A stretch of 64,000 bases of DNA, from assembly GCA_965235115.1 (NCBI GenBank), contig OZ249436.1:18912001-18976000 (forward strand). Reading direction: 5' to 3'. The translations under genes were made by a program, and so were the position numbers. The DNA comes from Laetmonice hystrix. Its lineage: Eukaryota. Each line of letters begins with the position of its first letter. The first letter of the stretch is position 1. The notes beneath the pieces are model-generated. The model was not told the DNA's origin, searched no databases, and saw only the letters and a program-made list of their open reading frames with translations. Positions 1 through 64,000 of the stretch are shown in pieces.

Positions 1-754
1 ATAGGATCCGCACACGGCCTCAGCATGTACCAAAACAACATGTCAGTGATGACCAATTGCCCCTCTCAGATGCCAGGAAATTGCATCTCAGGGGGGCATT
101 TTTTCAATTTTTTTTCCAGAGGAGGGCCCTCGGACCCCCTCCCAGGGCTGTACCCCGCTGTACCCTGCTACTTTCTCTTCTGTACCCTGCTACTCCTGCC
201 AACTTTGAGAGCCCTGGTAGACTTTGGAAAAAGCATAGATATTGTGACGTCACAATGGAAGTCAACAGATCGGGTTCTAAATCTACGGTCTGGCAGGCTG
301 CTTTTTTCAGTGTTGTGAAGTGAGGGAGTGATTGGCTGTTACCTTTCCGACAGTCGATTTCATGTGAATAGTAGGTAGAATCCAACGGAAAAGTCACTAA
401 ATGTTTGGAATCTGTTTATAGGAGTGGCAGATAAGGTAGCGGTTTGTAGATTGCCGTGCGTTGAATTTCGATGCAGTGCAATTGAAGCAGATTGCTCCTA
501 TTTTGGTGGCTCCATAATACCAGCAAAACCAGCATTTCCATATCTGATCGATGCACCGTATGCAGTTCCTTGGGTATAGAGCTCGCTTTGCGGCTTGCTG
601 TGCTCGCTATTATTAAAAAATTTTCCCCAGGGCGTGCCCACGGACCGCCCTGGCAGGGCTTCGCGGCTGACGCCGCTCACAATTCCTAAACCTCCAGAAA
701 TTCAAGCTCTACCAGGTTGGCAACACTGTTATTGTGTAGCTATGTGGGAACCTG

Positions 755-1327
755 GGGCTCGTTTCACTAAGCTGGCGACATCGCCCGTCATAAATGTGGC
801 CCCCTGCGGCCAAAGTTAAAGCAATGGGGCATGTTGCCAGAATGAGCAACATTATGTGACGTGCCATACCAAAACCAGGTGGAATTCGCATGTGTGAAGT
901 TCTAAGCTAGGGGGGTCAAAAGGTCAGATTTCGGTGATTTTGAGATTTTTCAAGAAATCAAAGGCCACATTAGAAATTATAAATTTATGTCGAAAACCCG
1001 GTCTATGTTGATAAAAAATGGAATTATTTGGGCTTGTTTCACATGACTAACCTCAGAAATAAAGGCCGAAAAATTTCAACATTCAGGGTCAAAGCTGTTT
1101 TTTAGCCTTTTTTTCAAAATCAGCAACTCATAAACTGTCACACGTTCAAACTTCGATATCTTCAGATATATTTTGAAGCTTGTGACCTGTACGTTTTGAT
1201 TATTCAATAAAACACACATCAATTTTTGCTGACTTCTGCCTGGTTTTGGCATGGCCCCTCACATATTACCTTATAGGGGGTGGCGAGGTCCCATTTGGCG
1301 ATGTCGCGGGCTTAGTGAAACAGGGCT
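755..1327. mobile_element. Harbinger-like MITE with a nested TIR element (~855-1263)
   Basis: Outer imperfect TIR GGGCTCGTTTCACTAAG..GGCGACATCGCC / GGCGATGTCGC..CTTAGTGAAACAGGGCT, flanked by CTG and CAG. Inner TIR TGTGACGTGCCATACCAAAACCAGG / CCTGGTTTTGGCATGGCCCCTCACA. Confidence 0.65.
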
Positions 1328-1624
1328 CAGCGGGTGCGTCCCCACCCCCCCCCCCACCCCATTCCCCCAGACACAATGTTGAAACAGGTCTATGAAAGTT
1401 ATGTTTCACATGATTTGGGGTCTAGGTGACAAAGTTTTAGTTTCTGTACAAGAAACTCCCAACAATATATAGGTTTACTCTTAATGTAATGAGAGTGATT
1501 TCAAGAAAGGCTCAACTTCTGGAAACATGCTCCTTCCTGACATATTGCCCCAACATTCTGGGTAGCAGGCCACTACGTTGATTTAACTAATTTAGACCAC
1601 GACACTGTCTTTTGAACAGTGTAG

Positions 1625-1761
1625 CAGGGCTCGAAAACTGAGTTATCAGATTTTTAAAAGCAGTAATAGACAATATTCTGCAACTCATCTCTTAATTTGA
1701 TTCGTAATAGACTGATTTTGGGATGCAAATTGCAATGCGAATCCAGTTAATTCAAGCCCTG
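1625..1761. mobile_element. short CAGGG-ended MITE, 5-bp TSD TGTAG
   Basis: CAGGGCTCGAA...TTCAAGCCCTG with TGTAG on both sides. Confidence 0.7.
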
Positions 1762-3455
1762 TGTAGTGTTAAAAACTTGTCTACAGAATTTAACAGAACC
1801 CACAGGAATACTAGTAAAAAGTTTAACATTCACTGTCCAATTTAGTGAACCTTTCTCATCTGGCTATAGATCTAGACTGCAAGATTAGGCTCTAAAATAG
1901 CCTAAATTACCAGAGCTTGAGAGCGGGGAGGGGGGGGGGGCTTTGCTCCTCCTGTGCCCTGTGCCCCTAACCAGGGCGCTGGCTTTGGTTTGACCTTGAC
2001 ATTGTCGAAAACTTTCTGATGAGAACCCTGTACCATGCCTTCCTAAAATCCTGGGGGAGGCATTATGGACCTCAGTGGAACAAATATCATGGTTTCTTGT
2101 CCAAGTAGGCCTACGACATGCCTGGACAAACAATTTCCAAATTTCCTGAGAACCCTGAGCCCAACTTATTATTTTCACTTATATTAAGAAAGAAAAAAAA
2201 GACATGCTGAGTTGTGGTTCAACACTACAGGACACAAGTGGATTGCAATGAGCAGCCGAGTTGATGAGAATAATATTTGTAATTAATGTAGATCTGTTAT
2301 AAAAGTATAATGAGCGTCTAAATCAAGGAAATAGACTAAGAACTATCCACAGACGAGGCCACGATGTTACAAAGTCATAATGCCAAGGCATCTATAGATG
2401 CAAATTTCACTGAATTCAGCCAGGAATGCATTGTACAGAGCTTCCGTTAGTGTACATATCAGCGAGGCATGATAATGGGGAACTTGAAACAGCGTAATTT
2501 TTAACCCAGACGCCCTCAGAGTCCCACTCACTGGCCAAACCCCCATGCTGAGCACACAGCAATGGATGCAGGGACGGTAGCACGTGTGTCCAAGTGGGAC
2601 CGATCGCGGCGAGTAAGCCAGGGGGCACAAAATACGCCCATACCTTTTGAAGGTACGGTGTATAGTACACACATGGAGATACAGACGGGTGTACAAAATG
2701 TACTTTACGCCCTCCCATAGAAAATTATCTAAAGGCCTGATTGTCACAATTACAAGTTCTGTCATTGTTCTGTCATCAAGAGCCAAAGAGTTTTAAAATG
2801 GTCTCCTTTTTAAACATAGCCATGTGTTTTCACATCAGTATAATAAAGCCAGTGAGCAGCCAATAAGTGTCGTCTATTGGCTCCATCATTAGTTTCCTGG
2901 GAGAGTCTGGGAGTCAAACAGAAGGCAGGGTACTGTATTGTAAATAGGTTGGGGTACAGTATGCTCGGTTTGGCTTTAGGGAAGTTACTGAGTGTGAATC
3001 ATTATTTATACAGAGTGAAACTAGTACTGCCGGTGATTCAGCACATTTTGTGTCCGTAAAGCTGATCTCACAGACTGTTTAACAATAGGTTACAGAATCT
3101 GGTGCAGTGGTGGATGTCCAGATAATAAGGCTCTCAACATGCAGCCTCACTCACACTCTGACACAGTTTTACCCGGAATCACTGAGACAGCCAATTTGTG
3201 CTGCAGATATTGCTCAGTGGACTCCAACAGTTACTCAATCACAGGTCTACACAAAACTTTGCATGAAAGCAAAGCTGGTGTGTATTGGTGTCTCCCAGGC
3301 CTGAAAAGGTTCACCGAATTTTTTTAATTCTTGCTTCGATCCGTAAAACAAAAGGTCAATTTGATGAAGGCAGTTAAATCCTAGGAGATAGATTTACGGT
3401 CAGGGTGCTGTACTTTAGTCATTTTCAATGTTACAGCAAGGATTTTGATCGTTAG

Positions 3456-4136
3456 CAGGGGTAGAATTCGTGCGTGATGTAGGAGTCAGCAGGACTCCGA
3501 ACTTGCAAAATTTAGGAGTCCGCCAAAAAATGTGGGAGTCCACTAGCCTGTAGGGAATACAATGCGACTGGATGTAAAAGAAACCTAACCAATTACAGAC
3601 GGTGTTATGCCATATGGGGGGGGGGGGGCTGAGTGAAACATATCAACCTTGTGACCCGTGCTGAGTAGCAGATATTCAGTTCACTAAGACTGGGCTATCA
3701 ACACGTGGCCCTAGGGCGTGTTTGTTTCACGCGCAGGTTCCGCGGAGCCGGATCGCGATCACTGGCCTAACTTACACTCGCAAACAAACGCTACTGCACC
3801 CAACCAGGTTTACTCTCAGTGAACCGACAAAAACATAAACGGCTAGGTCAGTGATCTTCCGCCATTTTGGATCGTGGACTGACCCACCTCACAGGCAGGA
3901 TCAGCGGGTTCCGGATCCCGATCAGTGAACCGACGAAAACAAACGGCCAGATCAGCGATCGCGGTCAAGTTCAAGGAACCCGCGCGTGAAACAAATACGC
4001 GCCTAGGTTAGAAACCAGATCAGTCTGTGTGTAAATATCTGGGAGACAGCTGGACTCATGGTCAGGTGGATACCAGGAGTCTGTCCCGATTTTTGGGAGT
4101 CTCGGACTCGTGAACTTCCGTCGAAATCGACCCCTG
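3456..4136. mobile_element. CAGGGG-ended MITE (TSD GTTAG) with a nested MITE at ~3714-4003
   Basis: CAGGGGTAGAATTCG...CGAAATCGACCCCTG with GTTAG on both sides. Inner TIR GGCGTGTTTGTTTCACGCGCAGGTTCC / GGAACCCGCGCGTGAAACAAATACGCGCC. Confidence 0.7.
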
Positions 4137-4888
4137 GTTAGGCCATGCTCACAGCCACGTAGTGGCATATTTGATAAAGTATGACCATCCTATGCTGTAG
4201 CATAGGAACTGACGTTCCTATAAATAGAACATCTATTGACTGTTAGCATGGCCCGTTTATCGCACAGTGCTGAAGAACGAGACTGTCACTTTAATTTTAA
4301 AGAAAACTGCAATGCAAGGAGTTTTCAAACATGGTCCTGGAAAAAATTAAAAGGTTCTGGAAAAGGTCTGGGAATTTTGTTGAGCTGATGGAGGGGGGAA
4401 ACCCGGTACATATTGAAATTGACTTGTTGAAAGTACTGGCACTCAGTGGGCCTGGCTACAGATATGGAAAACTGTTCCATATCTATAGCCTGGCTGGGAT
4501 TTGCTGACCCTGCAGTCAGATGACTTACTGACCTAGATTAATGGGACAGCACCCAGCCCTTATGGCCCATTAACCCTGATATGTTCCCAAAGTGTAGAGC
4601 CAATCAAGTAGCACCCTGCTTACGTGGAGAACCACTGGATTGCTGTTTTTTTGGGTTATATTTATTATGTGGCAGACCTTCTGTTGATATAAGTGATTGC
4701 AGTAAAAAATGGTATTAATTTTCCCATGTTGCCAAATATTTTAGAAATTTTCCAAGTTTCCTGGACATATTGATTTATATTTGTACATCAAGGTATTATA
4801 GCTTAACATTGCAGTGATGAGACATGTAAAACTCCAAAATCAGAAAATAAAACTTTTTAGTAAAAGGTTCCAAAACCACTATGATTGA

Positions 4889-23176
<18,288 letters not shown>

Positions 23177-24507
23177 TCACACCTTTGTATAGGGTTATAT
23201 GTGTATGTGATAAGATTGTTTTACACAGCAAAATGGCAGGCCAAATGTCACATAGTCCTCAGCAATCAATGAGACCAACAGAAATACTCTTACTAAAGAT
23301 ATTATGATGTGTAAGGTTTTAACGAGTTAATATGAAGAGATGCCCATCTGGCCAAAGATGATCTAGGATTGGACATGTGGCAAGGACTCGACAAGTCCTG
23401 TGTGTACAATGTTACAAAGTCATGGCTGCCTACAGGAAAGGTTTCGTCATTTCATCTTGATTCACTAATCTGGCTTAAATGGCTAACACATGTTCGACCA
23501 GGAACACTATTTCACCTTTATGCAATACATTCTCGTTTTTTGTTGGCTTAGGTAGACAGAATATATTTGCTTCTACAGTAGTGCATGTGATTATACAGAC
23601 AGAAGTTAGGCGGTGTTTTCTCTTTACTCGTGGCTTCCGTAGGGAAGTACTAGTAGAGACACTTTACGGTGAGTTTGTGTCAAATGCTTGGTACCAGTTG
23701 GTGATAGTCGGTTGTACATACCATGTACCTGTTTCCGTGGTCACTCCGTACACCTGTATCTCTCAACCAGCACTCTGTCCTACCTATCTCTGTCTGTTTG
23801 TCACGGGGGCCCAGGGGAGGTGAGGCCTGGTGAAACACTTACAATATTACGCGCTGTTCACGGTATCCGTTGTCACGCCTGGTCGTCAACAAGAGAAATC
23901 TGCAGACCAACTGTAGAACAGTTGGTGTAACTGAACAGTGTAGGCACAGAGTGAACCACAGCTCATATCCATTCCGTTTTCTGCCCAATCATTCCTCATT
24001 TTACATTACCCAGTTACTTCGTTGTACACGTGTATTTATGGAATGATATGAGAGAGAAAGCTGGTAAGTTCTTTCAAAATTAAATCTGTTAAATCTCTCA
24101 TTTCTAAATGATTTCCACTTCCAAAGGCCTTGAACATCGCCAAGAATAGGTCTGTTTGGTCAAAAAAGCTGAAGGTTACGTGTGTTCAAGGTCAATCAAA
24201 ACGTATCAGTAGACGGTAGATATTTTGTAAGAATGAGATGAAAAGGATGGAAGATGTGATAGATTATAAAGGTTTTCTGTACGACTTCTATTACGTGATA
24301 TTCAAGAGTATTGTATGTGGGCATCACCGTGAACTGCTAATGTTGGTGACTTGTATTATTACATTGGTGGCAGGAATCCAGTTGGAGGGCAGAGTTCACA
24401 GATTAAATAGATGCAAGCTACTTTAGAATATTTGCCCCTCGCCATTCATAAAATTTGAAGTTTGTTAACTCTTGATTCTGCGTTACTATTCTGGTAGATA
24501 CAACTTC

Positions 24508-24762
24508 TACGGAGCCCCTTAGGGGACATGAGTGTAAAAAAAAGTTATACACTATTTCATTCCCTCAAAGTAACATATTTCGTTCCCTCAAAATCATTTA
24601 GAGGTAACGAATGATGTTATTTTGTTCCCACAAAATCATTACGAGGGAACAAAATAATATATTTTGTTCCAATAAAATGACTTCGAGGGAATGAAATAGG
24701 TTATTTTGTAGAACGAATAACATCCCCCCCCCCCCCCAGCTACATCCCCTTGGGGCTCCGTA
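24508..24762. mobile_element. MITE
   Basis: TIR TACGGAGCCCC / GGGGCTCCGTA, with internal short TTCGTTCCCTC/GAGGGAAC-like repeats. Confidence 0.7.
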
Positions 24763-25289
24763 ACCTTCAAAATGACGGCCAGGTTATTTTTTTATCCAAC
24801 CCGGACGACTGCTGGGATGCTGAACCAGTCTGATCTGGTTAGTATAAATCATAAATGTTGTGGAAATCACTAAAAAAATTAATTACACAACAAGGAAGGC
24901 TTGTATCATTCAACAGGATGTATGTTATTGATGTAACACAAGAAGTTCTATGTAAAATATCTTTTGGTACCTTGTCCTTCCACCTTTTAAACAATTCAGT
25001 GTTTAGAATCAGGTCATTCAAGTGACAGTGCGCTGGTGCATATTGTCAGAGTATTTCGGTGGTTTGACTGGCATAAACGATTCAGTGTGAGGTTTATTTG
25101 GAGTTGAGACATTAGTCTGCGACATGAATCTGATGGGTACAAAGGTATTTATTTCTGAATGATTTGGATATTTTGTTATAGTTGTCATCCCATGCTAAGA
25201 AGTAAACAAAGCCCCGGTGATGTCGACTCGTATCTACGAGAGAGTTGATGATTTGTTCACCATTCTGATGAATGATTTCCCAGTGATGG

Positions 25290-27185
25290 GTGTTTGTTAA
25301 GTCGTGAATAGTTGTAAGTTTATCAGATACAAGAGACGTCCTCCCTGACTTGATGACTAGATGCCAGTATTGGGTTGGTCATGACGACTTATCCGATACA
25401 AGAGACGTCCTCCCTGTGTTTGACAAAGACGTGATGACTAGGTGCCACTATTTGGTTGGTCGTGACCGGTTGTTAGGTTATCAAATACAAGAGACGTCCT
25501 CCCTGTGTTTGACAAAGACGTGATGACTAGGTGCTGGTATTTGGTTCGTCGTGACGATTTGTAAGGTTATCAAATACAAGAGACGTCCTCCCTGTGTTTG
25601 ATAAAGACTTTGTGACTAGGTGCCAGTATTTGGTTGGTCGTGACGAGCTGTAAGTTTATCAGATACAAGAGACGTCCTCCCTGTGTTTGATAAAGACTTG
25701 ATGACTAGGTGCCAGTATTAGGTTGGTCGTGACGAGTTGTAAGTTTATCAGATACAAGAGACGTCCTCCCTGTGTTTGATAAAGACTTGATGACTAGCTG
25801 CAGGTATTTGGTTGGTCGGGACGAGTTGTAAGTTCATCAGATACAAGAGACGTCCTCCCTGTGTTTGATAAAGACGTGATGACTAGGTGCCGGTATTTGG
25901 TTGGTCGTGACGAGTTGTAAGTTTATCAGATACAAGAGACGTCCGCCCTGTGTTTGATAAAGACTTGATGATTAGATGCCGGCATTTGGTTGGTCGTGAC
26001 GAGTTGTAAGTTTATCAAATACAAGAGACGTCCTCCGTGTTTGATAAAGACTTGATGACTAGGTGCCAGTATTTGGTTGGTCGTGACGAGTTGTAAGGTT
26101 ATCAAATACAAGAGACCTGACAATGACTAGGTGCTGGTATTTGTTTGGTCGTGATGAGTTGTAAGTGTATCAGATACAAGAGACGACCTCCCTGTGTTTG
26201 ATGACAAGATGCTGGTATTTGGTTGGTCGTGACGAGTTGTTAGGTTATCAGATACAAGAGACGTCCTCCCTGTGTTTGATAAAGACTTGATGACTAGGTG
26301 CCAGTATTTGGTTGGTCGTGGCGAGTTGTAAGTTTATCAAATACAAGAGACGTCCTCCCTGTGTTTGATAAAGACGTGATGACTAGGTGCCAGTATTTGG
26401 TTGGTCGTGACGCGTTGTAATGTTATCAGATACAAGAGACGTCCTCCCTGTGTTTGATAAAGACTTGATGACTAGGTGCCGGTATTTGGTTGGTTGTGAC
26501 AAGTTGTAAGTTTATCAGATACAAGAGACGTCCTCCCTGTGTTTGATAAAGACTTGATGACTAGGTGCTGGTATTTGGTTGGTCGTGGCGAGTTGTAAGT
26601 TTATCAAATACAAGAGACGTCCTCCCTGTGTTTGATAAAGACGTGATGACTAGGTGCCGGTATTTGGTTGGTCGTGACGAGTTGTAATGTTATCAGATAC
26701 AAGAGACGTCCTCCCTGTGTTTGATAAAGACGTGATGACTAGGTGCCAGTATTTGGTTGGTCGTGACGCGTTGTAATGTTATCAGATACAAGAGACGTCC
26801 TCCCTGTGTTTGATAAAGACTTGATGACTAGGTGCCGGTATTAGGTTGGTCGTGACGCGTTGTAAGTTTATCAGATACAAGAGACGTCCTCCCTGTGTTT
26901 GATAAAGACTTGATGACTAGGTGCCAGTATTAGGTTGGTCGTGACGAGTTGTAAGTTTATCAAATACAAGAGACGTCCTCCCTGTGTTTGATAAAGACTT
27001 GATGACTAGGTGCCAGTATTTGGTTGGTCATGACGAGTTGTAGGTTTATCAAATACAAGAGACGTCCTCCCTGTGTTTGATAAAGACGTGATGACTAGGT
27101 GCCAGTATTTGGTTGGTCGTTACGAGTTGTAAGTTTATCAGATACAAGAGACGTCCTCCCTGTGTTTGATAAAAACTTGATGACG
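25290..27185 (+). repeat. 89-bp tandem array, ~21 copies
   Basis: Unit TTTATCAGATACAAGAGACGTCCTCCCTGTGTTTGATAAAGACTTGATGACTAGGTGCCAGTATTTGGTTGGTCGTGACGAGTTGTAAG. Period 89 (e.g. 25661 to 25750). A few units are truncated. Confidence 0.95.
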
Positions 27186-29725
27186 AGGTGATGACACAGA
27201 CATGTAGTTGTACCCTTGGTTGTAAAAGCAGCTGTCTCTGAGACGTTTGAAAGAGGGCGAAGTTCAAGGAGCAGAAACCCACTCGCATACAAACCAGAAC
27301 TAACATGGAAATATGACTTGTCTAGGAATGTGAAAGACGTTATCTCTTCAGGATTGTTGTCAGTGACAGGATTCCGTACGAGACAGTGGACACCTTTCCC
27401 TGACTGCCATGTAAAGTTCACATATATGACACTCCTGACAACCTGAACGGGGGTTGACAGTGTCACGCACCTTTCAATCAGTGACACATGTCAGAAATCG
27501 GAGCAATTTCAGCCTAGCCAGAGATGTGCTTGAAGCGGGCAAGTGGATTCTAGAATTATTTATATGACAATTAATAGATTATGCACATGCAACCAGGTTG
27601 GTTATTCGGTTAATCGCTAAAACACTAAAGGAGACCGCCTGGAGAATGGGTATACATGTATAAGGTAATTGTAAATTAGAAAAATATAACAAACCACGGT
27701 CTGTATGTGTTGAGGTCAAAGGGCACCCACAGCTACCAGTTGGGAAAATAGGGCTCAATAACGAGTTCAGTCTGATGGTATACACCTGGGTAAAAACGGT
27801 TAAAAAAAAAGTCTGTACAATATATAGGACTAGATAAAATATCGTCCGACCCAGTTCCATAGCAATACTGATGAGTACCGGTAATTGTATTTAATTGATG
27901 AATTGCACTCCAGACTATGATGTAGGGAACACCATACACACCTCCCTGCAGATGTTGGTCATTTTAACTTTGCTCACACCTCGAGTCCAGTCATACGGCA
28001 TTTTGGTGAAATTATATATCAAACATTGCTACTATTGTGAGAAAAAAAGTGATTTCTGATATTTTGGAGGTCGTTGGAAGCGTCAGTATGTTAGGACTTT
28101 GTGTTCGCTCTGTTTGTATTTTACCTTGATATCATCGACGGCATTCCAGCTATGTACGAGGTATCGTGGCCAGCATTAAGGGTCAATAGATATATATGTT
28201 CAACATTTAGGTGAAAACTTAATAGATCAACTTATCTCTGTCTGTGGAGTCAAGGTTAAATAGGTCACTCATCTGATTAATATTCAGGTTAAGGTAAATT
28301 AGGTAAATTGTCTGATTAATATTTAGGTGATGTTAAGGAGGCGAGTTGAGCTAGTTAATATTCTGATAACAATGGCTGGCTGTGTGAAACACCTCCTGAA
28401 TTCACGCGGGCCAGCACTCTTTGATTCGGTTTGATCGTTACAAAGGAACGACGCAATGTAAGGCTACCAATGCAGACTTAAACATTCTTCATGGCGAACT
28501 GGACTGGTGCTTGTTTCTTACTGCTGGTTTCGTGAGAATTTCTTCTTGGCTGATTTAGGAAACTGCCACCTCTGTATGGTTAGCGAGCAACTTATTGTGG
28601 TGGGTGGGGATCAGGTCTAAATAGATTCTCATGTGTGTACAATTTATTCCATTTCATGAATTCTTTCATCAGGTTGAGTCGGTCTGTTTGTAATGTAGTG
28701 TTTAGTGTCGCAAAGAATTTGTAAATTGTTATAACATCCAGTCAGTAGAACTTTTTACTATGCCACAATGCAAGCAACAGACTCATGTACGGAGGGATGG
28801 ACTTGTAGCCGTTTGTGTGGCTGCATGAGTAGGCAGTCGGTTAATGAAATAAAATTTATTGGAATCACTTGGGAATGTTATCGCTGGATCCAGTGAGGAT
28901 CAAGTCCTTACAAGTACGTCAAGGGATACTCATAAATATGTTCCTGTACGCAATACACAATGTTCTGTTAGTGTGCCATCTAGAAACAGTTTACATTCAA
29001 GATGAGCGTCATGCAAAAGAAAAACAAACAAAAAAATGTAATTAAAAGTGTACAGGTTCCCCAATTGTATAAGATATAATTGTAAGATTATAAATGTGAA
29101 ATGTACATTGCCAAGTGTATATAATATTATGCAGATGTATGAAAATAAAACCAGTATACCTGATATCATCACGGGTTTCTTTATTATCAAAGACTATAAG
29201 GGATGGATGATCGTACATAGCCTGCATATGACAGCCACACATTTCAGCTTAACCCCCCCCCCCCCCCAAAAAAAAAAAAATCCTGTCGGCCTATAATGTT
29301 GGGAGCCCGAGGCCTCTGGTACACAAGCATAATGAACAAGGAATTTGATGCATTTCTAAACAGAGAAAATGTTTGATAGGACAGAAAGCGTGCAGGACTG
29401 TGTCTTCTGTATTCTCCACTGCCATCCTTCGTACCATCTTCTTGTGGAAGGTGCTGCTTTTGCCAAGGATCTTTAAGTTTAACGTCTGCTTATATAAATA
29501 GAGATCTACATGTAGGCTTAGGCCTACTGAAAAAAAAATTATCACCCCAACTTATTTCTGCAGAATAGGGCCTAACTGAAAAATGGTTTGTTGCTGGTAG
29601 ATTTGGACATTAATTTCGGGGGCGCAAAAAAAGGTACCCCCCCCCCCCCCCGGGCCCCGTCCATACGTCCATCCGGTTCTATGCTCTCTGAAGACAAGTA
29701 GGCCTAGGCCTAGGCCTAAATGACA

Positions 29726-31275
29726 CAGACCTGCCAACTCGTTTTGCCCACCAAGCGGGAGAATCTCCCACTTGAGGGAGCTTGGTCCCGGCGAAACGGT
29801 AGGCTACATAGAGGCCTAGATCTAGGCCTACCAGTGATCAATTGTATTGTAGAATCTACTCCGTAGTCCGTACACGTAGGCCTATTGATGTATATCTTGA
29901 TGAAATGCAGAACATATACAAAGGTCTCTGCATAGCAAAACTTTATTCACACTGAGTTACAGATGTAGGCCTATACAGAACACAAATTCACTCTTGGAGA
30001 AGTCCATTTTTCCTCATCATACAGTGTGTGCTTGCACTTGCGGCTTCCTTGACTTTTACCAGGAGCTCCTCCTTGGTGACAGGGAGATGGTAGCCTACCT
30101 AGCACTGGAAGCTATAGTCCTGCACCGTAAATTGGGAACTTGGAAGGTCATCCAGTTCAACCCCTACTTGAAACCCCAGAACATGTTATTATATCGTTCT
30201 AGGTGATAATAGTGTGGGCAGTTAGTCTCAATATTTATGCAAACCCGAATGTTATAAAAATAAATCATTATTTTATAGTTAGAAAGTGTTATTTTAGACC
30301 GCTTGTCTTGGGCTGGTAGAGCCGCCAACACGTTCGTTGCCATCGCCTGGGCCAGAGACTGGCCGTCGATAACGTCCTCATAGTCGGCATTGGCTACAAT
30401 TTTATAGCCTAGGTTCGATCTGTTTGTGCTTTCATTGTCACTTGTGACATCATAGAATAGTTAACTACGTATTTTGATACATAATATTACAATGTTTCAC
30501 TGACAAAAAGACTGCGTGCCTCGTTTAGTCAACTGTGGCTGTGACGTCATAGAGAGGACGTGCGGCACAGTCGTGACGACTAACGTAGACTGCACTATTT
30601 TGCTGTCTAGCTCTCGTTTTATTAAAAGATGGATTAAAATACTACAGAAGCAGAGACTTCGAAGGTCAGTAGATAGTCTCAGAAAATTATAGCATTATAA
30701 TACCTCCGTAAACATCACTGTAGGCCTCTGATCCTACACAGCTTAGATTGGAGCCTGGCTGTCTATTGTGTCTATTTGTGATATTTAATGTCATTATCAA
30801 AGTTTTGGGAACTTTTAAATTTCCAAACAAAGCTCGCTGTATTCAAAACTATAAGGAATCTCGCTAAAAGAAAGATATCTATGGAGACCTTACGATGTGG
30901 GGAATAATTCTGGGTACTTTTTTGTACAGGTCGTCGCGACAGATTTTGCGTGACAAACGCTCGAATCTCGAAAGGTCATGAGTTTTGCGACTTTTTGAGA
31001 AACTTCTAGGTTTTTCAAACACCTCTGTAGAAATTATAACTTAGCAACCTGGTGTAATTTTTATACTGATAAATAGCCTGCAGTCTCTAGTTTTATTTGC
31101 TACCATTCCTTAAGTAATTGACTGAGATTCCGCGTCACGAGAAGGGTTTTGATGCGCCGATGTTGAAAAAACTAAGTTTTTAGTTCCCAAAACTCGGTGC
31201 AGGATTATAGGATGGTGGTGGCGGGAGATGCCCCAAATTAGGGAATTCTCCCGCCAAAGCGGCAGTGGCAGGTCG
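29726..31275. mobile_element. putative non-autonomous TIR element (hAT-like ends)
   Basis: Left end CAGACCTGCCAAC..GCGGGAGAAT. Right end ATTCTCCCGC..GTGGCAGGTC. No clear TSD. Confidence 0.5.
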
Positions 31276-32075
31276 CGAAGCGCCTCCGCTCCTTGCCTGC
31301 GTCACTAAAGGCAATCTCTCCCAGGGTTCACCGCGCTACTGCAACGTGGTCTACTGTGACGTCACAGTCCTAAACTGAAATTCTCTGAATGGGCGTGAAC
31401 AATATAAATGCCGTCATAGGGCAAAGGTACGTCATAATGAAGTCGCGGTACCGGCGACAAATTCTTTACGTCACAATCATGGTTGTGTACTATAATTATG
31501 TGTTACCATGGCCCCAGGTCAATATCCAAAACAAATAAAGGATAATAACAGAGGGAGATGGGTTGATGGCCGCCAGTGTTGTCGAGCTTTGTTGGGACTT
31601 TTAAAGGACTGAAGGTAAGGGGGGGGGGGGGGGGATCTCCTCCCTCGAAAGAGCTTAGAGTCGGGTGTCGCCAACTGAATGTTAGATTGCCCAGCGGCCT
31701 TAGGCTGCCTTAGCCAAGGTTTGGAGCCCGGACAATAGGCCTAGGTCGTGTAGCCAGGGCCTACAAACTTGGGAGGAGGGAGAAGGGGGGTGATGGTGGT
31801 GGTGGGGGGGGGGGGGGGGGGGGGGGGGGACTACTTAGTGACAGTCGAGGTCTTGCGCGAGTTTGGCCGTAGGGAGGACTAAAACGTTATAGGTTTTGAT
31901 AAATTTGGACGGAATCGGAGGGGGGCGTAGCCTGATTGAGGCTCCTTCAAATCCAAAGTACGTAGGCCTAGCTATAGGCCTAGTTATATCTTTGTCTTTT
32001 ATAAATAAACAAAAAATAAAATAACAATAAATGGGGTCCCAATAAATAATAAAACGTCTAACATCTAATTTATAT

Positions 32076-32390
32076 TTTGTTTACTTTCAACAATTTATTT
32101 ACATAAGAAGTTAATTTTGTGTCTAGAACTCCTTGGTTTCTTTCGAGAAAAAACAGGTTACAAGCGTGGCCGAATGGGTAGAGACGCAGACCTATGATTA
32201 GGATATCCACGGTTCGAATCCCACCAGCAGCCCAAGAAAGACATACGGGTTTTGGAGTCAGTAACCAGTCAACCATGGCAGCGATATTTAACTAAAATAA
32301 AATGGACATATCCACGTGATTTACTTTTTTTTAAATTACATACAGGCGTACTTCTTAAGTTATGTAAATAAATTGTTGAAAGTAAACAAA
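32076..32390 (+). mobile_element. TIR element enclosing a tRNA-like Pol III cassette
   Basis: Perfect 31-bp IR at 32076-32106 / 32360-32390. Inside are A box TGGCCGAATGG (~32167) and B box GGTTCGAATCC (~32211). Confidence 0.75.
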
Positions 32391-32784
32391 GAATCTAGAG
32401 GGGTGTTCATAGCCTGGTCCCCTGCCCACCAGATATACGTAGCAGTCAATATAGACCTGGGGACCAGGCTAGGGGTGTTAAGGAAACACGAGGCCCGTCG
32501 ACTGGGTGTGCGAGATTGATCAGTGACCAAGTTTTATTGGTTGAAACTGAAACCAAACATATTGGTTAGCTGCCAGTGCACTGTATTGGTCAAAAAGTAT
32601 CAAGGTGCTTGGTTCAAACAACCTTTATACGGCTAATCAAGCATATTGGTTATTTTGTTAACCAATCTGTTTTTAGAGTGTAGAGCTTTCTGAATCAGGC
32701 TAACCGTTCGTATCCCCCCCCCCCCCCCCCTTGCCAGCCCTTTCGGCCCCTTCTGGACCCACCAATGCTGACTATACTGGTAGA

Positions 32785-35041
32785 CCTACTAGGCTGGTTG
32801 GAGAACCCAGATTTCTAGTGAAAGTGGGGGAAAATTCCTATCAAAACTTTCTTGGTGTCATTTAAATCAGAAACCTGTCCACTATCACATATTCAAAATC
32901 CCCATTAATCCCTTTTGGGGAAAAATTTGGACAGGAATTTGAAAGTTTTGATATCTTTTTGCGACTTTTTCACCATTTTGAGTCTAAAGATTACGGGGTA
33001 GGAGTAAGGATACCCTATGTAATAGGCCCTAGGGCCTAAACACACTAGGCGTGCGCGTGCACGCACCCGCACCGCCACGCACGCGCGTGCACGCGCACGC
33101 CAATAATTCCCAATGGAATTTCAATATGACCAAACACACTAGGCGTGCGCGTCACCTAGCGTCACGTCGCCTAGCGTGTTTGGTCATATTTGCACGCCAC
33201 GCAACGCTTCACCGGCATTGCTTGTCCAATCAGATTGCAGCATTTTGACCTACATTTTTTAGAAGGCCTAATTGACCTCTATCAGCTTGTCTGTGTCATC
33301 TTTTTAATATGTCATAGTTCAAAGAGTTAGTAGGCCTAAATGGAACCATCTCTACTATTCTTTTCGATACTATTCTATTCTATTCACGTCACTCAGGTTG
33401 TGATGGAAACCTGCGACAAGTGAGGTGAGGTATAGGCCTATATATAGGGGCCTAATCACTATATATTGTATACAGTCTACGCCAGTGCCAGGATGACCTT
33501 AACAGTCAATGTTTGGTAGAAATCATTCATGGGTAGCTCTATCTAGGAAAATATGGATTCCGTCTCATCTCGGAAGACGTGTGTAGGGGGGAGGGTCCAT
33601 TGTACTGCTCGACCACCAAAGCTTCCTTTTTAGGGAAGTGGCGGTGGCCGAGTGGGCATGGGCGTCGATACCTTATGCTATGCGAATGGGTGCAGTAATC
33701 TTGGGGCCGTAGTTCCATTCCTGTAGAGGACTAGGCCTATACAACTTTTCTCTTTAGGGACATTGTCAAAGTAATTGGGTTACGCCTGATGCCCGTGCAT
33801 TTCAAAAGAAAAATAGGCCTACAGTCAGCTAGGTGGCGTATTTAGGGGCCTTATCACTACAGGCAGGTGGGGTGTAATACTAAATCATGTGTAGCTCTAT
33901 CTAGGAAAATATGGATTCCGTCTCATTTCGGAACATGTGTGTAGGGGGGAGGGTCCATTGTCCTGCTCGACCACCAAAGCTCTTTTTTTTAGGGGAGTGG
34001 CGGTGGCCGAGTGGGCATGGGTGTCGACACCTTATGCTATGCGAATGGGTGCAGTAATCTTGGGGCCGGGGTTCGATTCCTGTAGAGGACGATACAACCT
34101 TTCTCTTTAGGGACATTGTCAAAGTAATTGGGTTACCCCTGATGCCCGTGCATTTCAAAAGAAAAATACAGGCAGGTGGGGGTATATAGGTTCCTAATCA
34201 CTACATGTTTGGGAGCCCTAGAAACCCTATCAGAATACTGCTAATGGTGGTTGCTAGGGAGATCAACGTAAAGGACATCTGTTGCTAGGCAACCACTTGA
34301 TTAAAACATAACATAATTATTAATACTCAATTCAGTGCACCCATTTATACGGGTAGGTGCCAGCCTTGCAACAGCCTTGTTTTATAAAGAAAAGAAGTAC
34401 ACCATCAAACTCCTTGGAGTTACTTTTTGGGCGGTAGGAGTGATTACGTTCTCCCTAGGGCCATTATTTATTGAGGTATATGACACTATACGAGTAGAAT
34501 GGCGGCCATGTTGAATTATGTCTGTTGCTAGGCAACCGTTGAGATTCCGACTTGGTAACTGAGATTACCCTAGAACTGGCCTTTACCATATTATACTCAA
34601 AAATGCCCCTTGAGGGCTCCAGAGAGACTTTTGCATAGAACTATCCCAGTCTATTGAGTCGTACATTTTGGAGATATTAAAGAAAGATGTTCTGTTGGGC
34701 CGCCATATTGGAATCCAAGATGGCGGCCTAACGGTACATATTTTCTGCTGGAAAAAAATGTGATTTAAACTGCTGTAGTGTTATTTGCCTGAAAAAGAAG
34801 TATAGGGCCTATTACATAGGGTATCTTTACTCCTACCACGTAATCTTTAGACTCAAAATGGTGAAAAAGTCGCAAAAAAATATCAAAAATTTCAAATTCC
34901 TGTCAAAATTTTTCCTCAAAAGGGATTAATGGGATTTTGAATGTGATAGTGGGCAGGTTTCTGCTTCAAATGACACCAAGAAAGCTTTGATAGGAATTTT
35001 TTCCCACTTCAAGCCTTCTCCAACCTGTCTATACATGTAGG
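32785..35041. repeat. ~250-bp inverted repeat pair (32785-33030 and 34803-35041)
   Basis: For example, CACCATTTTGAGTCTAAAGATTACG..GTAGGAGTAAGGATACCCTATGTAATAGGCCCTA is the reverse complement of the sequence starting at 34803, with scattered mismatches. Confidence 0.9.
33534..34168 (+). mobile_element. two tandem copies (33534-33815, 33892-34168) of a dispersed repeat with internal tRNA-like A/B boxes
   Basis: A box TGGCCGAGTGG at 34004-34014 and B box GGTTCGATTCC at 34070-34080. The 3' half is also present at ~19527-19657. Confidence 0.75.
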
Positions 35042-35149
35042 GGACTGTCTCAACGTTTGCACTGTCTCTTCAAATGCGCAGGATTTCCGACTGCGGATGG
35101 CCGCTGCTGCGGGCACGACGCCTGGCGGAACCTGAGGGTATACTACGCC

Positions 35150-37003
35150 ATGTGTGAGGCCGCGTTGGCGATGGCCCACGTGATGAGTTTGAACACGTGC
35201 AGCGCGCGTCAGCTGGCCCACGTGCCTGGGGTGAACACGACTCTCGCCGACGCCGTCATCAGGTACCGGGACTCACACGGCGGCTTCCGGCGTCTCGAGG
35301 AGTTGAAGGCGGTGACGGGCATGACGAGCTCCCAGTACAAGCTTCTCTGTCGCCATGTGTGTGTGTCCCCTCAGTCAGCCATGCTGGGAGTCGCGACCAA
35401 CCCCCGGGCCGTCGCTAAGCTCGGCCTGGCCAAGTCTCTCACTCAGTTTGTGTGTCAAGGGCAGTCCTTCTCGTCTGCTCGTGACTTACGTCATAGGAAA
35501 CCTTCCCAAGCTGACCAGGTCCAAGACGACAGTTCACTCCACCGGGACCCTCCTCCCAGCCCGTCGGCTGCCATTAGTGCCAACAAAACCTGTTTAACCA
35601 AGGAGAGAGTGACAGAGGACGGGAAGGCTGCACACTCTGCGGAAAGAGGGCGACCTCTGATCCTGGTGCCGAACATGGAACGGCCCTCGGACTGGAAGAA
35701 GTTGTACAAATATCATCGCTGGATGAGGAACTCAGCAGGACATGGGGTGAAATCACGGCGACATGAAATGGTCAAAGACAACAGGTGTGCTCCAGACAAG
35801 GATATGTCTATTAAACCATCAAATGAAGCTGTCCCAAGGAGCGTTGACCCAATCACGACAGGCCCGACCCTGAAGGACCCGTTGGTTGCCACCTGTCCGT
35901 ATACCTCGGTGAGTATCATGAACCTGTCGGGTACAGTCGACCGTCATCAACTTCCCGACACGAGCCGTCGGCCGACAGACGTCCAGCTGACCCTCGTGGG
36001 GAGCAGTGCCAGAACGGGTGACCTTAACCTTGATATGGTCGCCATTGACACTGTGGCAGGGGAAAACGATCGCGTCTGGCCTGGAGATCCATCCAACCAA
36101 AGCGGCGAAACAAGGCCGAAAGATGTGCCGGTAAAGCCCAGCATCTCTGCTGACAGATTACATTCAGACCATGCAGTTGTGCCAAAGCCATGCAATGTGG
36201 GAATGAGGTTGGGAAGATTTCTCAGCCAGAATGGCGTGTATCCGAATGGTGCGACTAGTTCAGCCTCTATGCCCAACGTCTCCCCATTGACCCGAGAAAA
36301 CATGCTCTTGTTTGACCACCACAGTCGGCTCCTTGAGTCAGACCGGCGCCTATTCATGGAGGCTTGGGTTGAGGATGTGAACGAGGCGAGGTGTATTGGG
36401 GAACACATCGTGAACACCACGGTCCACTCCGATCTGAACTCCCTGGTCGAAGCCAAGGACGGCGTAGAGGTCATCGAAATCTCGACAGGTGTCAGGGCAG
36501 TGGCAACGTGCCCAACTTTCAGGAACATCTCAAAGAGCGTTAAAATACAAGCAATAAAGGCATCAACTCAATCTCCGTTAGCGGTCTCTCCAGAGGTCAA
36601 TAGGCGGAATACTGTCTCAATGGACACTTACTGCGCCGGGGGCAAACTTCATGGCCAGCCGAGGGGTAAAGGAAACTTTCTGGGGGTAGACTGCAGGAAT
36701 CTGCAAGAAGGTTTCAAGCAGAATTCCACTGACAGGACGACCTCGATTCTTCAGACAACTGATACACACCAGAACTCTGACCTGACCCCACACTTTCAAC
36801 GTAGCGGCGGCCACAGGCATAGGACAATCCAGGACATTCAGTTGACGGGGAAATCTGAACCAACCAAGAAACTGAAGCGCATGGTCAACAACTACGTCCT
36901 GCAGCGAAACCCCACGGCACGGCACTCCCAGGGAGCCGGTACTCAGCTAACAACAAACCTCCTTAACCGGGCAAAGAGACAATGTTATTTCGTAGTTAAA
37001 TAA
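35150..37003 (+). CDS. uncharacterised protein with N-terminal tandem helix-hairpin-helix (ComEA/EEPD1-like) domain, ~617 aa
   Basis: Long stop-free ORF, first ATG at 35150 (gccATG), acceptor AG at 35080-35081. SLNTCSARQLAHVPGVNTTLADAVIRYRDSHGGFRRLEELKAVTGMTSSQYKLLCRHVCV fits the INTA..EL..LPG....A..I..YR...G.F...EDL..V.G pattern. Confidence 0.85.
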   Translation: MCEAALAMAHVMSLNTCSARQLAHVPGVNTTLADAVIRYRDSHGGFRRLEELKAVTGMTSSQYKLLCRHVCVSPQSAMLGVATNPRAVAKLGLAKSLTQFVCQGQSFSSARDLRHRKPSQADQVQDDSSLHRDPPPSPSAAISANKTCLTKERVTEDGKAAHSAERGRPLILVPNMERPSDWKKLYKYHRWMRNSAGHGVKSRRHEMVKDNRCAPDKDMSIKPSNEAVPRSVDPITTGPTLKDPLVATCPYTSVSIMNLSGTVDRHQLPDTSRRPTDVQLTLVGSSARTGDLNLDMVAIDTVAGENDRVWPGDPSNQSGETRPKDVPVKPSISADRLHSDHAVVPKPCNVGMRLGRFLSQNGVYPNGATSSASMPNVSPLTRENMLLFDHHSRLLESDRRLFMEAWVEDVNEARCIGEHIVNTTVHSDLNSLVEAKDGVEVIEISTGVRAVATCPTFRNISKSVKIQAIKASTQSPLAVSPEVNRRNTVSMDTYCAGGKLHGQPRGKGNFLGVDCRNLQEGFKQNSTDRTTSILQTTDTHQNSDLTPHFQRSGGHRHRTIQDIQLTGKSEPTKKLKRMVNNYVLQRNPTARHSQGAGTQLTTNLLNRAKRQCYFVVK

Positions 37004-38195
37004 TCCTCACCTAATGGTGGTATATTTCTGTGTCTTCCGAACTGCAGTCTGCTAAATTTAAATATAAAATGGTCAGATTATTTCTATAATAGATTGTAGT
37101 TAAAGGCCGGATTTTTATCTTTTAAACAAATACAATCGACCGTTCTTAAAACGATATTGAGAATCATGGCCAGTTGTGGTACCAAATTTAGTAAATAGTA
37201 TATCTTTAGCTATAATTCTGAGATAAAGTTAAAATCATTCGTGCGAACACGGGTATACGTATAATGTTCCATTCCGATATAACACAGCATGTAGGCCTAC
37301 TAAAGATTTTAAACGCCGCTAGGTGGCTATGTTCGGCAGATGCGCTGAGAGCCACTTTTCGTCGTTATTTTATTTCCGTCTGTTTCTCAATAAAATCAAA
37401 CTATAAAAACGTGATATGGACGGGCAGATCGATGTACGTGACGTTTTTGATGTTACCAACTCCCTCGAAGTGAAGGTTTGTGATATAACTGAGAGATGCT
37501 ATCCTGCATGGTAAAATTAAAACGATATCGCTTTGTTGGACACCTTTATTCGTCGACAAGGTCGAGGACCCTTCGAAATGATACGTCTGGAACAAATCAC
37601 TATATAACACAATGTATATAAAAAATAACTTTACTTCAACAAATCCGCTATACATATGTACAATTACACATGACCATTATAGGCCTACGGCCTACGACAG
37701 GTTATTCCAAGCTCAAAGTTCTTCAAATTTCTAACGTTAACTAGTGTATTCGAGACCGAAGCGTGAAGCGGCATGTCACAGTGTACATTGTAGTTTTAAT
37801 TAATTAATTTACTCTCCCCCCGGGGAAAGTAACATAATATCAACAGTGCCCTCCTGGAACAATTCGTATAGGTATTATAGTCCCTGTTTTTTTTAGCGGC
37901 GGAAGGGCGGTAATTACCCCCCCCCCCTCCCCCCCCCATTTTGGACGGCCTACCGACTTGAACCATTTAAAGCCATTTAATGCACCTTACATGCCCGTTG
38001 GCCTACAAATGGTGTCTTCATAGCCAGAAGCCAATCTTTCCCACCCTATAGCTTCAAGTATAGCCTAGTCCTCTAGACCTAGGCCGGGCCTATAGGCCTA
38101 GCCCCTACGGGTAGACACTTCTCGCCATAATCGAAAATGTTTGCAGACATCCTTCAAACAATTGCATTGTTTTCAGTCCTCAGCATATTATGGGG

Positions 38196-39772
38196 TTAGA
38201 AGTGTTTCTGGTGGGGGTGTAGTTGGGGCAGGGCCTCCACCCTGGAGGGGTTATCGTAGCGGGGTGGGTGGTAGAGCCCCCACTGGGGAACCTCCACCTG
38301 GCCGAGCGGCGGTCCATGTGGCTCCCTCTGGCGGCCCGCGGGAACCGGTCGCGCCTCCTGGCGGGGCCCGCCAAAAGCTGCCCTCTCGGTCGGTTTCGAG
38401 GTGAGCTCCCATGGCCACGTGCGCTCCTTGTGGTCGGCTTGACGGATAATGTCTTCCCTCCGGGAATACCACGACGGTACGGTGGACACTCGGCTCTTGG
38501 TGTACATGTCCGGGGCTCCCGCTGTCCACTTCCTCCATCCGCCCTGCACAGAACACGGACATAAGAATCTGAGGACGTGAACTCCCCCCCCCTTAATTAC
38601 CAGGATTCTGGTAAGTGGGGGTGGGGGTGGGGGTGGGGGTGGGGGGTGGTGGTCAGCATGGTTAATTCAGAAAGTACTATGAGGTAAAAAAAAAAGTTTT
38701 GTTACCAAAGCGGGGGGGGGGGGGGGGGTTCGAACTCCCCACCAACATCTGACCCTGCACAATCGTGTCATTTTAGTCCTCGCCTCAAAGCCCTAGACTA
38801 AGCTAGAGCCTCCCCCTAATGTATTTTAATTGTCGGACAAATGAAAATAAGCTTCAGCCTTGTATCAACCGGCACCATACAGTAGGCCTAAGCAGTTTCA
38901 GAACCAATCGCCAATTATTGTTATGGTAATTAAAGATTGACAGAAAAGGGTACAATAAAATTTAGCTATGTCAATATGCGGCTATATCGGTGTATGATTG
39001 AGTGAACTTACCTGGCCAAGGTCACAGTGACTCGTATGGTAGATGTTTGGCTGGTCAAGATGTGCCTGCCTGCAATCAGTATATCCAGGAATGATACCCC
39101 TCTAACAGTGGTGTTTTGGGTTTTGTTGTTGTTGTGTTTTTTGTTTTGGAGGGGGGGGGGGGCGATCAACTCCCTTTCGATGTCTTTGATATTTGTCGGG
39201 GGGGGGGGGAGACGCGGATCCAGGGGGCCACGTGCCCCCCCCCTCCCCCAACCCCCAAAAGTGGCTGATCCCCGGTCTATAATTCGGGCCCTTTTTACCA
39301 TTATAATCTATAGGATTCCGACTGTGCCCCCGAGCACACCCCTTCTGGATCCGCCCGGGGGGGGGGGGGGGGGGGGCTTGTGATTAGGTGTCTTGTAAAC
39401 GTGTGTGCTGGGGGGGGGGGGTCTTGCGATTTGGTGTCTTGTAAACGTGTGTGTGCGTTGGGGGGCCTCATAATCTGGGATAACGACCCCCCCCCCCCCC
39501 CCCCCCCCCAAATCACCTTGACACAGAAAGAACATGGCGGGAAAACATTGTGTATAGGGTGTAGGCATACGTGCATGCGTGACTATGAGATATAACAGCT
39601 AAAGTTTTGCATGGTTTCTTTAAAGCTTATATATCTCTCTCTCTCAGTGGATAGGTTACAGAATGTAATATTTGACAAGTCACCTCTACAACTTCAGTAG
39701 GCCGAGCAGACTACTCACCACATTGTGGGCATACTGGCAAGTGGGTTTGTTCTCTGTCTCGTGTGAACCCAT
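38196..39772 (-). CDS. uncharacterised 163-aa protein, 3 coding exons (39772-39719, 39101-39012, 38543-38196)
   Basis: Donors GTGAGT and GTAAGT, both phase 0, give one open frame: MGSHETENKPTCQYAHNV-RGIIPGYTDCRQAHLDQPNIYHTSHCDLGQ-GGWRKWTAGAPDMYTKSRV...HPHQKHF*. Last exon is GC3-rich. Confidence 0.72.
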
Positions 39773-39953
39773 GACGGTTCCAGCGTTGTGGGGTAGGACG
39801 CCATAATATTCCCGGTGACCAGCGATCAGGGTAAATTTTACCAAAGGTTAGTAAACACACTGGCTGACTGACTGCTCGTGTCATGCGCAGTGAAACATTA
39901 GTACTGGCTCTTATTAACACTCAAACATTACTGTCTGTAGCGTCTCCGCGCTC

Positions 39954-39966
39954 CCTGCTTAGCAAC
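39954..39966. promoter_or_regulatory. RFX X-box-like element in a putative bidirectional promoter
   Basis: CCTGCTTAGCAAC (reverse GTTGCTAAGCAGG) lies between the divergent ATGs at 39772 and 40278. Confidence 0.4.
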
Positions 39967-40277
39967 GGTAAAACAATCACCTGTTGGTCGCTCGTAGCAC
40001 AGAAAATCACCATATTTCTTAGCGGCTTGGACTAATCATTTGATACACGTGAAACTTTTTATCAAGAGTTCTCACCTTATGTCGGCAATGTTGTCATAAC
40101 GAACGGATTAATTTGTTAAGTACGAGGTATATTATCGTGATCGCAAGGGGCCTACCAATTAGCCAGCGTCTTACAAGCGTCGTTAGCGACGGGACAGTAC
40201 CGGGACGTGACCTGACGGACGCCCAGCCCGCAGTCAGTCGGTGAGCGTTGAGAAACGTGTGGAATATTGTCGTAACA

Positions 40278-41571
40278 ATGACATCAACCAACAGAGAGCC
40301 AGACTGGGCCCGGGTACCCCCACACGTGCCAACCTACCCCAACCCTCCCGCCTACTTCAGGTAACGATTTTACCGTTCTTCATTTCGTCTGCTGCCGAGA
40401 GACACTCTACGATTATACATTGACAGTGTTATTGTAATATTGATTGATTGCAATGGGGTCAGAAATTCGAGCTTCAAAGAAGTGTTGAAGTTAGTCCGAT
40501 GAGTCAGTGTTTTATTGGGGCGGGAGGGGGACGACCTCCTGTAGTGAAAGCTCAGAGATTCATTTATAACTTACATGGAGTGACTGCGTGTATCACTTGT
40601 TCTCTTTGCCTTAAAGCGGAGCGTTTTAAGTAGAACTCTGTGAACCCAAGTTCTACATTTAAATTGTTGAAGAAAAAAAGAAATACTGGAAGCACATTGC
40701 CACATATGCCTATAAGTATCTGTTCGATAATAGGCATTGATATGGGCCAAGAGGTGAGGTATTAGTTACTAACGACAGAATGTCTTTATCACACTGTTTC
40801 AGACAAACGCCTGCCAACAGATACACTGCACAGACTGGAGACAAAGGTTATTCGGTACGCTGTCCCACTCATGGCTATACTTCGTAATCACCAATACAAT
40901 AAATCAATTAGATGATGACACTTAAGGTGGTTATAGCAGGGGTACTCTTTAAACTAGGAATGTTTTCTGGACTCCCCATTATCTTGTGGTTCACCTTATC
41001 TAGAAAAGATTTTTTACAGGTTTTCTGTGACTGGTTTTAAAAAACAACTTATAATATCAAGTGAGGTATCTCTGGTCACACGCCACAATGTTCTATCATA
41101 GATTTGATATAGATTGATAGAATTATACATCAGTGATTCCCTTCATGTGACCATTAACTTTCCTTTTGTTGCCAGACGTGGTGGAGTAAATGGCACCCAG
41201 CCAGACCCGTGGAGTGGCGTGAAGAACATTACAGGACCGACCCAGAGACGCCTGCCATGCGTAAGATCGCCTTTGAGAAGGGCACCTTGAAACCTGGTCA
41301 TGTAGCGTCGTGGGAGCAGCCGCCATGGCGCCAGCAGTACCTCCGACAGGGACTGCCTGAGGCGGAGACTGTCCGGGCCCGCGGCCTCAACCGTGCTTAC
41401 ACTGTCAGCAATGATAAAAACGTCTACCAGTTCTCGAACGCTATGACGTCAACACAGTACCGGAAACCCGTCACGGGCGTCTACGGACCAATGTTACGTC
41501 AGAATGTCTATGGGGTCAATACACAGCACAACAATCATGGCTTCATGAACTTCCAAGATTTGTACTTCTGA
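40278..41571 (+). CDS. uncharacterised 176-aa protein, 3 coding exons (40278-40360, 40803-40854, 41176-41571)
   Basis: Frame-consistent GT-AG splicing gives MTSTNREPDWARVPPHVPTYPNPPAYFR-QTPANRYTAQTGDKGYS-TWWSKWHPARPVEWREEHYRTDP...GFMNFQDLYF*. AATAAA at 41584. Confidence 0.78.
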
Positions 41572-42520
41572 GGAAGATGTTTTAATAAATGGAGACTGAA
41601 ATCATATTTTTGTTGCCTACTGTCCCAACAGGCTGGCTGAAGGAAATCAAATATTCGAACATTTTACACATGGACTGTGCTAATCATCAGTCTGTAGAGC
41701 GCATGGAGGAAGTTGCAGTTCTGTACCCTAAGGTGACCTGATTGAGGTAAAATCTAACACACATACCAGAAGTACATGTACATTACATTGACTTTTTTGG
41801 CGAATGAAACTGGACATATTCCGGAGGGGGGGGGGGGGGGAGCAGTGTATGGAAAGAAAGGCCTGGAAGGACCAGTCGGTAGCACATTATGTACAGGGGA
41901 GAATCATGAATGAAATCATTTTACCCCACTATGACTCGAGGAAATTTATGGGCAATGATCAGAGATGTAAATAATTAAAATACATGTAATAAAAAATTGA
42001 GCGTAGTTACCATCTGGTATTGTTTTTTTCCCCCTTTTACCAAAAATAACCCGTTTCAGAAAAATTGCCAAACATGGACTGAGATAAACGTGTGACAGCC
42101 TCCTAATTCATATATTCTGGACGGGGGGGCCAGGGGGGGGGGGGTCCCCGGCAGTATGTACGAATGGCACTGGTGGTCGCGAGTATACATCATCATCACA
42201 GGTAGAACATTCTCATCAGTTAAAACATGTTGGCCTTTATTTGGATCTCTCTACTGACCAGGCGCTGGCGGTAGATGTGCATGTACCTTTTTGTATGAGA
42301 TCATAATTGTACGACATACCTGATGAAAGAACCCACTTGATCTCTGCCCGAGAGGATGCCGTGTGTAACCAGGTTTAACTAGCCATATTTCATGTGACAA
42401 TTCATTATCAGAGACCATAAGTTGTACCATGTTATATTATGATTCCATAAGGATACGTCCGTCGCAACTTGTTGGGGTGTGACGTAAATTAATAGCATCA
42501 CAAACTATTGTTGTTCCTTA

Positions 42521-43000
42521 AGCTGGCACTACACTAGGCGATTCCATTGCGATTACGTTGCAATCACATTGAGATTTCACGTTCCAACGGTCGCATCGCA
42601 TAGTGTAGCAGGCTCCGTCGCCCATCGCAAGGCCGTCGCAAACTCGTTGTGACCGTGGGAACGTGAAATCGCAAAGAATGAACATGTTCATGATGGTTGC
42701 AGCTGAATCGCACTGTTTTCCTGCTTGCTACAAGTGTAGCCATCGCCGTCACTCGTTGCAATGACGTGTCTGCTGGATGAACCAACCAGAAGTCGCTATA
42801 CTTATGAATTATTTGTGATTATTTGTACGAATATTGGTTGAAATGAGACGGCAAATCGGGTGAGCGGTCCCCTGATTGATCGCCAAGTGTAGCAGCATTA
42901 CCGATGCAACGAGCGAGAGATGAGTGACCGGCATCCCCCCGGGTTGCGATGGGTAGTTCAAAGCAAATCGCTTGTTGCGTCGCCTAGTGTAGCACTAGCT
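42521..43000. mobile_element. PIF/Harbinger-like MITE, TSD TTA
   Basis: TIR AGCTGGCACTACACTAGGCGA / TCGCCTAGTGTAGCACTAGCT with TTA on both sides. Confidence 0.85.
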
Positions 43001-43681
43001 TTAGATAACAGATATCCTATCTGGACCATTGTAACATTCTCTGGGCAGAATTTATTTTGCATAAAATACAAAATGTATTTCTTCACTCACACATTCAATG
43101 ATTCATTAGATTCAGTATCCCTTCTTCAGCAGGATTTCCAGTGATCACACAACATACAGCCATATGTACAATCTATGTTCAATAATTCATAAGCATAAAT
43201 GATAAAAACACGTTACCAATACCTCGGTACTAGCATGGCAGCCTAAAATAGCAGTAGTTGCAGTATTGACAACGCTGTGTTTTACTGTCTTTGTGAGCCT
43301 CAGAATAAAAAGCATGTATAAACTTGAAAGCAGGGCTACGCATGTAGGTCTATCATCTTTTGAGGCTTTTGTTGGTTTATAGATGTAAGCGACAAGAAGT
43401 TTTGGTCAGTTTGGTGTCCGCACGTAGTCAGAAAACATTTAATTAATTCACACCCTGCTAAGTTTGTGATGACTCACAGACAAACACAAACACAGCCAGA
43501 GCCGAGCTTACACTTTGATTTGTGACATCTCACCCACACGTCTTCCCAGAATCAGATGTATATTTACTGTCTGACTGATGAACGATCTCCTGAGATTGTG
43601 ATCAGTTATTAAAAACATCCACACTCACATCGTTCTGTACAACATAGACCAGGATTTGCTAACCAGGTTTGACCTCAGAGG

Positions 43682-46600
43682 TCATCCCGCTGATGACCCT
43701 GATGACCCCAGTACCTGGCCCTCCACCACAGAGTCCGTGGTTGGTTGTTTTCGGTCTGTGTCACCGTAGTGTTTCTTGCTGATCAGGATCAGGACCATTA
43801 AAGCTGGGATGTGAATAAGGCTGAACCGGAAGAGTTTCCGTGATGACTTGCTGTCACCATCACGATAAAACCTCCAACCCAAGTAGGCAAAATACAAGTT
43901 GAGAGGCAAGGAATCAGCCGCAAAGGTCCATGTTGTAACATCAAGTACTGGCGCTAGAGTACACAGGCCTATCATGGCCACAGTGTGGCGAAACGCAACA
44001 CGTTTACAGAGCTCAGGGTTCATGACCGAGCACATCTGGTATCCGGCCCGCGAGTAGTCCTGTCTTAGATTCCAACTGAGGGAGTTGAAATGTGGGAACT
44101 GCCAAGAATATAATATTGCGCCAAGCAACAACGCTCCTGTTTGGAGAAATAGAGAACAGAAGATGCTAAAAAACACATTTTGACCAGCCCTGCTACATAC
44201 TGACACCACTGTTAATCAAATCAGCATACATACCAATTATTATGTAATATATTACTCTTTTTTTTACAATTTCCGACTTAAGCGAATTTTTTATGGTAGT
44301 GTTTGAGGCTAGACCTCTTCCTGTGTAAAATATCTCTCTTTTAAATAAAGCCATGTCATCAGAAGATTTAGGTTGCCCCACCATTTCTATAGCAGGTGAG
44401 ACTGTTGTGTAAAACTACTCAGGTGTACAATAAGATACCCACTTTAAATAGTAGCTTGTCAAGGAGTGGCTGACCTACTGACCTGGATCTAGGTGTCCTG
44501 CACAGGCAGCCCATCCCATCATGGGCGGGATGGCTCCAACGACAGACCCTATCCAGGTATTGGCGATATGGAGTCGTTTCATTGGTGTGTAGACAAGGGT
44601 ATAGAGGCCAAGGTTAGCGGCTCCGAGAGCTGCTGTTAGGGGGTTCACGCCGAGGGCGAGGATACTCAATCCACAAGCTCCGGATATAGTGGCAAAACCA
44701 ACCGCATGGAGGGGGCTGTAACATAGTCAGTCATGTCAACTGTCAACCATCGCATAAATCCATACAAATTGTTAGTCAATTTTGTCAACCATCAAGTAAA
44801 TCTGGACAATCTTAGTCAATCATGTCAACCATCAAATAAATCCATACAAATTGTTAGTCAATCATGTCAACCATCAAATAAATCCATACAAATTGTTAGT
44901 CAGTCATGTCAACCATCAAATAAATCCATACAAATTGTTAAGTCAATCATGTTAACCATCAAATAAATCCATACAAATTGTTAGTCAATCATGTCACCCA
45001 TCAAATAAATCCATACAAATTGTTAGTCAATCATGTTTAATTGTTAACCATCAAGTAAATCTGGACAATCTTAGTCAATCATGTCAACCATCAAATAAAT
45101 CCATACAAATTGTTAGTCAATCATGTCAACCATCAAATAAATCCATACAAATTGTTAGTCAATCATGTCAACCATCAAATAAATCCATACAAATTGTTAG
45201 TCAGTCATGTCAACCATCAAATAAATCCATACAAATTGTTAAGTCAATCATGTTAACCATCAAATAAATCCATACAAATTGTTAGTCAATCATGTCAACC
45301 ACCAAATAAATCCATACAAATTGTTAGTCAATCATGTTAACCATCAAGTAAATCTGGACAATATTAGTCAATCATGTCAACCAACAAGTAAATCCGGATG
45401 TTAATTTATTTTTTTATGGAAACCTTTAAATTCTGTCAATGTCAAAATATTTTATTTTGCAAACTATATATTTTTTTCCTGCAATACCTGTCTAACTGTA
45501 CAATTTTTCACACTTGTTTTCCATGCGATTCCATAGTACATGTTTCAATACTATGCGGTTGGGGAAGAAAAGAGGAATGTAGTCTGACCAAATTTGATAC
45601 TTTTCTTCAACTCACCTCAATAATCCTCTCACTAAAACACGGTTCTTGGTTCGGTTCATCTGAGAGTCATATGGGACTTCAAAGAACTGGAAGAAAAGAA
45701 ACAATATACTATTTTACAAAATGACCCCCAAACAAGTATCATTTCAAAATTTCACCACACTGACCCTTGCTAATATGTCAGAGGAATTAAAAATTGTTAA
45801 TTCGGGCAAGTGTTCGGGCAAGTGTTAAAAATGTTCACTTGCCCAGACCCAATGTTGACTTGCCATATGGCTGATGGGAATAAAACAGTTTTAAAACAAA
45901 TTTTGACAGGAGGAAAAATGAAATTTTGTTGTACAAAACTGTATGAAAATGGAAATAAGATAACAAAATAAGTTGATATCATCAATTTATATTATTCTAC
46001 TTGCCAGTTTGGGCAACTGTGTTTTTATTTTACTTGGTGGAATAGGTTTTTAAGTTGCCCCGGGCTAGCGGGCTAGTGCTTATGTAATGCCCTGGACATT
46101 TTGAAAAAACTTCACTCCAAGGCTATGTGCACCCCTTACAGCACTGGTTCTAGTTCTTTGAATGTTTCTATCAGAGTCTGGGGTAGTTGACAGTACCTGG
46201 TTTATGGTATTGGCAGATGCTGATGTCAGTGCTGTCCCCAGGGTGCAGAGACCAAATGTGGTGGGACTGAAAGCCCCTGGAGCTATGGCGTATCCTGCCA
46301 TAGAAGTCAGCACAACCAAACCTAGATAATCAAAGATATTTCATGATCATATTCAGCCACAGTCTGAGTTATTCAGAGAAAAAACCGAAGTAAGAATAGA
46401 AGGTACAAGTATCTCAAACAGATAAAACTGTTTGCCAATTATAATGGAGATGGGTTGCAATTTTTTAATCAAATTAAACTCCCCATTCTGAGAGCGATTC
46501 CCCCATGCGGTGATGCGACATGACTCATGAAATGCTTTTCTCACAGTTATAGTGGCGATCGGCATTTTTAGAGGTTGTTTTACTAGGCATTTTTTAGATT

Positions 46601-47568
46601 TGATCGGTATGGTACTTACGTAAACACACAAATTATCAGACTGTTGTTGCCTACCTGTGAGCCGTATTTTTGACAACATGAGGTAATAAAACAGAAGTTT
46701 TTTCTGATCCAGAATTATGGGTTTCCATATCAGTTCATCAATTGACTGGATACTTGGATCCTCTGATGTCTTTTCATCATCCACAACCATCTGTTTCTGT
46801 TTGATTTCTGTTCGGTACTTCTCATTAAATTGTACATTAACTAGATGGTCACTCTTCCTAAAGAATAAAGTGACAGCAGGTTCTTGTGATAGCAGTCGTA
46901 CATTGAAGGTCCGAGCTGATGGTCTGTGGTACACCGTGACCTGATCCTCGGACTGTAGAGAAGACTCTGCCTCCATCGACTCTGTACCACTGTGTTCACA
47001 ATTAACAATATTCTCTATCAATGCTGTATCACTGCGTTCACTGTTGACACAATTGTTTACTGACTGAGTATGATTGTGTTCCTGGTCCCGACTGTGGACC
47101 ACTGACCCTTGTGGATCTTTCACTATCCTTCTGATACTAGAATCAGAGTCTGTTGTTTCCTTATGTCTGGTTGATCCCTGCAATACACAGGGAAGGTAGT
47201 GGTGAGAAAAAATACAAAATCTTCTATAAGTTAAGTTCTTTAAAGTTTCTTTCGGGTAATTATAACCATTGGCAGTTGAAAGAGCTGAACTACAGTCCAA
47301 CAGCTCAACTTGGTCAGAAATACTCGAGATTGACAGGATGGGGTCATCCCACTTTACCCTCATGAAAACAAGAAAAAACGATTGGATCCAATAACCAACA
47401 AATATACTGAACCAAACTTACACTTGCTAGCCTTGTCTGCTGGAGTGGACTTCTCCTCAGAGCAAACAACTGGGAGTGGGCACAGCTCAAGATGTGGCGC
47501 ATCGTCACGTGACTGACGGGATGCAGCTGCACCAGAGACCTCCATGTAAGGTGGAAGCAGCGCTCCAT
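43682..47568 (-). CDS. COX10: protoheme IX farnesyltransferase (heme O synthase), mitochondrial, ~517 aa
   Basis: Exons 47568-47422, 47177-46655, 46321-46197, 45686-45616, 44715-44483, 44136-43682. Motifs [95 protein letters not shown]. Confidence 0.97.
44725..45395. repeat. 42-bp intronic minisatellite, ~16 copies
   Basis: Unit TTAGTCAATCATGTCAACCATCAAATAAATCCATACAAATTG. A variant unit (CAAGTAAATCTGGACAAT) recurs at ~44793, ~45052 and ~45345. Confidence 0.92.
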
Positions 47569-47833
47569 GGTGATCTTCAACCAGGGAGGTTTCGCCTGGA
47601 ATTTTATTAATGGATTGTTGAATAATTATTACAAAGTGGTAAGGTTGGATACTATCTTGAAAACCCTGAGACCAAATATATTGGTAGCTAGTTTTCTTTT
47701 CATGGTAAATCTATGATTATTAATAATTAAAAAGATAATAATAAAAAATTATTTTAAAGCAGTGTATACATATTTAGCTCGCAATGTCTTCCCCCGTGCT
47801 TATGCTATTTGACCATACTCGTCCACAGTAGTA

Positions 47834-47991
47834 CAGGCCTCGAATTAGAAGTCGAAAGGGGCACGGCAAAAACTGCTGTCGATACATAAGAATCAACGTC
47901 AGATTTTTCCAGGGCACGGCGGCAAATTTACGATACATGGAAAAGGCACGATGGCAAATGCCGTCGATGCCATCGTGTAATTCGAGGCCTG
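47834..47991. mobile_element. MITE, 6-bp TSD GTAGTA
   Basis: Perfect TIR CAGGCCTCGAATTA/TAATTCGAGGCCTG with GTAGTA on both sides. Confidence 0.85.
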
Positions 47992-49093
47992 GTAGTACTA
48001 TCCTGGCCTTCTCATTCCTCATTGGTGGTCTTTGCCCCACCAAACTACCGGTAGGTGGAAGTTGATTGAGCATTACTGCACATAAGCACGGTTGTTTTTT
48101 GCTGGCGAATTTACATTATCAACTGGGCCATATTTTTTGCATATCATTGTTGATTATAATAATGTTGTGACATGTCTGTGAGACTGAGATTACAAATACA
48201 TGCGACTCTGCAGTCAACCTTCCGGACATTTCAGACCGCGGAGAACACAGACCATGACGCCGGAGTTGGAACAAGTTCTGAACTGAAGTTGGTGCTGGCC
48301 GAGTACAGCAGAATGATGCAGACCCCCCAAGTGACCCGCATCAGGCTGGTCGGACCTGCAAACTGGCACCAAAACCTGCTGACCAGCAAGGACAGCCATA
48401 CTATAGGACCCACCTGAATCATAAATTTGAAATGCTGTCAACTTTGTGTCATTTGTTAAGGATAGTCTGCAGCTTGATCAGAACACACGTAAATTAGTAA
48501 AATTAGCTAAAAATACCATGAGCAGAGGCGAATTTAGGGGGCCCACTCGGTGCGCACCCCCCTTATTTTTGCAGACAGGGGTGGACGATTTTTCAGATTA
48601 ATCACTTGCCAGTGCACAGGACAAGTGGACTACAAAATTCCACTTGCCTGGCTCTGATATCCACATGCCCTCTATTCTATACTTGTTATTAGTCTATTGG
48701 GTCATAGCACTAGCCATCGAGCTATTGTCTTTGGTCTGCTGGACTTGCCCGACCATGCAATCAACTTGCCCCGGGCGTCGGGCATTAGGAATCGGCCATC
48801 ACTGGCAGACTGACTTTTTTTTTTATCTAATTAGACTAATTGTTAATGAATAAAATGCCCCCCCCCACCCCCACCCCACTCGAGTCGAGGCTTCACGCCT
48901 TTGGCGCTCGCATGACAGCATTTCAAATTTTGGAACTTGGGACCTATACTACTACTACTAGTACTAGGCTATGCGATGTACATAGTTACTTACAATGTTA
49001 GAAAAGACGGGGGGCCCTAATCGGAATGACGAATGACATCGAATAACGAAAAGACAGAAAAGACCGGCCCCGGGTCTAACGTTATGACTATGA

Positions 49094-49497
49094 GGGTAAC
49101 ACGACGTGTCCGCCCGTCGCCATGTCCGCCCGGTCATGTACGCCCCCCGGGATGTAGGCCCCTACCCCCGGTCATGTCCCCCTTCATGACCGGCATTCGC
49201 CGCTCCGCTCAAGTCAAGAGGCGCCCGGCAAGGGACATGTTACCTACGACGAGGTGGCTCTCATTTGTTGGGCACTTAGCGATTACAACAGTTGATCTCG
49301 AGTTGTTGATACACTCTAACTCAGTAGACTGTCCTAGTCACGTTGACGGCTTTCCCCGGGACCACGGGCGGCAGGGACAGGGTGGCCCGGCAGAGTCGAG
49401 TGTCTATCACAGAGGCACGGCGGGCGGGCGGGCATAGTACCGAGGGGCGGACATGACCGGGCGGACATGGCGACGGGCGGACATGTCGTGTATTCAC
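49094..49497. mobile_element. MITE with ~55-bp repetitive TIRs inserted in a (TATGAC)n tract
   Basis: ACACGACGTGTCCGCCCGTCGCCATGTCCGCCCGGTCATGT / ACATGACCGGGCGGACATGGCGACGGGCGGACATGTCGTGT. Confidence 0.8.
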
Positions 49498-49530
49498 TAT
49501 GACTATGATAGTATGACTATGACTGTAGTA

Positions 49531-49819
49531 CAGTCTGTTCGCTCTAAGAAGAGCATGACCCCGGCCTCATTATAAGCTGTGACCTGCCCCCTCCTCCCGG
49601 CTACCCACAGCTGGCGTATCACAAGTCGCCACTGCTTGTCACTCAAGAATGGCACCAAACTCCATGTGGTTCTGTATTACCCCAAATGGAGTGCTCACCC
49701 CAGCTTTACATCCTCCCGCGGGCAGCCGTTACGGCCCGCGGCCTGTTATTGGACACGCTGGAGGAGTGGGGCGGGAGGGTCATGAATATCCCCGTGCTCT
49801 TCTTAGAGCGAACAGACTG
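49531..49819. mobile_element. Tc1/mariner-like MITE, TA TSD; second deleted copy at ~59023-59165 in opposite orientation
   Basis: Perfect TIR CAGTCTGTTCGCTCTAAGAAGAGC, flanked by TA. Confidence 0.85.
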
Positions 49820-50659
49820 TATGACATGAGTAGTTATGATTTTCAATTACGATCGATAATCGACTAGCAACCACGTACTGACTCATCCGTCCGACTACAT
49901 GTGGCACGCCATCACGTGGTCGGGTGCCATCTCGTGCACCCAAGCGCTTGTTGTCGATATTCTTGGAGAGAACATCGCGACTAAACATTAAGTCTTGACC
50001 ATGTTGACCACGACGGGCACCAGCATGCTCCCATCATGGACGGTCAAGGTCAAAATTTAGGTCTCGCTAGAGTAGATAAAATCTGCACTTGGCCTTGGGT
50101 AACGCTAAGAGAGCTCACAACTGGGGAACTCAAAACTTCAAGAACAACCTTACGCAATCATTATTAAAATATTAAAGTTCAGTCTGACCCACCTTCAAGC
50201 GGAGGTGTTTATCGATTTTGGTTCTTTGACTTTGGCAGACTGCACTCTTTGTGAGGAAATCGCTGTTCACCTTGGCGAGACCTATATTTCGTATCCTTCC
50301 CACGAGGCAGAGACGTTCGCCGATCAAATGTACAGCTAGGTAGGCCTACGTGAGATTCCTGGCCGGAAGCTTATTCAAGGGCCGGGGCAAATGCGTTAAC
50401 TTTATCTTCCCAACATTCTTTGTTATAACTCCTACCTACTACTACTAGACTACTACTGGAAACAGAGTTCATGGCTTTACTATGTTATAAACCAGAAGGT
50501 GTCGCTGCTCAGCATCCGTGGATTGCCCTGTGCTGCCGCCTTGTGCTTGTTGTGGGCAGAGAGGTCGATCGCCAACTACTGGCTATGAATTTTATTTCAG
50601 ACACACCACTTCAAGGGCTGTATCTATACTAGAGAGTCCGTACAAACCTTTGCAGCAAT

Positions 50660-52264
50660 ATGGTTCGGACAGTTAACCCTGACAAACTACTGAAACTGCA
50701 CAGTCACAGGGACACGTTTCTGCGCATCAACTTTATGGCTCAGGTAAGTACTAAAGCTAAAAGGTCTACGTTAATTAGGCCGTATTAATTTACATCTTCT
50801 CAATAAATAAAATCACTGAGGTCCTGGTAGTTAAAGGGGCTCATGCCGATGTCCCAACTTGCCGAATTCAGACATGAATTTACCTTGCATGTGTCCCAGC
50901 CCACTGTGATCAATAGGCCTAAGCTAAGGCTAAGTACTTACATTGTACTGGACCGTATTTGTAAGCAAGGAGGTGTAAAAATCTTCTAAATCTTCTTGAT
51001 ATTGGCGGGTACCTAGGCCTATACTAGGCCTACGTCTCTCCGGTAGTGCCAATAATTTTTAATGTGTCTTGACTATCTAGAAACACTCAATTCTCCTGGG
51101 AAAAGCCACTTTTGTTGGTTTATGCAAAAGGAGCCCCTTTAAAGTTTAAGTCTAGCCTTATGTTTTGATCAGATAATGTTGTATGTAATTAATTATTCAT
51201 TACTTTACTTCAGGCTGCCCATTTGGCTCTGGGGCAGAATGCTGGTAACGTGGAACTTGTCAGATACTATACAAGCACAGTAAACTCTATGGCAAAGAAA
51301 CAAGTCCTTCGACTGTGAGTGTTTCCTTCAAAGGATTAGAAGTTGTTTGTATAGTAGTGACATATTAAATGAAATAAATAATAGTTTGGAAAATCATTTA
51401 AGATTTATAATAATATATCAAGACAAAGAAACGGTCATCTTCATACATATTATTTCTCAGTGGTAACTTTCTTTCCAATTAGTCATCCTAACTTGAAGAG
51501 GACGATATGTAAGAAGTGTTCAATGTTACTGGTGCCAGGATGTACAGCTATGGTGAGAAAACGAGGTGAGAGAACCCGTATGTCTTTACCAGGTCACTGA
51601 ATACCGTTATTACCCTAGGGTAAAATTACCAAGAAATTGGGAGTTTGGATATAGAGGTAGGGGTAGGGGCAGGCTAGGGATGCCGATGGGGAAAACCTTT
51701 TGGGGTGAGGTGTGGGGACTGCATGGGACTAAAAAGTGTAGGGGGGGGGGGAGTTCCCAGCAATATAACATTTTCATTCATTCATTCATTCATTCATTCA
51801 TTCATTCATTCATTCATTCATTCATTCATTCATTCATTCATTCATCCATCCACACAATCACCCATCCATCTCTAGATAATCAGTGAGAAACTGAACTTTC
51901 AGCCAAGAAGCAGCCTCACATGGTGGTCACGTGCCTTCAGTGTCGGACAGTAAAAAGATTTGTGACGGACGCTGACTATAAACTATGGCTCGACCAGCCA
52001 CATGCCTGGGCCGTCAACCCTGCTGGGGACCGTTTGACTGATCAACAACAGCCAACAACAGCAACCACTCCACAACAACAGCTAGCAGCAACATCAGCAA
52101 ATGAGCCCCAGACCCAAGCAGTCAACCTTAGTGATGGGAACGGTGCAAGCTTATCTGATCAACATCAACCAACCACAAGTGATGAGGCCCGAGCCTCGAC
52201 AGGCAGCGCTCGTGGGGACGGCTCGGATCTAAGAAATACAGACGATTGTGACGTCATCTCATAA
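50660..52264 (+). CDS. RPP21: ribonuclease P protein subunit p21, ~209 aa
   Basis: Exons 50660-50743, 51214-51314, 51483-51565, 51903-52264. RDTFLRINFMAQAAH..RYY..AKKQVLRLHPNLKRTICKKCSMLLVPG..VVTCLQCRTVKRF..YKLWLDQP matches the Rpr2/RPP21 zinc ribbon. Confidence 0.93.
51774..51845. repeat. (CATT)n microsatellite
   Basis: Direct reading. Confidence 0.95.
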
Positions 52265-54017
52265 TTAACAGAGAAACCCAATATGAATCCTGTCTTTTAT
52301 TAAACATTTGAATATAACATACAGCTTTTATTTTATAGTTGAAAGACCTTTTATGAAAAAAATGTATGTACATGTATAATACAGTATGGTCTGCGCGATA
52401 TGGGAATCTGACCGATTCTAGAATCGTCCTGGCCATTATTGGAATATATTTAGGGTGAGTGTTATAGGATTACTGACGGCATTTCAAGAGAAATCCAAAA
52501 GTGGCAGTCAGTATGGGTATTTCCCATTGACGTAGACGTCTATGGTATTTCCATAATGACCGGGGCGATTCTAGAATCGGCCCAGATATCGCGCGGAACA
52601 TAATGTATAGCTTCCGGGCAGGGCGGGGGGGGGGGGGGGGGGGGGGCGGGGCGGGCTCCACTTCAGAGGCATAACATATTAAGACCTATATAATTATGTC
52701 GATCGATGTGGGTATGGGTCTAGCCTGTACCCCTTTGGGGGTGGGTGCGTGGGGTTCAATACTTTTCCTGGCAAAGAGTTTACCAAGTGGCCTATTAGGA
52801 ATACGTGTCCGATTCCGCGGTCCTAATCACTACACAGCCTGATCCTGACTGAATTTAAGATGTTGACAAGGAGTCGCACATGATCTCCGTCCCAACTCAG
52901 AGGTGTAGGCTAGGGCCTACGCGTTTACTGTGTGAAAGTGAAACTTGCAGCGTTCCGCCCATTGTCAGGGAACACGGAGTAGGCCTATACGGTAGGCCTA
53001 CTACCGTGCTCGACACGGTGACGCCGACGCCGTGCTACAGACAGTCCGCTGTGTGGTGATAAACGGCAGCGTCCGCACGCCTCGCGCCAGAACGTTCACT
53101 CCGCGCACGCGTCGTCTGCCCGCTGCGGACGCCATTTCCGTTGTGGCGACACAGTCTCCGCCATACGGACGATCCTCAAGTTTTGGGTTCATGCCAATTA
53201 AGAGAATATTGCAACCTTTGGATTCCAAACCCACCGTTGATCAGAACAACAGGTATGTATTTCTACAGTGGATGTGGTAGATATGCACAGAAACAGAGAA
53301 AGGCATATAGCTACGGCGGCAATAGGACGGTGGTGGGTGCATTATGTGGCACACGGATGTGCCGAGTCGTGCGGATGAAGCTATGGTTGGCCAAAAGGAT
53401 CAAAACAAACAGTCCACGGGAATATTAAAATACACAACTGAGATGGGTTCTTTCAACGCATTCGAAATTATTCTCCCGCGCCCAATTAGAGCCGATTTTC
53501 GTGAATTCGTTTTAGAGAAGTCCGTGGCGAAATTATAGGCTTCGCCAGTTTTAATCCATTTGGCCAACCTTACGTGCATGGCACGCTTCACAGCGATTTC
53601 CCTGTTATGTAACAGCGCGGTGGCCTGATGATGACGCACAGTTCAGGCCGGTAGCCAGGGGGGATCGGCCAGATCCACCCCGCCAGACCTAAAAGTCCCA
53701 CCCTGTTCTGTTCTGTGGCCCCGAGTTCCACCCGACCGCCCCCCCCCCCCCCCCCCCCCCCACACACAAACAAAACTGGCTACGGGCCTGCTGTTCTGTT
53801 CATTGGCATGGAGACGGACTTCAAAAGGGCCGAGTCGGGAGACCATGAATCGTACAGGGTCGGATTCAGAATTTTGGAGAGGTTGGGGTGTCAGTGGTGA
53901 ACGAACAGCGTGATCACCGCAGGTGCGCTGCATGCTCTTTCTCTTCTTTTCTTAGGCCTATCTAATTCTTTTTAATGAAAGGGGGGCTGAATCCGCCCCT
54001 GTTGTAGGGCTATAGTA

Positions 54018-54247
54018 TACTGCCTCGAAATGACAAAAGGAAGCAAATCCAAAAGTTCAAGTTTCGAGAAATGGACATAAACAAGTTGTCTCTACAGTGC
54101 AGTTGGATGGACATGCTTGCGACTGATAGCTTCATAGCAGAAATACACCTATTGATAGATAGGGCTTACTTCCCTGAATCCAAATTTACACTTAAGTCGA
54201 TTTTGATGAAAGTTGGACTTGCTTCCTTTTGTCATTTCACGGCAGTA
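54018..54247. mobile_element. MITE flanked by TA
   Basis: TIR TACTGCCTCGAAATGACAAAAGGAAGCAAATCCAA / TTGGACTTGCTTCCTTTTGTCATTTCACGGCAGTA. Confidence 0.8.
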
Positions 54248-55895
54248 TAGGCCTACTCAAAAAGACTCTCACAGACCTTGTAGGCTTGTACTCGTTCATA
54301 GACGCAGACTTTCCAAGTCACACGCATTTCAGGCTCCTCACACGCGGACAGATGCTTATCAGACGCATTCCTGTTTTTGGCTCTAAGATATGTACTATAT
54401 TCATCTGTTCCCTTGACAACTGGTGCTTGAAAATTGAACTATAGCTGAACTGGTTTAAAAGATATAATGTACTCAACTATGAATTTTAGGAAAAAGCTTT
54501 GAAGTTGCTTTGAAGACTATGAATTATAAAATTAGGAATAACTATTACCAGGGACTTTTAGAACTTTTTTAATTTCTCTGGAATGTAGGGGCTCTTGGCC
54601 CTTTGTTCCATCATTATGTAGGCCTACCTTTTTGAACCAAAGACTCGGATAGCCCACAGATAGCACAAAAATACACCAAAGAAAGTCCCAGATCAAGCAC
54701 GTGCATGCCTGATGACGCTGTCAGCCAGAACCCCCCCCCCCCCCCCCCAGGTTGGAAAGTCTGTAGACATGCCGTATAGGCCTAGCCTATATGCCAAGGC
54801 CGAAATACTGGTCGGTCAGGGGGAGGGGCTGTAGCAAGGTTTGTATTAGGCCTACGTATAGCATCTGTGTATATTACAACTTGTCCAAGCTCGAACTTTT
54901 AGGAGGGGTGCTCAAAACTCAGGTGGCTCTCAGTCTGGAGGTTTGTCGGCGATATGCGAAATTGTATCTGACAGCGACACACCCTCCGCCAGCCAGACTA
55001 TGTAACAAGCCTCGCTCAGCTCGGGGTATCCTTGGACGGATACGTGTTGTCTAACCTTCTGCATGTTACCTAGACATGTAGGGGCCTACTGGTAGTCCAA
55101 GTTTAAAAAAATAACAAAAAGAAAATCAATAAAACGATATAAATAAAGCAAAATTGAAATTTACCGTCGACATAGACTGAGCAATTTGGCCTTTTGCAAT
55201 AAATGTCTCCAGTTTTACGTAAACTGTGGAAAGTAGAGTTCTTTATCAAGATTCATGGCCTAAATCCAGTTTGTCCTCCAAAATGGGCCTTGGGGCAGAA
55301 TTATGTAGTCAAACCCCGTTCATACCGATCAGTTGTATCTAAATGTACACAAATTAACCCTGTTATACCGCCCCCGGTATCCGCCATCGCCAACACATTG
55401 TCTGATACATCTACCGCCAGCGGCAACTGATTACGTATGGTTTAATGATACATGTACATGAATTATTAGAAATGTTCTAATAATTATGATCATTCAGATT
55501 GAGAAACGGGCATATCAGGATATTGGGTACAAAATCATATAACAATTTTCGTCCCCAAGGAAAACCTTCGTGGAGATACACTATAAGGGGGTCTGCCTGT
55601 ATTGGCGTCAAGTCTAGGAAACCCCGTTATAACGCCAAACTCGTTATAACGCCAAGATTGGAGGTTGGTGTTATAACGGGATTTGACTGTATAGTAGGCC
55701 TAAGGGACCCAACTGTCGTCATACTGTTTTTTTTCTCACCCGGCCCTCCAGAGCCTCCCCCGGCATTTGAAATTAAAAAAACTCACCTTTTATCACTACT
55801 CTGAACGGTACGTACATACATACATACTTGGAAAAATTCAATAAGTACATGTACTTTGTTCCTTCTGCACTTTCCTTATTACAGGTTAAACAAAA

Positions 55896-57101
55896 ATGCC
55901 CAAAATGTCGAAAGAGTTTGACTACAAGAAGTTGATTGAACTGGTGAAGGAGAGAGAATTCCTCTACAACCCCCTCCATGAAGACCACAGAGATCTGAGT
56001 GCAGCCACTGTGGCCTGGAAGTCCATTGGAGAGGCTTTGGGGGTGTCTGGTAAGTTCATTACACCCTCCCCCCCGTAACTGTGACCAGAATCTTTATTAG
56101 GCCTAATGTATGTCCGTCAGAGATATGGACAACACTAGTTTAGACTATGAGGAGCCATTTAAGTTCTCTGCATCACAGGCTACATGCAACCCCTCCGCCC
56201 GCCCCCCCCCCCCCAGCTCGAAAGTGATAGAAAATATGGATTGTACAATAATAAAAAACTATTAAAAATATCGCAAATCTTCATTGTTTAGATTTTGCTG
56301 CAGCAGATCTGACTTATATATATTTGATAAGGTCGATATTAATATGGAAGTGTTTTCTCTTGATCAAGCCGACGAGGCGAAAAAGAAATGGTGGTCAAAA
56401 AAAGACAACTACAGACGACACAAGATAGCAACGCTCCGCCATGACCAGGCAACCAGCTGGAGATGGTGGAAACAACTACGCTTTCTCGATCATTACTTTG
56501 AGGAGAAAGACAACCGCAGTCCTCGGTATGCACACCTAAACTAATATTTGCAGCCCCTGGCGTTTTGTCACCCCCTCATTTACTTTGATGTAGTGCAATC
56601 CCATTAGCTTGTCGGGAGAAAGCGAGGGTTGGGATTAGTGATGTACCGTACATATATTGCTTGCACAGGATGAACCTATAAAACAGACGGGATTGATAGA
56701 ATGAATAATTCTGTGTATCTCTCTGTAGTGGTCGACCAGTAAAGCACATTGACTGCAGACCACCTGACCTCATGGATATCCCGGTGGCTCTCACTGATGG
56801 AAATCTCCCATTCTCAGTGAAGCCTGATCCCACGTTACTTGACGCCTCGGATTCTGGATCTGGTATGGCGGATACATGGCCACAGAGTGAGGACAGCCTG
56901 CCAGTTGAGCACACTGTGGACACTGAGCCGACAACAGTGAGAGCCTACAACCAAAGCCACACGTCAGCCATGGAGGATGCCGACGATCTCTTCATGAGGT
57001 CTTGTTTGATGCATCTGAAACGTTTACCCGAGCGGTCGAGAATGGAAACCAAAATGGAAATTCTAAACCTGTTGTACAGAAAACAGTACGGTGACGAGTG
57101 A
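55896..57101 (+). CDS. MADF- and BESS-domain protein (Adf-1-like), ~227 aa
   Basis: Exons 55896-56049, 56369-56525, 56729-57101. LIELVKEREFLYN..H.D.....AWKSIGEAL...EAKKKW..KDNYRR...WRWWKQLRFL (MADF). DADDLFMRSCLMHLKRLPERSRMETKMEILNLLY (BESS). Confidence 0.9.
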
Positions 57102-57746
57102 GCAACCTCTGAATTTTGCTCCTCCATTACAATTCTGTTGCTGGGCCTTGTTTTCCCATGAAAAACAGTAGGCTGAACTGTAGGTTACCCAATTATTGCC
57201 TGCAGATTCACTTTTAATGTTAAATGAAGCCTTGTGGTCAAGGCACACCTCAATTGATTATGCTGGACTGCCCAGTTTGAGAAAACAAATAACGAAATAA
57301 ACAATTTGTCAACCATCTGTGTTTGTCCTATTTCATGTTACAAGGGTTGGAAGATATTGTCTGAGAGGGTTTCCTAGCCATGGTCTGCAAAACGTTCATT
57401 CTTTACATCTCTGGTTATAAAGATTACAAAACATGCAGTGCAGGTCCACAGAATGTGAAATCCCTATCTGTAAATAGGTTGGCAAAAACTTCTCAGCACA
57501 TAGCATAACAAATCGTCACACGGTATGGTGACAGAGATCAGAAAGTAACGGTAATGTTCCTTGATGAATTAACCAATCAGGGACCTAATCCTTCATCCGA
57601 CCTGATGTCATTTTTGTAAAGGTCAATAGCGTTGATCATGTTTATTATATCCGTGGCGACAATCACTGAATCAGATCTATAATGACCACACAAATGCTGT
57701 CCAAGCACATTACACAATGTTTTAGATTTCTCTCCGGAAGCTCATG

Positions 57747-60700
57747 TCATTGTAGTCCTATCAACTTCTCTGCAGGAGTATAGCGCCAGTCATCTTCAGC
57801 TATCACGGTCTGAAGTTGTCGGAGCTGCTTCAATCTTTCCTCATGCAGGTCTGTAAAACATGAGTTTATGATAAAAACCTTAAAAATAAAATTATTGAAA
57901 CTCCCCTAGCATCACTTAAAACACTGGTAGAAAGAATCTTTAAAGGTCACACCTGAAATCATCACCATATTCCCACAGCAACATCAATGTTCACGGCTGT
58001 ATGCCAGGTAGTCCGAGAACTTCTAATCTTAACGCACCGGAGTGGGATAAAGCATCTTGATCTATATCCCAGGGACATCATATAGTCATGTATTAGGTTG
58101 TATAAAATTCATATCCATGAAAATATTGTTGTACTTGTAGTCTTGACCACTTATTGTGGATTCAAATTTGGGAGTTTCTCAAGTTAATGACCAAGATGTA
58201 CCGGCAAAATTTGGCATACCTTTTTGCATACAAAGGAGGGCTGCCTCAACATCATGTTCAACTTGGAGACGGTTAGTTAGTGCTTCTGTGAATTCTGAAA
58301 TTAAGAAACAATATTGAAACAGTACAATCAACAAGGACACTTGCCATGATTTGGGGAGGTTGGTTATTGCCAAATACCAGGTGCGTAGCTTCCATTAGGC
58401 ACTGTAGGCACGTGCCTACACCTTTTTCCCAGAAATGAAAAAATAAAAATGAAAAAAAGAAAGAAGAGATGGCAGTTAGGCCCTACAGGGACTGTAAGTC
58501 TCGTGCCGCAAATATTACTTCTGGTGACACCCTATTATTGCCTAGCATAGGCACAGATAGGGAATCTCTATTCAACCCATGACTATGCTTGCTGGGGTAA
58601 TTATTTTGATCAGAAAGGAGGTGGAGACTGTGAAACAGAATGTAGCAAAGGCTTAGAAAAATTTTAGGTGCCCTAACAAACTCTTAGATATTTTGAAATC
58701 GATTAATTAAAATTAAAATCGAGAGACCCAAACAGGAACAATGAACAATAGTGCTACGTCACAATGGGGCATGATGGAATGTGATCACAGTAGAAATTAA
58801 AAATAGCTGCTAAAAATCTTTTTTAATGCTCCTTACTCTGATAGACCCAGTCAAATTCCGTGAACCTTGCCAGGAAATTCCGTTTTGAAAATGAAAAATT
58901 CCTTTTTTCCGCTTGAATTTTAAAAATTCCGGTTTTTTTTTCCGTTTCAGTATTTTCTAAGTATACAGGGTGTCCCACAAAAATGCACAACCATATCTGC
59001 ACACCTGTCACATTTGTGAGTCCAGTCTGTTCACTCTAAGAAGAGCTCGAGCATATTCATGACCCTCCCAGTGGGTGTATTAATTTTAAAGGCTGCGGGC
59101 CGCAACGGCTGCCCACGGGAGGAGGGGGCAGGTCACAGCTTTTAATGAGGCCAAGGTCGAGCTCTAAACTGCTGGGCCTCCTTCCCTTCCCACTCTGCCA
59201 GGCCAACCTAGGTCCCAGCTACACTGTTTACGGTCGGCTGGGGAATCACCAGTAGTAAAAAAGGCGTTTATTGTTTTTTTCCGTTTTACACTGGAAATTC
59301 CGTGATCGCAGAAATTGACTGACTCTACTCTGACCACTGGCGTTTTTATTGTACCTCAAAATCATACCCGGATTGACAGCCATGTGCTAACACAGAATCA
59401 TCCAGACCCCCCCCCCCCCCCTGCCCCATGCAAAAAGTGCCTACACGTTTATTTCAGCCAAGATACGCCCCTGCCCCTGCATATGCAATTATATTAAAGG
59501 GATTATCTCACCCACCGGATAGGCCGGAATTTGGGAACCTCCTTTCATATTGATTCTGTTAACACCTCCTATGAGTAGATAGCTGTGAAATTATCCCTGG
59601 TGGTGGAAAAATGACAAAAACTAGCTGGAAATCCCGGGGGGGGGGGGGGCAGCTGCCCCCCTCCCCTGCAGGCTACGGCCCTGACTAGTGAATGCCGGGT
59701 GGGAATAAAAATCAAAACCTGTATGTGTTATGACTCATCCACCTTTTTGTCTGCATTACACATGCACAAATTGTTGTTTAGAAAAATGTGTTTTTACAGG
59801 GGGGGGGGGGGGTGTTCGCCACTGTCACTATGGCACACTTTAAAATGATCCGGGCGCACTGAACTAAATCCGGGCGCATTGGACAGAGGGCCTCTGCACC
59901 CAGAGGGCGCACTCTAACCCTATGCCGGCGACGTTTGTTATGTCACAGAGGCTGACCCAGTTTTGTGCACCACCCCACGTGGGCGAGCCATTTTGGATTT
60001 TTGTCTCGAAAAACGTGATTTTTGGACACATAAATGTCTAAAAGACAATAGCAATCAATGTAATATCTAAGGGGGAGGAGTTAGTACAGCTACTCGACAA
60101 TTGTAGTTGGGTGATTGACAGTCTTTGTATCAATGGGCCGGATTTACGTGGAGTGGTCGGAGTAGACACAAAAGTGCCTCAAGGCATCGTCCGGCCTGGG
60201 GCGGTAATGCCTCAAGGCATCATCCGCCCTGGCACGGTAATGCCTCAAGGCATCGTTCGCCCTGAAAGGGTTAAATGACAAGGAAGGTCTATAATGTTGG
60301 CCTAAATCACTAGATGCCTACATGTAACGTTAATTGCTAACTTGTTTATTAAATCCAACTCAGCGGAATTTAGTGACTGAATGAAGCGATGCATAGGCCC
60401 GGCAAGAAAGCCACGACGCCCGGGTGTCGGCGGGCCCTCTCTCCGGCTTCGCGGTGCTGCAGCGGGCCCCTGGGTGTCGCATGGGTGGCAGGGTGGGGGT
60501 CCGGTGTCAGGGTGGGGGCCGGCTGAACTCAACATCACACCTCCGTGTGTGTGCCGTGTATGGCTGCCTCTGTGGGTCAGTGGACCGTCACGGTCGGCAC
60601 TGCAACTTCACGGCCTCCGTCATGCTTTTATATTGCTGTATAATTTACCATAACTATCTATAGATTACTAATGGTAATATTTAAAGTACTTAAAGTACTC

Positions 60701-61161
60701 AGGCATATCTGATATAAAATGTCTTCCGCAAACGGATTTCGGTTGCCAGTGCTTGCGCTTCATAAAGTTCATTGCATTAAACTTCAGCCAGCGATCTCTT
60801 TGTTTTTTTTCTCTTGACTTAGAATGCGATGGAACGACACATTTCCATTGATACAGCAACTAGGACACCCAACAGCAATGTAAAGATATCTTTGGTAAAG
60901 ATATCTTTTGATATTGAAACGCACCCCTGGCAGTAGCAGGGACCTGTTAGTGTTGTAGCTAGTAGCCTACTCGAAAATCGCTCATATTATCGCCCAGCCC
61001 TAAACTGCAATTTTTTGTCAAAGGCAGAACTGCCTCATCGCTCTGGTAACACTAACACACACGGACCCTGGTGAAAACTTACCTAGCTTCTGTATCTCGG
61101 GTGATCGATACAATATTTTCCTGATGACTGAAATATCAGGCGGAGGACTCACAGAAGCCAT
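57747..61161 (-). CDS. ANAPC16: anaphase-promoting complex subunit 16-like, 85 aa
   Basis: Exons 61161-61083, 58294-58220, 57850-57747 give MASVSPPPDISVIRKILYRSPEIQKL-EFTEALTNRLQVEHDVEAALLCMQK-DLHEERLKQLRQLQTVIAEDDWRYTPAEKLIGLQ*. This matches the APC16 RKALF and EADEWRFKPIEQLLG motifs. Absent from the ORF track. Confidence 0.85.
59918..60270. mobile_element. piggyBac-like non-autonomous element with 33-bp subterminal repeats
   Basis: CTAA-CCCT...AGGG-TTAA ends. Three repeats containing the palindrome TGCCTCAAGGCA at ~60176, 60208 and 60241. Confidence 0.5.
60700..60913 (-). pseudogene. frameshifted THAP zinc-finger remnant (transposon-derived)
   Basis: One frame reads IAVGCPSCCINGNVSFHRI, then shifts to RDRWL..KRKHWQPKSVCGRHFIS. 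This is the C2CH THAP signature order. Confidence 0.7.
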
Positions 61162-61164
61162 TCT

Positions 61165-61310
61165 GTTTAGGCCTAGGTCTAGACAGACTGATGTGTGATG
61201 TAGTGCCTTGATTATCCGCCAGGTGGAGTAGGTTCATTTATAATTTACTCCGCTAGGTGTCTTCACATGGTTACTTCCGGAAAGACGTGAGGATGTTTGG
61301 ATGAGAGGTT
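61165..61310. promoter_or_regulatory. putative bidirectional promoter ANAPC16/ZDHHC6
   Basis: Divergent genes. ETS-like ACTTCCGGAA at ~61273. Candidate non-coding exon donor AG|GTTAGG at ~61307, with acceptor at 62313-62314. Confidence 0.5.
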
Positions 61311-62432
61311 AGGAAAAGTTTCAGTAAATTAAAGCATTAAAAACTTTCTGAGATACTTAGAGGGCTAACTGTGGCGTTACGATATTCTCGAAGACTTAAC
61401 CATATTACCTTAATTTAGGGCTAAACCAAAGCAATCATTGGTTACCAGCAAGTCATAGTGAGCGGTGGGCACCGGGCAATCGGCATTCCCACTCAGTCAC
61501 TGCCACTGGTTTAGCTACCCCGCCCTAACGTTGTCGTTAGCCAACTCTGTCTTTGTGTGTGTGTGTGTATTCCGTCTAGTTTACCCCTAACTAAGTTACG
61601 TCTATGGTTAGTGCTGAGATCGGTTGATGTTAATCCTGAACTGGTTGAAGTGAAGTCTACTTATATATTATATTCATAAATAAGATAATTGTAAACTCAA
61701 CTCCCCATGCCATGCCCATGCCCATTTTATGGTGAAAAATATATATGCAATCACCTCGGAAAAAATACAGAATCTGGAAAAAGAATTGTTTTAAAATCGG
61801 GATATTTTTCAGTACAGTGTGGTAGGTATGTTACATTTCAGTCCTAGACCGTGAAGAAAGTATACATTTGATATTATTTGCTGTATTTCTTTTGCGTGAA
61901 ACGAGACATGGAAGTGCGCCTGAATTTGCCATATTTTCAGGGGGGTGCAAAAACCCCATACTACAAAAATAAGCATGGAAGCATATAATTTTTTTGGTGA
62001 TTGTGTCATGCTTACATGGTAATAAATTGAAAAAAACTCAAAAAATGTCAAAGTTTACTACTGAAATTTTACGGTCCCCCTCCCCCTTAAGATGTGTTTT
62101 GAGTCAGCAACCTGGAATTGTATATATGATTCAAAAAACGAATCGGGCCCAACAACTGTTGTGTAGTGTGCATGTGTCAGTCTTTAATCAGGAATCGGGA
62201 AAAATAGCAACTCAACTGTCGCGTCTTAGCAAGTCGTGTAATGTGCACCGGGCATGAGTGTGCCTCTGTCTGTAAAGATATACAATGACAATGTTTTCTG
62301 TTTTTCACTTTCAGACTCAGAGTTGATGCACATTTGGTGAGAGTCTTGAACACCTCAAGACCAGTCTGATCAAGGCAGAAAGAGAGAATATCTGCTTCTC
62401 AAGTATTAACTAAGTCTCAACAACATATCAAA

Positions 62433-63671
62433 ATGGGAGGCCACCAAGTGTCCCATGTACGTCGACTGCTGCACTGGGGCCCAATCCTGGCCCTGACTGT
62501 GATAACTGTGATATCAATCTGTGGCATCACGTGTTCTCTACAGTGGTGGCCCGTCACTACCATTGGAGGATTCCTTAACATGACGGTCTATCTCGTCTGG
62601 AATGTGACGACGCTGTACAACTTCTTCAATGCTGCATTTGTTGGCCCTGGACATGTACCTGAAGGATGGAAACCTGTGAGTCTATGGCTAGATTTCTCTT
62701 CATGGTGTAAATGATTGATGGGCTGATATCTGGACTGTTTGGAGGTCTGGCTGATAATCAAGATAAATAATTAATTGATGTCCTTATATCTGGACTTTTT
62801 TTGGTCTGGTCGATAATCACGATAAATAATTGATTAAGGTCATGTGTGGCACCTATCAAATCTCCCACCATATCTCGCCATGGTAACCAATGTATCCAAC
62901 CCAAACCCATTACATATCAATATAATGCATTTCAATAAAAAGAACAAGTAGTTTTGATTTAAAAAATGTTAAGATATCTATATGTCACTGCGGTTACTTT
63001 TTTGTTTATGAAATGATACATTCTCTGAGCCATATACTCGACAGAATTGCAGCTTGATTTTTTTCAAGCCTAGGTTTATGGCCAATAATACCTGCATGGT
63101 AATACCAGCATGGTAACTTATGGATATTTTTCCCTTTTTAAAATCAGAGACACATACATAATATTGATATGTAATGGGGTTGACTTAGTGTAGCACATGA
63201 CCTTAATGTCCTTATATCTGGACTTTTTTTGGTATGGTCAATAATGAAGGTAAATAATTGATTGATGTCCCAGGGGTCGAAAAATCCAACTTTTGGCCAC
63301 TAGCCCAGAGTCATAGTGGGCAAAAAGGGCATGTCTGTCGGACTAGTTTAATGCATTTGCTTGGCTCTTGGGGGTAGTCCGACCTGAAGAAACGCTCTAG
63401 TCCCGGGCCTCGGACTAGATTCTTTGACCCCTGCGTCCTGATATCTGGACTTTTTGTCGGTCTGTTCAACAACCGAGACAAATTTCCGGAAAATTATCCT
63501 CATAAACCTTAGTTAAGGCTCGGAGATCCTTTTTACAACTTGAGTGTTTCATATTGCTGTTTTACATATTTCCTTGCAGGAAGATCAAGAAGATTTGCAG
63601 CGTGTCCAATATTGCATGTATTGCAAAGGGTACAAGGCTCCAAGGTCACACCACTGTAGGAAATGTAACAG
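62433..63671 (+). CDS. ZDHHC6: palmitoyltransferase ZDHHC6, 3'-partial (exons 62433-62675, 63580-63671)
   Basis: RLLHWGPILAL, WWP..T.GG..N, LYNFFNAAFVGPGHVPEGWKP, QYCMYCKGYKAPRSHHCRKCNR. Continues beyond the window. Confidence 0.93.
62838..63202. mobile_element. TIR element with TTAA TSD (Kolobok-like GG ends)
   Basis: TTAA-GGTCATGTG...CACATGACC-TTAA. Confidence 0.75.
63271..63433. mobile_element. CAGGGG-ended MITE, imperfect 5-bp TSD
   Basis: CAGGGGTCGAAAAATC/GATTCTTTGACCCCTG with flanks TGTCC and CGTCC. Confidence 0.7.
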
Positions 63672-64000
63672 GTAACAAGCCTAATTTGAGATTGTTTGTT
63701 GTCCCAAGTTACATAATTACTGTCCTAGTTTATAGATTAGGTGACAATAAAGTTGCTGATCGTCCCTGCCTGACCATTAAAAAAGGCCCTCAGACAGATT
63801 TTAAAAAAAGTTGTATTTGAAAAATATGTGCCAAAAATGCAAGAAACATGCACCAGAATGACTTTATCAGTTTATGAGCATGGTTTTGGACTGCCAAAAA
63901 ATTATTATAAAATTTCAAAAGCAAGTTATACTGCAACAGTTGTTGAGCCGTGAAGGCCAATGTTGAAGCAAAGAAGATTATGGGCAGGGAATTTGTAATG

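Follow-up and report, generated by a model that had tools for sequence, protein, structure and literature searches.

Are the two small reading frames that diverge from a common spacer at this locus real genes, do they descend from one ancestral gene, and what might their products do? The locus lies within the 64,000-nt stretch of Laetmonice hystrix DNA analysed here (the window). An earlier note, made from the sequence alone, had proposed a head-to-head pair of three-exon genes, an old inverted pair of paralogs forming a motile-cilium or sperm module. The minus-strand gene is referred to here as gene A and the plus-strand gene as gene B. The coordinates of both genes and of the spacer between them are given in Table 1.

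Table 1. Features of the A-B locus, in window coordinates
Feature	Position	Strand	Details
Gene A coding exon 3	38196..38543	-	115 codons plus stop; starts with the shared W-x-K-W-x4-P; E<=0.001 for 26 relatives
Gene A coding exon 2	39012..39069	-	58 nt; acceptor AG with its end at 39070; GTAAGT donor; phase-0 intron 2; gap-free fit to the family profile
Gene A intron 1, 3' end, containing the IIPGYT reading	39070..39102	-	10-residue insertion relative to the family profile; L017 sequence unrelated here
Gene A coding exon 1	39719..39804	-	86 nt, start codon ATG 39804; phase-2 intron 1; 51% over 39 codons in tblastn to L017; family HMM
Spacer between the ATGs: both 5' UTRs and putative bidirectional promoter	39805..40277	.	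473 nt; X4 contig covers 40211-40360
GTAAACA forkhead-type motif	39851..39857	+	0.17 per kb in the window
RFX-half-site-like element, left arm of the palindrome conserved above B orthologs	39957..39969	.	TTAGCAACGGT at 39959-39969
Gene B coding exon 1	40278..40360	+	83 nt, ATG 40278; intron 1 in phase 2; X4 joint with 25 nt on the short side; kept in relatives
Gene B coding exon 2	40803..40854	+	52 nt; phase-0 intron 2; one X4 contig contains the joints on either side
Gene B coding exon 3	41176..41571	+	131 codons plus stop; 14 relatives at 51-78% identity, 46 by profile
AATAAA, candidate gene B polyadenylation signal	41584..41589	+	sequence only

Structure of the two genes

Gene B encodes a 176-aa product from three coding exons on the plus strand, and is real and spliced. 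Its two introns (442 nt and 321 nt, both GT..AG) are skipped exactly in one contig from run X4, which carries both of the predicted junctions; the ATG and exons of gene B agree with the earlier note. Runs X1-X4 represent one sample and none of the four, X4 included, is listed as RNA, and the spliced joints were found in X4 only, with none in runs X1-X3. At an orthologous locus in a second genome (L017) the candidate exon 2 of gene B is likewise 52 nt. In exon 3, a W-x-K-W motif shared with gene A is followed by conserved YQFSNAMTSTQY and HG-F-M-x-x-x-D-x-Y blocks.

For gene A, the three exons, the 163-aa length and the last exon of the earlier model were retained, whereas exon 1 and the acceptor of exon 2 were revised. 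In the L017 ortholog exons 1 and 2 are 86 and 58 nt long, in line with an acceptor at 39070; the frame from ATG 39804 is conserved there and no ATG is present at the start position of the earlier model. A family profile built with the window left out scored the corrected model at 151 bits, a model with acceptor 39100 at 134 bits and the earlier model at 123 bits. The combination of ATG 39772 and acceptor 39102, which reproduces the 163 aa of the earlier model and so the length of the corrected protein too, is contradicted by both L017 and the profile scores; acceptor 39102 may still serve as a minor alternative. Judged by these comparisons, gene A is a real gene with a conserved start at 39804 and a conserved acceptor at 39070, and because of this the IIPGYT reading is intronic. 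An X4 contig spans 38039-38535, within and around exon 3; run X4 does not cover exons 1-2, a gap that carries no weight either way, and no gene A junction was seen in the reads.

With both models in place, the arrangement of two divergent genes with three coding exons each is upheld, and the ATGs lie 474 bp apart rather than the ~505 bp first proposed. Two stop-to-stop ORFs, 38180-38596 (-) and 39006-39383 (+), were rejected as genes, being an alternative frame and an antisense overlap.

Distribution of the two families and of the pair

A profile search recovered 46 relatives of gene B. The named animals among them are all annelids or molluscs, with no flatworm, and sequence conservation from annelid to mollusc is 40%. 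The gene A family comprises 26 relatives, with named members in annelids, molluscs, brachiopods and tapeworms (cestodes), and its conservation to mollusc, brachiopod and tapeworm is 31-39%. Among the sequence scans run, only a full HMMER scan recovered the gene A family; a word-index search with exon 3 yielded 0 of 2 candidates and a metagenome scan 0 of 222 stretches. EukProt rows labelled Siedleckia and Piridium cluster with annelid and gastropod sequences and are read as probable host carry-over. Both organisms have a parasitic habit.

The head-to-head order of A and B is present at L017 too. In Capitella the two genes bear consecutive accessions (ELU06298 and ELU06299) on one 10,718-nt contig, and in Mytilus they bear consecutive identifiers (LOC143075339 and LOC143075340) on one contig of 102,992,780 nt; these identifiers point to adjacency of A and B in both animals. 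Gene A was not found within 4.4-4.7 kb upstream of gene B at two further loci (L009 and L010), and tight linkage is therefore not universal. A tblastx comparison of the window with 18 loci revealed no common neighbours beyond the A-B pair itself.

Evidence on a probable common origin

The last exons of both genes start in phase 0 and carry W at +3, K at +5 and W at +6, followed by Pro five residues on, as the earlier note had observed. Intron phases are 2 and then 0 in each gene, and exon 2 measures 58 nt in A versus 52 nt in B; these intron positions were taken directly from the window, L017 and the JGI loci only. When the A and B family profiles were compared along all 338 gapless diagonals, the best diagonal set intron 2 on intron 2, and it was unchanged when the junction columns were masked or the window rows were removed. 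Shuffled profiles matched this intron register in 3 of 1000 trials, or in 25 of 1000 when any of five diagonals was counted as an intron pairing. A second, weak match, E/D-P-x-W in exon 1, ranked 31-42 of 26,364 windows.

Overall profile likeness, which had been expected of paralogs, is weak. BLASTP of A against B gives an E value of 3.9, cross-family HMM scores are at most 9.3 bits, the C-terminal two-thirds show no likeness, and hhalign returns a probability of 0.5-4.2% without global alignment (values of 1.6-4.2% were reached by 4 shuffles of columns and 7 of blocks, out of 200 each). Such scores favor two orphan genes of separate descent that ended up with a common promoter, their W-x-K-W likeness being due to chance or convergence. 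We consider this account of their origin somewhat unlikely, given that the sole motif common to both lines up exactly with a phase-0 intron that they also share, that intron 1 is in phase 2 in both genes and that the weak exon 1 match adds a second point of resemblance. A and B probably share a common, remote ancestry. The proposal of an old inverted pair gains from this register, as well as from the recurrence of the pair at L017 and the consecutive identifiers in Capitella and Mytilus.

RFX-like and forkhead motifs in the spacer

The X-box-like site reported between the genes is retained as a half-site and not as a full X-box. Three published X-box consensus strings have 0 matches in the 473-nt spacer, a full X-box being RYYNYY N1-3 RRNRAC or stricter (PMC2375033), and strict forms occur in 0 of 7 regions. 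The half-site element of the window includes an 11-nt exact match to elements of its orthologs, a match that 4 of 627 other 473-nt windows equal. Scored alone it is only the 24th site in the window, with an equal or better site in 195 of 1252 windows of the same length. Half-site motifs are recorded in JASPAR (PMC5838959).

In all five distinct JGI gene B loci with upstream DNA, two GTTRYY half-sites form a palindrome located 120-244 nt above the codons of the conserved EPxW, and the flanks of this palindrome barely align among the five. The pattern was defined after the five loci had been viewed, and it arises in 1.1-1.6% of shuffles of each. With 77-87% DNA identity across exon 3, the five loci are closely related and so do not count as independent observations. 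The sequence GTAAACA, which we take to be a forkhead-type consensus, also occurs 63-72 nt downstream of the palindrome in four of the five promoters. The palindrome is absent from the L017 region, which has one strong half-site (rank 2; 11 of 379 windows are as good). RFX motifs are described as the most enriched motif in multiciliated-cell promoters in the available portion of one report (10.1101/085571). From these motifs, A and B may be under RFX control, and the spacer would then act as a bidirectional promoter.

Properties of the products and their proposed role

As first described, the products of A and B are rich in Pro, Trp, Tyr and His (P 11%, W 4-5%, Y 5-8% and H 4-6% as family means) and contain no recognised domain. 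They are small (163 and 176 aa), basic (pI 9.6-9.8) and hydrophilic (GRAVY -1.1), and neither has a hydrophobic stretch, the best 19-residue means being -0.33 and -0.05. No Pfam family matches the two last exons, and none was found in more than 3 of 22 B members or more than 1 of 27 A members; four family profiles gave 0 matches to PDB sequences at E<=10. AlphaFold2 predicted only short helices and coil for A and B (pLDDT 58.5 and 49.8, pTM 0.27 and 0.25), from shallow alignments of 27 and 32 rows whose depth may also account for the low confidence. Because of this low confidence, fold searches with these models carry no weight (Foldseek returned 1 and 0 rows at E<=10, and the highest Z from VIA-align was 3.0). 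Complex prediction with the Capitella A and B proteins, run without alignments, gave no answer (score 0.00). Matches of gene A exon 3 to short prokaryotic clusters in the ESM Atlas (0.90-0.91) shared fewer than 100 of 256 features and were taken as chance. We propose, from these models, that the products may have no stable fold of their own. They are small, hydrophilic and apparently without an autonomous globular fold, as microtubule inner proteins (MIPs) are, a feature that is at most necessary and not specific.

The reading that we tentatively prefer is a ciliary or flagellar structural role for A and B. An inverted duplication before the annelid/mollusc split would have given rise to an ancient spiralian pair, which may have been kept head to head by their joint dependence on a single short promoter. 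In cells that form motile cilia or sperm flagella, both genes would be turned on by an RFX-type factor acting with a forkhead factor (FoxJ1, for example). The products would then act like MIPs, extended along the axonemal microtubule lattice and gripping it by short helices and conserved Trp/Tyr/Pro motifs. In this reading A and B would be co-expressed, reside in cilia and bind microtubules. The motile-cilium or sperm module first proposed stays plausible; its PGY protein-motif argument has been lost, and the conserved half-site palindrome above five B orthologs now speaks for it.

Several other roles were weighed. RFX2 drives spermiogenesis genes, and A and B could be RFX-controlled genes of this kind with non-axonemal products, namely peri-axonemal, midpiece or acrosomal parts or basic chromatin-associated proteins of sperm. 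Small, basic, Arg/Pro-rich proteins with RFX-like half-sites and no known MIP module would suit such a role. We nevertheless regard it as unlikely: gamete-recognition and protamine-like proteins are usually less conserved than A and B, for which the values of 31-39% and 40% are high, and the invariant Trp/Tyr/Gly/Pro positions suggest a fixed binding surface.

Alternatively, the promoter motif may be incidental and the products broadly expressed or non-ciliary intracellular proteins, such as muscle or cytoskeleton-associated peptides. Against this stand the half-site palindrome and forkhead motif at fixed spacing in B-ortholog promoters, which make it improbable, even though no full X-box is present. 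An ESM Atlas search with a gene B relative gave a best value of 0.79 to unnamed clusters and 0.76 to Myofilin, a feature match in keeping with a muscle protein but below lead level and within the range that shuffled proteins reach. A broad pattern would also agree with Tritia, where 18 of 20 tested spiralian-specific genes are ubiquitously expressed according to the accessible part of Wu et al. (PMC7441323).

A role as secreted structural proteins, in chaetae, tube, shell or byssus, would fit the Pro/Trp/Tyr/His-rich composition of A and B and the range of the two families, which is centred on annelids and molluscs. This is nonetheless a most improbable role, as no hydrophobic segment is available for a signal peptide and gene A is retained in tapeworms, which to our knowledge have no such structures.

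A bolder form of the preferred ciliary reading is doubtful. A and B would constitute a spiralian-only class of ciliary structural proteins with a new microtubule-binding motif, W-x-K-W-x4-P-[DE]-W; they would go back over 500 million years to a single inverted duplication and would have been kept together by a bidirectional RFX promoter. They would help to build the specialised long cilia of trochophore ciliary bands or spiralian sperm, and gene A would be an unannotated oyster ciliary-band gene. If true, the pair would provide the first structural components linked to a ciliary innovation of spiralians, and an example of 'lineage-specific' genes that arose by duplication and divergence.

Ancient spiralian-specific genes have been listed, yet hardly any has been given a function or traced to an origin, and this pair allows a direct test of both. 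It consists of orphan genes that have stayed neighbours in annelids and bivalves alike, whose gene structure preserves a relic of shared ancestry and whose spacer is a candidate ciliary promoter. If axonemal, the products would be lineage-specific ciliary parts without a known microtubule-binding module, and the earliest axoneme maps from a mollusc or an annelid would be the place to look for them. Should they prove non-ciliary, what is left is a corrected annotation and two conserved genes that are uncharacterised.

Comparison with known systems

The PYG-repeat MIPs (FAM166/CIMIP2, SPMIP5, FAP129/222/252) resemble A and B in being small, low-complexity, Pro/Tyr-rich and non-globular, but the A and B families have no PYG/PGY repeat. 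The PYG-type patch (P-Y-G, P-G-Y), as defined in the available text of PMC10973386, occurs in 0 of 16 A rows, and PYG and PGY are each found in 1 of 19 B rows, unconserved. The IIPGYT peptide had been offered as FAM166-type evidence, an argument that fails because the peptide falls in intron 1 of gene A. No FAM166-type Pfam family was detected in the 22 B or 27 A members, and none of the four profiles matched PDB sequences.

The MIPs with Mn, SNYG and NWE modules (SAXO, SPMIP3/6/9, PIERCE, CFAP107) likewise combine short helices with Thr/Ser and aromatic residues in an extended chain. A and B differ from them in lacking their published signatures, save for the Mn pattern in some A rows. The Mn unit [TS]-[TS]-x4-[YF] is missing from all 19 B rows and occurs in 5 of the 16 A rows, as a single copy with Pro inside the would-be helix, and four of these five occurrences are at a conserved S-T-x-P-[DS]-W-Y site. 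MTSTQY, read earlier as an axonemal motif, is conserved across the gene B family but does not match the published Mn signature. The patterns [ST]-N-x-x-[ILVY]-G and [ILV]-L-I-G-N-W-x-E and GFG repeats are each absent from all 16 A rows and all 19 B rows. No conserved module among PYG, Mn, SNYG, NWE and GFG was found in either family. A literature search found no lophotrochozoan axoneme structure or proteome.

Gene A is represented in a published gene set. The 37 spiralian-specific genes listed in Supplementary Data 1 of Wu et al. 2020 include oyster CGI_10011062 (PMC7441323). Its printed sequence agrees by eye over ~90 residues with a match of gene A exon 3 (P0080, E 4.3e-7), and by this comparison CGI_10011062 is the gene A ortholog; named matches of the family are in an annelid, molluscs, a brachiopod and cestodes. 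The oyster gene is listed there only as a row without name or function, and the accessible part of that paper describes neither the pairing with B nor the gene structure or the promoter element. A word-limited motif search of the file returned no gene B row.

Tissue expression, localisation or proteomic data for A or B were not found in the literature and supplements searched. Six accessions were not found in the main texts of papers, and the oyster identifier, among the matches listed, led to unrelated papers. Of the supplements searched for expression data, PMC5048140 gave a diversity table and no expression values, PMC4232546 and PMC5322547 (other than file 1) gave no match, and the searched part of PMC12973173 gave nothing relevant. 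The oyster neighbour of the gene A ortholog, CGI_10011061, has 597 sites and could by its size be a candidate for gene B.

Lophotrochin and trochin (Capitella ELU14756 and ELT92671) come from the same screen as gene A and share its clade restriction and probably its cell kind. Their accessions differ from those of Capitella A (ELU06298, ELU14973) and B (ELU06299), and DUF4476 is absent from the A and B families. Neither A nor B appears to be identical with trochin or lophotrochin, although this rests on look-ups of 16 among the 26 A matches, and a further Capitella A paralog is for that reason not strictly excluded. In oyster, 10 of the same 37 genes are expressed in ciliary-band clusters according to the available part of Piovani et al. 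2023 (PMC10396302). Prototrochin, ciliarybandin, mullerin and trochophorin make up four of the eight further genes of this set in the oyster ciliary band, and gene A could be one of those eight.

Structure and splicing of the two genes

Two genes of three exons each, transcribed away from each other, lie in the window, as the earlier note had proposed; orthologs of both were found, and gene B, on the plus strand, is spliced in the public sequencing run X4. Gene B stands as first drawn, from its start codon through three exons to a protein of 176 aa. One X4 contig exactly skips its GT..AG introns of 442 nt and 321 nt; in runs X1-X3 reads span these introns and spliced joints are absent. None of the four public runs that contain the stretch is recorded as RNA (0/4) and all are from one sample, so the X4 joints demonstrate splicing, not tissue. 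For gene A, on the minus strand, an X4 contig covers 38039-38535, and no spliced gene A junctions were seen. Seven allelic coding differences occur among X1-X4 (38286, 38439, 38487, 39799, 40340, 41208 and 39066), six silent and one changing Gln to His in exon 2 of gene A.

The former gene A model, whose 163 aa are regenerated by ATG 39772 with the acceptor at 39102, was borne out neither by the family profile nor by the ortholog in contig JAAUXT010112875.1 (locus L017). That ortholog keeps the exon 1 frame starting at ATG 39804 rather than the frame used before, has no ATG where the start had been placed, and matches the window in the lengths of exons 1 and 2. Against a profile of 15 relatives, window excluded, the corrected model scores 151 bits with a gap-free junction; acceptor 39100 reaches 134 bits and the former model 123 bits. 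Window-L017 mismatches over 106 codons number 34/30/58 at codon positions 1/2/3. The corrected protein is once more 163 aa long. The start codons, formerly put about 505 bp apart, are 474 bp apart, and the IIPGYT motif once read in the gene A protein is intronic.

Exons of the head-to-head pair
Feature	Position	Strand	Basis
gene A exon 1 (86 nt)	39804-39719	-	L017 length and frame
gene A exon 2 (58 nt)	39069-39012	-	L017 length, family profile
gene B exon 1	40278-40360	+	starts at ATG 40278
gene B exon 2	40803-40854	+	
gene B exon 3	41176-41571	+	

Elsewhere in the window, a 669-codon open frame (34994-37003, plus) lies just past the 3' end of gene A; its N-terminal part matches the helix-hairpin-helix family HHH_3 of Pfam (E 4e-16). 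Exons at 43682-47417 (minus) match UbiA prenyltransferase and presumably represent a COX10-like gene. Long glutamine-rich and Ser/Pro-rich exons at 10506-11411 and 21128-23176 (plus), with no Pfam match, probably form a single gene, and a BESS motif exon lies at 56709-57101 (plus).

Conservation and origin of the pair

The pair consists of ancient, spiralian-restricted, probably paralogous head-to-head orphan genes, a real finding that outlives the correction of gene A. L017 carries A and B head-to-head as in the window (ATG of A at 9044, exon 1 of B near 9630), and identifiers are consecutive in Capitella (ELU06298, ELU06299; each on a contig of 10,718 nt) and Mytilus galloprovincialis (LOC143075339, LOC143075340; each on a contig of 102,992,780 nt), in keeping with the old pairing first suggested. 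For these two species the identifiers point to adjacency, not to orientation. Gene A was not found within 4.4-4.7 kb upstream of B in loci L009 and L010, which counts against universal tight linkage; the remaining loci have too little upstream DNA to bear on this. Compared with the window, L017 has one additional intron in the final coding exon of both genes (7817-8290, minus; 10001-10558, plus).

Searches yielded 14 relatives among 16 candidates for gene B exon 3 and 46 among 3736 for the gene B profile; gene A exon 3, run against 1.84 billion representatives, matched 26 at E<=0.001. The named gene B members, all 'uncharacterized', come from two phyla: annelids, with Capitella CAPTEDRAFT_218862, Paralvinella and Ridgeia, and molluscs, including Mytilus, Mizuhopecten, Pinctada, Tegillarca, Pomacea, Arion and Littorina. 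Window gene B clusters with the annelid rows, with 100/100 separation from molluscs, which makes an annelid the probable source. Sixteen of the 26 gene A matches were looked up; those with a name come from Capitella, Mytilus, Sepia, Argonauta, Lingula and, among tapeworms, Spirometra, Schistocephalus, Dibothriocephalus and Sparganum. A domain search of members gave no Pfam family common to either gene, and none of four family profiles matched a PDB sequence at E<=10. Two gene B homologs (P0008, P0110) are labelled in EukProt as the parasites Siedleckia nematoides and Piridium sociabile, and are probably host sequence carried into parasite transcriptomes. A Schistocephalus solidus gene A homolog (P0099, UniRef100_A0A183T1X4) bears the name 'NADH dehydrogenase iron-sulfur protein 4', probably a mis-annotation; its cluster mates are named otherwise.

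The claim of an inverted paralog pair fared differently by kind of evidence. Judged by score alone, A and B barely pass as paralogs: BLASTP gave E 3.9, and hhalign probabilities were 0.5, 4.2 and 1.6% in three comparisons, the last equalled by 4/200 column and 7/200 block shuffles. In both genes a phase 2 intron precedes a phase 0 intron, with an exon of 58 nt (A) or 52 nt (B) between. The top of 338 gapless profile diagonals aligns intron 2 with intron 2 and spans Q|x-x-W-x-K-W-x4-P-[DE]-W. Masking junction columns or dropping window rows leaves this diagonal on top, and it ranks first in 3/1000 shuffles. No alignment was obtainable over the C-terminal two-thirds. Gene structure lends weight independent of alignment scores, and A and B probably share an ancestor.

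Promoter motifs

The X-box-like element seen earlier in the 473-nt spacer is a half-site only; three full consensus strings, from PMC2375033, had 0 matches there. The half-site by itself ranks 24, with 195/1252 windows equally good or better, and is therefore unremarkable. Upstream of B, all five distinct JGI loci with DNA there (L008, L009, L011, L013, L016; L010, identical to L009 in that region, was left out) carry a palindromic GTTRYY half-site pair around AACGGTT. This palindrome, defined after inspecting these related loci (77-87% identity), is 21 bp long and lies 120-244 nt upstream of the gene B EPxW codons (L010 sharing the L009 position). Its RFX-like half-sites stand back-to-back, opposite to the normal X-box arrangement, and GTAAACA follows 63-72 nt downstream in 4/5 loci. 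L017 lacks the palindrome and has a single strong half-site adjoining GTAAACA. In the window, TTAGCAACGGT is an 11-nt match to one JGI palindrome element, equalled by 4/627 other windows. We take GTTRCY to be an RFX site and GTAAACA a forkhead site. These motifs give moderate support, short of proof, to ciliary-type regulation. RFX motifs dominate multiciliated-cell promoters, according to 10.1101/085571.

Possible role and relation to known proteins

Oyster CGI_10011062, which agrees by eye with the gene A match P0080, is among 37 spiralian-specific genes in Wu et al. 2020 (PMC7441323). The gene A family is already catalogued as spiralian-specific; neither A nor B is characterised, and the literature searched, outside subscription journals and most supplements, describes neither their function nor their pairing. 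Capitella trochin and lophotrochin have accessions other than Capitella A and B. Supplementary Data 1 of Wu et al. lists related small Trp/Tyr/Pro-rich orphans within the 37 (CGI_10005224, CGI_10005225, CGI_10014227), the first two, with consecutive identifiers, being a candidate second neighbour pair of similar build. In that study 18/20 genes tested in Tritia were ubiquitous. Piovani et al. [quoted passage not shown] That A and B are non-ciliary proteins appears unlikely; the leading, still tentative, reading is a co-regulated structural pair of motile cilia or sperm flagella.

Both proteins are basic (pI 9.6, 9.8) and hydrophilic, and neither has a hydrophobic segment; secreted structural proteins would be a very improbable identity. 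AlphaFold2 predicts short helices and coil for Capitella A and one B relative (pLDDT 58.5, 49.8). Under the module definitions of Andersen et al. (PMC10973386), SNYG, NWE and GFG are absent from A (n=16) and B (n=19) rows, and the Mn pattern occurs in 5/16 A and 0/19 B rows. The corrected gene A model removes the earlier argument from PGY/PYG motifs, which occur in 0/16 A rows and 1/19 B rows, the window copy being intronic. Non-axonemal sperm proteins seem a doubtful alternative to the structural role in cilia or flagella. A and B are built like microtubule inner proteins, yet appear to stand outside any known family of them.
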